Shown here piece after piece: positions 1-64,000 of a DNA stretch of 64,000 nucleotides (its first letter is position 1; every line of letters begins with the position of its first letter). Source of the stretch: Candidatus Azotimanducaceae bacterium. Lineage in GTDB: Bacteria > Pseudomonadota > Gammaproteobacteria > Pseudomonadales > Azotimanducaceae. The DNA lies in contig JBJKZD010000013.1 in the NCBI GenBank assembly GCA_045560765.1, positions 77,559-141,558 of the forward strand. Reading direction: 5' to 3'. A program made the translations under genes and the position numbers. Under the pieces are notes generated by a model that saw only the letters and a program-made list of their open reading frames with translations, did no database searches and was not told the origin of the DNA.

Positions 1-620
1 TTTTCATGGTAATAGCCACTGGTGGTAAATCGCCCTTGGCTTCGATCGAACCAATAGACCCCATCGGCATGCTTCCCCGCCATAGTAATCGCAGAGCGGT
101 CCTTACCCGCTACCGCAAAGACGCGATCCTCCGGATTCTTCTGTTTTGACCAATCACCCAACGTCGATGCCCGCATCTGTAGCGGGCTTCGGCCACCCTG
201 CCCACCAAAGGTTTGATGCGCCGGATCGTCATCTGCAACGCAGTAGCGGACCTGCCCGGTTTCACGATCGACAAAGGTATTGCTAGGCAATCCGTGATGA
301 CTGGGATTCTGTCCGGTAAGAATCGAGGCATGACCTGGACAAGTCGTGCTGATCGCATGAGCGAGCTGGCCTTCCACAAAAACGCGCCCTTGACTGATCA
401 GCCGGTTGAGACCGCCGGAAGTTACCTCTACAAGCCGGTCTCGGCGCAATTGATCAACGGAAAGAACCACCACAAGTGTGGGCGACACATCTTGTTCGGC
501 GATTGGTGTCTCGGCAAAAACCTGGCTGAAAAACCCTAAGAGGCAGGCTAAACATGTCCACCAAACGAAAACCAAACGAGACAGAGGCTGTTTGGGGCTA
601 AGGATTAAACACTTTTTCAT
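1..620 (-). CDS. Alkaline phosphatase / nucleotide pyrophosphatase (NPP, PafA-like) family protein, N-terminal part; 3' end runs off the window
   Basis: Not in the ORF track because there is no stop inside the window. Manual minus-strand translation from ATG 620-618 stays open to position 1: MKKCLILSPKQPLSRLVFVWWTCLACLLGFFSQVFA ETPIAEQDVSPTLVVVLSVDQLRRD...HAISTTCPGHASILTGQNPSHHGLPSNTF... It has a signal peptide plus the VDxxR.D and TTxPxHxSxxTG metal/nucleophile motifs of the alkaline-phosphatase superfamily. It supersedes track ORFs 110-379(-) and 213-539(+). Confidence 0.75.
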   Translation of the reverse strand, partial: MKKCLILSPKQPLSRLVFVWWTCLACLLGFFSQVFAETPIAEQDVSPTLVVVLSVDQLRRDRLVEVTSGGLNRLISQGRVFVEGQLAHAISTTCPGHASILTGQNPSHHGLPSNTFVDRETGQVRYCVADDDPAHQTFGGQGGRSPLQMRASTLGDWSKQKNPEDRVFAVAGKDRSAITMAGKHADGVYWFDRSQGRFTTSGYYHE

Positions 621-1317
621 GAGCGACCCTCCGAATCGTGATTATCTTGACCGCCTCGAGGGGCACATCGGAAAACCCATTTCGCATTCCCGTTTCTAAA
701 CTTTCGATACGCCGAACGACCTCTAAACCTCGAATCACTTCTCCAAAAACAGCATATCCAAAACTTTTGCAGCGCTTGGGTTTCATTAATCCTCTAGCTC
801 GGAGGGCTGCAATTTTTGCCTCCTCTTCCCTGGAACAACTCTTAGGCCCATGATCGAGACGAGCATTGTTTGCGGTATTAATAAAAAATTGATTTGAGGC
901 AGAGTCAATGTCTGACAATCTGGCCATGGCAATGGTCCCTATCCGATTACTGAGGCCATTATCTGCCTCATTTTTAATCGGTGGCCTCGAGGGGGACTCG
1001 GACAAGTCTTCGAAATGACCTCCGGCCTGGATCATGAAACCCGGGATCACTCGGTGGAAGATTGTCCCGTCGTACCCTTGTTGGTCGACGTAGCTCAGAA
1101 AATTCTCAACGGTTACCGGCGCCTTTTCAGGATCTAGTACCAAGACAATTTCACCCAAATTGGTTTCGATCATGACCTGATTAAGCGACGAGTCGGTTCC
1201 CTGACCCAAGCTCTGGGTCGGTCCGCCAGAAATCCCCAAAACCAGAAGCAGCATGATCCCAGCCAGTCTCTTAATGGCCAACTTTTGGATTTCCATCCTA
1301 GTATTGATCCCAGGCAC
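598..1317 (-). CDS. Cyclophilin-type peptidyl-prolyl cis-trans isomerase, exported (signal/anchor at N-terminus)
   Basis: Cyclophilin motifs GTIFHRVIPGFMIQAGG, NQFFIN and FGYAVFGEV are present. Hydrophobic N-terminus LAGIMLLLVLGISGG. It carries an extra Cys-flanked insert between LDHG and FGYAVFG. Confidence 0.9.
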   Translation of the reverse strand: MPGINTRMEIQKLAIKRLAGIMLLLVLGISGGPTQSLGQGTDSSLNQVMIETNLGEIVLVLDPEKAPVTVENFLSYVDQQGYDGTIFHRVIPGFMIQAGGHFEDLSESPSRPPIKNEADNGLSNRIGTIAMARLSDIDSASNQFFINTANNARLDHGPKSCSREEEAKIAALRARGLMKPKRCKSFGYAVFGEVIRGLEVVRRIESLETGMRNGFSDVPLEAVKIITIRRVAHEKVFNP

Positions 1318-2218
1318 TGAGGATCCCGCTGATTGCCATCAAACAGGCCATAGGATCATCGAGCATAAAATGGTGATGCGTTCCTGGTAAGGTCAGAATG
1401 GGCACTTTTCCCTCTGTGATGGATCGCACATGTTCGGCTTCCTGCGCGCCCTCGTCGGTTGAATGCTCGCCAAGCAGCACGGCAATTCGGCAGGGCAACC
1501 CTTTAAACTTATCAACCTGATCGACCCCCATCTCCAAGTCATCGTACATCGTGGGATCAAACTTCCAGGTGAAACCACCTTCGACTTCCCTAAGCGCCTG
1601 ATCCCCTAAAAAAGAAACAATGCCTGGATGACCGCAAGGCTGCTCGGGGATTAATCTAAAACGCCCCAAGGCAGTCTCTCGATCTTCATAAATTCGGGTT
1701 GGGCGAGCCGGCGCTCCATTTCGTTCACGCATCAACCCCCATTCCATGTAACGTTCTCTCGGCGCGACCGTAAAGTCAGCAAAAATGATGCCTTTGATGT
1801 CATTGCCGAAATAGTGCCCCAGCTCCAGCCCGACAAACCCCCCAAAACTATGCGCGACAACGTAGGGCTCAACGCCAAGCCCTGCGGCATCAATAACGGC
1901 GCGGCATTCCTTAGCATAGAGCTTTCCTGAATATTGACCCCGCCAACCACTGTCGCCGTGCCCCGATAGATCGAGTGCAGCCACTCTAAAATATTGTCCC
2001 AAAAACGGCGCAACAAACTGCCACCAATGCCGGTGGGCATTACTGCCATGAATCAATAAAATACCTCGGGCTCCCGGCTGACCCCACGCCGAGTAAACAA
2101 TTTCTGCGCCCTCAACGACCACTGCCCCTACCTCACCCACATCAGTGAGCGCGCGCTCAAACCATGAATCTTCTGAAACCATAAATCCCTCCCAGGCCGG
2201 AGTATCCCACGACCGCAC
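1298..2218 (-). CDS. Alpha/beta-fold hydrolase
   Basis: LLIHGSNAHRHWW oxyanion region, nucleophile elbow AHSFGG, C-terminal His region PGTHHHFM. Length of about 300 aa is typical. Confidence 0.8.
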   Translation of the reverse strand: MRSWDTPAWEGFMVSEDSWFERALTDVGEVGAVVVEGAEIVYSAWGQPGARGILLIHGSNAHRHWWQFVAPFLGQYFRVAALDLSGHGDSGWRGQYSGKLYAKECRAVIDAAGLGVEPYVVAHSFGGFVGLELGHYFGNDIKGIIFADFTVAPRERYMEWGLMRERNGAPARPTRIYEDRETALGRFRLIPEQPCGHPGIVSFLGDQALREVEGGFTWKFDPTMYDDLEMGVDQVDKFKGLPCRIAVLLGEHSTDEGAQEAEHVRSITEGKVPILTLPGTHHHFMLDDPMACLMAISGILSAWDQY

Positions 2219-2296
2219 TTCAGATCAAAACTCCCTTTGCCTAACTCCCATGAGAGCTGTTATCGTTTTGAGCTCTTAAAATCGGGGACAAGCAGT

Positions 2297-3010
2297 ATGG
2301 ATTTAACCGGCAAGAACGTGGTGGTCATCGGCGGTACTTCGGGCATTGGCCTAGCGACTGCGACAGCGGCACTGCAGCAGGGCGCACAAGTTTGGGCTGC
2401 AAGCCGCAGCCAGGACAAAATCGATCGAGCGCAATCTGAGCACCCTGACATTCATTTTTCCCAGGTAGACACCCACAATCCAGACGGTCTATCCACCCTT
2501 TTCTCATCGATTGGCCGCATCGATCACCTCGTCGGCGCAGCCACTGGGGCGACAAGAACGCAAGCGCCCTTCATGGAGCAAACCGATGCTCAGTTTCGCG
2601 CAGCTTTTGATAAGTTCTGGGGTTACACGCACGTGGTGCGCATGGGCACCCCTCATCTTGCGGACCAGGGCTCAATTACCTTGGTTTCTGGCACACCTGC
2701 GCGGCGCTGCAATCCAGGCATGATTTCAGTCTCGTGTACTGGCTGCGCCGTCGAGGGATTGGTTCGGGCCCTCGCAAAGGAATTAGCTCCTCAGAGAGTC
2801 AATGCAGTTGCGCCCGGCATCATCGACACACCAATGTTTGATCATTTTGGTGAAAAGAAGGCCGCGACCATGACCGCGATTGGCAAGGGCATGCCCCTCG
2901 GCCGGGTTGGCCTGCCCGATGAAGTTGCAGAGGCCATCATGTTGTCGATGACCAACAATTACATGACTGGGGTTGTCATCGATATCGACGGTGGCGCCCT
3001 ACTGGCCTAA
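2297..3010 (+). CDS. SDR-family (short-chain dehydrogenase-like) protein, atypical active site
   Basis: GKNVVVIGGTSGIGLATA dinucleotide-binding motif and NAVAPGIIDTPM. The start is chosen at MDLTGKN, whereas the track ORF begins at an upstream TTG (2237). By manual alignment the canonical YxxxK is replaced (SVSCTGCAVEGL). Confidence 0.8.
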   Translation: MDLTGKNVVVIGGTSGIGLATATAALQQGAQVWAASRSQDKIDRAQSEHPDIHFSQVDTHNPDGLSTLFSSIGRIDHLVGAATGATRTQAPFMEQTDAQFRAAFDKFWGYTHVVRMGTPHLADQGSITLVSGTPARRCNPGMISVSCTGCAVEGLVRALAKELAPQRVNAVAPGIIDTPMFDHFGEKKAATMTAIGKGMPLGRVGLPDEVAEAIMLSMTNNYMTGVVIDIDGGALLA

Positions 3011-3241
3011 ACCAATCGATACCATCTAAGCGGTTTGCGCTAGCCCAAGAGGCAGTCCAGCGGCATAACATCGGGCCACTGTCTAAGGCAATCTAGGAGA
3101 CGTCATCAGCGTACGGCTTTCCGCGATTCCCGCACCCCGGCGACCGTTTCAAAGCCGATTGGCAGAAGCGCCCTTCCAGAAAAATACAAAGAGAGGGCTA
3201 AAAAGCCTAAGGCTCAACCGGCGTCGCCACTAAAAATGGGG

Positions 3242-5419
3242 TTAAACGCCGTATTTCAGTTTCGCTTCTCTGCGCCTCGCGTGAAGCACGGGTTCGGTGT
3301 AACCGCTCGGCTGGTCCACGCCACTGAAAATAAGGTCACACGCGGCTTGGAACGCCACCGAGGATTCAAAATCTGGAGCCATCGGCCGGTAACGGGGATC
3401 GTCCTCGTTTTGCGCATCAACGATTACCGCCATTTTTTCGAGAATGCCCTGGACCTCGGATTGCTGACACAAACCATGTCGCAGCCAATTTGCGATGTGC
3501 TGGGACGATATTCGCAAGGTCGCTCGGTCCTCCATGAGCCCGACGTCGTGGATATCGGGGACTTTCGAGCAGCCAATTCCCTGATCGACCCAGCGCACAA
3601 CGTAACCCAAAATTCCCTGGATGTTGTTTTCAAGTTCTTCTCGAATCTCCGCGCTCGAGAGATTTTCACCGTGCAGCAGCGGCAAGGTCATCAATCCTTC
3701 GAGGGTCGCTCGGCTGGCTTTAGATATTTCGGCTTGCCGACCCGCAACGTTGATTTCATGATAATGCATGGCGTGGAGGGTCGCAGCCGTGGGGGACGGC
3801 ACCCAAGCACAATTTGCTCCCGCCTCTGGGTGGGCGGCTTTTGTCGACATCATTTGCGCCATCTCATCCGGCATGGCCCACATGCCCTTGCCAATCTGCG
3901 CCCGTCCTGAAAATCCTGCGGCAAGACCTCGATCAACGTTCCAGTCCTCGTACGCCAAAATCCAAGGTTGTTGTTTCATCAAGGTCTTTCTCACCACCGG
4001 ACCCGCCTCCATGCTGGTATGGATCTCATCACCGGTGCGATCTAAAAAGCCCGTATTGATGAAGATCACGCGCGCCCGCGCCTCAAAAATACAGGCCTTC
4101 AAATTGAGGCTGGTTCTTCGTTCCTCATCCATAATTCCGATTTTAAGCGTGTTCTCGGCAAGGCCAAGACAGCGTTCAACTGCGGCAAATAGGTCCACCG
4201 TAAATCTAACTTCCTCGGGCCCATGCATCTTTGGCTTTACGATATAGACGCTGCCGCAACGAGAATTCTGAACCCGACTCTTGCCCAACAAATCAAACAT
4301 CGCGATGGTGCTGGTCACAAAGGCATCCAGAATTCCCTCTGGGATCTCGCCACCTGATGCATCGAGCACAGCGTCTGAGGTCATGAGGTGACCCACATTC
4401 CGTATCAGTAGCAAGCTTCTTCCTGGCAGTGTCAGCGTATCGCCCTGCAAACCTTGATAACGACGATCGGCGGCCAGCGTTCGTTTAAGGGTCTGCCCGG
4501 ATTTCTCAAATGATTCCTCCAGATCACCTCGCATCAAACCCAGCCAATTCCGATAGACCAAAGTCTTGTCCTCGGCATCCACTGCAGCGACGGAGTCTTC
4601 ACAGTCCTGAATCGTTGAGATCGCCGACTCGAGCAACACATCCTTAACCCCCGCTCTGTGGGTTCGACCCACACTGTCCTCTCGGTCGATCTGAATTTCC
4701 AGGTGAAGATGGTGATGCGCCAGGAGAATCCCGCTTGGGGCGGCAGGCGAGCCATTAAAGCCCCGACATTGATCCTCATCCGATAGCGTCGAGGTACGAC
4801 CATCACTGCAGACCGCGACCAACCGACCGTCACGAATCTCATAACCCGCAACATCGCTATGGCTAGCGGCCTTCAGAGGTGCAAGACGATCGAGCACCTC
4901 GGACGCATAGGCAATGACCTGCTCCCCCCGCTGAGGGTTGTAGCTCCGTCCTTTTTCGAACCCCGGTGTTTCCTCGATGACGTCCGTCCCATAGAGCGCG
5001 TCAAACAGACTACCCCAGCGGGCATTCGCCGCATTGAGCGCAAACCGCGCGTTCATGATGGGCACAACGAGTTGAGGCCCTGCAATCTGTGCAATTTCAG
5101 GGTCAACATTGCTTGTCTCTATCTCAAAGTCGTCCGCCTCTGGCAAAAGATAACCAATCTCGCGAAGATAGGCCTCGTAGGCGGGCGCATCGAAAGTCTG
5201 TCCGGCATGCTCCTGATGCCAGTGGTCAATTTGCTGCTGGAGATGATCGCGGGCCAACAGCAGCGCTTTGTTTCTTGGCCCAAATTCACTGATAACATTG
5301 CTCAAACCGGCCCAAAATGCTTCAGCTGAGACAGGAAGCTCTGGTAGCACATCAGTCACGATGAACTCATGCAACTCGGGGGCAATTTGTAATCCAGCGA
5401 TATTGATTCGGTCACTCAT
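3242..5419 (-). CDS. glcB: Malate synthase G
   Basis: About 725 aa. The N-terminus [20 protein letters not shown] and overall length and sequence are characteristic of GlcB-type malate synthase. Start taken at MSDR (track ORF starts 4 codons earlier). Confidence 0.93.
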
Positions 5420-5596
5420 TCGACATTCCAAGCTCGTTATTCTCGATTGGCAGTATACTATGACCTCTGAACCGTTAACATCAGCGTCTCGAGGACTGGC
5501 CTTTTCTTCTTTGGCCCGGACCCAATAGAGATTTGGTCAATGACTCAAAGAGGATACGTTTATATTCTGACTTTAGACGACAACAAGGTGAACCCT

Positions 5597-6511
5597 ATGC
5601 GCAATCATCGACTTCGGCGTTGTCACATGACCGTCCCGGGCAGCAACGCAAAAATGCTAGAAAAAAGCCTGTCGGTTGATGTTGATGTCATTGTGATTGA
5701 TTTAGAAGATGCGGTTGCACCTCAGGAGAAATCTGCTGCGCGAGCCCTAGTGGCCGAGCACCTAACGCAGGCAACATGGCGAGCCCCGACAGTCTCAGTC
5801 AGAATTAACGACCTGAACTCCCCGCATTGTTTTCAAGATGTTATCGCCCTGATCGAAGCGGCCAGCCTGAGCGGGCGGCGCCCAGACACTTTGATTCTTC
5901 CCAAGACTCAGACCCGTGCAGATATCAGCTTTTTAGACCGGCTGTTATTACAGGTTGAGTCCGCCCACGGGATCAAAGAATCGGTCGGCATTGAAGCACT
6001 GATCGAGGATGCCAAAGGCATGATCAATATCAATGAGATAGCCGCGAGCAGTCCACGCCTCGAATCCTTGATTTTTGGGATGGGGGATTTTGCAGCCAGT
6101 CAACACATGCCCATGCTTGATATTGGCCGTCAAGGCGCTTACCCGGGTGACCTTTGGCACTACCCTCGTTCTCGATTGGTCATGGCGGCGAGGGCCTATG
6201 GTCTTGTTCCCATCGACGGTCCATTCGCGGACTACAAAGATGCCGAGGGCCTCACCGCTGACAGCCAAACCGGGAAATTGTTGGGGCTTTCAGGGAAATG
6301 GGCAATTCACCCCAACCAAGTCCCAATCATTTCTGAATGTTTTTCGCCAGATTCAGAGGATGTGGCCCGAGCCAGATCACAAAAAGCGGCCTATGAGCAG
6401 GCATTGGAAGCCGGCCAGGGTGCTGTCAGCGTAGATGGCGTGATGGTCGACCAGGCCACGATGAAGCTTATCGAGCCTCTACTTGCTCAGGCCGATCTAT
6501 TGCAGATCTGA
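5597..6511 (+). CDS. HpcH/HpaI aldolase - citrate lyase beta (CitE)-like acyl-CoA lyase (malyl-/citramalyl-CoA lyase type)
   Basis: LRRCHMTVPGSNAKMLEKS...DVIVIDLEDAV signature of the CitE family. No citD or citF nearby. Start at MRNHRLRR is inferred. Confidence 0.8.
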   Translation: MRNHRLRRCHMTVPGSNAKMLEKSLSVDVDVIVIDLEDAVAPQEKSAARALVAEHLTQATWRAPTVSVRINDLNSPHCFQDVIALIEAASLSGRRPDTLILPKTQTRADISFLDRLLLQVESAHGIKESVGIEALIEDAKGMININEIAASSPRLESLIFGMGDFAASQHMPMLDIGRQGAYPGDLWHYPRSRLVMAARAYGLVPIDGPFADYKDAEGLTADSQTGKLLGLSGKWAIHPNQVPIISECFSPDSEDVARARSQKAAYEQALEAGQGAVSVDGVMVDQATMKLIEPLLAQADLLQI

Positions 6512-6562
6512 TCTTTATGGAAAGATCCGCGTACCAAATAAATCTCAAATGATGACTCATCC

Positions 6563-7393
6563 GTGCCCGAAGGACCCGAAATAAGACGCGCTGCCGATCG
6601 CCTCAACCAGGCCGTCCAAGGACGCCCACTAGAACACGTTTATTTACCCTTTCCGGCGCTCCGCCGTTACGGCACGAGGCTAAAGCGTGCCACCATCCAA
6701 GCGTTTACCCCCCACGGCAAAGCGTTACTGACACACTTCGACAATGGATTGACCCTCTACTCTCACAATCAACTCTATGGCCTGTGGGAAAACACTCGAA
6801 TTGGGGCTCCCTATCTCAAGGGGCGCCAATTACGCCTTGAGCTTGGCACTGCAGGGCAAGTGGTTCGTCTTTATAGTGCCACCGATGTCAAATTCTGGAA
6901 GACCGACTCACTCAAGCATCATCCTTTCCTGGTCAAGCTCGGACCTGATATTTTGGATCCAGACCTGTCGACCTCTCGCATCTCCGAACGCTGTCTAGAG
7001 CCCCGGTTCCGTAACCAAACCCTTGGGGCGCTACTCCTGAACCAAAGCTTTTTAGCGGGGCTCGGCAACTATTTGAGAACAGAAATCCTATTTGTCGCAG
7101 AACTGAACCCAGAATGGCGCCCACTTCAGCTGTCAGTAGATCAACGGTTCAACCTCGCAGACGCAGCGCTCACCTTAAGCCGGCAGAGCTACGATACCGG
7201 GGGCATCACCTTGAACATCGGTCAAGCGGAACGACTTAAGAGATCTGGTACAACGTTCGAAGATCACCGCTTTTGGATTTTTGATCGCAGCGGCCTGCCC
7301 TGTTATCGATGCGCAACACCGATCGCAGTTCGCGCGGTTGGGGGTCGTCGCTTATATTACTGTGCATCATGCCAGCCCAAGCCCCAAATCTAA
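6563..7393 (+). CDS. nei: Endonuclease VIII (Fpg/Nei family DNA glycosylase/AP lyase)
   Basis: GTG start followed by PEGPEIRR (catalytic N-terminal Pro, Nei-type rather than PELPEVE of Fpg). C-terminal zinc finger CYRC...YYCASCQ. Confidence 0.85.
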   Translation: MPEGPEIRRAADRLNQAVQGRPLEHVYLPFPALRRYGTRLKRATIQAFTPHGKALLTHFDNGLTLYSHNQLYGLWENTRIGAPYLKGRQLRLELGTAGQVVRLYSATDVKFWKTDSLKHHPFLVKLGPDILDPDLSTSRISERCLEPRFRNQTLGALLLNQSFLAGLGNYLRTEILFVAELNPEWRPLQLSVDQRFNLADAALTLSRQSYDTGGITLNIGQAERLKRSGTTFEDHRFWIFDRSGLPCYRCATPIAVRAVGGRRLYYCASCQPKPQI

Positions 7394-8820
7394 GCCGACC
7401 ACCCGCCGATGCGCTCTGGTTCATGCCCCTCGGCGGCTGTGGCGAAATTGGTATGAACCTGAACCTTTTTGGTCACGATGGCGCTTGGCTCATGGTGGAC
7501 TGCGGCATTACGTTCGAGCAAGAGGCCAGTGGCCAAAACCGCGTTGAGATGGCAGATCCAGGGCCCGCGGCCTCGGCATTGACTCACCTTGAAGGCATTA
7601 TTGCTACCCATGCCCATGAGGATCATATCGGCGCTTTACCCTATCTTTATTCACGATTTCCAAAAACCATTTACACCACGCCCTTTACTGGCGCAGTCAT
7701 CGAAGAAAAATTTCGCGGTCACGCTCTGCAACCCAACATTGACCGAGTCAACAGTTACGCCTGCCGCCAAATCGGTCCGTTCCTCGTCACCTGGCTGCCT
7801 ATTACCCATTCGACGCCAGAAACCCACGCACTGTTAATCGAAACGCCTGCCGGCAATCTATTACATACTGCGGACTGGAAAATAGATCCAAACCCTGTGA
7901 TCGGCCCAGAGTTTCAGATGCAGCAGTTCAGCACCGCAACCCTACCCCCCGTAACGGCCATGGTGATTGATTCGACGAATGCGCTTAAACCCGGACATTC
8001 GAAATCGGAACAACTCGTCAGTCAGGGTCTAAAGCGCGTCATTCAAAAATCCACTGGGCGCGTCATCATCGGTTGTTTTGCTAGCAACATCGCGCGCCTG
8101 CAGTCGATTGGATCAGCGGCAGCGCAAACTCAACGTCATCTCGCACTGGCCGGTCGATCACTGAGAAGAATGACCCGCATTGCCAAGCAAACCGGCTATC
8201 TCAAACAGGATTTTCCAGAAATTCCTCTATCTGATTTGGGCTACTTGCCCAACGCCAATGCCCTGGTCATCGCCACCGGCAGTCAGGGCGAACCAGGGGC
8301 GGCGCTATCACGGCTAGCCCTAGACCAACATCCCGACTTTGCACTGAGTACCGAAGATCTTGTCATCCTCAGCACCAAAACCATTCCCGGTAACGAAGCT
8401 GCAGTGAATCGAATGATCAAAGGACTGAAAGCTCAAGGCGCCGAAGTGATCGCAGCGGATGATCATGAAGCGCTGAATCTGCATGCCTCCGGGCACCCCA
8501 ACCAGGAGGAGCTCGATCACGTTTACAATGCCGTGCGCCCTTATATCAGTGTGCCTGTTCACGGCGAACCCGAGCACTTGAAGGCCAGTGCCGCGCGCGC
8601 CAGGCAACACCAAATCCCCCATCAATTAGTCGGGAAAAATGGTGATCTTTTCGTACTCTCTGGCCACCCTTCGATTCAGCGGGGCTGCCTACCCGCAGGA
8701 AGATTAAAGCTTGACCCCCAAGGAAAAAACCCTGACGCCAGCTTAAGCGCGATCGAGCTAGACTCGATCAAAAACGGTGGGCCCGCCCAGCCGCCCCGAC
8801 GACCGATGGGGCTTGCCTAA
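7369..8820 (+). CDS. Metallo-beta-lactamase fold ribonuclease, RNase J-like
   Basis: FMPLGGCGEIGMNLNLF N-terminus and HAHEDHIGALP (HxHxDH) motif. The beta-CASP-like remainder carries SGH near the C-terminal part. The exact start is uncertain (7369 or 7423). Confidence 0.65.
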   Translation: MPAQAPNLSRPPADALWFMPLGGCGEIGMNLNLFGHDGAWLMVDCGITFEQEASGQNRVEMADPGPAASALTHLEGIIATHAHEDHIGALPYLYSRFPKTIYTTPFTGAVIEEKFRGHALQPNIDRVNSYACRQIGPFLVTWLPITHSTPETHALLIETPAGNLLHTADWKIDPNPVIGPEFQMQQFSTATLPPVTAMVIDSTNALKPGHSKSEQLVSQGLKRVIQKSTGRVIIGCFASNIARLQSIGSAAAQTQRHLALAGRSLRRMTRIAKQTGYLKQDFPEIPLSDLGYLPNANALVIATGSQGEPGAALSRLALDQHPDFALSTEDLVILSTKTIPGNEAAVNRMIKGLKAQGAEVIAADDHEALNLHASGHPNQEELDHVYNAVRPYISVPVHGEPEHLKASAARARQHQIPHQLVGKNGDLFVLSGHPSIQRGCLPAGRLKLDPQGKNPDASLSAIELDSIKNGGPAQPPRRPMGLA

Positions 8821-9163
8821 AGCCGGGTCACGTTGAAACGGTATCAACTCGGTCCTCAACATCGCTCCAGTACGACCAAACCCAATCGCTCAAGGGCAAC
8901 CTAACATTAGGCGATCAAAGGATCGGCTTCGGTCCCGCTTAACCTGCTGTCCATAGATGAGGCGACGTGCAAGTCGTTTGCCTCCGCCAGCGTAGACCCC
9001 TAGATTAAGATAGGCCCATTAAAAAGCTGTGCTTAAAGGCCAGACCGAAATCACAATTGCGCTCGGGATGAGGATTCGCCTATTTATCGCCGGAGCTGTC
9101 ATCCCACCTGCTCCCCAAGCTATAGTCCCTTAATCGGCAGAGACTGACATCAAAGGCTTATCA

Positions 9164-10661
9164 ATGAACTCGACAGAACCTTGGCAATGGAGTGCTTGTC
9201 AAATCAAGACAGCGATTGCCGCCAAAGATATCTCCGCGGTTGAAGTTACCCGATCGCACCTCGAGCGCATTGATGCAGTCAACCCCGACGTCAATGCGAT
9301 GGTCACACTGGTGCCGGATCAAGCCCTTGCCCAAGCTGAAGCCATCGATCGCGCTGTGTCTAAAGGACAGTCTTTACCGGCTCTAGCTGGCGTCCCCACA
9401 GCCCACAAGGATCTAACTCTGACCAAGGGCATACGCACCACCTTCGGATCAAAACTCTTTGCTGATTTTGTCCCGACCCAAGACGCGGAAATTGTCACGA
9501 GAATACGCGCAGCCGGCGCGATCACCCTCGGAAAAACCAACACCCCGGAATGGGGCGCGGGCTCACATACGTTTAACCCTATTTTTGGCGTCACCCGCAA
9601 CCCTTACGACCTGTCCAAAAGTGCCGGGGGTAGCTCCGGAGGCGCAGCTGCGGCGCTTGCAGCAAGGATGATCCCCCTCGCTGACGGCAGTGATTTGGGT
9701 GGATCCCTTCGGAATCCAGCGAGTTTTTGTAATGTGGTTGGCTTTCGCACCACACCCGGTCGCGTACCACTGCTGCCAACAGATGCGCCTGGTGACCCCT
9801 TACCCATCGTTGGCCCGATGGCCCGCACAGTCGATGATTGCGCTTTGTTACTCAGCGTCATGTCTGGCTTTCATCCTGAGGCGCCGCTATCCAACATGGC
9901 GCTCGAAAATTATTCGCCTCCAATTGAGCCATTTTTGAATGAGCCTCGCATCGCCTTAAGCTCCAATTTCGACAATCAAATCCCCATTGAGGACGAAATC
10001 ATCAAGATTGTTGACAGCGTTAGCGGTGGATTACGTCAACTCGACGCGGAATATGAAATAGCCTGCCCAGATTTATCCGCTGCGAGCGAAATTTTTCATG
10101 TCCTGCGAGCATCAGCGTTTGCACGGCGGCACGGCGCTGGCGTTAGAAAGAACCCGGAGAACTATAAAGATACGGTGGTCTGGAATGTGGAACAAGGGCT
10201 TGCGCTTAACTCCCCAGCGGATCGAGGCAGCGGAGCAAGCGCGCACATTGTTGGTTCGGCGAGTCCACACTTTTTTTAAGGCCTACGACTTTCTTCTAAC
10301 GCCGGTGGTGCAAGTGCTGCCGTTTGATACTTCCTTGGAGTATGTGCAGCAAATCAAGGGTCAGTCCATGGGTACGTATATCGAGTGGATGCAATCCTGC
10401 TCTTTAATTTCTGTTACCGGCCTACCGGCATTGTCACTACCCTACGGCTTTAGCGAAACAGGACTTCCGGTGGGGCTTCAAATTATCGGCCGCCCAGGGG
10501 CTGACCTTTCTGTGCTTCGTTTGGCCAAAGCCCTTGAGACTCTGAATCCGGTTTGGCAGACGTCACCGGAGCTAGGCGCTAAGTCATCCCCGAGTATCCC
10601 GCTAAGAGGTGCACGTGCAGCTGTCCGAATCAAATCATCCAAACCAGGTCACCCATCTTGA
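9164..10661 (+). pseudogene. Amidase-signature family amidase, reading frame broken by a 1-nt insertion near 10208-10209
   Basis: Track ORFs 9164-10279 and 10098-10661 are the N- and C-terminal parts of one amidase (GGSSGGAAAALAA signature; C-terminal GLPVGLQIIGRPG). Removing one A from CTTAACTCCCC restores ...VEQGLALTPQRIEAAEQ... Confidence 0.8.
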
Positions 10662-11835
10662 GTGCAGCGCAACAGGCCAGCATTATCCAGCCGATAGGAT
10701 TCAAACCATCTCTGAGGCAGGAAAGCCGCTGCTGGTCCGATACGATCTTCCCTCCATCAAAAAAGTCCTCACTCGTGAGCAACTTCAAAACCGTGAACCT
10801 ACGCTTTGGCGTTACCAAGAATTGCTCCCTCTGAGAGCGCCGCCGATTTCGCTGGGAGAGACCTTCACCCCGCTGATCGAGAGCAAGGCCCTTTCGCAAA
10901 CACTCAATTTAGATCAGGTCCTCATCAAAGACGAGGGCCGACTTCCCACAGGGTCTTTTAAAGCCCGAGGATTGGCGCTGGCGGTGAACCTCGCGAAATC
11001 GTTTGGCGTTGGGAAAATGGCAATTCCTACCAATGGTAACGCAGGCAGCGCGCTGGCGGCCTATTGTAGCGCCGTGGGGATCGAGTCTTTGTGCTTCTGC
11101 CCAAGCGATACACCGGAAGTGAACCTTCAGGAGATGGCTTTTTATGGTGCCAAAACGTTCAAGGTAAATGGCCTGATTAATGATTGCGGAAAGATCGTGA
11201 AGGCAGGCGCAGAACAAGGCCTTTGGTTTGATACCGCAACCCTGCGCGAGCCCTACAGAATCGAAGGTAAGAAAACCATGGGCTTCGAATTGGTCGATCA
11301 GATGCACTGGGAGCTACCGGATGTCATCCTCTATCCCACAGGCGGAGGAACTGGCTTGATCGGCATGTGGAAAGCCTTTGACGAGCTTGAGGCGCTTGGA
11401 CTGATCGGAAAGTCGCGCCCCAAAATGGTTGCCGTCCAGGCGGAGCACTGCGCACCGATTGTTCAGGCTTTCGAACAGGGATTGGATCATGCTGAACCTT
11501 GGGCCAATGCACAAACCGCAGCAGCAGGAATTCGCGTTCCAGTCGCTTTGGGGGACTTCCTGATCCTTAAGGCAGTCCGCGACAGTGCAGGTTTCGCCAC
11601 CGCTGTTTCCGACGCGGCAATCTTAAAAGCTCAGGCCTCAATCGCGAAAACAGAGGGCATCCTTTTGTGTCCAGAAGGCGCTGCAACCGCTGCTGCGTTA
11701 ATCCAAGAACGTAAAAGTGGCCGCATTAAATCCGGATCCCGAGTGCTACTATTTAACTGTGCAACCGGACTGAAGTACCCGATGCCTGCTCCGATTCATC
11801 GATTTGACAATCATCAGAATTTGGCCGACCTATAA
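10609..11835 (+). CDS. Threonine synthase-like PLP-dependent enzyme (tryptophan synthase beta fold)
   Basis: PTGSFKARGLALAV (PLP-lysine motif), PTNGNAGSALAAY and YPTGGGTGLIG. There is no ATG near the N-terminus, so a GTG start at 10609/10615 is assumed. It overlaps the amidase 3' end. Confidence 0.7.
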   Translation: MHVQLSESNHPNQVTHLECSATGQHYPADRIQTISEAGKPLLVRYDLPSIKKVLTREQLQNREPTLWRYQELLPLRAPPISLGETFTPLIESKALSQTLNLDQVLIKDEGRLPTGSFKARGLALAVNLAKSFGVGKMAIPTNGNAGSALAAYCSAVGIESLCFCPSDTPEVNLQEMAFYGAKTFKVNGLINDCGKIVKAGAEQGLWFDTATLREPYRIEGKKTMGFELVDQMHWELPDVILYPTGGGTGLIGMWKAFDELEALGLIGKSRPKMVAVQAEHCAPIVQAFEQGLDHAEPWANAQTAAAGIRVPVALGDFLILKAVRDSAGFATAVSDAAILKAQASIAKTEGILLCPEGAATAAALIQERKSGRIKSGSRVLLFNCATGLKYPMPAPIHRFDNHQNLADL

Positions 11836-11911
11836 GATTTACAAGACATCTCAATCTATCCGCGATGACGCTGGGATTGTTCTTGCTTATCGCGAAAGAG
11901 CCGGTATCATG

Positions 11912-12003
11912 GCTCTCACCTTAGGGGTGGTCCCAGGACCTGAGATGCCAAAAGGCGAACCCTAGAACCTGATCCGGATTATACCGGCGTAGGAAAAGGA
12001 CGT
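11912..12003 (+). promoter_or_regulatory. TPP (thiamine pyrophosphate, THI-box) riboswitch
   Basis: GGGGTGG..CCTGAGATGCC..GAACCCTAGAACCTGATCCGGATTATACCGGCGTAGGAAAAGG matches the conserved CUGAGA, ACCUGAUCYGGAUAAURCCRGCGUAGGRA core. It lies 55 nt upstream of the TonB receptor start. Confidence 0.88.
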
Positions 12004-12058
12004 TCAGATCTCCTCCCTTCGTTTCGTTCGGATTTAAGACCAATGAAATGAGGTGACT

Positions 12059-14110
12059 ATGTTTCGAACCCTTTTAATCTGCCTAATGCTGTGCACGACC
12101 AGTGTCTTCGCCAGTGACCAGGACCTACCCGAGGTCGTTGTCAGCGCGGACTTTCACAACTCAGAAGAACTCGACACCATAACCAGCATTACCGTGCTCT
12201 CAGAGACCGAAAAGCTCGCAAGAGGGGCGACCCACCTCGAAGCACTTTTAAACCTCGTCCCGAATTTGAACTACGCAATGGGGACCTCCCGAGCTAGATT
12301 TTTTCAGATACGGGGGATCGGTGAGCGCAGTCAATATGCCGAGCCTCTGAACAGCTCGGTTGGGCTCATGATTGATGGCATTGATTTTAGCGGCCTCGGC
12401 ACGATCGCAACCCTAACCGACCTCCAACAAATTGAGATTTTGCGCGGCCCTCAAGGGACCCGATTCGGGGCGAATGGACTCGCCGGACTCATCGCCATCA
12501 CAACAAAAGATCCCCAACCTGACTCATCGCTAGAAATCACCACCGGTATCGCTTCTCACAACGCTCGACAGGCCAGCATCACCCTCAATCAGCCGCTCAC
12601 GAGTAAAACCTCCGCACGACTGAATTTCAGTCGCCAGATTGCCGATGGCCACTACCAGAACGCTTTCTTAGATCGCAGCGATACCAACGACATTGATGAG
12701 CATCATCTCAATCTAAAACTTGTTTCTGAAGGCGACTCATTCGTCACAAAGTTAACCGCGATTGTTGCTGATGTAGATAACGGATTCGATGCGTTCACGT
12801 TAGACAATACACGCAACACCTTGTCTGACGAACCCGGGTTTGATCGTCAAAAAACCAAAGCCCTTGCCGTCTCTCTGCAGCGCAATCTCACGGCCGCATC
12901 GCTTGAATTTTTGGCTTCCATCAGCGACTCAAAGTTAGGGTATGGCTATGACGAGGACTGGAGCTACGTTGGCATTCACCCCTTCGGCTATCAATCAACG
13001 GATGAGTACTTCCGGGATCAATCTCACCGCAGTGCAGAATTGCGCCTTGTCTCAAGCCCCTCCCTTGAGCGGGATGAGGCCGCAACGACTTGGGCCCTGG
13101 GTCTTTACCGAACTGAACTGAGAAGCGATCTTTTAAGACGCTATACTTTTGCGGCGCCTTACAACAGCGACTACTCAAACAAGGCTACGGCGCTCTTCGC
13201 TGAAACATCACTGTCCCTAGCTCATCGCGTCAAACTGAACGCTGGGCTGAGGATCGAGCGCCGCCGTCGGGAATTCGACGACTCATTGTTGGTGGCATTT
13301 GATCCTTCTGAAACCTTATGGGGAGGTCGGTTGGGCCTGCAATATGGTTTGAATTCAGGCGGACAGCTGTATCTGAGCCTAAGCAAAGGTTTTAAGGCAG
13401 GCGGATTCAACACCGATGGCACACTCGATGAAGCATTGCGAGAGTTTGATTCGGAAACCTTGATCGAGACCGAACTGGGGTTTAAAGCCCAAACCCAGAG
13501 GTCAAGAATCAGATTCGCACTTTTTCATGCGGACCGGCGCGATCAGCAAGTTAAAAGTTCTCTGGTGCTCGCCCGATCGGACGGAAGCACTGAATTTATC
13601 GACTTTTTAGGCAATGCGGCCGAAGGTGTTAATCAAGGCTTGGAAGTTGAAGTCGAAACACAGTTGTTTGAGTCTTGGCAGCTGCGCTTTGCAGGGGGTT
13701 ATTTGGATGCAACCTTTGATCAATTCATCAATGAATTTGGTGACGACCTTGGGGGACGTGAACAAGCCCAGGCGCCGAAGGTTACCGCCAGTGCGGCCTT
13801 GAGCTTTGATCAAGGCAACCGGTTCGCAAGTCTCGGCATTGACCACAAGGCGAGCTACTATTTTTCAGACCGACATGACACGCGGAGCAAGGCCTTTACC
13901 ACTGTGAACCTTGCATTAGGCATGGAGTGGCCAAACTGGCGACTATCGGTGTGGGGGCGTAACCTGACAGACGAGACAATTTATACCCGCGGCTTTGGCA
14001 GCTTTGGTAACGATCCACGCAAAGACTATGTAACTGAACCCTATTTTCAGTTCGGCGAACCAAGAACCATTGGGTTGACGGTTTCTTATTTGGGACAGAG
14101 AGGGCAATAG
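12059..14110 (+). CDS. TonB-dependent outer-membrane receptor (thiamine/thiamine-precursor type inferred from riboswitch)
   Basis: Signal peptide MFRTLLICLMLCTTSVFA, plug-domain motifs (IEILRGPQGTRFGANGLAGLI), and a long beta-barrel ending in an aromatic-rich C-terminus. A TPP riboswitch lies immediately upstream. Confidence 0.88.
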   Translation: MFRTLLICLMLCTTSVFASDQDLPEVVVSADFHNSEELDTITSITVLSETEKLARGATHLEALLNLVPNLNYAMGTSRARFFQIRGIGERSQYAEPLNSSVGLMIDGIDFSGLGTIATLTDLQQIEILRGPQGTRFGANGLAGLIAITTKDPQPDSSLEITTGIASHNARQASITLNQPLTSKTSARLNFSRQIADGHYQNAFLDRSDTNDIDEHHLNLKLVSEGDSFVTKLTAIVADVDNGFDAFTLDNTRNTLSDEPGFDRQKTKALAVSLQRNLTAASLEFLASISDSKLGYGYDEDWSYVGIHPFGYQSTDEYFRDQSHRSAELRLVSSPSLERDEAATTWALGLYRTELRSDLLRRYTFAAPYNSDYSNKATALFAETSLSLAHRVKLNAGLRIERRRREFDDSLLVAFDPSETLWGGRLGLQYGLNSGGQLYLSLSKGFKAGGFNTDGTLDEALREFDSETLIETELGFKAQTQRSRIRFALFHADRRDQQVKSSLVLARSDGSTEFIDFLGNAAEGVNQGLEVEVETQLFESWQLRFAGGYLDATFDQFINEFGDDLGGREQAQAPKVTASAALSFDQGNRFASLGIDHKASYYFSDRHDTRSKAFTTVNLALGMEWPNWRLSVWGRNLTDETIYTRGFGSFGNDPRKDYVTEPYFQFGEPRTIGLTVSYLGQRGQ

Positions 14111-14136
14111 TGCAAACTTGGGGAGTTTAGCTTTCT

Positions 14137-14204
14137 AGGAAAGTTGGGTTTTAAGGAAAGTTGAGTATTAAGGAAATTTGGGTTTTAAGGAAAGTTTGCG
14201 CTGC
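14137..14204. repeat. Imperfect tandem repeat, 17-bp period, 4 units (AGGAAAGTTGGGTTTTA)
   Basis: The units read AGGAAAGTTGGGTTTTA / AGGAAAGTTGAGTATTA / AGGAAATTTGGGTTTTA / AGGAAAGTTTGCGCTGC. It sits in the intergenic region between the TonB receptor stop and the PnuC-family gene. Confidence 0.9.
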
Positions 14205-14426
14205 TTAAAACGGCCTTGGGCGAGATTTAAAAAAGATCTATTCGGACCATTGAGCCGTCCGAACAGGCGACGCCGCTTTGCCGTATCTCCGGTCCATAAC
14301 GCCCGTTCCTTCACCCAAGAATGGGTTCTCAACCATTGACCTCGTTGGGCTAAGCGCTCAACCTTTTGCTTGATCAAGTTAGCCAAAAACGCGCCTCAAA
14401 ACGAGGCAACCAGTGAGAGATATCCA

Positions 14427-15053
14427 ATGAACGATACAGTCTCAGCGCTCGCCGACGGCTTGCGCCAAACCTCAGCCATGGAGCTCGTCGCCGTCATTTT
14501 AGCATTGGTGTATTTAATTTTGGCCGTCCGAGAAAACCTCTGGTGCTGGGCCGCCGCTGGTGGCTCGACGCTCATCTATCTGTTCTTGTTTTTTGAAGTT
14601 GGGCTCTATGCGGAAAGCGCCTTGCAAATTTACTACCTCGGCATGGCGGGTTATGGATTCCAGCAATGGCGATCGAAGGCCTCGGCTCACCCTCTGCCAG
14701 AGGCAAAAGCCATCATCCGCTGGTCCATACCCAAACACCTATTGGCCCTAACATTCATCGCGGCCAGCACCAGCAGCCTTGGATGGGTACTCCTTCAGAC
14801 CGATAGCCAGGCACCTTTTCTTGATGCTTTTACAACCTGCGCAGCCCTTGTGACCACCTACATGGTGACCCAAAAAATATTAGAAAATTGGATTTACTGG
14901 CTGGTGATAGACGCAGCCGCGATTGTGCTCTATCTCGATCGGGCGCTCTACTTTACCGCCCTACTCTTCGGAATCTATATTGTCATTGTTATTGTAGGCT
15001 ACTGGCGTTGGCTTAAAATTTTTCGGATTTCACAAAAAGGAAATCAGACATGA
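14427..15053 (+). CDS. PnuC-family vitamin transporter (PnuT-like, thiamine specificity inferred from context)
   Basis: ELVAVILALVYLILAVRENLWCW... matches the PnuC family N-terminus, with about 7 TM segments. The gene sits downstream of the TPP-riboswitch-controlled receptor. Start taken at MNDTVS. Confidence 0.75.
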   Translation: MNDTVSALADGLRQTSAMELVAVILALVYLILAVRENLWCWAAAGGSTLIYLFLFFEVGLYAESALQIYYLGMAGYGFQQWRSKASAHPLPEAKAIIRWSIPKHLLALTFIAASTSSLGWVLLQTDSQAPFLDAFTTCAALVTTYMVTQKILENWIYWLVIDAAAIVLYLDRALYFTALLFGIYIVIVIVGYWRWLKIFRISQKGNQT

Positions 15054-15619
15054 CCAAACTCTTTCCGAAAAACTCTACAAACTTCGTTAGCCTCACGCGA
15101 TGCATTTTCCTCCGAGAACCACTGCTGAAGGCTTTTCAAATCTGCTTCGTTATTGTGTTCACTGCGATTACGGTTACAACCCGTGCTGAGCCCGCAAACG
15201 ACGCTGGTCCCATGGCGGGTTTTTCCGACTACATCGGAGGCCGATGGCAATCAGATGCAACAGAGCAGACCTACCGCTGGGGACCTGATCAGACCAGTGT
15301 GTTTGCAGAGTCTTTTAGTCACAATGGCGACCATCGTAGGCTCAACGCGAGTGGACTTTGGTACTTTGATCCTTCGTCGAGCCAGATTAAAGGCGTCTTC
15401 GTCGCGAGCAATATGCCTTTCGTTATCCTCCACTACACCACGCGATTTGAAGCCGGCTGGATGATCAGCACCATCGTCAGTGTTGATCGAGAGGGCCATT
15501 CTCGAGAGTACCTGGAGCGGCAGCGTCTTCGCCCAGATAAGCAGGCTTACCAATGGACATTAACCGATGTCCAGGATCCCGCTATGACTATGTCGAGTCA
15601 ATTTCTGCTAGCAAAATAG
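15050..15619 (+). CDS. Hypothetical exported protein, no recognisable family
   Basis: Its ATG overlaps the PnuC-family stop (ATGA at 15050-15053). A hydrophobic N-terminal segment FQICFVIVFTAITVTTRA is followed by a soluble, W/Y-rich domain of about 130 aa. Confidence 0.55.
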   Translation: MTKLFPKNSTNFVSLTRCIFLREPLLKAFQICFVIVFTAITVTTRAEPANDAGPMAGFSDYIGGRWQSDATEQTYRWGPDQTSVFAESFSHNGDHRRLNASGLWYFDPSSSQIKGVFVASNMPFVILHYTTRFEAGWMISTIVSVDREGHSREYLERQRLRPDKQAYQWTLTDVQDPAMTMSSQFLLAK

Positions 15620-15742
15620 AAACCCTGACTCCCGCTAAGGGCTGTTCCAAGCGCTTCTGGTTCGAGACTTGAACGGAAGCCTTCGCCGCTTGGCTGACTA
15701 TTTTCTCTCTGTTTTTTCTTCTTAAGGTCTAGGATTTTCAAC

Positions 15743-15768
15743 AAAAAAAAGGGCGCAAAGCGCCCTTT
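15743..15768. terminator. Bidirectional rho-independent terminator
   Basis: AAAAAAAA-GGGCGC-AAA-GCGCCC-TTTC lies between the convergent genes 15050-15619(+) and 15793-16425(-). Confidence 0.8.
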
Positions 15769-15792
15769 CAATCATCATTGTTACACCAACGA

Positions 15793-16425
15793 TCAGAATC
15801 CTTTTCCGATCGAGAAAACAATCGCTTCGGCTTCCCCACCCTCTTGGTCACCTAGCTCATCGGTCAAAATGTAAGAAACGCCGACATCAAACTCCGAGAT
15901 CGAAGTTCCGTACCCGAACTCGAAATAGTCACCATCAAAGTCTTTGCCGAAAGTTCCATAGGTTCCATAAAAACCTGAATCAGTCGCAAAGCCAATTTCC
16001 AAGAAGTCATAGTCTTCTTCTGCACCAAAGCCATCCCACTGCCCGCTGGAATAACCCAAACTGAACATGCCGTACCCAAGGCCCAGATTGACCTCTTGGT
16101 ACGTGTCGTCAAAATCGCCCGTATAGTAGTAGCCGGTAAACCCTAGGCTCGCCGAAAAACCAGCATCTGTTTCGATTCCGTAGCCGCCATAGAGGTCTAC
16201 TTCTAAACCATCACCCACATCCGCCGACCATGCTCCCAGATAGAGTCCATTTTGCTCGAAGTCAATCCCAGCACTGGCACTCGATGACTTTTGAAAGATT
16301 CCGCGATAATAATATTCGCTGACAAAACCAACGTTGTAGGACACTTCCGCAGAAGCCTGGGTCGTCACTAGGGCACTCATTGCAATCACACTGCTTAAGG
16401 CCAACCGTGCTAAGTTTTTCATCAA
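15793..16425 (-). CDS. Small outer-membrane beta-barrel protein (TIGR02001 / Gcw_chp-like)
   Basis: Signal peptide ...VTTQASA. SYNVGFVSEYYYRGIFQKSS...GLYLGAWSADVG resembles the TIGR02001 family. Alternating Gly/aromatic beta-strands run through to a C-terminal F. Confidence 0.6.
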   Translation of the reverse strand: MMKNLARLALSSVIAMSALVTTQASAEVSYNVGFVSEYYYRGIFQKSSSASAGIDFEQNGLYLGAWSADVGDGLEVDLYGGYGIETDAGFSASLGFTGYYYTGDFDDTYQEVNLGLGYGMFSLGYSSGQWDGFGAEEDYDFLEIGFATDSGFYGTYGTFGKDFDGDYFEFGYGTSISEFDVGVSYILTDELGDQEGGEAEAIVFSIGKGF

Positions 16426-16757
16426 TTTTCTCCATTTGTATGAACGTTTTAGAATTTCCGCCCAAACTCATCAGGCGGTCTGCTCGCACGGCCACTTACG
16501 CGCTCGCTTCACGGCCTAAGGAGCAAACACTGGGCCAACTTTTTTAGCGCTTAAAAACAGGCAATTTTGGCACAGGCGCCCTGTTTTAATAGGTAACATC
16601 TAGGATCCGTGCACTGATATGACTCATTCTCTTGGTCATGCCCCACAATGGCGCACGGCGCACAGTGTCATTGATTCTTCGTTGTTGTCCTGAGACTTTC
16701 AAACCTTCGACTAACTGATACACTCAGAACCTCCTAAAACCGATAGAGGATATTGTC

Positions 16758-17366
16758 ATGTTGATCCTGCACCACGCCCCCAATTCACGAGCGGGTCGAA
16801 TCGTCTGGCTTCTTGAGGAACTCGGCCTAGACTATTCACTGAACGCAATGAAATTCCATCCATCGGACCTTAAGTCTGATGCCCACAGGGCGCGTCACCC
16901 CTTGGGTAGAATCCCGGTCTTGGAGGACGGTCCTCTGACCCTTTGGGAATCCGGCGCGATTGTTGAGTACATCATTGAGCGGCACACCGACGGACAGCTC
17001 AAACCCAAACCCGATCATTCTGCCTATCCTAAATATCTACAGTGGTTTCACTATTGCGAAGGCATGGTGATGCCCCCGGTTAACACCATTGTTGTGCAAA
17101 CCGTTTTACTGCCCCCCGAACGACGGAACGAAGAAGCCCTGGCGCAGGCTCAAAAACTTCTCACTAGAGCCCTTGCGCCTGTTGACGAACACTTAGCCGC
17201 TCATGACTTTCTTGCTGGCGACTTTTCCGGTGCCGACATCATGCTGGGACATGCCTGCTTTATGTCGAATCGCCTGGGATGCGTACCTGAGACCTATAGT
17301 GCATTAAAAGCTTACATTGCACGCTTGGAAGCCCGACCCGCCTTTAACAAAGGGATTTCAACCTGA
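16758..17366 (+). CDS. Glutathione S-transferase
   Basis: N-terminal thioredoxin-like domain (SRAGRIVWLLEELGL, IPVLEDG, ESGAIVEYI) with an alpha-helical C-terminal domain. Confidence 0.85.
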   Translation: MLILHHAPNSRAGRIVWLLEELGLDYSLNAMKFHPSDLKSDAHRARHPLGRIPVLEDGPLTLWESGAIVEYIIERHTDGQLKPKPDHSAYPKYLQWFHYCEGMVMPPVNTIVVQTVLLPPERRNEEALAQAQKLLTRALAPVDEHLAAHDFLAGDFSGADIMLGHACFMSNRLGCVPETYSALKAYIARLEARPAFNKGIST

Positions 17367-17418
17367 GCCAGGGTCGAGCTCAAAAACACGCTTTTTTTAA
17401 CACCGAGGACCTGCGCTT

Positions 17419-18939
17419 ATGAAGCCTAGCCTTTACCCTGCGGACCATCCCGCCATTGTCATGGCAGGCACCCAGCAGACTCTGAGTTTTGGCGAGCTTG
17501 AAACCTTTTCAAATCAGTTCGCCCACTTGATGCGGAGCCTAGGTCTAAAATCAGGCGATGGGATCGCCCTCTGCCTAGAAAATCATCCGTATTTTCTGCC
17601 TGTTTGCTGGGGCGCACAGCGCGCTGGGCTTTATTTTACGGCAATCAGCTATCGCCTGTCGGCGAGCGAAGTCCAATATATCGTGAATGATTGTGGCGCA
17701 AAGGTGCTGATCACTTCGGCGCATCTTGAAACGACCTTCAATGCGCTGCTGCCTACCCTAAATCCCCGGCCAGTGTGTTTCATGCTTGATTGCGAGCACC
17801 CCGACGCCGGTCTACTCGGTGATGCCCTGGCTGACCAACCCAGCACACCGATTGAAGACGAAGCCTACGGGCAAAGCCTGCTCTATAGCAGTGGTACAAC
17901 CGGACGTCCAAAGGGCGTCAAGAAACCTCTATCACAAGAGCCATTTGGTGATGAGACCGCTGTATTTAAAGCAGCCCGAATGCGCTACCACTTTGACACC
18001 GAAACCCGTTATCTGTCCCCGGCACCCCTCTACCATGCTGCGCCGCTTGGATTCACCATGAATGTGTTGCGCTACGGTGGCACCGTTGTCGTCATGCCAA
18101 CCTTTGACCCAGAGACAGCGCTGAGTCTGCTCGAAACGTATCAAATCACCCACGCGCAATGGGTACCGACGATGTTCGTCAGACTGCTTAAGCTGGATCC
18201 ATCGATCCGACAAGCCTACCATTTCCCTTCACTGAAATACGCGATCCACGCCGCAGCGCCCTGTCCCATCAGCATCAAAGAGCAAATGATAGACTGGTGG
18301 GGCAATATCATCTTTGAATACTATGCTGGCACTGAGGGCAACGGATCAACCTTCATCACCTCCGAGGAATGGCTAGCGCATCGAGGGTCCGTCGGAAGGC
18401 CTGCCAACGACTGCAAAGTCCATATCCTTGATGATGCAGGTCAACCATTACCCGCCTTTGAGCATGGCGGCGTCTACTTTGAGGGCGGCGGTCGTTTTGA
18501 ATATCTCAATGATCCTGACAAAACCGCTGAATCGCAATCAGTGCAGGGCTTTTCGACTTTGGGGGATATTGGCTACCTGGACGATGAGGGCTATCTTTAT
18601 CTCACCGATCGCAAGTCATTTATGATTATCTCTGGAGGCGTCAACATCTACCCCCAGGAAGCCGAAAACATCCTAATCACCCACCCCAAGGTTGCCGATG
18701 TTGCTGTCTTTGGGATCCCAAACGAGGAGTTCGGAGAAGAGGTCAAAGCCGTCGTTCAGCCCGTTGATATCGAACAATCAGGTCCAACCCTTGAGGCCGA
18801 ACTGATCGCTTACGCGCGTTCAAACATTGCGCACCTGAAGTGCCCCAAGAGCATCGACTTTCTAGAGGAATTACCTCGGCATCCCACAGGGAAACTGTAT
18901 AAGCGATTACTCAAAGACACCTACTGGCAGAAAAACTAA
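17419..18939 (+). CDS. AMP-dependent acyl-CoA synthetase/ligase
   Basis: LYSSGTTGRPKGV AMP-binding motif, YAGTEG, GDIGYLDDEGYLYLTDRK, and C-terminal PRHPTGKLYKR. Confidence 0.9.
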   Translation: MKPSLYPADHPAIVMAGTQQTLSFGELETFSNQFAHLMRSLGLKSGDGIALCLENHPYFLPVCWGAQRAGLYFTAISYRLSASEVQYIVNDCGAKVLITSAHLETTFNALLPTLNPRPVCFMLDCEHPDAGLLGDALADQPSTPIEDEAYGQSLLYSSGTTGRPKGVKKPLSQEPFGDETAVFKAARMRYHFDTETRYLSPAPLYHAAPLGFTMNVLRYGGTVVVMPTFDPETALSLLETYQITHAQWVPTMFVRLLKLDPSIRQAYHFPSLKYAIHAAAPCPISIKEQMIDWWGNIIFEYYAGTEGNGSTFITSEEWLAHRGSVGRPANDCKVHILDDAGQPLPAFEHGGVYFEGGGRFEYLNDPDKTAESQSVQGFSTLGDIGYLDDEGYLYLTDRKSFMIISGGVNIYPQEAENILITHPKVADVAVFGIPNEEFGEEVKAVVQPVDIEQSGPTLEAELIAYARSNIAHLKCPKSIDFLEELPRHPTGKLYKRLLKDTYWQKN

Positions 18940-20135
18940 TGGCCCAAGCATTCGAAGGCATCCGAATTATAGATTTCACCCAAGTTTTCGCCGGCCCTTA
19001 TGCCGTGATGCAATTGGCCTTGCTGGGTGCAGAGGTCATAAAGATTGAGCAACCCGGTACTGGTGATCAAACCCGCGGGTTGATGAACGCGAGCGACGAT
19101 TTATCTCTTTCACCCTCTTTTTTAACCATGAACGTCAATAAGCGCAGTCTTACCCTGAACTTAAAGACCCCCGAGGGGATTGATATTGTTAAACAACTGG
19201 TCGCCTCAGCCGACGTCGTGGTCGAGAATTTTAAAGCAGGCACGATGAACCGAATGGGGCTGGGCTGGGCTGCACTCAAAGCGCTCAAACCCGATCTCAT
19301 TTATTGCGCGATTTCTGGTTACGGACAAACCGGACCGAAAGCCGGCGAGGCCGCTTATGATGGTGCGATTCAAGCCGCATCCGGGATGATGTCCCAGAAC
19401 GGCCACCCCAGCACAGGTCCGACTCGCACGGGCTATATGCCGGTGGATATGAGCACGGCTTTAAACAGCGCGTTCTCGATCTCAGCGGCCTTGTATAGAC
19501 GCAGTGTAACTGGCGCCGGTCAGTTCATTGATATGTCGATGCTGGATACGGCCATGGTCTTGCAAGCCGCTCAGCTCAGCAACTACCTGAATCAAAATCA
19601 ACTCAATCCGCTCCAAGGAAATGCGTCGCCAACGAAACAGCCTACGGCAAACGTCTTTCCAACAGCCGACGGCTTTATTCAGATCACGGCGCTTCGGCAA
19701 AATCAAGTTAAACAGCTGTTTACGGCACTGTCCTGCGAGTCATTGCTCGACGACCCTCGGTTTGCCTCGCCAAAGCAACGTGCAGAGCATCCAGCCCCGA
19801 TTTCTGCCGCTCTCGCAGAGAAACTCAAGACCCAAACCACAGCACACTGGATGCAGATTCTACCCAAAAGCGGTGTGCCGACCGCGGAAGTGAGGGCTTT
19901 ACCCGAGGTGCTGGAAGACCCTCAGCTGGCTTATCGAGGAGTCATTGAATCCGTCTCCACCGGCAGCGAGGCGCCTCCCTCACAGGTCGTTAAGGCAGGT
20001 TACATGACCGATCAAGATGGCCCACTTGTCCGAAGCCCGTCGCCAAACCTAGGCGAGCATACAGAGGCAATTCTCAAAGACCTTGGATTGACCCCCGCTG
20101 GGATTTCTGACCTGAGAAACCGCGGGGTCATCTAG
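18939..20135 (+). CDS. Family III CoA-transferase (CaiB/BaiF)
   Basis: GIRIIDFTQVFAGPYA...LGAEVIKIE...VVENFKAGTM motifs. The start overlaps the upstream stop (TAATG). Confidence 0.88.
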   Translation: MAQAFEGIRIIDFTQVFAGPYAVMQLALLGAEVIKIEQPGTGDQTRGLMNASDDLSLSPSFLTMNVNKRSLTLNLKTPEGIDIVKQLVASADVVVENFKAGTMNRMGLGWAALKALKPDLIYCAISGYGQTGPKAGEAAYDGAIQAASGMMSQNGHPSTGPTRTGYMPVDMSTALNSAFSISAALYRRSVTGAGQFIDMSMLDTAMVLQAAQLSNYLNQNQLNPLQGNASPTKQPTANVFPTADGFIQITALRQNQVKQLFTALSCESLLDDPRFASPKQRAEHPAPISAALAEKLKTQTTAHWMQILPKSGVPTAEVRALPEVLEDPQLAYRGVIESVSTGSEAPPSQVVKAGYMTDQDGPLVRSPSPNLGEHTEAILKDLGLTPAGISDLRNRGVI

Positions 20136-20343
20136 AAAACGCGCCTAAAGCCCTCGCGCTGACGAATTGGCTTCTTGATGGACTTGTTTTTTGGTGACGC
20201 GCTCCACCTAGCCTGATTGCACCCGACTCGCAGCCCAGGTCTTCATTGCACATGGCCTTCTAGAGACGACGCCTAGGTTGGCAGTTTCGATAACAATCAA
20301 CTCTAAAAGCAAGGGCGATAGCATCATCGATCCACGGAGGGAC

Positions 20344-20748
20344 CTAATCGTCTGCGAACAAATCTTTGAGCTGCTGTTCGGCTTGGCTTATCGCTTTAGA
20401 ATCTGAACGATCATCTCTGGCACCCGTCCCCTCAAACAGCGCATCAAGGGTCGATAGGGCCGCAACATTTCGGCCCCGCTGATCATCCCCCGACCCCCTC
20501 ATGCTAAAGACTGGAGCAAAAAACTCGCAGAAATTAGCCACGCCTTTCTCGAGGGGTGGATCCGCGCGATCCTCACCGCACCGATGGGTTGCACTTTCAT
20601 CAAATTGAAGGCACAAATAGCAACACCGGAGGGGCTCAAAGCACACCTGACAAGTTGCCTGCCGGGACAAAGGCAAAGGCTCATCAAGGAGCTCACTGCG
20701 GCATTGCCAGCATTTTAAAACCGCAGTTTGCGCATCGTCGCTCAACAT
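20344..20748 (-). CDS. Cys-rich (zinc-ribbon-like) hypothetical protein with acidic disordered tail
   Basis: CWQC-x16-CQVC-x5-CCYLC-x10-C...C pattern, then a Gly/Asp/Arg-rich C-terminus. It lies 9 nt downstream of the DUF169 gene on the same strand. Confidence 0.55.
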   Translation of the reverse strand: MLSDDAQTAVLKCWQCRSELLDEPLPLSRQATCQVCFEPLRCCYLCLQFDESATHRCGEDRADPPLEKGVANFCEFFAPVFSMRGSGDDQRGRNVAALSTLDALFEGTGARDDRSDSKAISQAEQQLKDLFADD

Positions 20749-20757
20749 CAGCGGTGG

Positions 20758-21567
20758 CTATCCATAACTGATCCCCATTCCGGCACGAACATCATTGTTC
20801 ACCCCATATTGCGCGATGGGGTATCTGAGGCCATTCGACGATAACGCCTCAAGTCCTGCGATCACCTTCGGCAAAAATCTCGGTGGGATGGCCATTAGCA
20901 ATTCGTCCTCCATCACCCCTCCATACCGGCGTTCTGCAAAGCAGGGAATCGACAAACTGGGTTCTCCGGTTTTGAGCGCCCGGCCCCAGGAGTCTGCACA
21001 CGCGGATTCGCCAACGCACCCCCAATCAAGCTTGCGATAGCCCGTCCACTGCAGGCCATTAATAAACAGAATCATTTGCGCGGGGGTCGCATAGATTAAA
21101 CAGATGTCAGGGGGATCCAATCGACCCGAAGCCAACGGCGACACGGCCATCGCCTCGAACTGCCCGAAAGCCACGACATCCATACTGGCCTGATGTCGTG
21201 CCGCTTCTTCTTGATTCTGAAACCAGACTCCCGCCATCCGATCACCTGATAGCCATTGCTCATCGGCAGGATGAAGTCCTAAGACTGTTCCGCACTGCGC
21301 ACCCACTAAATCGTCCATGGTAATCCCGACCGTCCAGCCATTTCGGCTGGCCTGACCAACGATCTGATCCGTCGTATGAATCTCCTTAGGGCGTCTAATT
21401 CTCGGGATTGCCTCCATATCGGCCCGGGTTTTAAACATTTTCATGCCGATGGGCGTTGTCCGCAGACGCAGCAACCGGTTGAGGTCATTGACAAGAGTTG
21501 GGCCATCGAAACCTGTTAGGTCGGTGGCAATGGTTGGATCACTGTTGATGCTGGACGGGTCGCTCAT
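20758..21567 (-). CDS. DUF169 (COG2043)-like protein
   Basis: LLRLRTTPIGMKMFK...IRRPK..HTTDQIVGQASRNGWTVG...GAQCG resembles the DUF169 layout. Start chosen at MSDPSS, preceded by GAAGGAG. The track ORF extends 26 codons further into rpoH. Confidence 0.55.
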   Translation of the reverse strand: MSDPSSINSDPTIATDLTGFDGPTLVNDLNRLLRLRTTPIGMKMFKTRADMEAIPRIRRPKEIHTTDQIVGQASRNGWTVGITMDDLVGAQCGTVLGLHPADEQWLSGDRMAGVWFQNQEEAARHQASMDVVAFGQFEAMAVSPLASGRLDPPDICLIYATPAQMILFINGLQWTGYRKLDWGCVGESACADSWGRALKTGEPSLSIPCFAERRYGGVMEDELLMAIPPRFLPKVIAGLEALSSNGLRYPIAQYGVNNDVRAGMGISYG

Positions 21568-21629
21568 CGGTCGATGCTCCTTCGAGGGAACGCCTACGAT
21601 ACCGTGACTCGAGCGACAAGGAAACGTGT

Positions 21630-22487
21630 TTAGCCCGCTACCCATCCTTGGAGCTTTTTGAGGGCTTGAGCCTCCAACTGGCGCACCCGTTCGATCGAAA
21701 TCCCAAACTCTGCCGCGAGGGTTTTGAGTGCTATTTTGTCGTCGGTGAGCCAGCGGCTTCGAACAATCTGAAGGCTTCTGGTATCGAGGGTGCCAAGCGC
21801 CTCATTCAGTTGCTCGCTTCGAACAAGCTGCTCCTGAGCCTGCTCGACCAGCTCCGAGGGTCCTGCGGATTCGTGTTGAAGGTAATGCTCCGGAGCGCTG
21901 ACATCCTCATCGTCTCGCTGATCAAACCCAGGATCGCGCGCCCGCATTCTTTGGTCCATCTCGATGACATCCGTTTCTGCAACCTCGAGCAGCTGAGCAA
22001 TTCTTGCGGCTTCCTGGCCATCAATCTGCCCTTCAACGCGCTTATTCTTGCGAAGATTGAAGAACAGTTTTCGCTGGGCTTTGGTGGTAGCGACTTTGAC
22101 CAACTTCCAATTCTTCAATATGTACTCATGGATTTCAGCTTTGATCCAATGCACCGCAAAAGTGATTAATCGAAGCTTTCGACCTGGCTCAAACTTTTTG
22201 ACGGACTGCATTAATCCCAGATTACCTTGTTGGATCAAATCTTCCAGCGGCAACCCGTACCCCACATAACCCCGCGCAATGTAAACAACATAGCGCAAAT
22301 GGGCGAGCACCAGCCTTCGAGCGGCATCCAGATCTTGCTGGTTATGAAACTGCTCGAACAACGCCGCTTCTTCTATCCTCGTAAGTTTGGGGATCTCATG
22401 CACGGCATTTAGATAACTGTGGAGCGATTGCCCACTTAAAACGGGTAAAGATGAAAACTTTCTGTTTTCGCTTGCCATTGTAGTCAT
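21630..22487 (-). CDS. rpoH: RNA polymerase sigma-32 (heat-shock sigma factor)
   Basis: RpoH box KAQRKLFFNLRKNK plus sigma-70 regions 2 and 4 (DLIQQGNLGLMQSVKKF; LAAEFGISIERVRQLE). Start at ATG 22487, preceded by GAAGGAGG. Confidence 0.93.
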   Translation of the reverse strand: MTTMASENRKFSSLPVLSGQSLHSYLNAVHEIPKLTRIEEAALFEQFHNQQDLDAARRLVLAHLRYVVYIARGYVGYGLPLEDLIQQGNLGLMQSVKKFEPGRKLRLITFAVHWIKAEIHEYILKNWKLVKVATTKAQRKLFFNLRKNKRVEGQIDGQEAARIAQLLEVAETDVIEMDQRMRARDPGFDQRDDEDVSAPEHYLQHESAGPSELVEQAQEQLVRSEQLNEALGTLDTRSLQIVRSRWLTDDKIALKTLAAEFGISIERVRQLEAQALKKLQGWVAG

Positions 22488-22702
22488 CGTCCCTCCTTCT
22501 CTTGTCTTCTGCTCCCTACCCCTCTTAAATAAGGGTTGCCGCCCCCGTTTCAAGGGCTGGAGGCCAAATAAACGCATCTTTGTTTGACCCAACCTGTAGG
22601 ATTATAACTCATTGATTAATAGATATTTTTAAAATAAAGGCTTTATGAGTAAAGGTAAAATTATTCAAACTCTCAAAATACAGTCATTTAGATAGGAATT
22701 AT

Positions 22703-23206
22703 ATGGTTGACCGCATATCAGAAATCGATTGGCAGCAATGGCAACCCGAATTGGTGACAACCCTCATGTTTGTTAAAAGCGCCGGGGAAGTTCTTCTCAT
22801 CAAGAAAAAAACAGGGATCGGTGCAGGCAAAATCAATGGCCCGGGCGGCAAGATTGAAGCGTTGGAGACACCATTAGAATGTGCGGTCAGAGAGACTTCT
22901 GAGGAACTCGGTATTGAGGTTATTGATCCTGAACCTATGGCAGAGTTATTTTTTCATGCGATCGAAATGCCAAGGATCAAGGCCTTCGTTTACGTGAGCG
23001 AGCACTTTACAGGCATTCCCCGAGAGACCCGGGAGGCTCGGCCCATTTGGTATCCCTTGCAGCAGCTGCCCTTAGATGCCATGTGGGAGGACGATCGCTA
23101 TTGGCTACCCCAAATACTCGCGGGACAACCTCTGACCGGCTGGTTTAGCTTTAAAGGCGAGCACTTGATCGATCACACCATCGAAACGGGTCCGGTCAGT
23201 TTTTGA
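22703..23206 (+). CDS. NUDIX hydrolase (MutT-like)
   Basis: Nudix box GPGGKIEALETPLECAVRETSEELGI (Gx5Ex7REUxEExGU). Confidence 0.85.
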   Translation: MVDRISEIDWQQWQPELVTTLMFVKSAGEVLLIKKKTGIGAGKINGPGGKIEALETPLECAVRETSEELGIEVIDPEPMAELFFHAIEMPRIKAFVYVSEHFTGIPRETREARPIWYPLQQLPLDAMWEDDRYWLPQILAGQPLTGWFSFKGEHLIDHTIETGPVSF

Positions 23207-23668
23207 CCCTCAAACACAAATCATAAGACTAGATTCAATATCCGGGGTGAAAGTCATCGGCTTAAAACGTTGATTTTCTGCTCACCTCTAAGGGGCTTCT
23301 GGGCAACGCCTATTGGCGAAGATTTTCTAACAGCCAATCGATAAGCAACGGACGGCCTCAAAAGCCCAACACGAGCCGCGCGTGAAACCCCTCAACCAGA
23401 ATTCTAGCCTAGGATCCTGCGCACCGATCGGGAGATCAAGGCCCATCGCTTTAATTCTCGGCGAGTATCTCTTTGCAATCGATCACCATCAAATCGACCG
23501 GCTTTTCATAGAGATAAACGAGGGCCTTTGACTTTCGAACGTTTAGCATTCGGACCCATGACCGTTATAGGGTGATTGAGACCCTCTGGCCGGCCAATGA
23601 GGCGCAGCGCCAGTCGCTCAACCTACAGCAGCATGGGTTTTTAAACTCAGCAGGATTGGGATTTTCGC

Positions 23669-24553
23669 TCAATCCTCGACATCAGTCTGATTCAGCAAAT
23701 GATCAGCGCTCGAGATGACAAGCGCGGCGATCGCCTGGTGGCCCGCGGGCGAGGGATGAAATCCATCAGATGCCATGCCGCGCTTTGGATCCAGAGCATC
23801 GAGCGACACGTGCTCGGCGAAGGGCAAACCCGCCAAGGAGCGTTTTAAAACCAGGTCAAGCATTTGCGCCCGAATCCCCAGGACACCTCTCAAGGGCTGG
23901 GGCAAGCGATCAAATCGGTGCATCGGCGGCAACCCAAGAATGATGATCTTTACCGAACCCCGAGCGCGCAGCCGACTGACAATTTGAAAAACAGCGCTCT
24001 GCCATTGCAAGAGTGAAGTCAATCCAGTTACGTCATTGACGCCCACCGAAACAATAGCAACGTCAAGGGATGAGACGTCTTCGTGCTGGAGCACTTTAAC
24101 GATGTCCTGTGCTTTTGCACCCTGAGAACCCAGCGCGCGCCAGCGTGTCGATCGACGGCTGAACTGGGCGAGCCCGGTGCTAACCTTTGCAGTAACGCTG
24201 TCCGCAAAGGAGCATAGTCCCACCCCCTCAATGACGCTATCCCCCAGGCCCAGAATGTTCAGGGTGGAATCGGAAGTCTCGTTGCCTGACGATCCAGAGG
24301 GTAAGTCGTCGGGTGACGTCAGAATCTCTGTGCGCCTGCGAAAATACAAGCCTTGAAGCCAACATAGGGGGAGCATTGGCAAGCAAAAACCCCAAAGCAA
24401 TGCGCGCAAGAGCATCAGCGGCGTCCTGGCTTGACGCAATGGTGTCGACTCACCTTTTGCATTTCTGGGAAATCCCCTTCGAAGCAGGCTGCGCTGTCTG
24501 CAGCCCTTATCAGTCATTGGCGCAATGCGATACTGCCGCAGGGCACTCGCCAA
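23669..24553 (-). CDS. SGNH/GDSL-family hydrolase with N-terminal membrane anchor
   Basis: ILGLGDSVIEGVG (GDS block I), GVND block III, C-terminal DGFHPS block V. The true start is probably internal (for example the M preceding LLRALLWGFCLPMLPL). Confidence 0.75.
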   Translation of the reverse strand: MASALRQYRIAPMTDKGCRQRSLLRRGFPRNAKGESTPLRQARTPLMLLRALLWGFCLPMLPLCWLQGLYFRRRTEILTSPDDLPSGSSGNETSDSTLNILGLGDSVIEGVGLCSFADSVTAKVSTGLAQFSRRSTRWRALGSQGAKAQDIVKVLQHEDVSSLDVAIVSVGVNDVTGLTSLLQWQSAVFQIVSRLRARGSVKIIILGLPPMHRFDRLPQPLRGVLGIRAQMLDLVLKRSLAGLPFAEHVSLDALDPKRGMASDGFHPSPAGHQAIAALVISSADHLLNQTDVED

Positions 24554-24639
24554 GAATTATGATCGATTCATTGACTTGTGCCCAGCGAAGCAGATAGTCT
24601 TTTCACGCTTCATTCAAACAGGTGTTTTGATCGTCTAAC

Positions 24640-24812
24640 GCACGATGATCAGAATGAAACGGGAAACCGGTGAGATCCGATGGATCCATTCCGGTGCTGC
24701 CCCCGCAACGGTAAGCGAGGTGTTCTGCTTTTTACCACTGTGTGAAATTCGCATGGGAAGGTTGCAGAACAACCGTGACAACACGACGCTCGCAAGCCCG
24801 GAGACCGGCCTG
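24640..24812 (+). promoter_or_regulatory. Cobalamin (B12) riboswitch
   Basis: AAACGGGAAACCGGTGAGATCCG...CCGGTGCTGCCCCCGCAACGGTAAGC...CCACTGTG...GGGAAGG...AAGCCCGGAGACCGGCC, with the B12 box at 24794-24810. It lies about 95 nt upstream of the receptor gene. Confidence 0.88.
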
Positions 24813-24907
24813 ATATCAATGAACGATGAACTGCGGCGGGCGGTTTCAGCGATGATCCTTTCCCTGCTTGCTCAACTTACCTCCAATTGCTCGGTGGGAG
24901 CAGGAGT

Positions 24908-26863
24908 ATGCACCTCATGTTTTCAGCACTTTACATCGCTTCTTATTTTCAGCGCCAACAACCGTTAACCCTCCGAAAATCACACATCCTTTGCCTCGTT
25001 GCTTTGACGCTACTGTCATCGACTTGGCATCAAACCAATGCCGATCCGATTGAAGAACGGATGACAATTACAGCCTCCCGAGTTCCTACCGATCAAATGA
25101 GGACTGGCAACGGGATTGCGATCATCACAAGAGAGCAAATCTTAAGACAAAACCCAGCCTCCCTTGGGGACCTCCTCCAAGGACTTCCTGGCGTGAGCGT
25201 AAGCCAGCAGAGTGGTCAAGGCGGCCTCACTCAAGTAAGAATGCGCGGACGAGAGGCGAACCATGTTTTAGTGCTCGTCGATGGCATCGAAGCCAACGAT
25301 ATCAGCCAGGGCAGTGAATTCAATTTCAGTCAATTCCCAGTGCACCATATTGATCGTATCGAAGTTGTCTATGGCGCCGAGAGCGCGCTTTGGGGCAGCG
25401 ATGCCGTGGCTGGTGTTATTCATATCATGACCCGATCGCTTTACGCTGAACCCAGTACTGATCTCTCACTCAGTCAGGGCGGGCAAGGCAGCCAACACAT
25501 TAATCTCTCCGCCTCTTCTAATCTTGGCCCCATGCGCTGGGCAGGTGGTGTAAGTTTTTGGGAAACCGAAGGCTTCAATGTATCTCGTCAGGGCGATGAA
25601 CGGGATGGTGCTGATCAAAAAGCGCTCTTTCTACGAGCAACGAGTGCTCTGACAAAAAACTGGCAATGGTCCGCAGCGATAAGGTCCCAGAAGAATCGCA
25701 ATGATTTCGATGATGTTGATTATTACGCCACAGGACTACCGATCGATGCCAATTTCGAAACGTATCACCAGCAATGGCTCGGCGGCTTCACTTTAGAATC
25801 GGTTGATCAACTCATCGCCCAGAAACTCACGGTGAATTACAATCGGGATAAAAATATCAACCAGACGTATCCAGGGTCACAAACCCTCGCGGATGGCAAT
25901 AAACGACAGATCAATTATCAAATCAGCCGTCAACAACAAGGTCAGACCCTCATCGGTTTCATCGAGCATGAGCGCAATCACTTCACCCAGGCGGGCCTTG
26001 CGACGATTTACGGCGACCCGAATCAATCGCAATCCGTCTCGCAACTGGCTCTTGGAGGTGAATACCGCTTGGACACTCCTGACTGGACTGCAGGCATCAG
26101 TGTTCGTCTAGAAGATAATTCGGATTTTGAACAAGGATATAGCGCCCGGGGCAGCGCCGCTTATTTTCTAAGCGACCGAACGAAAATGCGCGCTGCGCTC
26201 GGAAGATCCGTCAAAAATCCAACCTTCACCGAACGATTTGGTTACTTTACCAACTTTGTCGGTAACCCCGATTTGATCCCCGAAGTCAGTTTAGAGTTGG
26301 ACATCGGCATTCGGCACCAATTTTCCAAAGCCCCTGTCACCGTTAATCTCTCCGCTTACACCGCTCGCCTCGATGACGAAATCAACGGGTTTGTTTTTGA
26401 CTCGGCGACGTTTTTGTACACCGCCCAAAATGAAGCCAAGGTGAGCAAGCAACAGGGTTTTGACGTCAATCTCGATTGGCGGATTCATTCCTCAATGACA
26501 CTGACAGCCTATTATGGACGGCTCACTGCCAGAGACGGCTTGTCTCAGATCGAACTTAGGCGTCCTCGCCACAAAGCAGGCATGGCCATCAGCTTCTACA
26601 GTGATCGTTGGTCTTCCCGTCTCGCTGCAGACTACACCGGCTCGTTGTTAGACAATTTTTTCCCGCCAACGCCGCCTTACTCAGAGATTGTAGAGCTAGA
26701 TGAACATACTTTGGTATCGTTGAGCAGTCGGTTCAATGTTAGTGAAAAACTAGCCCTTCAACTGAACATCGATAACCTGTTTGATGAACGTTTTGAATCC
26801 GTGTACGGTTACCGCCAGTCGGGAAGACTGACAAGGGTTGGTTTAAATTTTAGGTTCAACTAA
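24908..26863 (+). CDS. btuB: TonB-dependent vitamin B12 (cobalamin) outer-membrane receptor
   Basis: A cobalamin riboswitch lies upstream. Plug-domain motifs (DLLQGLPGVSVSQQSGQGGLTQVRMRGREANHVLVLVDGI) and a C-terminal ...GLNFRFN. Start at ATG 24908, preceded by AGGAG. Confidence 0.85.
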   Translation: MHLMFSALYIASYFQRQQPLTLRKSHILCLVALTLLSSTWHQTNADPIEERMTITASRVPTDQMRTGNGIAIITREQILRQNPASLGDLLQGLPGVSVSQQSGQGGLTQVRMRGREANHVLVLVDGIEANDISQGSEFNFSQFPVHHIDRIEVVYGAESALWGSDAVAGVIHIMTRSLYAEPSTDLSLSQGGQGSQHINLSASSNLGPMRWAGGVSFWETEGFNVSRQGDERDGADQKALFLRATSALTKNWQWSAAIRSQKNRNDFDDVDYYATGLPIDANFETYHQQWLGGFTLESVDQLIAQKLTVNYNRDKNINQTYPGSQTLADGNKRQINYQISRQQQGQTLIGFIEHERNHFTQAGLATIYGDPNQSQSVSQLALGGEYRLDTPDWTAGISVRLEDNSDFEQGYSARGSAAYFLSDRTKMRAALGRSVKNPTFTERFGYFTNFVGNPDLIPEVSLELDIGIRHQFSKAPVTVNLSAYTARLDDEINGFVFDSATFLYTAQNEAKVSKQQGFDVNLDWRIHSSMTLTAYYGRLTARDGLSQIELRRPRHKAGMAISFYSDRWSSRLAADYTGSLLDNFFPPTPPYSEIVELDEHTLVSLSSRFNVSEKLALQLNIDNLFDERFESVYGYRQSGRLTRVGLNFRFN

Positions 26864-26899
26864 AACCTTGTATTCATTTTACGCTCTGAGGATTTCACC

Positions 26900-27745
26900 A
26901 TGACCTATGAATGCTTCGATCTGAAACTCCAAGACGACATCGCACACATCATTTTAAATCGCCCTGAAAAGCGGAACAGTATGTGTCCGGAATTTTGGCA
27001 GGAGCTGCCAGAAATTATTCGTGATATTGATCAGAATGCACGGGCGAGGGTGATTGTGATCTCATCAACCGGCCCCCACTTCTCGTCGGGTCTCGATGTT
27101 TCGTCATTTTCAAATGTAAACCAAACCGCAGAAGAAACTGATAAAAAAACCCGGCAGCTACAATCAGGGACGGCGTTTTATCAAAACGTACTGTTCATGC
27201 AAGAGTCCTTCAATGCCATCGAGGAATGTCGACTTCCCGTATTGGCGGCCATACAAGGCGGCTGTATCGGCGGCGGCGTTGATCTCGTGACCGCTTGCGA
27301 CATTCGGTATGCATCGGCTGATGCTTTTTTGACCATTTTTGAGACCAACATCGGCATGACCGCAGACGTCGGCACCTTCCCACGGCTTGTCAAACTCATT
27401 CCCGAGGGACACGTTCGAGAGATGGCCTACACAGGCCGACGTGTGACTGCTCAGGAAGCAAAAACCATGGGACTCATCAACGAGGTCTATGACGATCACG
27501 ATCAAATGATCAAAGCCGTCCTCTCCGTTGCTGCGGACATCGCCAGCAAGGCACCTATGGCGGTCTATGGCTGTAAAAAGATGATCACCTATGCTCGGGA
27601 TCATTCAACCGCAGACGGCTTAGACTATATCGCGATATGGAATGCCTCTCATTTCAAAATCGAAGAAATTCAGGAGGCAATGATCGCCAACAAGGAGCAG
27701 CGTCCGGGGGAATTCGTGAGTTTACCCAAGCGTCAAAAACGCTAG
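26900..27745 (+). CDS. Enoyl-CoA hydratase/isomerase (crotonase) family, dienoyl-CoA isomerase-like
   Basis: ILNRPEKRNSM, FSSGLD, LAAIQGGCIGGGVDL crotonase motifs. Confidence 0.85.
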   Translation: MTYECFDLKLQDDIAHIILNRPEKRNSMCPEFWQELPEIIRDIDQNARARVIVISSTGPHFSSGLDVSSFSNVNQTAEETDKKTRQLQSGTAFYQNVLFMQESFNAIEECRLPVLAAIQGGCIGGGVDLVTACDIRYASADAFLTIFETNIGMTADVGTFPRLVKLIPEGHVREMAYTGRRVTAQEAKTMGLINEVYDDHDQMIKAVLSVAADIASKAPMAVYGCKKMITYARDHSTADGLDYIAIWNASHFKIEEIQEAMIANKEQRPGEFVSLPKRQKR

Positions 27746-29049
27746 GGCCCTTTAGACTTAGCCGCTTCAGTCACCCCGTAGAAAACACCGCCTATTGCGA
27801 CAACCAATAACCCCATCAAGCCCTCTGTGGGTCTTTGAATGAGGATATAGATCAGTGTCCAAAGGGTTAATCCCAGATACAACAAGGGCGTCACCGGATA
27901 ACCCCAGGTCTGGTACCGCTCAGCATTGAGCAGACCCAATGCCCGCAACCTAAAAACACCGCCGACGGTGAGGAGCGTGTTCAAAATGAGTACAAATCCA
28001 CTAAACACCAAAACCGATTCAAAGCTCGAGGTCAGCACCAAAACCATCGACAGTGACACCACCGACAAAATCGCGATAAACGGCATGCCACTTGCGTTGG
28101 TTTTGGCCAACCATCCAAACGTGGGGAAGTCCTGCCCAATCACCAACAACACCCTTGGACCTGCCATCAACATTGCGCTGACGGTTGATATCAGGAGTAA
28201 AGAGAGCATCAACCCCATCAATTGCCCACCGGTTGCACCAAAGGCGTACTGTGCTGCGATCACACCAATCTCAAGCTGACCTTGGAGGGCCTCAATTGGT
28301 GCGACTGACAAGAACACAAAATTCAGCAAGAGATAAAAGCCCATCACTGAAAGGGTGCCAACAAACAAAACTCGAGGCAGGCGCCGAGTGGGGTCTTCAA
28401 GCTCATCAATCAAATACGTGGCCGAGTTCCAACCCGTGTAGGCATAGTTGACATAAATGAGGGCCACCGCGAACGCCCCTGACTTAAAACTCGTGAGGTC
28501 ACCGGCAGCTGGCAGGCTCGGCAGCGCCACCGGATAATCAGAAGCAATCAGCGCAGCAACGCTGAACACAACAATTAGAATCACTTTGAGTGCGGTAAAC
28601 AGGACTTGGGTTTTACCGCTGGTCGCTCGGGAGTAACAATGCAGAAACCCCAGTACCCCAACGAGCAGCGCCGCCGCCAGCGTCTGATTGACCCCTCCTA
28701 CGGCGGCACCGAGATAGGCGCCAAAAGTCATCGCAGCAAGCGCGATGGGCGCGGCAAATCCCACCGTAATCGAAATCCAGCCTGAGACAAAACCAAGGCC
28801 CGGATGATAAAGCTGACTTAAAAAATGGTACTCACCACCCGATCGTGGGAGTTGGGCACCCAATTCAGCGTAGGTCAAAGCGCCGCACAGTGCAATAATT
28901 CCGCCAACAATCCAGAGCAGTAAAATCAGAGACACAGACTGGATGTCTAAAAGTTGAAAACCCAAACTCGTGAAAACACCCGTACCTACCATGTTGGCTA
29001 TGACAACCGACACGGCCGTTTTTTGATCGAATTTTTTCATGCTGACCAA
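27742..29049 (-). CDS. APC-superfamily amino acid permease
   Basis: About 12 TM segments. N-terminal VVIANMVGTGVFTSLGF and GGEYHFL motifs typical of APC transporters. Confidence 0.85.
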   Translation of the reverse strand: MVSMKKFDQKTAVSVVIANMVGTGVFTSLGFQLLDIQSVSLILLLWIVGGIIALCGALTYAELGAQLPRSGGEYHFLSQLYHPGLGFVSGWISITVGFAAPIALAAMTFGAYLGAAVGGVNQTLAAALLVGVLGFLHCYSRATSGKTQVLFTALKVILIVVFSVAALIASDYPVALPSLPAAGDLTSFKSGAFAVALIYVNYAYTGWNSATYLIDELEDPTRRLPRVLFVGTLSVMGFYLLLNFVFLSVAPIEALQGQLEIGVIAAQYAFGATGGQLMGLMLSLLLISTVSAMLMAGPRVLLVIGQDFPTFGWLAKTNASGMPFIAILSVVSLSMVLVLTSSFESVLVFSGFVLILNTLLTVGGVFRLRALGLLNAERYQTWGYPVTPLLYLGLTLWTLIYILIQRPTEGLMGLLVVAIGGVFYGVTEAAKSKGP

Positions 29050-29070
29050 ACGAATTGAGCGTAATAGATC

Positions 29071-30028
29071 TTAGCCTGTAAACAGACTTGAGATATACGC
29101 CACATATCCCACTAGGAAAAAAATACCTGAGACGCGCCCGATGCTTGCACCAACAATACAGTACAACCAAAGCAGCGTTGCGCAGCCCATCATCATCCAA
29201 ATATCCATCCTTAAAAATGCTTCATCAACCGGGATATCCGTGAGCATTAACGTCACCCCAAGCACCGCTAGGATGTTGAACAAGTTACTTCCCAATACAT
29301 TTCCCAGCGCGACATCGCTGTTTCGATACACCGCTGCCACCGTGGTTGATGCGAGCTCAGGTAAAGACGTGCCTAGGGCAAAGACACTCAGCCCAATAAC
29401 ACTTTCTGATACACCCAAAGAAACCGCGAGGGTTGAGCCTGCATCCACCACCAGATCCGCCCCAAACGGCAGAGCAAGCACGCCAAAGCCAATGAGGCCG
29501 GCTATCCTGAGATAAGAGTGATTCCCCTTTGGCAGATCATCCAGTTCTTCGGTCACCTCGTTCAAAGCCGGCAGCGGAATCGATCCCTTGACGCTCTGTT
29601 GCAGAAAAATCGCCAGCAAAGCCAGCATCGCGATCCCAACCCAAAAATTTAAATCTGTTATGAGACAAACCAACGTAAAGCCCAATGTAACCATGAGCAT
29701 CCAATACACTTGGTCTCTGAGGCCTTCTTGTTGAGTCGTAATCGGGTGGATCAGAACTGGCACGCCCAACACCAGAAGGACGTTGGCTATATTGCTACCA
29801 ATCACGTTACCCCACCGCAATTTGAGCATGACCTGTCATCGCCGACAGTACCGAAACCACCATTTCTGGCGCTGACGTCCCCATGGCGACGACCGTAACG
29901 CCAACGATCAAAGGCGAAATATCGCGTTTCACCCCAAACGCCAGCGCGCCGCGCACCAAGAAGTCGCCCCCGACCACAAGCAATCCAAAACCCGCAATCA
30001 GTTTTAAAATCAGAATGAAATCAATCAT
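29071..30028 (-). pseudogene. CaCA-family Na+/Ca2+ (YrbG-like) antiporter, frame broken by a 1-nt insertion in a G4 run (29810-29813)
   Basis: Track ORFs 29807-30028 (…GTSAPEMVVSVLSAMTGHAQIAVG*) and 29071-29829 (…GNVIGSNIANVLLVLG…GTSLPELASTT…GNVLGSNLFNIL) are the two halves of one alpha-repeat antiporter. Deleting one G from GTGGGGTAAC restores ...IAVGNVIGSN... Confidence 0.82.
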
Positions 30029-30221
30029 AGATTGATCTGGCAGGAGACAGGTTTGGACACAGAGGACCCGGGAATCTAGGCTCGACGGGGAGAATCCAGA
30101 ATCGCTTCCAAGCGTCCTTGACCTTTACACTGGATCTCGATTCCACCCTACATCACCTTGATAAGTCCCTGCGGAAATTCTAACGGCTGTTTTCAGATAA
30201 CACCATCGCCAATTCAGGCAG

Positions 30222-32345
30222 CTAAGAGACTTGGACAGTGGGAATGAGTTGAGTCGGCATCGCTTTTTTACCCAGAACTTTAAGCGCCAAAATCACAACC
30301 GCTGATAGTCCCGTCAAGCCCAATATCCAAGCCAAAGAGGAGCCTGGGTGTTCTGGTAATGTGCCTGTTTGGTAGATCAAAGTCGCCGAGACATACCCCA
30401 CAAAGGTCGTCCAACCGAAAACCAGACAAGCCCATTTTAGACCCGATTCTTTATGCATAGCGGCGATCACTGCCACACACGGCGCATAAAGCAGTACGAA
30501 AACCAGGTAACTAAACGCGGCCAAGTCGGTTCCAAACTGCTCGGCCATGTTGGTTAACGTGCTCGATGAATTGCCCGCTTGTTCTGCGGGATCGAGGGCC
30601 AAACCCAAGGGGTCAGTCAAACTACTGGTAAGGCTCAGGGCATTGTCATAAATACTTATGAAAGCTGCTTCAGTTGATCCTGCCAGACTCAGGGTCTCGG
30701 CGTCAGCGCCTCCGCTGTAAAGCGCGTCGAGGGTGCCTACAACCGCCTCTTTCGCAAAAAGGCCCGTAAACAAACCAACGGTTGCGGGCCAATTCTCGTC
30801 AGTTAGACCCATCGGGTAAAAGGCAGGCGTCAGTGTCTTACCAATCTCAGAGAGCACAGATTGCTCAGTGTCCTCGTGACCAAAAGTGCCATCAGATCCC
30901 AAGGAATTCAGAAAACTCAAGGCAACGACCACCAAAACGATGGTCCGTCCAGCACGCAATATAAAACTCTTGAGTCGAAACCAAGTCGTAAGCAATAAAT
31001 TCTTCAGGATTGGCATATGGTAGACCGGCATTTCAGCATAGCTCTCGGACATTGAGTCCTCAAAAATTTGCTGTCTAAAAACCCAGCCCGTGAAGATGGC
31101 CATGATGATCCCCAAGAGGTACAGCAAAAACACGATGTTCTGGCCCTGACCTTCAAAAAACGCCGCCGCGAACAATGCATAAACCGTCAGTCTTGCCCCG
31201 CAAGACATAAACGGCGCCATCGCTATCGTCATCAGACGGTCATTTTCCTTCGAGAGCGTACGCGTCGCCATCACCGCGGGCACATTGCATCCAAACCCAA
31301 CAATTAGAGGCACGAATGCACTGCCCGGAAGGCCAATACTGATCATCAATCGATCAATCACAAACGCGGCTCGGGCCATATAGCCGGAATCTTCCATAAT
31401 CGATAAGCACAAAAACAGGAACCCGATCACTGGAATAAAAGTAGCGACAAGCTGGATTCCGCCCCCTAAACCTTGGCTGATTAACACCGACATCCAAACC
31501 GGAATCCCGATGTAATCGAGCAATTGCTCAGACCCCGTTACGAACACAGCACCAAATAAAATGTCAAAAAAATCGATGAAAACGGCGCCCAAGTTAATGG
31601 CCACCGTAAACATTAGGTACATCGCGCCTAAAAATATAGGAATACCCAACCATCGATTTAAAACCACCTGATCGATCCGCTCACTGGGCTGATGCATAAC
31701 CTGTCGAACTTGAGTGACCCCTAGCCCGATTTCCACCGCACGGTGATACCGTTTCCTATTTTCTTCCAGGGACCCTTCCGCCTCTCCTTGCTGCGGGGGC
31801 CGCCGAGGTTGTGAGGTGGACAATGGAAGATCGCGCAGAGCAGCCGCCTCCGAAGCCCCGCTGAGATGCTGCAGGAGCGCCTCAAGACCTGAGCTGCGTG
31901 AGGCAATCATCGGAATCACTGGAACGCCCAGCGCCTTTGATAACGCCTCCGGGTCAACCGTCAGACCCGCTCTTTCGGCCACATCGATCATGTTCAAAGC
32001 AACAACCACGGGTCGCTGAAAATCGAGAAGCTGCTGGGTGAGAACGAGATGACGCTCTAGATTGCTCGCGTCGATAATGTTCACAATCAAGTCACATTCA
32101 CCGGCTTCGACAAACTTCCGGGCTATGTCCTCGTCCATTCCGCCAAGGGACTGATCAAGGGAATAGATCCCGGGAAGGTCAATCACCTCCAATCGGTCCG
32201 AACCAATATTCAATGAACCTGATTTTCGTTCAACGGTGACACCGGGCCAATTTCCCACACGCTGTTGGGAGCCTGTGAGCGCATTAAATAACGTGCTTTT
32301 CCCACAATTGGGATTGCCAAGCAGACCGATGGTTTTGAGCATCAT
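30222..32345 (-). CDS. feoB: Ferrous iron transporter FeoB
   Basis: N-terminal G-domain GNPNCGKSTLFNALTG, DLPG, followed by a large polytopic membrane domain. Start at MMLKTIGL. Confidence 0.93.
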   Translation of the reverse strand: MMLKTIGLLGNPNCGKSTLFNALTGSQQRVGNWPGVTVERKSGSLNIGSDRLEVIDLPGIYSLDQSLGGMDEDIARKFVEAGECDLIVNIIDASNLERHLVLTQQLLDFQRPVVVALNMIDVAERAGLTVDPEALSKALGVPVIPMIASRSSGLEALLQHLSGASEAAALRDLPLSTSQPRRPPQQGEAEGSLEENRKRYHRAVEIGLGVTQVRQVMHQPSERIDQVVLNRWLGIPIFLGAMYLMFTVAINLGAVFIDFFDILFGAVFVTGSEQLLDYIGIPVWMSVLISQGLGGGIQLVATFIPVIGFLFLCLSIMEDSGYMARAAFVIDRLMISIGLPGSAFVPLIVGFGCNVPAVMATRTLSKENDRLMTIAMAPFMSCGARLTVYALFAAAFFEGQGQNIVFLLYLLGIIMAIFTGWVFRQQIFEDSMSESYAEMPVYHMPILKNLLLTTWFRLKSFILRAGRTIVLVVVALSFLNSLGSDGTFGHEDTEQSVLSEIGKTLTPAFYPMGLTDENWPATVGLFTGLFAKEAVVGTLDALYSGGADAETLSLAGSTEAAFISIYDNALSLTSSLTDPLGLALDPAEQAGNSSSTLTNMAEQFGTDLAAFSYLVFVLLYAPCVAVIAAMHKESGLKWACLVFGWTTFVGYVSATLIYQTGTLPEHPGSSLAWILGLTGLSAVVILALKVLGKKAMPTQLIPTVQVS

Positions 32346-32358
32346 GGGAAGGCGCCGA

Positions 32359-32589
32359 TCAAGACACCATGTCGACATCGATATGCGCTGCATCGCGCTT
32401 TCGAATACTTAAGAGCGATGGCCCCACGCGCACCTGGAGCGGGTCCCCCAGGGGCGCTTCCCGAAGGACCTTAATCTCAACGCCTGGAAAAATCCCTAGG
32501 GCGTAGAGTTTCGACTGAAGTTCAAGCGACGCAGCCTCAGACCTGGCAATCCGACCTGTCGCACCAAGATTCATATTCACCAGCTTCAT
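32359..32589 (-). CDS. feoA: Ferrous iron transport protein FeoA
   Basis: About 76 aa. SH3-like FeoA pattern ...GRIARS...LYALGIFPGVEIKVLREAPLGDPLQVRV... Start at MKLVNM, preceded by GAGGA. It lies directly upstream of feoB. Confidence 0.85.
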   Translation of the reverse strand: MKLVNMNLGATGRIARSEAASLELQSKLYALGIFPGVEIKVLREAPLGDPLQVRVGPSLLSIRKRDAAHIDVDMVS

Positions 32590-32627
32590 GTGACGCATCC
32601 TCGAGCGCAAAACCTGCGCCATCAGCT

Positions 32628-32650
32628 AAATGCGAATTATTATCATTTAC
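32628..32650 (-). promoter_or_regulatory. Fur box-like operator upstream of feoA
   Basis: The minus strand reads GTAAATGATAATAATTCGCATTT. About 14 of 17 positions match the GATAATGATAATCATTATC consensus. It lies about 40-60 nt upstream of the feoA start. Confidence 0.6.
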
Positions 32651-32685
32651 AAGTGAAAAGTAAATCCCTTCAGGATGATCCGCCG

Positions 32686-33453
32686 TCAGAGTTCTGCGCA
32701 GATATGCCCGCCGTCGACGACCACCACCGAACCTGTCATGTACGTCGAAGCATCAGAGGCTAACAAGAGAAGCGGACCGTCAAGATCTGAAAATTCACCA
32801 TAGCGGCGCATTGGAATGCCTTTAACAAATTCCGAGGAGCGCTCGCTCTCAAGCAAAACCCGGGAGACATCGGTCAAGATGTAGCCTGGCGCTAAAGCGT
32901 TCACACGCACCCCATAGCGCGCACCCTCGAGCGCCATAATCTCAGTCGCCTTGACCAAGGCGGCTTTGGAAACCGCATAAGGAAACTGCCCTTTGATCGT
33001 TCGGTAGGCTGTGATCGAAGCAATATTAACAATACTCCCGGTCCCGCCCTGCTCGGCGACCCATTGAGTGTAGAACTTAGACAACCGCCATGCGGCTTTC
33101 AAATTGGTATCAAACACATAGTCCCAATCCTCGTCATCGATCATGGTGTAGGTTTTTGCACCCGCCTCAACCCCCGCATTGTTGATCAGCACATCAATAC
33201 CACCAAAAGCCTCAACGGCCCCAGTAAGAAAGTTTTTGGCGGAATCAACATCACGCACATCGAGGGGCAGGCCCAATACTTCGTGTCCAGCTGCGCTCAG
33301 TTCATCCACCCGGGCCTGAATCTTGTCCACCCGACGAGCACCCAGCACCACCCGCGCGCCGGCGCGCCCTAGTACGCCCGCAAAATGATGACCAAACCCC
33401 GAGGACGCACCCGTGACCAGAACCGTTTTACCAGATAGAGAAAATATCGACAT
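32686..33453 (-). CDS. SDR-family oxidoreductase
   Basis: GASSGFGHHFA, NNAG, YAVSKAAL (YxxxK), VNALAPGYILT. Confidence 0.88.
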   Translation of the reverse strand: MSIFSLSGKTVLVTGASSGFGHHFAGVLGRAGARVVLGARRVDKIQARVDELSAAGHEVLGLPLDVRDVDSAKNFLTGAVEAFGGIDVLINNAGVEAGAKTYTMIDDEDWDYVFDTNLKAAWRLSKFYTQWVAEQGGTGSIVNIASITAYRTIKGQFPYAVSKAALVKATEIMALEGARYGVRVNALAPGYILTDVSRVLLESERSSEFVKGIPMRRYGEFSDLDGPLLLLASDASTYMTGSVVVVDGGHICAEL

Positions 33454-33536
33454 AGATCGCCTCTTTGTGTTCGCACCTTTGGGATCAACCCTCTGTGCAC
33501 TGAATCTTGATGGAAATTTATAGCTTACTGCTCATC

Positions 33537-34955
33537 TCAGCGACTGAGTGCGCGCTTAAACCCCGAATAATTGGGCTGGTCAATGGCGATTTGATTCACC
33601 ACCGTTGTGCGCAAGTGGGCTTGAATTCGCTCGTCCGACAAGGGGATCGAGCCCTCCCTTAATTCCTGCGCCAGCCTTGATCGCAAAGTCATGAGATCGT
33701 CACCTGTTCCAAAATAGGCCTGCAATCGATCCAATTCTTCGACTTGATGCTGCCCCCCCAGTGCCAACTCGCGCAAAACAATGTCAAGGGAATTGCCTGC
33801 TACCCGCGCGAGAAACTGTGATCGCCCCTTGAGATTGACCATCGCATCGTCTCGCAGATAATCCCGCACACTCTGAATCAATTCACGCTGACTGGGCATT
33901 TCAGCAACTTCTCGACCCGGAGCGACAACAAGTTCAGCAGCGCCAGGAATCAACAAATTAACGCAATCAACCTGGCATTCAGACGTCCGACGACCAATTG
34001 CCGGACGTTCTACGGATTGATCCGGGCCCGACCGATAATGCTCTGCCATTCCCAGGCAACCGATGGCCCACCAAAAAGAGCCGAACACCTCCCAAAATTT
34101 AACGTGCTCGGGATCGACATCAATGCCGCTGACTTCCGAATAGCCATCAAAAAGGTCCTGATACTCGCCAAAGCCACCCACAGGTAGCGCACTCCCAAAG
34201 CGCCAAGAATTTGTACAGATCCAGCCTAGATCACGCATTGGATCACCAATATGCGCAACTTCCCAGTCAAGGACCGCTGAGATACCCGTCGGCGTCAGCA
34301 GGAAATTGCCCGCACGAAAATCGTTGTGGACCAGGGTTAATCGCGCCGGCGTCGGTAAATGTTCCTCTAACCAACGACCTGCATAATCGATCATCGGCTG
34401 GGGCTCTCCAAACGCGTGGTAGCGCTCCAGCATTTGGGCTAAAAATTCCTTAGGGGTCATCTCAGCCAGTCGTGGTCTCAGCTCGGTAGCGTCCAGATCA
34501 ATGCTATGAATCTGAGCAAGAATTCGTCCACACTCTTTGGCAAGCGTCGGCCGAATTGATTCGAATTTGGCATCGCGGGTGATCCGCGCACCCAAGGCCT
34601 CACCGTCGATCCACTCCATAACAAAGCCGTCGCCCAACCCATCGGCGCGCGTTAATACATGGTAAACCTCGGGCTCAGGCACACCCACGGCTTTGGCGGC
34701 TTGCATCAAATGCGCTTCCACGTCGAGGCCAGGATGTGCGGGAAGAGGTTCGAGATACTCACCGCCAGGGGTGCGCCGCATCGCGAGCGGCATTTCAATA
34801 CCGTCTCTTTCAACGGTCAGTCGGTAGGTCTCCTGACTCGCTCCACCGGAGAGCCGCTCGACCTTAAGCAGGGCTGAACACCCTGGAACATGGGCAGTTA
34901 CAACGTCAGCGAGCGCTGCCTCGAACGCCTCAAAACTGGGGACCTTCAAGCTCAT
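33537..34955 (-). CDS. Phosphotransferase (APH / protein-kinase-like fold) family protein
   Basis: LVHNDFRAGNFLL catalytic loop and LDWEVAHIGDPMRDLG (DxD-type) motif. A helical C-terminal extension of about 120 aa follows. It is adjacent to an acyl-CoA dehydrogenase. Confidence 0.82.
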   Translation of the reverse strand: MSLKVPSFEAFEAALADVVTAHVPGCSALLKVERLSGGASQETYRLTVERDGIEMPLAMRRTPGGEYLEPLPAHPGLDVEAHLMQAAKAVGVPEPEVYHVLTRADGLGDGFVMEWIDGEALGARITRDAKFESIRPTLAKECGRILAQIHSIDLDATELRPRLAEMTPKEFLAQMLERYHAFGEPQPMIDYAGRWLEEHLPTPARLTLVHNDFRAGNFLLTPTGISAVLDWEVAHIGDPMRDLGWICTNSWRFGSALPVGGFGEYQDLFDGYSEVSGIDVDPEHVKFWEVFGSFWWAIGCLGMAEHYRSGPDQSVERPAIGRRTSECQVDCVNLLIPGAAELVVAPGREVAEMPSQRELIQSVRDYLRDDAMVNLKGRSQFLARVAGNSLDIVLRELALGGQHQVEELDRLQAYFGTGDDLMTLRSRLAQELREGSIPLSDERIQAHLRTTVVNQIAIDQPNYSGFKRALSR

Positions 34956-34993
34956 CGTAAACTGCTCACCCTGTCACCCAATTCATACAATGC

Positions 34994-36265
34994 CTAGTCA
35001 AGCTTCACCCCCTTCGGAGCCTGCTGCTTCATGTATCCAAAGAGGTAGCCTGCTATCCGCCTGATCTGAATTTCTTCCGCCCCTTCGGTAATCCGGTACC
35101 GGCGATGGTGTCGATAAATGTGCTCAAACGGCTTATGACGAGAATAACCAAGACCGCCATGAACCTGCATCGCTTGGTCAGCCGCCTCGCAGCACAATCT
35201 ATTGGCTTGGTAGTTGCACATGGAGACCTTGTCAGACACCGCAAAGTTGCCATAGGTGTCCATCATCCAGGCGGTCTTATGAATCAACGCCCGTAACATT
35301 TCGCAGCGTGTCTGGAGCTCCGCCAATGGGAACTGGATCGCCTGATTAGTTGATAAAGGTTTGCCAAAGGGTTTGCGCTGCATGGCATATTCGATGGATT
35401 GATTCACGCAGAACTGCGCTGCGCCAAGGCTCGAGGCCGCCTGGCGAATACGATTTTCGTTGAAGAAATGTTGGACTACCTGCAGGCCTCGACCTTCACC
35501 ACCAAAAATGGCTGATTGGTCGACATACACATTGTCGAGGGAAATACGGCCATGATCCGTTGGCATATTGAATGTCCACAGCATTTCTTCGACTTTAAAA
35601 CCTTCCGCATTGGTTGGCGTCAAAAAGGCAGTGATCCCCTCGCCGTCTCCAGCCTTGCCACTCGTTCGAGCCAGAATCATGTCGTATTGCGCTTTATGGA
35701 TGCCCGTGTTCCAAGTTTTGCCACCATTGATTCGCCACCCATCGCCATCTCTTACCGCAGTGGTTTCCATGTGGGTCGCATCTGATCCGTGATCCGGTTC
35801 GGTAATGCCAAAAGCAAATCCTCGCTTACCTGCCAGTAAAAGAGGGATCCACTCCGCTTGTTGCGCCTCTGTGCCGTAGGCCAACATCAGCAGCAACCCA
35901 ACATTATTTGCAACGATCGAATGTTCATTCTGAAGGTCGTTATGCAACCCCAAGCCTTTGGTCGCAAAGTGCTCTCGAATCACGGCCATACCCAAATTAG
36001 AACCGTTCTGACCGCCGTACTCCTCTGGGATCGGATACCGGTAATGACCAGCGGCATCTGCCCTGCGCCTGGCTTCGCCCAGCAGCGACTCCCATTCTTC
36101 GTTCGGTAGGCCGCCGCGCTCCCAATCAGTCCGTGCATCCTCACGCCGGTGATCGAAAAACCGAATGTTGTCGTTTTCGTTTTCGAGCGGCTTAATTTCC
36201 CGCTCAATAAAATCATCCAGTACGTTCAAGTAATCTTGAAGGTCCTTGGGTATATCGAAATCCAT
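34994..36265 (-). CDS. Acyl-CoA dehydrogenase family protein
   Basis: FGITEPDHGSD, WTFNMP..., C-terminal RITEGAEEIQ (catalytic Glu region). Length of about 420 aa. Confidence 0.88.
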   Translation of the reverse strand: MDFDIPKDLQDYLNVLDDFIEREIKPLENENDNIRFFDHRREDARTDWERGGLPNEEWESLLGEARRRADAAGHYRYPIPEEYGGQNGSNLGMAVIREHFATKGLGLHNDLQNEHSIVANNVGLLLMLAYGTEAQQAEWIPLLLAGKRGFAFGITEPDHGSDATHMETTAVRDGDGWRINGGKTWNTGIHKAQYDMILARTSGKAGDGEGITAFLTPTNAEGFKVEEMLWTFNMPTDHGRISLDNVYVDQSAIFGGEGRGLQVVQHFFNENRIRQAASSLGAAQFCVNQSIEYAMQRKPFGKPLSTNQAIQFPLAELQTRCEMLRALIHKTAWMMDTYGNFAVSDKVSMCNYQANRLCCEAADQAMQVHGGLGYSRHKPFEHIYRHHRRYRITEGAEEIQIRRIAGYLFGYMKQQAPKGVKLD

Positions 36266-36445
36266 GTTGTTCTCCTATCAAAAAATCCAATCGGGTAGTG
36301 CGGCACACATCCAGTTTTTCTATCTTTACGCCCTTCATTGTTACCCAGGCAGATGGCCCTTCACAATGTTCTCGGTACATTTTTAGATACAAAAGATACT
36401 GTTTTCTTCTAACCCTATTGACGACCTATCCGAGCGATGGGGGCC

Positions 36446-37378
36446 TCAAGCCAAAGGTTGCGGTTCAGATTTGAAGATCGCCTTTTTCAGCACCGACTTG
36501 TAACCCTTCGCAAGGGCATGCTCATAATCAACGTAAAATCCGCGCTGTTGTAACACCGCGTGAAGCGGCTGCAAGCGATAGCAGGGCACACTGGCCATAA
36601 AGTGATGCTCACAGTGGAAGTTCACCTGATTCGGGCAAATAAAGAGCCGCTCTATCCAATTCCCTCGGGTTGTCCTGGTATGGTTTCTAGGATCAGCATC
36701 AAAGAGATTGCCGACGTTTCCATGTTCAGCGAGCTGCCTTATCCTCGCGGTTAAGGGATAGATCGTGAGATAAGCAACGACCCAAACAAGATAAAGTTCT
36801 CCCACCCCCGACCAGAACAAAACCATTGCCAACATCAAGTTGGCCGCCACTCCCTGAGCAAGCGTCGAGGGATGACCTTCACCGCGGGTCATAAGATCTC
36901 CCCCAGACCCTCGAAACAGCGCGAGCAGATTTCGAACACCGGTTTGGCCGGTCACATCTCGAAAAATTTTGCGCTGAAAACTGCCAGACGATACCGGATA
37001 GGCCTCGTAATTCGCCAGGTCAGGATCCTTAGTGCTGCCCGCCAACGCATGATGGCCACGGTGCGACAGGGCATAAGCCTCGAGTCCACTTAAGATTGGG
37101 TAGGCGCACAGCCATCTGCCTGCCAACCGATTGAAAACTGGACTGCGAAACAACGTACCATGACCTGCTTCGTGCATCAGGATCGCCAATCCCAGTTGGC
37201 GACCGCCTAAAAGCAAAAGCCCCAAGAACACGCTCAGTGGATTAGACCATTGAGCCATCCCCCAAAAAATACTCGCAATCAACAACCAATTAAAAGCGAC
37301 ATACCAAAAACCACGAAGGTCGCTCCTTGACGTAAATACTGCAATCTCTTCTGCGCTGAGCCACTGCTTCACATCCAT
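36446..37378 (-). CDS. Membrane fatty-acid desaturase family protein
   Basis: Three His boxes (HEAGHG, HRGHH, HCEHH) separated by hydrophobic spans. Confidence 0.85.
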   Translation of the reverse strand: MDVKQWLSAEEIAVFTSRSDLRGFWYVAFNWLLIASIFWGMAQWSNPLSVFLGLLLLGGRQLGLAILMHEAGHGTLFRSPVFNRLAGRWLCAYPILSGLEAYALSHRGHHALAGSTKDPDLANYEAYPVSSGSFQRKIFRDVTGQTGVRNLLALFRGSGGDLMTRGEGHPSTLAQGVAANLMLAMVLFWSGVGELYLVWVVAYLTIYPLTARIRQLAEHGNVGNLFDADPRNHTRTTRGNWIERLFICPNQVNFHCEHHFMASVPCYRLQPLHAVLQQRGFYVDYEHALAKGYKSVLKKAIFKSEPQPLA

Positions 37379-37890
37379 GACAACCTCTCCTCACCGACGG
37401 TCGGTCGACCTCACTGACCGAAGTCTCCCCATTGAGAATGCATACACTTCGACCAAACAGCAACCTCTCAATAACCGAAACCCGTTCAATCCAACAAATT
37501 TTTAGACCTTAGAGGAATCAATGCCTTTGCTTCATTCAGGAACTCAAGCATAGCCGCTGGAGGCTGTTAGAACGTGCCGAGCCCGTGATCAAGTACCTAG
37601 ATCCACCTGCACGGGCCATCGTCGAAGTCTCTCTCCAACCTTGGAAGCCGTCTGAGGTCCGAGAGCAAGACATTCAATCAGGGATCAGTTTTTTAACACT
37701 CGGTTGAGAAACTCGGCTTGGCTGTCTGTTTGCCCCCTGGAATTCAACCCAACCCCATTAGGCTGGAGATCTCAGGCGTTGGCGGCCGCAGCCCGCTTCA
37801 GTGCTGTTCTAAGCGATGCCCACCCTGCCCAAAAAACACCGACCGACCACTTTCAAGCTCATCTCATGCCCAGCGTGACTCGCCACCCAA

Positions 37891-38538
37891 TCATTCAGAA
37901 GGTCTCTTGCGCTCTAAATCCATTATCGATTCGATCTGCGGCAGATGGCCATAACCCAGATAGGCCTCCCCTTTAAACAGCAACGACGGGGCACTCAAAA
38001 TACCCTGCGCCTCAAGCTGCTGACTCAAATCAGCCAGACGACGGCGCATGAGCGTCGCTTCATCGCCTTTCAGGTCAAAGTCTGACCGCAGCCCTAACCC
38101 GTCAACCACGCGGCCAACCCCCTCGGCATCAATCCTCTGCGAGATCTTTAGTAATCCAGAAACATACGTCAAGATCTGCTCCAGCGAGGCGTTACCTAGG
38201 TACAGTTGAATCAAAATATCGTGGCTGAGAACCACCCCGGAGTCTGTCATCTCCCAACCGCTGGACCGACCTAGTCGCTCTAAATTGCGGGTATATTCCT
38301 GGCGCTGATACCGCCGCCGTGCCGCTGAACGGCGTTCCTTGTAAGCCTCGAATGCGGGCTCACCTTTTGGCACATCTGCCGCAGTGTTTAAAGGCGGCCT
38401 GATAAAGGGAAGCACCCTGACCGAAATCAAGGCTCGCTTCGGCCATTGCAGCAGACTCTGAAGGGCCACGATGGACTCAGCGTCTTCAAGGTTAATGGCG
38501 GCAAGCAGTTCGGATTCACCCAGAGAAAACGTCATCAT
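37891..38538 (-). CDS. DsbA-like thioredoxin-fold protein (divergent, no CxxC)
   Basis: The C-terminal ...ILSAPSLLFKGEAYLGYGHLPQIE resembles the FG(V/A)P..(F/L)..GE.F.G.D.L end of DsbA/HCCA-isomerase family proteins. Start at ATG 38538, which overlaps the upstream TGA (ATGA). Confidence 0.5.
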   Translation of the reverse strand: MMTFSLGESELLAAINLEDAESIVALQSLLQWPKRALISVRVLPFIRPPLNTAADVPKGEPAFEAYKERRSAARRRYQRQEYTRNLERLGRSSGWEMTDSGVVLSHDILIQLYLGNASLEQILTYVSGLLKISQRIDAEGVGRVVDGLGLRSDFDLKGDEATLMRRRLADLSQQLEAQGILSAPSLLFKGEAYLGYGHLPQIESIMDLERKRPSE

Positions 38539-39206
38539 AGCGCGCTGACCTGCAACCAAGGGAACCGTAACAAAGGCATAGGACCCTGGCTGCCTTTCAA
38601 TCGCCAAAGCACCGTATCCAAGTGCTCTCGTCCAAAGAATATTTCATCTCGAATTAAAAAGGACGGCACTCCAAAAACCCCTTGATCGAGCAGGCGGCTC
38701 TGCAGTTGATCGTGGCGCTCTCGGCCCTGTCCCTCCAGATAGTCTAAAAACCCTGCAGTTTTAATATTGGCGGCTTTTAAATGTTTAACGAGTTCTTTGG
38801 CGTCCTCAAGATCGCAGGCCCGTTGCCAAAACTGGGTAAACACCGTATCCATAAACCGCTTCAAATCGACTCGGTCATCAGCTTTTTCCTGGGCCCACAT
38901 CAGGCTAATTCCTGCCAGAGAGGAATCCCATATCTTAAGCGGCCCACGAAGCACTCGCTGCTGATTCGCCGCGTACCGCCGGGCGTCACGATAGGCGGAT
39001 TTGACAACGGTCCATTGTTTTTCAGATCGATTGGTTGCGACCACGGCACCTTGATTGCTCTTCTCAGCGGTGCCTAAAAAGCTGCCAATATTTAAAGTCA
39101 AAGGTTGCCAGTCGATTACAAATCCGTGTTGCGTTTCGAGCTCCCATATCAAAGCGTGCGCAACGAAGGCATAAGGGCTCTTAAAATCAATACAGACCGA
39201 AAGCAA
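38535..39206 (-). CDS. 2-hydroxychromene-2-carboxylate isomerase / DsbA-like (kappa-GST type) protein
   Basis: N-terminal IDFKSPYAFVA and C-terminal GVFGVPSFLIRDEIFFGREHLD are typical of the HCCA isomerase family. Confidence 0.72.
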   Translation of the reverse strand: MLSVCIDFKSPYAFVAHALIWELETQHGFVIDWQPLTLNIGSFLGTAEKSNQGAVVATNRSEKQWTVVKSAYRDARRYAANQQRVLRGPLKIWDSSLAGISLMWAQEKADDRVDLKRFMDTVFTQFWQRACDLEDAKELVKHLKAANIKTAGFLDYLEGQGRERHDQLQSRLLDQGVFGVPSFLIRDEIFFGREHLDTVLWRLKGSQGPMPLLRFPWLQVSAL

Positions 39207-39280
39207 ATCGACTCCCTAGGGCACTTTGTGACCCAAACCATTCCGAAATCGAGCAGATTTCAGAGAAACTCAGTTAAAAT

Positions 39281-40282
39281 ATGGACATGGATCCTCTCTC
39301 ACAAGCTGTGGTCGGCGCAGTCGTTGCTGGCTGCGTTGCAAAACCCCAAACTATAAAACCTGCTCTGATGCTCGGCGCGATTGCGGGCATGGCTCCAGAC
39401 CTGGACGTCTTCATTAGAGACCCTCAGGATCCACTACTGTTTTTAGAGTACCACAGGCAATTTACCCACGCGCTCGTCTTTATCCCAGTGGGTGCCGCCC
39501 TCGTCACTTTATTGGTCTGGCCGCTTTTTCGACGTCATCTCAGCGGCGCCTCAATCTACCGATTTTGTTTCGCAGGATATCTTACCCATGGTCTGCTCGA
39601 CGCCTGCACAACCTACGGCACGCAGCTGCTCTGGCCATTTTCAACCACCCGAGTGGCGTGGGATATCATCTCAATCGTCGATCCGCTGTTTACCCTCACG
39701 CTGATCAGCTGTGCGGTGCTCTCTTTGAAAAAGCCGGACGGTCGCTGGGCGCTCCTTGGCCTGATCTGGATGGGATGTTATCTGGGCTTTGGCGAGTGGC
39801 AACGCCAGCGGGTGACCCAGGCCGCTTTCGCGCTCGCCGCCGAGCGAGGCCATGATCCCATTCGCCTCGAAGCCAAACCGGGATTTGCGCAACTGCTTGT
39901 TTGGAAGTCAGTCTACGAATGGGAGGAACAATTCTTTGTGGATGGCGTTAGAGCCGGTTTCTCAACAACAACCTACCCAGGGGATTACATTGGCAAAATT
40001 GGGCGGAAATGGGCCGAGGCGCACCTCCCTGCGAACAGCCAGATCCTCAAAGATTTTGAGCGCTTTCGATGGTTTTCAGGTGACTACCTCGCACTGTCAC
40101 CTGGCTCAGACCGTGTTGTAATGGACGTTCGCTATTCTATGAATGTGAATGAAATCGCACCTCTGTGGAGTATCAAACTGGACGCGCGCAAACCCAATGA
40201 GCACGTGGTCTACCAAACCCATCGCACGGTCACAACGGATACCTGGGATCAATTTACCAACATGCTATTTGGCAGGGATTAG
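39281..40282 (+). CDS. Membrane-bound metal-dependent hydrolase (DUF457 / YdjM-YbcI-like) with C-terminal extension
   Basis: MDPLSQAVVG...GMAPDLDVFI...HRQFTHALVF...THGLLDACT motifs and TM segments in the first ~180 aa, then a soluble C-terminal domain of about 150 aa. Confidence 0.65.
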   Translation: MDMDPLSQAVVGAVVAGCVAKPQTIKPALMLGAIAGMAPDLDVFIRDPQDPLLFLEYHRQFTHALVFIPVGAALVTLLVWPLFRRHLSGASIYRFCFAGYLTHGLLDACTTYGTQLLWPFSTTRVAWDIISIVDPLFTLTLISCAVLSLKKPDGRWALLGLIWMGCYLGFGEWQRQRVTQAAFALAAERGHDPIRLEAKPGFAQLLVWKSVYEWEEQFFVDGVRAGFSTTTYPGDYIGKIGRKWAEAHLPANSQILKDFERFRWFSGDYLALSPGSDRVVMDVRYSMNVNEIAPLWSIKLDARKPNEHVVYQTHRTVTTDTWDQFTNMLFGRD

Positions 40283-40345
40283 CCTTTCACGCCGGCGCGG
40301 GGGTCGGTACACTCAGACTATTCCTAATAACGTCGGTAGACCGCC

Positions 40346-41155
40346 ATGACCTATGAAACCATCCTCTGTGAACTTCGCAACGGCATCATGTTAATCACGC
40401 TCAATCGGCCCGAGCGCCTTAACGCTTGGACTTACCAAATGGGCAGAGAGCTTCACCATGCCATCGAGGCCGGCAATCAAGACGAGGCAGTCCTGGCGAT
40501 GGTGTTGACCGGAAGCGGTCGAGGTTTCTGCGCCGGCGCTGATATTGTTGATCTCTTTAAAGCCCAATCCGAGGGTGATCGCAACGAAGCTACTGAGACA
40601 GAACGACCCGGAAATTGGGTCGAACTCGTCCGGGGATCAAAGCCCATGGTCGCAGCGGTCAATGGCGCTGCCATCGGCGTTGGCCTCACCCAGATCCTTC
40701 CTTTCGATTACATCATCGGTGGGCCAACAGCAAAGTTCAGTGCCCGATTCATTAAAATGGGCCTCGTGCCAGAACTCGCAAGCTCCTATTTTATTGCGGC
40801 ACGAACAGGCTTTGGGCAGGCCAACCGCTTGATGCTGACCGGAGAGACCATCGACAGTCACCGTGCACTGCAAATCGGTCTCATTGATGAATCCGTTGAA
40901 ACAGAGGCAGAACTTGTTGAACGCGGGCTGGAACTTGCCCAGTTAATGGGCGATAACCCACAGAAGGCACTGAGGATGGTCAAGTCGCTCGTGACTCAAA
41001 ACCTTGCCGAAACAGACCTCAAAAAAATTCAGCACAGAGAGCTTACTGCACTCCATGCTTGCTATGAGAGCCCGGAACATAAAGAAGCCATTGACGCCTT
41101 CATCAACAAGCGTGCGCCCGACTTTAAAGCCGCAAGATCCGGCGGACCAGGCTAA
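40346..41155 (+). CDS. Enoyl-CoA hydratase/isomerase family protein
   Basis: ITLNRPERLNAW, GSGRGFCAGADI, VAAVNGAAIGVGLT crotonase motifs. Confidence 0.88.
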   Translation: MTYETILCELRNGIMLITLNRPERLNAWTYQMGRELHHAIEAGNQDEAVLAMVLTGSGRGFCAGADIVDLFKAQSEGDRNEATETERPGNWVELVRGSKPMVAAVNGAAIGVGLTQILPFDYIIGGPTAKFSARFIKMGLVPELASSYFIAARTGFGQANRLMLTGETIDSHRALQIGLIDESVETEAELVERGLELAQLMGDNPQKALRMVKSLVTQNLAETDLKKIQHRELTALHACYESPEHKEAIDAFINKRAPDFKAARSGGPG

Positions 41156-41378
41156 GCAATGATTGCAGCGAGCCGCTTTAAATCAGACAGCTGACTTTCA
41201 ACATGGCTGTGCAACATGACTGCCGTTTCGACCGTAAACCGGTCTCCCATCCAGGATTTGGCCGTGTGCCGGTTCTCGGCAGCGCATTTCCCTAGTTTTA
41301 ACATGAGATGAGAGCCCTTTCTAACAAGGGGTGATGGCCCTGCTGATACAGAGCGCCACCGTTTTTAACAAAGAGAAT

Positions 41379-41438
41379 TAGCACGCTAACCATAGCGCTG
41401 CTAACAATAGCGCTGCTAACAATAACGTTCCTAACAAA
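41379..41438. repeat. Imperfect tandem repeat, 15-bp period, 4 units (AGCGCTGCTAACAAT)
   Basis: The units read TAGCACGCTAACCAT / AGCGCTGCTAACAAT / AGCGCTGCTAACAAT / AACGTTCCTAACAAA. Two further (C/T)TAACAA copies occur at about 41323 and 41364. Confidence 0.9.
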
Positions 41439-41563
41439 GGGTCATCAGATCGATGAACGTCAGGCACTAGGCGTTATTGAATGATCAGCGAATGCTGCAA
41501 AGACAAGATGAGTCCGCCTCTAGGAATCTCCATCTCGGGCTAGGTCGGATAAAACTTGAGCAC

Positions 41564-41621
41564 GCAGAGCAACGGCTGATTCCAAACAACGACGTTCTAG
41601 CCGCCTAAGCCGTTGCTCCGC
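41564..41621 (-). terminator. Long stem-loop 12 nt downstream of the 41633-41962 gene (candidate terminator/processing hairpin)
   Basis: GCAGAGCAACGGCT (41564-41577) pairs with AGCCGTTGCTCCGC (41608-41621) at 13 of 14 positions, with a 30-nt loop. Only a weak T-tract follows on the minus strand. Confidence 0.35.
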
Positions 41622-41632
41622 ATGCCGCCGGC

Positions 41633-41962
41633 TTAATCAGCCCCCTTCACTTGGGCAATCATCAATAATACGAAGTTGGCGATGACCATTCCGGCAACCG
41701 AAACCATAATGTTGTCGATCATTAGGTTAAGCGGCGCACCCACCATAGGGATTGCATCTAAGCTATTGGCAATGGTGGGAATCGCCACCGCTGCGACGGT
41801 GTAGGCCATCCTTGCCATCATGTCTCCCAACGGATTCATGAACCCATTGATCAACCCAATAGCCACCAATGTCAGCGCCCAATAGGGCATCACATCGGGC
41901 AGTACCGTTGCTGCTAACGCGATAACAACCGATAAAATCACTAAGATTTGATTTGAACTCAT
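41633..41962 (-). CDS. Small hypothetical integral membrane protein (about 3-4 TM)
   Basis: A 109-aa ORF that is strongly hydrophobic throughout (ILVILSVVIALAATVL..., VAGMVIANFVLLMIA). I recognise no family. Confidence 0.5.
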   Translation of the reverse strand: MSSNQILVILSVVIALAATVLPDVMPYWALTLVAIGLINGFMNPLGDMMARMAYTVAAVAIPTIANSLDAIPMVGAPLNLMIDNIMVSVAGMVIANFVLLMIAQVKGAD

Positions 41963-42162
41963 AGCATTTCCTTTATTTTTATTATTAAGAAACTAAGGGA
42001 CCGCATCATTAACTTAACAGAGGCAGTTAAAAAGCAGAAACACTATAGCGCTACCGTCACTCGCAGCCTTGCCCTATTGATTGAATCTCTCGTCGGCATC
42101 CGCAAATTCTGAGCAAGGAGCGCCGCAAGCCAGAGCCCGGGGTTTTTCTTTAGGCTGCGCTC

Positions 42163-42182
42163 GCCCGAGGGCCGGGCTTTTT
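42163..42182 (+). terminator. Orphan rho-independent terminator-like hairpin on the plus strand
   Basis: GCCCG-AGGGC-CGGGC-TTTTT. An alternative longer pairing joins AGCCCGG (42134-42140) with CCGGGCT (42172-42178). No annotated plus-strand gene ends here. Confidence 0.35.
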
Positions 42183-42368
42183 GACAAAGCATTCATTAAG
42201 ACCCCAGTCGATGCTGTTCAGTTGGCGGACCGCGCCATCTAGCAATTTTTGGATCAAGCAGGCCGTCGTTAGAATCTCAAATCCGCCTAGCAAAAAGCTC
42301 GTGGAATCAATCCTTTTGCTGCAGGATAAAAGTAAAGGCTGTAATGTCTTATCAACACGAAAGGGATA

Positions 42369-43535
42369 ATGATCATGAAGCACTTCAAACTCACTTGTCA
42401 TCAATTCGTCATTTGCAGCCTCGCGACGCTGATTGGGTGTACCCCAGACGAACCCGAGCGCGGACTCGGTACCGAGACCGAGACCGAGACCGAAATTTTA
42501 GTCGAAGCACCAACAGACGGCCCGATAAACCCTAACGGCGTCGACTGCAGCGCGGCCTCTGGGATAACGCCGGTCTGCGGGTTTAAAAACCCGGAAGACC
42601 TGAGACACATCCCCGGCACATCCTTATTGCTGGTCAGTGAAATGGGCGAATTCATGCTCGATACTCCAGGTCACCTTCGTCTTTTTGATATCGACACTCA
42701 AGCCAGACAACCCTTGGACATTGATTGGACCCGCACCGAGCCCCGTTGGGGAGACCCAGCGTGCCCAGCACCAGATGTTCAAAAATTTAGCCCACACGGT
42801 ATTGATCTTGTCGCCCTTGACGATGAAACCCTGAAACTTTTAGTGGTTAACCACGGCGGACGAGAATCCATTGAGTTTTTTGAAGTCACCACCGGTGCTG
42901 CTGGTTCAGCCTTGATCTGGCAAGGATGCGCATTACCCCCGGGGGACCCTTTCATCAATGACGTTGTTGGATTAAAACAAGGCGGATTTTTTGTGACCCA
43001 GATGTGGAACAAATCTACGCCATTCGAGGACGTTGCCGCGCAGCTTTTACGCGGAGAGGCAACCGGCTGGGTCTGGGAGTGGCAGCCAGAGCAGGGCTTC
43101 TCTGTCCTACCGGACAGCAAGGAATTAATGCCTAACGGAATTGCCATCAGCGCCGACGAGCAAACCCTGTTTATCAACATCTACATGGGTCATCGCCTGA
43201 TCAAATATGACCGCAGCGAGAGCGCCGTCATCGGTAGCGTTTCGGTCAGACAACCGGATAACGTAACAAGAGACAACGATGGCATGCTTTGGGTGGCCTC
43301 TCACCAGCAAGATCCGATCGCGGACACATGCACCATGGAGGTCGGGCCATGCTTGCTGCCTTTTGAGGTCGTTCGAATCGATCCCGAGACCCTGGAACGT
43401 GAAACGCTTCTCAGCCACGTCGGCCAGCCCATGGGCTATTCGACGGTCGCGCTCAAAGTTGAGAATACGGTTTATCTCGGCACAGCCCACGGAGATCGCA
43501 TCGCTCACTTTGCGCTTGAGGGGAAATCCCTCTAG
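42369..43535 (+). CDS. Lipoprotein with SMP-30/gluconolactonase/paraoxonase-like six-bladed beta-propeller
   Basis: Lipobox LATLIGC, then a flexible TETETE linker encoded by (ACCGAG)3ACCGAA at 42471-42494. Propeller-type motifs PNGIAISADEQTLFI and DNDGMLWVA. Confidence 0.55.
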   Translation: MIMKHFKLTCHQFVICSLATLIGCTPDEPERGLGTETETETEILVEAPTDGPINPNGVDCSAASGITPVCGFKNPEDLRHIPGTSLLLVSEMGEFMLDTPGHLRLFDIDTQARQPLDIDWTRTEPRWGDPACPAPDVQKFSPHGIDLVALDDETLKLLVVNHGGRESIEFFEVTTGAAGSALIWQGCALPPGDPFINDVVGLKQGGFFVTQMWNKSTPFEDVAAQLLRGEATGWVWEWQPEQGFSVLPDSKELMPNGIAISADEQTLFINIYMGHRLIKYDRSESAVIGSVSVRQPDNVTRDNDGMLWVASHQQDPIADTCTMEVGPCLLPFEVVRIDPETLERETLLSHVGQPMGYSTVALKVENTVYLGTAHGDRIAHFALEGKSL

Positions 43536-43615
43536 GCCTCGCTGACAGAATCCTGCCTGCCCCGAGAGCTGCTTGCAGACAAGGTCCTGTTTCAGGATAG
43601 AGATCCCTTGACAGC

Positions 43616-44116
43616 TTAATCGCTCAATGGCTCGCCGTTGAGCGAGGTTCGATGACGCACTTCGTGGGGCGCTCGAATAACATCCATTAAAAAGCACATT
43701 TGCTCCGCCAGTGCCACGAGCGCTTCAATCTCGGCCTTCGGAGCAGAAGAGTCAATATGGAGCTCCGTCTCAACGTCTAACAGCCGACTCTGGATAGTAC
43801 CCGCACGAATCGAACCCGTTTGTTCAAAACGAGGGAACACCTTCATTGACGCGTCATTGAGCACAATCTTCTTCGCCTCGCTCGACCGAGCAAGCTGGGT
43901 GAGCATTCAAAATGCAATCGATGCGGCAAAGTATGCAAGCGGCGGCGGCGCACTGTTGGCACCCCCAAGACTCGTGCCCTCGTCACAGAGCATTTCAAAA
44001 TGGTCAAACAGCGCCATTTTAACCTGGCCTTCCCCTTTGACTGCTCGAACTTCAAACCCCAACTCAAAGCCCCCTGTAACGGGTGTTATTTGAAAAGGTG
44101 ATGTTTCGTTGGCCAT
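43616..44116 (-). CDS. OsmC/Ohr-family peroxiredoxin-like protein with in-frame UGA (43909-43907) at the conserved Cys position; candidate selenoprotein
   Basis: Track ORFs 43907-44116 and 43616-43906 are contiguous and in the same frame, separated only by TGA. Joined, they read ...GGANSAPPPLAYFAASIAF-U-MLTQLARSS...LAEQMCFLMDVIRAP..., a single OsmC domain. A SECIS-like hairpin follows the TGA. Confidence 0.65.
43877..43894 (-). promoter_or_regulatory. Candidate bacterial SECIS stem-loop
   Basis: The mRNA reads UGA AUG CUC ACC CAG CUUGCUC-GGUC-GAGCGAG. The stem is 7 bp (one G-U pair), and the GGUC loop sits at +23 to +26 from the U of UGA. Confidence 0.5.
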
Positions 44117-44337
44117 TCTCTGACTCTCTCTGAATGAATTGGCTATCAGTCTACAGGACTGATGGCGGGGGACCAGCGCAAGATCAATCCTCTTCCCTCT
44201 TCCCTCTTCAATTCACCCGCAGTAATCGCTCATTCACAGATCCACGGGAATCGGGCCGCTGAAATCCTTGCAGCGGATTGGGGTTGGCCCTTTATTCACC
44301 CATGCTATAGTTTCAATCTTTTAAGAATGTGTAAGTC

Positions 44338-46050
44338 ATGGCAAAAGAACAAAAACCCCAAGCGTATTACGACGACATCAAAAAGAAATTCGCCGAAGAA
44401 CGCGATGTGCGTTTGGGTTATCGTCCGGAGGGCACGGCGCAATTTACCTCTGATTTAACGGGCGCGCTTGATGAATACGCGATCGATCCGCACAGCCCTG
44501 CGGGTGAAGAAAGAGCGCCGATTGAAGATACGGTTGAAGTTCTGTTCATTGGCGGTGGATTTTCGGCGCTCTTAACGTCCGCGCGGCTGCGAGAGCAAGG
44601 CGTCCAAAGCATTCGCATTGTCGAGCGCGGCGGCGATGTTGGGGGCACCTGGTATTGGAATCGATACCCGGGTGTTGCGTGCGACGTCGTGGCCTATGAT
44701 TACTTGCCACTTCTCGATGAACTGGATTACGTACCAGTCAATCACTACTCCCGCGGCCCAGAAATTTTGGGTCATTGCCAAGCAATTGCCAAAAAATACG
44801 ACCTCTACGATTTGGCGGTTTTCCATACCACGGTCACAGCGACGGTTTGGAACGAAGACGAGCAAATGTGGCACATCGAAACCGATCGAGGAGATCGGAT
44901 GCGTGCTCAATTCGTGATTTGCGCCAATGGCACCCTGTCAAAACCTAAGCTTTCGAAAATTGACGGCATGGAAACCTTCAAAGGACACGCATTTCATACC
45001 TCCCGATGGGACTATGACTTCACCGGGGAGGACCTTGAAAAGCTCAAAGACAAAACTGTAGGCATTATCGGCACCGGTGCGAGCGCCGTCCAAGCGGTAC
45101 CTGAACTGGCCAAACACGCAAAAGCGCTCTATGTCTTCCAAAGAACCCCTTCGTCGATTGATATTCGAGACGATTGGCCCACCGACCCCAATTGGGCGCG
45201 GAAGCTCGAACCGGGTTGGCAATCTAAACGGCGTGAGCGCGTCCTCGCACTGTCTGAACCGTCTCCCGAGCGTAAAGCAAAAATGGCTGCACTCTCGCCA
45301 GAGGAAAAAGTTCGTCGCCAAGAAAATTCCAACATCGATTATATGATGCGCATCCATCGGCGAATCGAGCAGACGGTCAAAGACCCCAAGACCGCCGAAT
45401 CGCTGAAACCCTGGTACATGTTCATGTGTAAGCGTCCCTGCTTTCACAACGAGTATTTGCCCTCCTTCAATCAACCCAACGTGCATTTAATCGATACCCA
45501 CGGTGAGGGCATCACGCGTATCAATGAATCAGGGCCAGAGTTCAAAGACACCAGCTACCCCCTGGACCTGTTAATTTACGCGACCGGTTTCGAAGTGCAA
45601 AAAACCGGCATCTACAACCGAATCATCGGTAAAGAGAACCTTGATCTGGAAGATAAATACTCAGAGGGCATTCGGACTTTGCTGGGTATACACACTCATG
45701 GCTTTCCAAACCTATTTATCATGGGAGGCTACCAAGCGTCTTTTCAATTTAACCTGACAGACATGCTTCAAACTCAAGGAGATCACATCGCTGCTTGCAT
45801 CGCTCATGTCCGAGAAAATAACTTGCGCACAATCGATCCAACCTCCGCCGCTGAAGACTGGTGGGTCGATCAGGTCATCCAGCACCGGGGCAAGACTGGA
45901 AGAAATGCCGAATGTACACCGGGCTATTATAATTTTGAGGGCGAGAGCAATCGACGACAAGATGGCAATTATAATGGGGGTTTCCGGCAGTACTTCACGC
46001 ATCAAGGAGCGGTGCGCAAAGCCATGACCGAGCACTTCGAGTTCACCTAG
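44338..46050 (+). CDS. Baeyer-Villiger (type I flavin-dependent) monooxygenase
   Basis: FIGGGFSAL FAD motif, GGTWYWNRYPGVACD, BVMO fingerprint FKGHAFHTSRW, and a second Rossmann motif GIIGTGASAVQ. Confidence 0.9.
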   Translation: MAKEQKPQAYYDDIKKKFAEERDVRLGYRPEGTAQFTSDLTGALDEYAIDPHSPAGEERAPIEDTVEVLFIGGGFSALLTSARLREQGVQSIRIVERGGDVGGTWYWNRYPGVACDVVAYDYLPLLDELDYVPVNHYSRGPEILGHCQAIAKKYDLYDLAVFHTTVTATVWNEDEQMWHIETDRGDRMRAQFVICANGTLSKPKLSKIDGMETFKGHAFHTSRWDYDFTGEDLEKLKDKTVGIIGTGASAVQAVPELAKHAKALYVFQRTPSSIDIRDDWPTDPNWARKLEPGWQSKRRERVLALSEPSPERKAKMAALSPEEKVRRQENSNIDYMMRIHRRIEQTVKDPKTAESLKPWYMFMCKRPCFHNEYLPSFNQPNVHLIDTHGEGITRINESGPEFKDTSYPLDLLIYATGFEVQKTGIYNRIIGKENLDLEDKYSEGIRTLLGIHTHGFPNLFIMGGYQASFQFNLTDMLQTQGDHIAACIAHVRENNLRTIDPTSAAEDWWVDQVIQHRGKTGRNAECTPGYYNFEGESNRRQDGNYNGGFRQYFTHQGAVRKAMTEHFEFT

Positions 46051-46067
46051 AGCGCCGAACCATAAGA

Positions 46068-46088
46068 AACCGAATACTCGTCGGTTTT
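46068..46088 (+). terminator. Possible weak intrinsic terminator after the BVMO gene
   Basis: AAACCGA-ATACTCG-TCGGTTTT. The stem is short and AT-rich and includes the T-tract. Confidence 0.3.
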
Positions 46089-46305
46089 GATGACCCGGTT
46101 CAAGCGGCAGACCCAGCAATATTCCAGCCAGGTTCCGGGCGGGGCAAGACAAGCTGTGGCATCATCGAGTCTCTGTTGATCCGTTTCTTTGACGGCCGCG
46201 CGATGCCAGACTCACCCAGGGTCAGCAGTAGTGAGTAACGGCAAGCGTGCAGCAACAATCTGACGACCGCGGCAGCACAGCGCGCTCGAACAAACAGGAG
46301 CCTCT

Positions 46306-47106
46306 ATGGAAATTAAAGATACCAATGTCGTTGTTACCGGTGCTGGATCTGGGATCGGCCGTGCCCTCGCTCAAGGTTTTATTACCCAGGGTGCTCGGCA
46401 CGTGGTTTGCACCGATCTCGACGCCGCAAGCGCCGCCGATACCGCTGCTTTGATTGGAGAGAAAGCGTCCTCCAGCGGTTTAGATGTCGCGGATCAACGT
46501 CAGATTGAAACCCTGGTTGAGCTGACCAACCGCGTCTACGGTGGCATCGATATTTTTGTATCCAACGCCGGCTACGGCCGTCGAGGAGGGCTCAACCTCT
46601 CCACTGAGGACTGGAAACAAATGATGGAGGTTCATACCTGGTCTCATCTCAACGCAGCGCGGGCGGTAATTCCGGCCATGATCGAACGCGGGGGCGGCTA
46701 TTTACTCAACACCGCATCGGCAGCAGGTCTTTTAACCCAAATCGACTCTGGGCCCTACGCGGTGTCTAAACATGCGGCGGTTGCTCTCTCCGAATGGTTG
46801 GCCATTAGCTATGCAGATCAAGGTATTGGCGTCTCGGTGCTTTGCCCGCAAGCGGTTCGAACCAACATCCTGGGTCCTGCTGTTCCCGGCAAGCGAAAAA
46901 ACACCCGTCAAGCAGCGATGGATGGTATTTTGGAACCAGAGACCGTAGCCAACGATTGCTTCAGAGCAATCCTAGAGGAGCGATTTATGGTCTTACCCCA
47001 TCCTGAGGTTGCGACCTACTTCAAGCGTAAAGCCGATGACTATGACCGCTGGCTTGGCGGCATGAGACGGTTTCGGGATCGCTTGCTCGCTAAGAACCCA
47101 TCTTGA
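46306..47106 (+). CDS. SDR-family oxidoreductase
   Basis: TGAGSGIGRALA, SNAG, YAVSKHAAV (YxxxK). Confidence 0.88.
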   Translation: MEIKDTNVVVTGAGSGIGRALAQGFITQGARHVVCTDLDAASAADTAALIGEKASSSGLDVADQRQIETLVELTNRVYGGIDIFVSNAGYGRRGGLNLSTEDWKQMMEVHTWSHLNAARAVIPAMIERGGGYLLNTASAAGLLTQIDSGPYAVSKHAAVALSEWLAISYADQGIGVSVLCPQAVRTNILGPAVPGKRKNTRQAAMDGILEPETVANDCFRAILEERFMVLPHPEVATYFKRKADDYDRWLGGMRRFRDRLLAKNPS

Positions 47107-47128
47107 ACCATTAGGAGTCCATCCCAGC

Positions 47129-47960
47129 ATGAAAGCATTTAAGGATAGAGTTGCGGTGATCACAGGCGGTGGCAGCGGAATCGGTCTCGGCATCGCGAAT
47201 GCCTTTGCCGCTCGAGGCATGAGACTGGTGATCGCAGATGTCAATGAACAGACCATCGAAAATACTGTCTTCGAACTCAAACAAAACGGCGTCGACGCCA
47301 TCGGCGTGCGCTGCGATGTATCAAAACTCGAAGATGTAGAGCACCTTGCGGAGGCGACATTAAACACCTTTGGCGGCGTCCATGTTCTTTGCAATAATGC
47401 GGGCGTCGGACTGCCTACTTCTTCAAGATCCATCAAACTCGAAGACTGGAAATGGATCATTGATGTGGATCTCTGGGGCCCAATTTATGGCGTTAAGGTC
47501 TTTGGACCGTTAATCGAGGCCCAAGGCGAAGGCCATATCAGTGCGACAGCCTCAATGGCCGGTCTTATTTCCGCCAATAAAATGGGCGCCTATAGCGTCG
47601 CCAAACACGGTGTCGTTGCTCTGATGTGCGCCCTTGAGCGTGAACTGCGCAGCAAGCAGAGCCCGATCACCGCATCTGTTTTGTGCCCTGGCCCCATCAA
47701 CACCAACATCAGTCACAACTCTCTGGCCTATCGTCCTGAACGAGACCCGACCCTTGCGCCACCTAAAGTTTCCGGCGCCAAGGGGCGCCAGCATACAAGC
47801 GGCACTTGAAGAGGGGATGCCGCCCAACGAGGTCGGTGAATTAGTGGCGAGCGCCATTGAGAACGATAAATTTTGGGTATTGACCCACCCTTGGTGGGCG
47901 AAAGGGGTGCAAAGACAGCTCGATGCCCTGCGGGATGATCAGTCTCTCACCAAAGCTTAA
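47129..47960 (+). pseudogene. SDR-family oxidoreductase, frame broken by a 1-nt insertion near the G4 run at 47782-47785
   Basis: ORF 47129-47809 carries TGGGSGIGLGIA, NNAG and YSVAKHGVV. Overlapping ORF 47634-47960, in the +1 frame, supplies the expected C-terminus (...ASIQAALEEGMPPNEVGELVASAIENDKFWVLTHP...). Confidence 0.75.
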
Positions 47961-48013
47961 CAGCCCATCCATAACTCATGGCCTGGGGCCCTATTCCACT
48001 TCGGAGAAACCAC

Positions 48014-49192
48014 ATGACCTACCCTCTCAAAGGCATCAAAGTTCTTGACTTATCGCGAGTGTTAGCCGGGCCGTTTGCAGGAAGAATGCTTTCAGATTTA
48101 GGGGCGGATGTGGTCAAGCTCGAGCCTCCAGAGGGTGACGTCACACGCCTGTGGGGTCAGAAAATTGGTGGCATTTCGGGCTATTACAATCAGCAGAATG
48201 CTGGCAAACGAAACCTGTCTATTGACCTGCGGAAACCCTCCGGCGTTGACCTGGTCAAGACCCTCGTAAAAAAGGCAGATGTGCTCATTGAAAACTTTCG
48301 CCCTGATGTGATGGGCAGACTTGGCCTTGACTACGAGGTTTTGAGCGCGATCAATCCGCGCTTGATCATGCTCTCGATTTCGGGCTTTGGCGCCAACAAT
48401 CCCGACAGCCGCCGCGCAGCCTACGCGCCCGTGGTCCACGCTGAAATCGGTCTCATCGAACGTCAGTCATTGATCAGCCAAGCCTTCCCGTCCGATATTG
48501 CACTGTCGGTTGCCGACACCAACGCGTCTCTCCATGGGCTTGTAGGCCTGCTTGCGGTTTTGTTTGCCCGAGAGACCAGTGGTCTTGGGGATCACATTGA
48601 TCTTGCAATGGTGGATGCCAGTATCGTGACCAACGATGGTATGAACTATGCGCTTGATCAGGTCAGACACATTGTTTCCAACGAGGTCTATGACACCTCC
48701 GCGGGACGACTGATTTTGGCCGGGGATTTCAAATTCATTTGGCACCAACTCCACACCATTTTTGCCATTGACGATGGACTCGACCCATCGATGGCGCCAA
48801 GCCTTGAAGAGAAGATCGCCGCACGACGGGCCGCAACGTCACATTTTTTTAACCAAACCTGCGCCGATCGAGATGCCGTCGTCGCAGCACTAAACAAAAT
48901 GAATATCGCCTGGGGTGACGTCAGAAAAGCCAGTGATGTGGGTGAACTGGCATCGGTGAAGGCCCGAGGCACCATTGCTCAGGTTGATGATCGCGCCGGC
49001 GGAACCCGATCCATCCCTCAATCTCCCTATCGTTTTAGACGGCATCAATCCTCTGTCGCAAGCGGTGCGCCCCATTTGGGTGAACATAACCAAGCGGTTC
49101 TCAAAGACTGGCTGGATTGGTCCGCCGATGATATCAGAGCGGTCGAAGATGCCTTGATCCATTCGAGCAGCGACAGTGGGCCCGGTGCTTAA
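48014..49192 (+). CDS. Family III CoA-transferase (CaiB/BaiF)
   Basis: GIKVLDLSRVLAGPFAGRMLSDLGADVVKLE...VLIENFRPDVM. Start taken at MTYPLKG. Confidence 0.88.
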   Translation: MTYPLKGIKVLDLSRVLAGPFAGRMLSDLGADVVKLEPPEGDVTRLWGQKIGGISGYYNQQNAGKRNLSIDLRKPSGVDLVKTLVKKADVLIENFRPDVMGRLGLDYEVLSAINPRLIMLSISGFGANNPDSRRAAYAPVVHAEIGLIERQSLISQAFPSDIALSVADTNASLHGLVGLLAVLFARETSGLGDHIDLAMVDASIVTNDGMNYALDQVRHIVSNEVYDTSAGRLILAGDFKFIWHQLHTIFAIDDGLDPSMAPSLEEKIAARRAATSHFFNQTCADRDAVVAALNKMNIAWGDVRKASDVGELASVKARGTIAQVDDRAGGTRSIPQSPYRFRRHQSSVASGAPHLGEHNQAVLKDWLDWSADDIRAVEDALIHSSSDSGPGA

Positions 49193-49414
49193 CCTCGGCG
49201 CTTAACCCTGACTCCTCATCTCTGCACTGAAGGCGGACAGGGTAAACGCCCCTTTGAGCCAGCGTGCAGACAAAAGCCTGGGATGTTGTTCCGCGCCGTT
49301 AATCCGTATAATTTTCGAGACAAAACACGACGATTTGTTCCTTCGTCGAACAGCATTCAAACAATCGCGGATTGAAGGGACCACTTCAGCACAGCAACGA
49401 GCAACCGGAGCATC

Positions 49415-50437
49415 ATGAATACTTGGACTTTCAAATCCAGTCGAGCCCGCCGCTACCACACCGCGGCGATCGCTTATGCGCTCCTGGGTTATAGCGCAGG
49501 TTGGTGGTTACTTTTTAACGGGGGGTGGGCCGGGTTTATCCCAGGCGTTCTGCTTTTAGGCCACGGCATGATTATCGCGGCTTACCTCATTCATGAGTGT
49601 GCCCACAACACGATTTTCAAATCTAATCATCACAACAGCCAACTCGCGAGCTTACTCGCTTGGGTCTGCGGCGCTTGTTATGGCACCATTAAGGATATCC
49701 GAACCAAGCATTTTAGACATCACGTGGAAAATGATGATGTCGTCTGGTTTGACTATGAAGCCTTCTTCATCTCTCACCCTCTGATTTATCGAATCACTAT
49801 TTTTTTAGAGTGGTTCTACATCCCAGCGCACGATATCTTGATGCACACCATCATGGTTTTCAGCGGGTTTATTATTCCCCAGCGCCGCTACCAGTGGCGT
49901 CGCAATCTAGCCGTCATCTTAGTGCGGGGCAGCTTGCTCGTTGCCATTGTCTACCTAAGCCCGGCCGCCTTCGTTGGTTACGCTCTGGCGTACACGATGA
50001 TGATCATTGTTCTACGATTTGTAGATGGACTCGAGCACGACTACCCCTACCACCTGAACTTGTTTACCGACGAAGTCTCAGAGCACAAAGGTGACCTCCT
50101 TTGGGAGCAGGAGCACACGTTCAGTCCAATACTGTCTTGGCGCTACCCGTTCGTGAATTGGCTGATTCTCAACTTTGGGTACCACAACGCCCACCACGCA
50201 AAACCGACGGCTCCCTGGTTTGAACTGCCCGAGCTTCATCGACAACTTTTTGGCGATGACCCTCTGACCGTCATTCAATTGTGGCCTCAGCTATTGATGT
50301 ATCACCGCTACAGAACCTACCGAATTTTTCATGATGCCCCCGGACTACAATCTGTGACAGGAGCCGAGTTCTTAAAAGCGGCGCAATCAGCAAAATTGAC
50401 CGGCGGCAATGCCGCATCTTTTCTCACCGCATTTTAA
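49415..50437 (+). CDS. Membrane fatty-acid desaturase / hydroxylase family protein
   Basis: His boxes HECAHN, HFRHH and HNAHH, with hydrophobic spans between them. Confidence 0.8.
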   Translation: MNTWTFKSSRARRYHTAAIAYALLGYSAGWWLLFNGGWAGFIPGVLLLGHGMIIAAYLIHECAHNTIFKSNHHNSQLASLLAWVCGACYGTIKDIRTKHFRHHVENDDVVWFDYEAFFISHPLIYRITIFLEWFYIPAHDILMHTIMVFSGFIIPQRRYQWRRNLAVILVRGSLLVAIVYLSPAAFVGYALAYTMMIIVLRFVDGLEHDYPYHLNLFTDEVSEHKGDLLWEQEHTFSPILSWRYPFVNWLILNFGYHNAHHAKPTAPWFELPELHRQLFGDDPLTVIQLWPQLLMYHRYRTYRIFHDAPGLQSVTGAEFLKAAQSAKLTGGNAASFLTAF

Positions 50438-50440
50438 TCC

Positions 50441-51283
50441 GTGGCCCAAACCCTCGAACTTTATCAATCCCTCTGGGCGATGGAAGACCGAATTCCAGGG
50501 CAAGCGGAGCAGCCCAAAGCGGTGCATCTGAAGCGTATTGCGGATGCTGGATACATAGGTGCTTGTCTTGATCCTAACGTTTCAGAGATCGAGGACAGCC
50601 TAAAGTTAAAGCCGCTCTTTGAGGAGCTCGGTTTAAAGTGCATGGTCAATGCTTTTCCGCACAGCGCAGATTCACTCGAGCCGCTGCTGGAAATGTCCGC
50701 AGAGCTGCAAGCGACTCAAGTCAATATCATTGCTGAAGTCATGCCCTTAACACCCGCCGAGGCAGTCCCGATCATCGACGACTGGTTGGCTCTTGCCAGC
50801 GACTATCCCTTTCCTGTGCTCATGGAAACCCATCGCAACAGCACCTTAAACGACCTGTTCTACACCCTGGAGATTTTAAAACGCGTACCACAACTTCGTC
50901 TCTGCGCGGACTTGTCCCATTTCGTCGTTGACCGGGAATTACAGCTCCCTTTGAGTGCTGTTGACGCAGCCTACTTCAGCACGGTCATTGAGCGTTCCGA
51001 TTCCTTTCAAGGCCGAATCTCAAACAACCAGCAAATTCAAATCGCCATCGAATTTGAGCAACACGCCCTTTGGGTCGCCCAATATTTTGAATGGTGGCGT
51101 CAGGGTTTCAACGCCTGGTCAGCCCGCAGCGGCCCCAATGACACCTTGAGGTTTCTGGTGGAATTAGGCCCGCCCCCCTATGCGATTACCGACGGGACCC
51201 AGCGGGAGCTATCCAATCGCTGGGACGAGGCCTTATTGATTCATGACAGAATTCAAGCGATTTGGGCAGCGATCCCAGATTAA
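50441..51283 (+). CDS. Xylose-isomerase-like TIM-barrel (sugar phosphate isomerase/epimerase family) protein
   Basis: The 280-aa alternating beta/alpha pattern with ...METHRNS... and CADLSHF... resembles the AP-endonuclease-2 / TIM-barrel family. GTG start. The call is tentative. Confidence 0.45.
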   Translation: MAQTLELYQSLWAMEDRIPGQAEQPKAVHLKRIADAGYIGACLDPNVSEIEDSLKLKPLFEELGLKCMVNAFPHSADSLEPLLEMSAELQATQVNIIAEVMPLTPAEAVPIIDDWLALASDYPFPVLMETHRNSTLNDLFYTLEILKRVPQLRLCADLSHFVVDRELQLPLSAVDAAYFSTVIERSDSFQGRISNNQQIQIAIEFEQHALWVAQYFEWWRQGFNAWSARSGPNDTLRFLVELGPPPYAITDGTQRELSNRWDEALLIHDRIQAIWAAIPD

Positions 51284-51295
51284 CCTGTACAGGGA

Positions 51296-51739
51296 TTAAG
51301 GAGTCGCTCCGGGAATGGTTAATGAGGGCACTTTGAGATGCGCCCGCATATTGCCGATGAGAGAGTTTCTAATTTCGCGCTTGGTAAACGCCCAGCCATT
51401 GGCACCCCGGGAAAACGCGTCAATGTAGTCCCCTGCAAAAATCGCCTGAAGCGGAAAGTCCGGGGTTTGTTGATAGACAGTCACATAACTGTGGCTGGTA
51501 GCAGAGCCCGCTGCCTCATCAATTGTCAAACTCAGATTCGTAATCACGTGTTTTGTTCGCGGGGTTCCATCTTCGTAAAGAATCATGTTGTTCATTGATT
51601 CCGGCCCAGGCACCTTTCCCTCGGCGATCCACTGCGCGTTCACAAACAGCTCCGCGAATGTTTTAAGATCTCCTGAATCGATTGCCCTGCAGTACTGATG
51701 CATGAGGTTGGTAATTTCTTGCTCTGAGGTCATTGGCAT
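51296..51739 (-). CDS. NTF2-like / SnoaL_4 family protein
   Basis: EITNLMHQYCRAIDSGDLKTFAELF... is a typical SnoaL/NTF2 opening helix. Length of about 147 aa. Confidence 0.65.
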   Translation of the reverse strand: MPMTSEQEITNLMHQYCRAIDSGDLKTFAELFVNAQWIAEGKVPGPESMNNMILYEDGTPRTKHVITNLSLTIDEAAGSATSHSYVTVYQQTPDFPLQAIFAGDYIDAFSRGANGWAFTKREIRNSLIGNMRAHLKVPSLTIPGATP

Positions 51740-52137
51740 TTATCCTCTCTAGTGACAGAGCAACGTTACGAGGTGGAGCCTCAAAAGAAAAGATCATTGG
51801 ACGTCGCGCAAGTCGGCGCGGCAGCGCCTACCCATTGAAGTCCAGCAAGATTTAGGGAGCGCTGACCGGCAAGGTAGGAACGTAACTCACCAAATGCCTC
51901 TCCCAATCGGCCGTGAATGGGGAAGCGGATAAAGACAATTTTTGTTCCGTTTAAATTAAATCCGTCCGACTGGTGCTGAGCATTCGGTCAGAGCCCAAAC
52001 GATTAAGATGCCAGTTACTGCTACGCCCTTGCCCTCCGGGCCGATCCCAACTGCGCACACATTGATCTGGTCTCACGTAACTTAAGGCGTCGTCTTGCTG
52101 GCGATATTGTTCTGTGCGAGGCTTCTCTTAATCATCA

Positions 52138-52965
52138 ATGAATGAGACCACGATGCTCACTTCTTCAAACATCACACCGAGACTGGGGGCAGAACTGGAT
52201 GCCGCGATCCAACTCAAAGACCTTTCGGAGCCTGAAGTTGCTGAGTTGGTCTTGCTTTGTGCCGAGCGTGGGGTCGTCGTTGCTAGAAATCAGAGTCTGT
52301 CGCCACAGGAACAATCCGAATTTGCCCATCGACTGGGCGAGCCTCTGACTTTCCCAAATAATCCCGCTCATATTCCTGAGGAGCTGATCGTCATACAAGC
52401 TGGACCCAACTCAAAACACGCCGCCGGAGAAGGTTGGCACTCCGATGTATCGAGCGAAGCAAAGCCACCCGGATTATCGATGCTGCGTATGGAGCAAGTC
52501 CCGGATCATGGCGGTGATACGCTCTTTGCAGACATGTACCAAGCGTTCGAGTCGCTATCTAAGCCCATCCAAGAATTTCTTGAAACGCTCACAGCACGTC
52601 ACGAACCCCGTGGACATTATCTTTATCTGAGCGGGGCCAAAGCCTTTGATGAACTCGAAACCACTGACCATCCCGTGGTACGGATCCATCCGTTGACCGG
52701 CAAGAAAGTGCTTTATGTAAACGACGGGTTCGTGAGCAAGATCAATGGCGTATCTCAGCCTGAGAGCCGCGCTCTGCTAAAGATGCTCTATGACCATATC
52801 GCCTACACGGTCAAGATGCACTGCCGCATTGCCTGGGCGCCAAACACGGTTGTCTTTTGGGACAACCGCTGTGTCCAGCACTACGCGGCTTTTGATTATT
52901 TTCCAGAAAGACGAAAAGGCTACCGAGTGACCATTCGCGGCGAGCAGCCCATTGCTTGTCATTAA
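52138..52965 (+). CDS. TauD/TfdA-family Fe(II)/2-oxoglutarate-dependent dioxygenase
   Basis: WHSDVS (HxD iron ligands), GGDTLFADM, and C-terminal WDNRCVQHYA...R motifs typical of taurine-dioxygenase-like enzymes. Confidence 0.85.
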   Translation: MNETTMLTSSNITPRLGAELDAAIQLKDLSEPEVAELVLLCAERGVVVARNQSLSPQEQSEFAHRLGEPLTFPNNPAHIPEELIVIQAGPNSKHAAGEGWHSDVSSEAKPPGLSMLRMEQVPDHGGDTLFADMYQAFESLSKPIQEFLETLTARHEPRGHYLYLSGAKAFDELETTDHPVVRIHPLTGKKVLYVNDGFVSKINGVSQPESRALLKMLYDHIAYTVKMHCRIAWAPNTVVFWDNRCVQHYAAFDYFPERRKGYRVTIRGEQPIACH

Positions 52966-53069
52966 CCTTGGACTCATGAAAGCTCGCTCTAAGCCTCGTC
53001 CGCAAGGTTGCAAGAACACCCCACGAGTAGCGCTCGCGCCCATGAGCCAGAGGCACTACCGGTCTCTTG

Positions 53070-53103
53070 AGAGGCGAGTTGCAGCGATCGGCAACCCGCC
53101 TCT
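53070..53103 (+). other. Stable interrupted hairpin downstream of the TauD-family gene
   Basis: AGAGGCG-A-GTTGC-AGCGATCG-GCAAC-C-CGCCTCT gives 12 bp with one A/C mismatch, flanked by direct CTCTTG on both sides. No T-tract follows. Confidence 0.4.
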
Positions 53104-53140
53104 TGAACCACGCTGATCAATCTATACAGAGGAAGTTAAA

Positions 53141-53437
53141 ATGAACAATGCTCTACGGCCAACCCGCACCACAGCCACTTGGAATCGCGGCTTGTATATG
53201 CTCTTGCTCGCTATTTTTTACTCAATTGCTGAGTTTGTTCTGGTGTTTGTCTGTATCTACCAGTTTGTCTCTGGACTGGTCACCGGCGAGCTCAACCGTC
53301 GTCTACTCCTTTTCAGCGAGAGTCTTTGTACCTATATTGGCCAGATTCTAAGCTATGAGACTTTCAGGACGGAGCAAAAACCTTTTCCCTTCAGTCAGTT
53401 CCCTGAGACAAACGATCCGATTGTCAGTCAGCAGTAG
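53141..53437 (+). CDS. DUF4389-like small membrane protein
   Basis: WNRGLYMLLLAIFYSIAEFVLVFVCIYQF...TGE.N..L..F...L..Y..Q...Y.TF.TE.KPFPF pattern. Confidence 0.6.
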   Translation: MNNALRPTRTTATWNRGLYMLLLAIFYSIAEFVLVFVCIYQFVSGLVTGELNRRLLLFSESLCTYIGQILSYETFRTEQKPFPFSQFPETNDPIVSQQ

Positions 53438-53641
53438 GTTTTTAGAAAGATAAAACAAACCACCCTGTGATCGCTTTGCATCCTCCAGCAGTGACTCAAA
53501 GGCTCACCGCCTCGGTCTTCATGACGCAATGCTTGAGCCGCCTTGATCGACCTATATTAGCCCCTTAAATTCTGGTAATACTTTGCATTTTTTGGCGCCA
53601 CTGATTTACTCTGACCAACACGCCAATGCAAAGAGAACCCT

Positions 53642-54034
53642 ATGCTCACTAAAGAATTTATCAACCCGCACGCTATGGGCTTTACGAATACCGTCACCTA
53701 CAGCGCTCAGGGCGTTAAAACCATCATCGTCTCAGGTCAGGTCGGGTATGCAGACGGAAGAGTGGGTGAGACCTTCGAGGAACAAGCAGAGATCGCCCAT
53801 CAAAACTTGGTCAATGAGTTGAAGTCGGCAGGGGCTGGGCCCGAAGATGTCGTCAAGCTCAACACCTATATCGTCGATCTTGATTCAGACCGGAGCAAAA
53901 CAAACGGTCGAGTCAAAGCAAAATTCTTCACGCACACCAACCAGCCCGCCTCTACCTTGGTTGGCGTTTCAGCTCTAGTTATGAAACCTTTATTGATTGA
54001 AGTAGAAGCGACAGCGGTCATCGAATTGAGTTAG
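53642..54034 (+). CDS. RidA / YjgF / UK114 family enamine-imine deaminase-like protein
   Basis: About 130 aa. ...VSGQVG...AEIAHQNL...KLNTYIVD...ASTLVGVSAL...LIEVEATA is the typical family pattern. Confidence 0.8.
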   Translation: MLTKEFINPHAMGFTNTVTYSAQGVKTIIVSGQVGYADGRVGETFEEQAEIAHQNLVNELKSAGAGPEDVVKLNTYIVDLDSDRSKTNGRVKAKFFTHTNQPASTLVGVSALVMKPLLIEVEATAVIELS

Positions 54035-54125
54035 CGGCAGTTGATCCCACAAGGGTGCCCCAATGGCCCCCTTCGAGTCGTCGGCAGGGGCAACTATCGG
54101 TCAGGCTAACAAGCGGCACTCTTGT

Positions 54126-55577
54126 CTAGACAAAGACCGTGGGAGAAAAGAGTCCGTGAAATTGGTGGGGCACATGATGCTTGAGTTTCAATCTGCACAC
54201 GCAATCGCCAATGGCTTGAGCGCGATGGATTTGAAGCTCGCTAATGTGATCAAAACCGTTATACACCACTTCTAAGAGATAACCATCGTCCTCGGAGCTC
54301 GATCCGGTCGACGCCGCAAAAACAGGCTCCGACCCATAATACCCCTGGGGCAAGGTCACGGTCTCAGCGCCGCCGTCAAAGTCGACTTTTGCAATTCCGT
54401 TGAAAAAACTGTCTGCCCCATTATCAATCGAGCAAGCCGTGTAAGTGAATTGGTGGCGTTGCCCGGCAACGGTCGGATTAATCGTTGGAAACTCTGATTC
54501 GGTTTCAACGACTCTTTCGCACTGCAGATCGCCAGTCTTAAGGTTCATGGAGTAGCGTTGATAGTAACCCCCACCAAAACGCCCCTCTGGGTCAAAGACA
54601 TCGCTCAAAGTATCGTTTGCGGCAAAATTGTCCTGATACATCCCATCGACTATTAGCTCATCTCCCGATTCGAACGCATTACCGAAGTGAATGATCGCCC
54701 CCGGATCGGTTTCAAAAGAACGGACTAACGAGAAGTCTTCAAGATCCAAAACCAGAATCTGCATCGCGATCTTCGAGTCAAAGTTCACTTGATCTGAGAT
54801 CGTTCTGGCCCCCAATATCACAGGTAACATGTTGCCAAAGACAATGGACCCAACAAAAAATATTGCATACCGATCACTCAGTGCAAAATCATGGCAAAAG
54901 GGGAAAGAGCCCAGCGGTAACTGGTGATTCTGAAATAATTGCCCCGCACTGTTAATGCGGTAGAGATTGAGGCATGGCTTCGGACCTTTCATTCCAAAAC
55001 CTGAGATTCCGGCGCCAAAATTAATGTAATCCCCGGTTCTGGGATGAATTTTGCCGTGCGCACTGAACACTTGACCTGGCTTAAGTCCCCCTTCGTAACT
55101 GAATTCCCCCAGGGTCTCGAGGGTTCCCGGATCGACGGCCCAAGGCCGACCGCCTTCATTCAACGCTAACAGATGGCCGCCGTGGTGAATTAGACTGGTA
55201 TTGGCTGGGTTGGCTGGCATCTTCAGCCAATTTTTTCGCAACCCGCCAGGAATTTGAGTCCCGAAGCCTCGATAACAAACCGCCTGAGCCTCAGTTTCGG
55301 CAAGGTACTTCGGCGTACGAATGTACTGGTTCTTAAAATGGACTCGACCTTCCTGGAAGGTGAACGCGCAAATCATACCGTCACCATCAAACCAATGGCC
55401 GTATCGACTGTTACCAATTCTCTGGCGACCGGGTCCGTTGCGAAAAAAGGTCCCTTCAAGATCTAAGGGCACCTCGCCCTCTATCTGATCGATCCAGTAA
55501 TTATGTTCTTCATCTAGATTCTCAAGACCACCGTGACAGGACGGAAAAGTATTACTGCCAGGAATTGCGTTCATCAA
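54126..55577 (-). CDS. Carotenoid oxygenase (CCD / RPE65 / lignostilbene dioxygenase) family protein
   Basis: FFRNGPG, HWFDGDGM, HDFALSDRYAIFF, HFGNAFE; the four His-bearing blades are recognisable. Confidence 0.85.
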   Translation of the reverse strand: MMNAIPGSNTFPSCHGGLENLDEEHNYWIDQIEGEVPLDLEGTFFRNGPGRQRIGNSRYGHWFDGDGMICAFTFQEGRVHFKNQYIRTPKYLAETEAQAVCYRGFGTQIPGGLRKNWLKMPANPANTSLIHHGGHLLALNEGGRPWAVDPGTLETLGEFSYEGGLKPGQVFSAHGKIHPRTGDYINFGAGISGFGMKGPKPCLNLYRINSAGQLFQNHQLPLGSFPFCHDFALSDRYAIFFVGSIVFGNMLPVILGARTISDQVNFDSKIAMQILVLDLEDFSLVRSFETDPGAIIHFGNAFESGDELIVDGMYQDNFAANDTLSDVFDPEGRFGGGYYQRYSMNLKTGDLQCERVVETESEFPTINPTVAGQRHQFTYTACSIDNGADSFFNGIAKVDFDGGAETVTLPQGYYGSEPVFAASTGSSSEDDGYLLEVVYNGFDHISELQIHRAQAIGDCVCRLKLKHHVPHQFHGLFSPTVFV

Positions 55578-55683
55578 GCCACCTCATTGTTCAACACTGC
55601 AGACCTCATCCTATCATCAGATGATTCCTGGATCTGCGAACCGCTTGAACCTTATCATGCAGGTTCAGCCATCATCGCATAGG

Positions 55684-55768
55684 CTCAAAGGAAGTCCTCA
55701 CCTAAAGAAAGTCTTCATGCAAAGAAAGTCCGCATGCAAAGAAACTCCGCATGCAAAGAGAGTCCTCA
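55684..55768. repeat. Imperfect tandem repeat, 17-bp period, 5 units (TGCAAAGAAAGTCCGCA)
   Basis: The units read CTCAAAGGAAGTCCTCA / CCTAAAGAAAGTCTTCA / TGCAAAGAAAGTCCGCA / TGCAAAGAAACTCCGCA / TGCAAAGAGAGTCCTCA. It lies between the stop of 55782-56411(-) and the start of the carotenoid oxygenase gene (55577). Confidence 0.9.
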
Positions 55769-55781
55769 CCCAACAATCGCC

Positions 55782-56411
55782 CTACTCATCCCGAACTGAG
55801 CGGGTCCACCAAATTTCCATCTGCCGCAACTGAGCAAAAAGCACCACAATAACGGCAATCATGACCCCAACCTTGGCCGTCAAGGAAAAACCCAGCGCCC
55901 AGGCCAGTCCGCCTCCGAGTAACATCCCAAAAGTAATTAGGTAGACCGACAAGAAGTCCCTCCAAGTCGCAGGACTCGTTTGGTCAAAAAATGAGGCATT
56001 TTCTGGATCGCGCCGCGCCTTCAGCATCGTTGTTTGACCGATCCAGTGGAGCGTTGCAAACAGTATGGCCGTCAGCAGCAGCCAGATCGGGAAGTCTTTG
56101 ACGCCCATCAATTCGATCAGTAAAAATTGGATCAAGCCAACCCAGAATGGCAGGACCAATTCAAGAAATGAGGGCACCCAAACAAAACGAGTCACCGCAC
56201 TGGCATACACCAACCAGACCCCCAAAATCGCCAGAAAGATCGACAGCGACTGGAGCCCGAGAAAAACCCCCTCAAGGTTAAACGTAACTAAGGCATCTTC
56301 TGCTGCAACGAAGGTCCACAATAACTCGAGCGCGAAGGCCTGAACAATCCCCAACAGCGTCAAGACCACTGCGGGAACATTAAACTTGACTCGTTCTCGT
56401 ACCTTATTCAT
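55782..56411 (-). CDS. Hypothetical polytopic membrane protein (about 6 TM)
   Basis: A 209-aa ORF with repeated hydrophobic helices. I recognise no family. Confidence 0.55.
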   Translation of the reverse strand: MNKVRERVKFNVPAVVLTLLGIVQAFALELLWTFVAAEDALVTFNLEGVFLGLQSLSIFLAILGVWLVYASAVTRFVWVPSFLELVLPFWVGLIQFLLIELMGVKDFPIWLLLTAILFATLHWIGQTTMLKARRDPENASFFDQTSPATWRDFLSVYLITFGMLLGGGLAWALGFSLTAKVGVMIAVIVVLFAQLRQMEIWWTRSVRDE

Positions 56412-57005
56412 TCGTATCTCCGTTGCACGATCGTGTGCTGCAAAACTTTGGCCACAGCTTTAAGGGCAGGGCCTAACCATCATCTCAGTACGAATTCCCT
56501 GAACTCAATCCAGGGGATAAGCTAAAGTCAGCGTTTTCAGAGACAGTAAAAAAATAAATTCTGGACCCGTTGATCCTTATGACCTTCATCCTAACTGTTT
56601 TTGAGCATCCCTCAATGACCTGGGCGACCCTGCGCGATGACCCCGAAAACATCGAATTCAGTCGCCCTCAATCCGGCGTCAGGACCTGCTTGGATGCACG
56701 TCACGGCCTGGAACACCTCAACTCAAGGTAAACCCAACCCTACGCCGGTATATAGCGCCCGTATACAAAGCCTGCAAGATAGACGCTGCGTTCCTTCAGC
56801 GCGATGAGTCTTCAGGGAGAAAACCGGTCATTCATCACTCGTCATGGATTTTAAAGAGCTCCAAGACGCTCAAGCAGAGAATCAGATCGACTAGCCGGTT
56901 TTTCGTTAAGGGGTTAAGGTGACTGCAAGGATGCAGAGATAAAACATTGACCCTTCGAGCGCTGACGCTCGCACACTCTGCTCATTCTGATCGAGGTCAA
57001 GGCCC

Positions 57006-58364
57006 ATGAGAGACTTGTATACCCAACCCGAGGGACACGCTCAGGCTCCACCGTCGAACTTTAGGGGGCGCGTTCGGCAACTGGGCCCAAGTCTCATCGT
57101 CTCGGCCAGTATTGTCGGCTCGGGAGAGATCATCCTCACCTCAAGTCTCGGCGCGGCTGTTGGCTTTGGCATGCTGTGGTGGATTTTATTGTCCTGCTGG
57201 AGCAAGTCCATCGTCCAGGCAGAGCTCGCACGCTATGTTGTTGTCACCGGTGATACCTACATCTTGATGCTCAATCGATTACCCGGAAAGCTCACCGGCC
57301 CGAAGGGTCCTGTTTCATGGACGCTGGTCTTGGGCTTATTGGCCTTCATCCCAGGTTTGACCGGTCTTGGGGGACTCATGGGCGGTGCTGCACAAGCCAT
57401 GGTGCTGTTCGTGCCCACAATCTCAGCGCTCGCTGTGACCGCCGTGCTGGCTTGCATCATCGCGGCCGTTTTAGCCACAGGACAATATCGCAATCTAGAG
57501 CGGACCTTGATCCCTTTGGTGTTCGTTTTCACTCTCACGACGCTTCTGTGTTTTTGGATGCTTCAAAATTCCAGTCAGGCCATCACATTTGAACAAACCT
57601 TGGCGGGATTGACCTTTGATTTCGACGTCAGCTTCGCCGTACTCGCTCTGGCTGTCTACGGTTATACCGGCGTCAACTCAGCAGAAATATCGGCTTACAG
57701 CTATTGGTGCATTGAAAAGGGCTATCCTGGGAAGATCGGCCCCCCTTCTGATGATCCTGCCTATTACGCAAGGGCAAGAGGGTGGCTCAAGGTTTTACGT
57801 CTGGATATTCGGCTGACGCTGGTTCTGCTGACGTTGGCAACGGTCCCGTTTTATTACCTTGGCGCAGGCATTCTTCATCCATTGGGTACGGTTCCCGCAG
57901 GCACAGAAACCATACGCGTCCTCAGCCAAATGTTTACTGCAACCATCGGCGAGAGTGCCTTTTTATTATTTGCAACTGGCGCGTTTTGTATTTTATTTTC
58001 AAGCGCGGTTGCAGGAGTCGCTGCGGGGGCACGTTATATTCCGGATTATCTCATGGAACTTGGCTTTTTAGACCGGAGCCGGCTGGACATCCGTCGTCGA
58101 ATTATCAAAGGCTATGGCCTTGCGATCCCTTTTGTAGGCCTCGCCTTTTATGCCGGTTTTCAGCAGCCCGTATTGATGGTCACCATCGCTGCTTGTTTTG
58201 GCGCTTTAATGCTTCCCGTTCAAAGCGGAATGACCCTCTATCTGAGCCAACGTCATATACCCAAGCCCCTCAGAGCAACGAGGCCAGCTTGGTTGCTCTT
58301 ACAAGCCACCTTTTTGTTCCAGTTGGTCATGGCGGCGCTGGTGATTTATTTTGTCGTGCTCTGA
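57006..58364 (+). CDS. NRAMP-related divalent metal cation transporter family protein
   Basis: LGPSLIVSASIVGSGEIILTS and QAELARY motifs resemble NRAMP/MntH-related transporters. About 11 TM segments. Confidence 0.7.
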   Translation: MRDLYTQPEGHAQAPPSNFRGRVRQLGPSLIVSASIVGSGEIILTSSLGAAVGFGMLWWILLSCWSKSIVQAELARYVVVTGDTYILMLNRLPGKLTGPKGPVSWTLVLGLLAFIPGLTGLGGLMGGAAQAMVLFVPTISALAVTAVLACIIAAVLATGQYRNLERTLIPLVFVFTLTTLLCFWMLQNSSQAITFEQTLAGLTFDFDVSFAVLALAVYGYTGVNSAEISAYSYWCIEKGYPGKIGPPSDDPAYYARARGWLKVLRLDIRLTLVLLTLATVPFYYLGAGILHPLGTVPAGTETIRVLSQMFTATIGESAFLLFATGAFCILFSSAVAGVAAGARYIPDYLMELGFLDRSRLDIRRRIIKGYGLAIPFVGLAFYAGFQQPVLMVTIAACFGALMLPVQSGMTLYLSQRHIPKPLRATRPAWLLLQATFLFQLVMAALVIYFVVL

Positions 58365-58789
58365 CGCATTTCGCCTACGGGAGGTCATCGCACCATCGAG
58401 GATTCACCTCAGCCTTTTCACCCAAAGCAGAACGCAACGGGTATCACGCACTTCGCCAGGGTGATACCTGTCAAAAGGCCGGTCATCTGTTTTTACACCC
58501 AGGATCGAGACTCGACCATCTGATGACAAATGCAGTCGCCGGCTCCGAGAGAGCCCACGGCTATCTATATGACCATGCCAGACCCATAAAGCCCTCCCTC
58601 CAACGCATAGAGATTAGGAAATAAAGATAACTGGGGTTTTTTTGACCCCAAATCGTCCCGGTCTGTTAACTTTGTTCCCCAGACCCATTTAGAACCCACT
58701 CAGCGAGGCAGTCCTCAACCCGCTCAGCGACACTTAGAAAAGCGTCCTCGGTTGTACGCGATCAATGCCTTCGAGAGCCGGCAGCATGC

Positions 58790-60262
58790 TTACTGGGCCA
58801 CATAACCAACGATGGTCAATACAATCGTATAGGGCAGCGCCATATAGACCATTCTCCCATAGCCTAAACGAATGATTGGCGCCAACGCGGAAGTCAGTAG
58901 GAATAAAAATGCGGCTTGCCCGTTGGGTGTCGCTACTGAGGGGAGGTTAGTGCCGGTGTTAATGCTGACGGCTAAGGTTTCGAAATGGGCGCGGGTAATA
59001 TCACCGGCATCAAAGGCATTTTTAACCTCATTAATGTAGACGGTTGCAACAAACACATTGTCAGAAATCGCCGACAAGATGCCATTTGCAAGAAAGAAGG
59101 CCCCTGGCTGCTGCTCGATCGGCAGGGTCAGCACCCAGTCAATGACCGGAGTGAACAAGTGCAAATCGTGAATCATCCCAACCACGACGAAAAATATGCA
59201 CAGCAGAGATACAAAAGGCAGAGACTCTTCGAAAGCTCGACCAATCTGGTGTTCTTCGTTAATACCCGTCAGTCCAGTCACAACCACCAAAAGACAGAGT
59301 CCGATGAGGCCTACTTCCATCAAATGGAGTCCAAGTCCAATGATGAGCAGAACCCCACAAATGCCTTGCACCCACAGTCCATAGATTTCTCTTGGACTGC
59401 GCTTTGCATCCTCCTCGGCGACATAAGCGCTGAGTATGTCCCGCACCACCGGATCTAACTTTTTACCGTAACCAAACTTGCCCGACAGCTCCAAGAGCAC
59501 GCAGGTCAAAAGGCCAGCTATCACCGCAGGTATCGTTACGTGCGCCATGACTTCGACAAACTGTAAGAACTCCCAATCCATTTTCTCAGCGATTAACAGG
59601 TTTTGCGGCTCTCCAACCATCGTAGTGACACCGCCAAGGGCGGTGCCGACCGCTCCGTGCATCACCAAACTGCGCATGAAACTCCGAAAATCCTCAAGGG
59701 TCTCTTCCCCGATTTCTTCAGAATCAGAAATATTGTCTTGGTTATAATCGGTGCCCTGAGCGGAATGGACCTTTTCATAAACACCATATAACGCTACGAA
59801 AACAGCGATGAGCACGGCGGTGACCGTGAGCGCATCTAAGAAGGCAGATAAAAAAGCAGCCATAAAAGAAAATAAGATCGAGAGTGCCACTTTGTTATGC
59901 ACACCGACGATGATTCTCGCAAAGAGAAAACTCAACAAGGGCTTCATAAAATAAATAAAACTCACCATAAAAATCAGCAACGCCAAAACAGGTAGGTTCT
60001 GCTGAATCTCGTGCCAAACCGTTTCCGGTGTCGTTAGACCTAAGGCAAGAATGGCAATAGCAATCAGCCCACCGCTTTGTAGCGGATAACATTTAAGGGC
60101 CATGGCGAGGGTCAGAATAAACATCGCGATAAACACCCAACCGAGAACAGTCGTGCCTGCGATCAATTGGAGAGGCCAACAAACCACTAGAAATAAAAGG
60201 ATGACATTTTTAAACCAGAGCGGGCTGTTGCCCAGAAATTCTTTGTAAGCCAACGCAAGCAT
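58790..60262 (-). CDS. nhaB: Na+/H+ antiporter NhaB
   Basis: The N-terminus MLALAYKEFLGNSPLWFKNVILLFLVV, the length of about 490 aa and the polytopic topology match the NhaB family. Confidence 0.8.
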   Translation of the reverse strand: MLALAYKEFLGNSPLWFKNVILLFLVVCWPLQLIAGTTVLGWVFIAMFILTLAMALKCYPLQSGGLIAIAILALGLTTPETVWHEIQQNLPVLALLIFMVSFIYFMKPLLSFLFARIIVGVHNKVALSILFSFMAAFLSAFLDALTVTAVLIAVFVALYGVYEKVHSAQGTDYNQDNISDSEEIGEETLEDFRSFMRSLVMHGAVGTALGGVTTMVGEPQNLLIAEKMDWEFLQFVEVMAHVTIPAVIAGLLTCVLLELSGKFGYGKKLDPVVRDILSAYVAEEDAKRSPREIYGLWVQGICGVLLIIGLGLHLMEVGLIGLCLLVVVTGLTGINEEHQIGRAFEESLPFVSLLCIFFVVVGMIHDLHLFTPVIDWVLTLPIEQQPGAFFLANGILSAISDNVFVATVYINEVKNAFDAGDITRAHFETLAVSINTGTNLPSVATPNGQAAFLFLLTSALAPIIRLGYGRMVYMALPYTIVLTIVGYVAQ

Positions 60263-60874
60263 AATCTACCTCGGTACTGATGCCGGAGTTCTAAACGATC
60301 AACTCCAGCACAATGGTTAATCTGAACGATTGGGCCTGCCCAAACGCGCAATGAAACTACTTTTTGATATTAAGCGAGATCTTCAGGGTTTGGGGATTTT
60401 TTTTCAAAAACTACCGCCGCCCTAGCAAAATTTGCAGTCGAGGATCAATCGAACCCGCTTTAGATTCAAAATCAGGGTAAATGCTTAAGCTTTCTAAGCC
60501 CCAAAACGCTTAGAAAGCAGAAGTCTATGTGGGCTTCCTGACTGAACAGAAGCGAGTGATCCATCCCTCAAATCGCCAACGAAGCAGATACCGTGAAAAC
60601 CCTAGTTGAATGGAGCAATTACGTACAGCGAGCCCCATCTAGATTTCCAACAAGGAGGACGCAAACACCCCAAGTGGTGACGACAAAAAGACCATGACGA
60701 TATCCTGGTCCAATCGACTGCCCTCAACGGATCTTGCGGAAGAATATCCGAGGGTGTTGAAACAAGCAGCTAACCCCTTCTCTAGCTTGATCCTGGACCC
60801 TGGGAGCAAAGCCGGGCCTAAAAGCCATCAAAGCCCGACGATTGTCATCCGCGGACGATCTCCTCTATACCCGG

Positions 60875-61495
60875 CTACGCCCCGCTTCCGACTGCCTTGG
60901 CACTCGAATAACTTGCTCGCCCCTGACAAGCTTTGAGCCATCGCGTCACGTTTGACCACTGAGAAAAGTCAAACTTAAGCATCGATAAAAGGTCCATCAC
61001 TCCCGCAACGTTAAGGTCGGCAATCGTAAAGTCGTCCCCGAGCAGATAGGCGCTCTCACCCAGCGCCGCATCCAGAACACCCAAGGGGCGGGCCAGTGCC
61101 TCTGTTGCCCGAGCCACAATCCCAGCATCTCGCTTGTCTTCTGGCGTGAAAAATTGCTGTACGACGATTTGCATTTGAAGCGGCTCAATCTCACTGATGC
61201 CCCAAACTGACCATTGCAGCACCTTGGCCTCACTTGCTGCGCCCTCGGGAATCAATCCGGCGCCATAAGTTTTGGTCAGATACAGATTAATGGCCATCGA
61301 TTCAAAAAGTTGCAACTCGCCATCGACCAAAGCCGGGATACGGCCATTAGGGTTAACGGCTAAAAATTCTGGCTTCTGATTATCGCCACGAAATGAAGTC
61401 GGTACATGATCGTAATCTAAGCCTAATTCTTCAGCGGCCCAAATCGATCGAAAGGCTCTGGATGACGCGATGCCATAGAGGGCGGGTTTGCTCAT
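60875..61495 (-). CDS. Glutathione S-transferase
   Basis: YGIASSRAFRSIWAAEELGL, IPALVDG, ESMAINLYL N-terminal GST domain plus a helical C-terminal domain. Confidence 0.85.
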   Translation of the reverse strand: MSKPALYGIASSRAFRSIWAAEELGLDYDHVPTSFRGDNQKPEFLAVNPNGRIPALVDGELQLFESMAINLYLTKTYGAGLIPEGAASEAKVLQWSVWGISEIEPLQMQIVVQQFFTPEDKRDAGIVARATEALARPLGVLDAALGESAYLLGDDFTIADLNVAGVMDLLSMLKFDFSQWSNVTRWLKACQGRASYSSAKAVGSGA

Positions 61496-61604
61496 ACGGG
61501 GTTCTCCTCAACTGAGTCCGTATTCAAACACACGTCGGACAACCAGGACCAGTCCCCAGGCATCCGCCCCCTATTACGCCTGCTGCGCTTGACGGAAGTC
61601 GGTC

Positions 61605-62939
61605 TTAATCTGATTCCTCTTGAATAATATGCTCCTCTCGATAGAGCCGCATATACACTGCGAACAAGAGCGCAGCGCATCCCATAAAAACAGCGAAGAA
61701 GAGGTGATAACTTGGCCCGGTTAACTTGGATGTCCCATCCGTATTTTGTATGAATTGATTGACCAGAGCAGTAAACAAGTTTCCTGCAGAGATCGACAGA
61801 TAAAAAAGCGCCATCACCAACGATTTCATGCGTTTGGGCGCCTGGGTATAGGAAAACTCCATACAGGTGACAACCAGCAAAACCTCAGCGATCGTGATCA
61901 AGAGGTAGGCCAACAGCTGCCAACCAATGTGCGGTGAAAAACCCATTTGAATTTGCGCTTCAATCCAAGCGGTCACCAGGAAAGGGGTTGCGGCCAAAAA
62001 CATACCGATCGACATCCTTCGTGGACTGGTCACCGAAAAAAACCGCTCCAAGAATGGATACACCCAATAGCTAAAAATGGGGATCAGAACAATGATGAGA
62101 AATGGATTCACCGCTTGGATCTGGGCTGGCAGCAGCTCGTAACCTAAGACCACCCGATCCATATTCATCGCTTGCAGCACCCAAGTGCTCCCCATTTGAT
62201 CGAACAGAGACCAAAACGCAGCCACCAGGATATAAATGATCAGCAAGCGTCGCACGACCCGTTGACCCTCAGGACCGAAAATATCTCGAAGATACGAGCG
62301 ACCTGCTGGGGGAACATGGACAAAACGGTGGCGACCCGCCCAAAAGGTGACTGTCGCCAAAACCATGAACAGACCAGGCACCCCGAACGCAACCGCCGGG
62401 CCTTGCCAAGCCAAAAGCCAGGGAATCATCAAGGAGGACGTTGAGGAGCCGATATTGATCCCAAGGTAGTACCAAGAGAAGGCCCTGGGCAGGAGATAGG
62501 CATTGGATTGACCGAACTGATCGCCTACATTGGACGCAACACTGGGCTTGATTCCCCCCGACCCGATAGCAATCAACATCAGACCAATAAACAGCCCAAC
62601 CTTGGTGTCATCAAGGAACAAGGCGAGATGTCCGGCGCAATAGACCAAGGACAGCAGCATGACCGTTCGATATTTGCCCCAGTACGCGTCAGCAACAATG
62701 GCACCCACAATGGGAAGGAAATAGGTCGTCGATACGAACAAGTGATAATAGGTCGTCGCTTCTTCAACGGACAAGGTGGCAAGAATACCGCCGCTGGTCA
62801 TTAGATACTGCGTCATAAAAACAACAAGAATCGAACGCATACCATAAAAGCTAAAGCGCTCAGCAATATCGTTGACGATGATAAAAGGGATCCCGCTCGG
62901 CATGCGAGTCGATGGCGTTGGTGCGGTGCGATAACTCAC
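61605..62939 (-). CDS. POT/PTR2-family proton-dependent oligopeptide transporter
   Basis: ERFSFYGMRSILVVFM signature and a 12+ TM MFS topology. Confidence 0.85.
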   Translation of the reverse strand: MSYRTAPTPSTRMPSGIPFIIVNDIAERFSFYGMRSILVVFMTQYLMTSGGILATLSVEEATTYYHLFVSTTYFLPIVGAIVADAYWGKYRTVMLLSLVYCAGHLALFLDDTKVGLFIGLMLIAIGSGGIKPSVASNVGDQFGQSNAYLLPRAFSWYYLGINIGSSTSSLMIPWLLAWQGPAVAFGVPGLFMVLATVTFWAGRHRFVHVPPAGRSYLRDIFGPEGQRVVRRLLIIYILVAAFWSLFDQMGSTWVLQAMNMDRVVLGYELLPAQIQAVNPFLIIVLIPIFSYWVYPFLERFFSVTSPRRMSIGMFLAATPFLVTAWIEAQIQMGFSPHIGWQLLAYLLITIAEVLLVVTCMEFSYTQAPKRMKSLVMALFYLSISAGNLFTALVNQFIQNTDGTSKLTGPSYHLFFAVFMGCAALLFAVYMRLYREEHIIQEESD

Positions 62940-63025
62940 CCGTTGACCCTCCTAACCAAAGGACTGGGCAGACCTAACCCAATCGTCATTGCTTCAAAAA
63001 TCAATCCTCTCCTGCCACGAGAGGG

Positions 63026-64000
63026 CTACCTTTTAGGCCTGACCCGAGCGAGGAAATCGTTCAAAAAAATGCCTCGAGGATCAAGATGGTCTCTTAGTCT
63101 CCACCAGTCCCGCCACTTAGGGTAAAGACGCGCCAAGTTCTCGCCATCAAGATAGTGCACTTTGCCCCAATGAGGTCGACCTTGATAAGCCTTGAAAATA
63201 GATTCACACGCGGCGTAATAGTCAGACTCATCAGCTCTGACGTCCTGGTGCACCGAGATCGTCACGGTCTCCCGCCTGTAAGCATTTGAAAGCCAGGCGT
63301 CGTCCTGGGCCAAGGTGCGATATTCGACAGGCCATTGCACTTCTGTAAACGTATTCATTAACAAATCACGAATTTCTGCAAAGCAAGCAGGACCATCAGC
63401 CGCAGCGACGGAGTACTCCATTTCAGTGTGAAGGTGAGGTCTATGGTTCGGCAGAACTTCATAGTTCCAGCCGCATCGCTCGCCTTCTTTAGCGATTGGG
63501 TATTCTGGTGCATCATCAGTCTCGGCCATGGTCTTGACCAACCCCTGGTCTTGTCTCGGTTGCCAAAAAAACTCAAATCGCTCGTGTGTTTGCATCATTT
63601 GGTGAAGATTCGCTACCAACTCATCCCCCGTCCGCTGGAAACTCACCTCACGCAGCTTGAAGGCCTCGCGACAATTCATTTCGATCTCTGTGACCACACC
63701 GAAAGCCCCAAGCCCGACTTTAACCGCGTCAAAATCCTCCCCAAGACTGTCTCTGGAGAGCTCCCTTAGGCATCCCTCACCATCGATCAATTGCACGGAT
63801 TCAATATTCGCGGATAAATTCTGAAGTGCGCGTCCTGACCCATGCGTCCCTGTTGCGCAAGCCCCCCCTAAACTTTGACGATCAATATCGCCTTGGTTTC
63901 TAAGGGCCAATCCTGAGCTATGAAGCGCCTGGCCCAAGGTGTAAATCGGTGTTCCAGCGCTGATTCTTGCCCGTTGGTGATGGACATCCGTGTTTTTCAC
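63026..64000 (-). CDS. FAD-linked aldonolactone oxidase/dehydrogenase (D-arabinono-1,4-lactone / L-gulonolactone oxidase family), C-terminal part; 5' end outside the window
   Basis: GGACATGTHGSG (FAD-binding PCMH domain end) and a C-terminal ALO-domain pattern ...HWGK..Y.... The ORF is open to the window edge. Confidence 0.75.
   Translation of the reverse strand: MKNTDVHHQRARISAGTPIYTLGQALHSSGLALRNQGDIDRQSLGGACATGTHGSGRALQNLSANIESVQLIDGEGCLRELSRDSLGEDFDAVKVGLGAFGVVTEIEMNCREAFKLREVSFQRTGDELVANLHQMMQTHERFEFFWQPRQDQGLVKTMAETDDAPEYPIAKEGERCGWNYEVLPNHRPHLHTEMEYSVAAADGPACFAEIRDLLMNTFTEVQWPVEYRTLAQDDAWLSNAYRRETVTISVHQDVRADESDYYAACESIFKAYQGRPHWGKVHYLDGENLARLYPKWRDWWRLRDHLDPRGIFLNDFLARVRPKR

What the first reader, a model, noticed from the sequence alone, without database searches (positions are those of the whole stretch)
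43616..44116. OsmC-family gene with an in-frame UGA at the catalytic Cys position plus an fdhF-like SECIS hairpin: candidate selenoprotein
Seen directly: the two track ORFs 43907-44116(-) and 43616-43906(-) are contiguous and in the same frame, separated only by TGA (43909-43907). Neither half is a complete domain. Joined, they give one OsmC/Ohr fold of about 166 aa. The TGA falls where this family carries its first conserved redox Cys (...PPPLAYFAASIAF-[UGA]-MLTQLARSS...), and the second conserved Cys is present (LAEQMCFLMDV). Twelve nt after the UGA the mRNA can fold into CUUGCUC-GGUC-GAGCGAG (43894-43877). Counting the U of UGA as +1, the loop GGUC occupies +23 to +26. From memory, the E. 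coli fdhF SECIS has G22 G23 U24 C25 in its apical loop, with G23/U24 needed for SelB binding, so spacing and loop sequence agree to within 1 nt. TGA is a normal stop elsewhere in the window (for example 6509-6511 and 15051-15053), so this is not a code reassignment. OsmC-like Sec proteins have been predicted from ocean metagenomes but remain uncharacterised experimentally. A Cys-to-Sec peroxidatic residue would be functionally meaningful.
Basis: partly seen in the sequence, partly recalled or inferred. Interest (0 to 1): 0.78.

Follow-up and report, generated by a model that had tools for sequence, protein, structure and literature searches.

The report
Known OsmC-like selenoprotein gene, correctly spotted
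The two adjacent small ORFs are one 166-codon gene for an OsmC-like redox protein that puts selenocysteine at its active-site cysteine position. The reading is well supported, but the family was predicted from ocean metagenomes in 2005 and already has a curated NCBI model, so it is ordinary.

Summary
Window 44116-43616 (-) is one reading frame of 166 codons, broken only by TGA at 43909-43907. An 18-nt hairpin, CUUGCUC-GGUC-GAGCGAG, starts 12 nt after the TGA.

- With Cys in place of the TGA, the joined protein scores 139.7 bits (cut-off 95) on NCBIfam NF041052, 'OsmC-related (seleno)protein'. It carries the published UxxT motif (U-M-L-T).
- All 25 homologous loci (54-98% identity) have TGA at this codon, never TAA or TAG, and both halves are conserved in frame.
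- Full-length relatives and solved OsmC/Ohr structures have Cys at this column.
- The three codons at the hairpin apex (GCU CGG UCG) are the only degenerate codons in the gene that never vary.
- Five independent assemblies about 99% identical to the window all carry the TGA, so it is not a base-call error.
- TGA ends 14 of 47 window genes, so the code is not reassigned.

Weak points: the hairpin alone is not statistically unusual, shows no compensatory changes and matches no Rfam family. selA, selB, selD and tRNA-Sec are not in the window. No paper I found tests the family experimentally.

Verdict: a real and very probably Sec-encoding gene, already known. Low interest.

The parts
43616..44116 (-). 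Complete OsmC-like selenoprotein gene: ATG at 44116-44114, 166 sense codons including Sec70, TAA stop at 43618-43616
   Evidence: Single frame. Pfam OsmC PF02566, 43.6 bits. NCBIfam NF041052 OsmC_like_Se, 139.7 bits against a cut-off of 95. Both halves conserved in frame in 25 loci.
43907..43909 (-). UGA codon 70, read as selenocysteine; first residue of the UxxT motif (U-M-L-T)
   Evidence: TGA at this codon in 25 of 25 homologous loci and in 5 near-identical assemblies. The column is Cys in 3cje, 6mjn, 1n2f and 1lql and in 25 of 27 full-length relatives.
43877..43894 (-). Candidate bacterial SECIS hairpin CUUGCUC-GGUC-GAGCGAG: 7 bp including one G.U, loop at 43887-43884, starting 12 nt after the UGA
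   Evidence: Folds as predicted. The consensus over 17 sequences is 6 bp plus a 4-nt loop. Codons 76-78 (GCU CGG UCG) are invariant at synonymous sites. The pattern occurs once in the window, against 0.02 expected. It is the only GGUC-loop hairpin after any of 2586 TGAs.
43694..43696 (-). Cys141 codon (TGC), the second conserved redox Cys and inferred resolving residue, in AEQMCFLMD
   Evidence: Invariant in all homologues. Aligns with the second Cys of 3cje and of Ohr 6mjn and 1n2f.
43985..43987 (-). Cys44 codon (TGT) in the invariant C-D-E motif; a third Cys of unknown role
   Evidence: Invariant in 23 distinct Sec-form sequences. In the Cys-form relatives the position is C, S or A, so it is unlikely to be essential.

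Best explanation
This is one gene for a 166-residue OsmC-like protein of the published 'OsmC-like, UxxT' selenoprotein family (NCBIfam NF041052).

Decoding (inferred). UGA codon 70 is read as selenocysteine. A short mRNA hairpin 12 nt downstream (6-7 bp, apical loop GGUC) acts as the bacterial SECIS. It would recruit SelB.GTP.Sec-tRNA(Sec) to the ribosome so that Sec insertion outcompetes release factor 2.

Chemistry (inferred from OsmC/Ohr). Sec70 sits at the position of the first conserved Cys of OsmC/Ohr enzymes, and Cys141 at the position of the second. By analogy with OsmC/Ohr chemistry, the selenolate of Sec70 attacks a hydroperoxide or another oxidised substrate. The resulting selenenic acid condenses with Cys141 to an intramolecular selenenylsulfide. 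A thiol donor such as a lipoylated protein or thioredoxin then reduces it.

Shown here: gene continuity, family membership, the Sec/Cys column, and conservation of the TGA and of the hairpin nucleotides.

Not shown: actual Sec insertion, SelB binding, the peroxidase reaction and the reductant.
For: - One frame with a single TGA.
- NF041052 at 139.7 bits against a cut-off of 95, and Pfam OsmC.
- All 25 homologous loci at 54-98% identity have TGA, never TAA or TAG, although the window uses TAA 17, TAG 16 and TGA 14 times as stops.
- Both halves show amino-acid conservation together with synonymous variation. For example, APPPLAYFA has 100% amino-acid identity but only 21-50% codon identity.
- The U column is Cys in solved OsmC/Ohr structures and in 25 of 27 full-length relatives.
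- The hairpin apex codons GCU-CGG-UCG are the only invariant degenerate codons in the gene. Ser79 uses only AGY.
- Seven of the eight variant stem cells stay paired through G.U.
- Five loci have Leu CTG or CTA after the TGA, so the second half cannot initiate there.
- Five independent assemblies carry the same TGA.
- The literature describes exactly this family and motif (PMC1088965, PMC2398784, PMC13188914).
Against: - The 64-kb window has no selA, selB, selD or tRNA-Sec, and no second selenoprotein gene. The host's capacity to use Sec is therefore untested.
- The hairpin is small and no more stable than shuffled sequence (z = +1.0).
- It has no compensatory double substitutions.
- One locus has a U.U mismatch in the stem (L010).
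- No Rfam family matched, even at E up to 10.
- It has no bulged U in the stem; from memory, the E. coli fdhF element has one.
- The window assembly contains at least one probable 1-nt indel elsewhere, so this copy is not error-free.
- The papers found in the searchable library are sequence surveys or reviews; none tests the family by experiment.
- The Glu of the Ohr 'PEQL' segment is replaced by PPPL, and the Ohr family models score far below their cut-offs. Peroxidase chemistry is therefore an analogy.
Confidence: 0.88

Rival explanations
1. A genuinely split OsmC. The TGA is a true stop, and the 96-residue second half is translated separately from the ATG that directly follows it (TGAATG coupling). 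The two half-proteins then assemble.
For: ATG follows the TGA immediately in the window and in 20 of 25 loci. Gene callers in public databases annotate the two halves as separate ORFs.
Against: - Five loci (L009, L024, L025, L026, L029) have CTA or CTG at that codon.
- There is no purine-rich Shine-Dalgarno sequence before the ATG.
- The stop is always TGA, although the window uses all three stop codons about equally.
- The break falls exactly on the catalytic Cys column, so a split would delete the active-site residue.
- The synonymous constraint on the hairpin would be left unexplained.
Confidence: 0.04
2. A pseudogene or a sequencing or assembly error. A TGC or TGT Cys codon was miscalled or mutated to TGA in this window.
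For: The window does contain probable frameshift errors elsewhere: an extra G in the SDR gene near 47782, and a split amidase. One related short contig has TGG at this codon (L005). One genome carries a 5'-truncated copy (L003).
Against: The same TGA is present in five independent assemblies about 99% identical to the window and in 25 loci down to 54% identity, with both halves under purifying selection. A pseudogene would not keep the downstream half and the hairpin conserved.
Confidence: 0.01
3. UGA is read through by something other than Sec. Candidates are near-cognate Trp or Cys insertion, or a Sec-like tRNA charged with Cys, in a host that has lost the Sec machinery. The product would be a full-length protein without selenium.
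For: The Sec machinery was not found in the window. L005 shows that TGG (Trp) can occupy the codon.
Against: The strictly conserved hairpin with a G-containing apical loop at SECIS distance is what SelB-dependent decoding needs, and is not required for near-cognate readthrough. Family NF041052 is curated as a selenoprotein family. TGA is an ordinary stop for 14 window genes.
Confidence: 0.05

Closest known systems
'OsmC-like protein' selenoprotein family (motif UxxT, COG1765/PF02566) of Zhang, Fomenko & Gladyshev 2005 (PMC1088965); NCBIfam NF041052 'OsmC-related (seleno)protein'
   Same: Passes the curated HMM at 139.7 bits against a cut-off of 95. Has the U-x-x-T motif (U-M-L-T) and the OsmC domain. 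Has a stem-loop with G in a small apical loop after the UGA. Comes from marine bacterial metagenomes.
   Different: Nothing of substance. This work adds the depth of conservation of the hairpin (codons 76-78 invariant). It also adds the observation that many database entries for the family are mis-called as two ORFs.
PDB 3cje, 'OsmC-like protein' (Cys form; closest solved structure)
   Same: E = 1.3e-11 over residues 36-159. Shares SAPPPLA.F....C..TQ and the second Cys in .CFL.
   Different: 3cje has Cys where this protein has Sec, and Thr where this protein has Cys44. Sequence similarity is only moderate (48 bits).
Ohr/OsmC thiol peroxidases (e.g. P. aeruginosa Ohr 1n2f, Ohr 6mjn)
   Same: Same fold family. 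Sec70 aligns with the first conserved Cys of Ohr and Cys141 with the second. From memory, these are the peroxidatic (Cys60) and resolving Cys.
   Different: Scores far below the Ohr family cut-offs (TIGR03561 14.5 against 88.85; NF052637 19.5 against 240). The 'PEQL' segment of Ohr is PPPL here. From memory, the Glu of that segment is catalytic in Ohr. Peroxidase activity is untested.
E. coli fdhF SECIS (recalled from memory, not tested here)
   Same: Apical loop GGUC, about 20 nt after the UGA. The loop is at +23 to +26 here, against +22 to +25 in fdhF.
   Different: The stem is only 6-7 bp, with no bulged U and no extended lower helix. Four loci have loop GGGU instead of GGUC.

Membership tests
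NCBIfam NF041052 / 'OsmC-like (UxxT)' selenoprotein family | Score above the curated HMM cut-off | tested here: met
   139.7 bits against a cut-off of 95, covering residues 27-161 and model positions 10-144 of 144.
NCBIfam NF041052 / 'OsmC-like (UxxT)' selenoprotein family | Redox motif U-x-x-T, as listed in PMC1088965 Table 3 and PMC2398784 | tested here: met
   ...IAF-U-M-L-T-QLA.... Motif taken.
NCBIfam NF041052 / 'OsmC-like (UxxT)' selenoprotein family | OsmC domain (PF02566) | tested here: met
   43.6 bits against a cut-off of 27.5, residues 52-154.
Bacterial selenoprotein gene (SelB/SECIS-dependent UGA recoding) | In-frame UGA with conserved coding sequence on both sides | tested here: met
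   25 of 25 loci have TGA at the same codon, and both halves are conserved with synonymous variation.
Bacterial selenoprotein gene (SelB/SECIS-dependent UGA recoding) | UGA aligns with Cys in homologues (Sec/Cys pair) | tested here: met
   Cys in 3cje, 6mjn, 1n2f and 1lql. Cys in 25 of 27 full-length relatives.
Bacterial selenoprotein gene (SelB/SECIS-dependent UGA recoding) | Stem-loop just downstream of the UGA, with a small apical loop containing G (criterion as worded in PMC1088965) | tested here: met
   6-7 bp stem with loop GGUC (GGGU in four loci), starting 12 nt after the UGA and conserved at synonymous sites. Caveats: no compensatory changes, z-score not significant, no Rfam match.
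Bacterial selenoprotein gene (SelB/SECIS-dependent UGA recoding) | Host genome encodes selA, selB, selD and tRNA-Sec (selC) | not testable with these tools
   None is present in the 64-kb window: no tRNA, no Rfam hit, and no SelA, SelB or SelD domains in 49 ORFs. The rest of the MAG cannot be searched here.
Bacterial selenoprotein gene (SelB/SECIS-dependent UGA recoding) | Selenium is actually incorporated at the UGA | not testable with these tools
   Needs 75Se labelling or mass spectrometry. The papers found are sequence surveys or reviews, not experiments.
Ohr / OsmC peroxidases proper | Two conserved redox Cys at the family positions | tested here: met
   Sec70 and Cys141 align with the two Cys of Ohr 6mjn and 1n2f.
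Ohr / OsmC peroxidases proper | Scores above the Ohr family models, and the Glu of the PEQL segment is conserved | tested here: not met
   TIGR03561 14.5 against 88.85; NF052637 19.5 against 240. PPPL replaces PEQL in the alignment. It is an OsmC-superfamily member of a separate subfamily, not an Ohr.
E. coli fdhF-type SECIS | GGUC apical loop at about +22 to +25, plus a bulged U in the upper stem (features recalled from memory) | tested here: inconclusive
   The loop sequence is identical and shifted by 1 nt. No bulged U appears in the predicted stem. SelB binding cannot be tested.

The most novel reading that the evidence does not exclude
The UGA-AUG junction, present in 20 of 25 Sec-form loci but in only 4 of the 25 Cys-form relatives, might give a selenium-dependent dual output. 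With selenium, the cell would make the full-length Sec enzyme. Without it, translation would terminate at the UGA and re-initiate at the adjacent AUG, giving two half-proteins. This would be a built-in selenium switch. The evidence weakens this reading (no Shine-Dalgarno sequence; CTG or CTA in five loci) but does not exclude it for the ATG-bearing clade.
Probability: 0.04. Interest if true: 0.5.

Novelty: already known. Interest (0 to 1): 0.2.

Why it matters
It matters mostly for annotation. Public gene calls split this gene into a 69-residue and a 96-residue 'hypothetical protein'. Many more distant relatives in the databases also begin at the residue after the Sec column. The Sec form of this OsmC subfamily is therefore probably under-counted.

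Biologically it is one more example of marine bacteria (a Pseudomonadales-like MAG) using Sec in a thiol-redox enzyme. The open question is whether a Sec-containing OsmC-type protein is a better hydroperoxide reductase, and what reduces it. That question has not been addressed by experiment, but the family has been known as a prediction since 2005.

Tried and rejected
- **Rfam.** The gathering-threshold scan of the window and the E up to 10 scan of 43500-44300 found no SECIS family, only chance hits to SNORD107 and HOTTIP.
- **Thermodynamics.** The hairpin is not more stable than shuffled sequence, so stability is not used as evidence.
- **Covariation.** RNAalifold found no compensatory pair, so conservation rather than covariation carries the argument.
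- **Sec machinery.** No selA, selB, selD or tRNA-Sec was found in the window or in the flanks of 27 related loci.
- **Other selenoprotein genes in the window.** Thirty-five in-frame TGAs have at least 50 open codons on both sides. None besides this one fell in a plausible gene.
- **Conserved gene neighbourhood.** Synteny (monooxygenase, SGL-like protein, ECH) holds only in relatives with at least 87% identity, so there is no conserved operon partner.
- The C-terminal half was searched instead.
- **Genome-collection scan.** It gave only one locus, because a single protein query reaches only close relatives.
- **Code reassignment.** Rejected, because TGA is the stop of 14 of 47 genes.

Full report
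**1. The observation**

On the minus strand, window 44116-43616 is one reading frame: 69 codons, TGA (43909-43907), 96 codons, TAA. The 18-nt inverted repeat CUUGCUC-GGUC-GAGCGAG lies at 43894-43877. It begins 12 nt after the UGA, and its loop is at +23 to +26. TGA ends 14 of 47 long ORFs in the window, against 17 for TAA and 16 for TAG, so the genetic code is standard. Every coordinate in the finding is correct.

**2. What the protein is**

With Cys written at codon 70, the joined protein matches two models:
- Pfam OsmC (PF02566) at 43.6 bits.
- NCBIfam NF041052, 'OsmC_like_Se: OsmC-related (seleno)protein', at 139.7 bits against a curated cut-off of 95.

The Ohr models score far below their cut-offs. 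The closest solved structure is 3cje, an 'OsmC-like protein', at E = 1.3e-11. In that alignment, and in those to Ohr 6mjn and 1n2f and to 1lql, codon 70 falls on the first conserved Cys of the family. Cys141 falls on the second conserved Cys in 3cje, 6mjn and 1n2f.

**3. Comparative evidence for recoding**

A protein search returned almost only fragments of about 96 residues starting at MLTQLARSSE, the residue after the TGA. It also returned a few N-terminal halves ending in ...SIAF. Fetching the DNA gave 25 homologous loci at 54-98% identity.
- In all of them, tblastn spans the junction in one frame, and the codon is TGA, never TAA or TAG.
- Both halves show purifying selection. For example, APPPLAYFA is 100% identical in amino acids but only 21-50% identical in codons.
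- Five loci have CTA or CTG rather than ATG after the TGA, so the second half cannot be an independently initiated gene there.
- A search of 1.84 billion representatives with the C-terminal half found full-length relatives of 140-320 aa. Of 27 inspected, 25 have Cys at the column, within F-C-[LM]-L-T-Q.
- Many further relatives at 30-48% identity are again about 95-residue entries starting at MLTQ. This suggests more Sec forms that were mis-called as two ORFs, though I did not verify their DNA.

**4. The hairpin**

Taken alone, the hairpin is weak evidence.
- Its energy is no better than that of shuffled sequence (z = +1.0).
- 2% of the 2586 TGA trinucleotides in the window are followed by a hairpin of at least 7 bp with GU in the loop.
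- No Rfam family matches.
- RNAalifold finds 6 pairs with no compensatory double change.

Conservation makes it convincing.
- Codons 76-78 (Ala GCU, Arg CGG, Ser UCG) form the top of the 5' arm and the loop. They are the only degenerate codons in the whole gene with 100% codon identity across 23 distinct sequences. Other Ala, Arg and Ser codons in the gene run at 0.2-0.5.
- Ser79 uses only AGY.
- Seven of the eight variant stem cells remain paired through G.U.
- Four loci carry loop GGGU instead of GGUC.
- This hairpin is the only GGUC tetraloop after any TGA in the window.

This fits the criterion used in the original survey, a stem-loop just downstream of the UGA with a small apical loop containing G (PMC1088965). 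The resemblance to E. coli fdhF rests on memory: the same GGUC loop, shifted by 1 nt. The bulged U of fdhF is absent here.

**5. Not an error**

The exact 96-residue product is indexed in 61 blocks of the assembly collection. Five independent assemblies are about 99% identical to the window, and all have TGA at this codon. They include NCBI MAG GCA_965656615.1, contig CBFHLK010000018.1 (64.7 kb). This matters because the window does contain a probable 1-nt indel elsewhere.

**6. What could not be shown**

The window has no tRNA gene. None of its 49 ORFs carries SelA, SelB or SelD domains. No second selenoprotein candidate was found, and no tRNA-Sec lies in the flanks of the related loci. Gene order is conserved only among close relatives, so context gives no clue to function.

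**7. Mechanism**

- Shown: one gene, family membership, the Sec/Cys column, and a conserved RNA element.
- Inferred from established knowledge of bacterial Sec decoding: the hairpin binds SelB.GTP.Sec-tRNA(Sec) and directs Sec insertion at UGA70.
- Inferred by analogy with OsmC/Ohr: Sec70 is the peroxidatic residue and forms a selenenylsulfide with Cys141, which a thiol donor then reduces.

The protein lacks the Glu of the Ohr 'PEQL' segment. From memory, that Glu is catalytic in Ohr. According to PMC1088965 the family belongs to COG1765 rather than OsmC proper. The substrate is therefore uncertain.

**8. Comparison with what is known, and novelty**

Zhang, Fomenko and Gladyshev (2005) listed an 'OsmC-like protein' selenoprotein family from the Sargasso Sea. 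It had 3 sequences, belonged to COG1765, had motif UxxT, and came with a drawn SECIS (PMC1088965). The GOS survey found 5 sequences (PMC2398784). A 2026 review still lists the family (PMC13188914), and NCBI has a curated HMM for it. The window's U-M-L-T is that motif.

The 16 papers that mention both OsmC and selenocysteine were listed by title and abstract only; those that deal with the family are sequence surveys or reviews. The finding is therefore correct but already known. Its value lies in annotation: merging the two ORFs and marking the Sec codon.

**9. Verdict**

I give about 0.88 confidence that this is a genuine Sec-encoding gene. Novelty: already known. Interest: 0.2.

Noticed in passing
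window 47129-47959 (+), around 47781-47785: The short-chain dehydrogenase gene is frameshifted in the window by one extra G in a G run (CCAAGGGGCGCC against CCAAGGGCGCC in L030). It gives a 226-aa ORF instead of the intact 276-aa product seen in the near-identical assembly L030. This is probably an assembly or sequencing indel.
   Followed up: yes
window 9164-10279 (+) and 10098-10661 (+): An amidase (PF01425) is split over two overlapping ORFs in different frames (profile positions 1-295 and 347-445). This is either a frameshift pseudogene or another indel error.
   Followed up: partly
window 24603-24828 (+) and 11913-12012 (+): A cobalamin riboswitch (104.6 bits) lies directly upstream of a TonB-dependent receptor (24887-26863). 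A TPP riboswitch (68.5 bits) lies directly upstream of another TonB-dependent receptor (12053-14110). These are probably vitamin-uptake receptors under riboswitch control.
   Followed up: no
L003:5598-6294 (5.0-Mb contig); same junction in L002: In this genome the OsmC-Sec gene is a 5'-truncated remnant. Only ...APPPLAYFAASIAF-TGA-MLTQ... onward is kept, with the hairpin intact. The upstream sequence, in another frame, is a fragment of an IS91-family Y2 transposase (Pfam Y2_Tnp, 23.7 bits; ...LERLCRYITRP). L002 and L004 carry a serine recombinase gene about 1.1-1.4 kb upstream that is absent from L003.
   Followed up: partly
L005:226-768 (856-bp metagenome contig): A 54%-identical homologue has TGG (Trp) instead of TGA at the Sec codon and CTG instead of ATG after it, yet it keeps the hairpin (CUCGCUC-GGUC-GAGCGAC). 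It may be a decaying or inactivated copy, or a read error. Only a single short contig is available.
   Followed up: partly
window 43985-43987 (-), codon 44: Cys44 in the C-D-E motif is invariant in all 23 distinct Sec-form sequences. In the Cys-form relatives the position alternates between C, S and A, and it is Thr in PDB 3cje. It could be a third redox or relay residue; its role is unknown.
   Followed up: partly
database hits P0071-P0150: Many relatives at 30-48% identity are entries of about 85-100 residues that begin exactly at the residue after the Sec column (MLTQ...). This suggests the Sec form is spread over several divergent clades and is routinely mis-annotated as two ORFs. Their DNA was not checked.
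   Followed up: no
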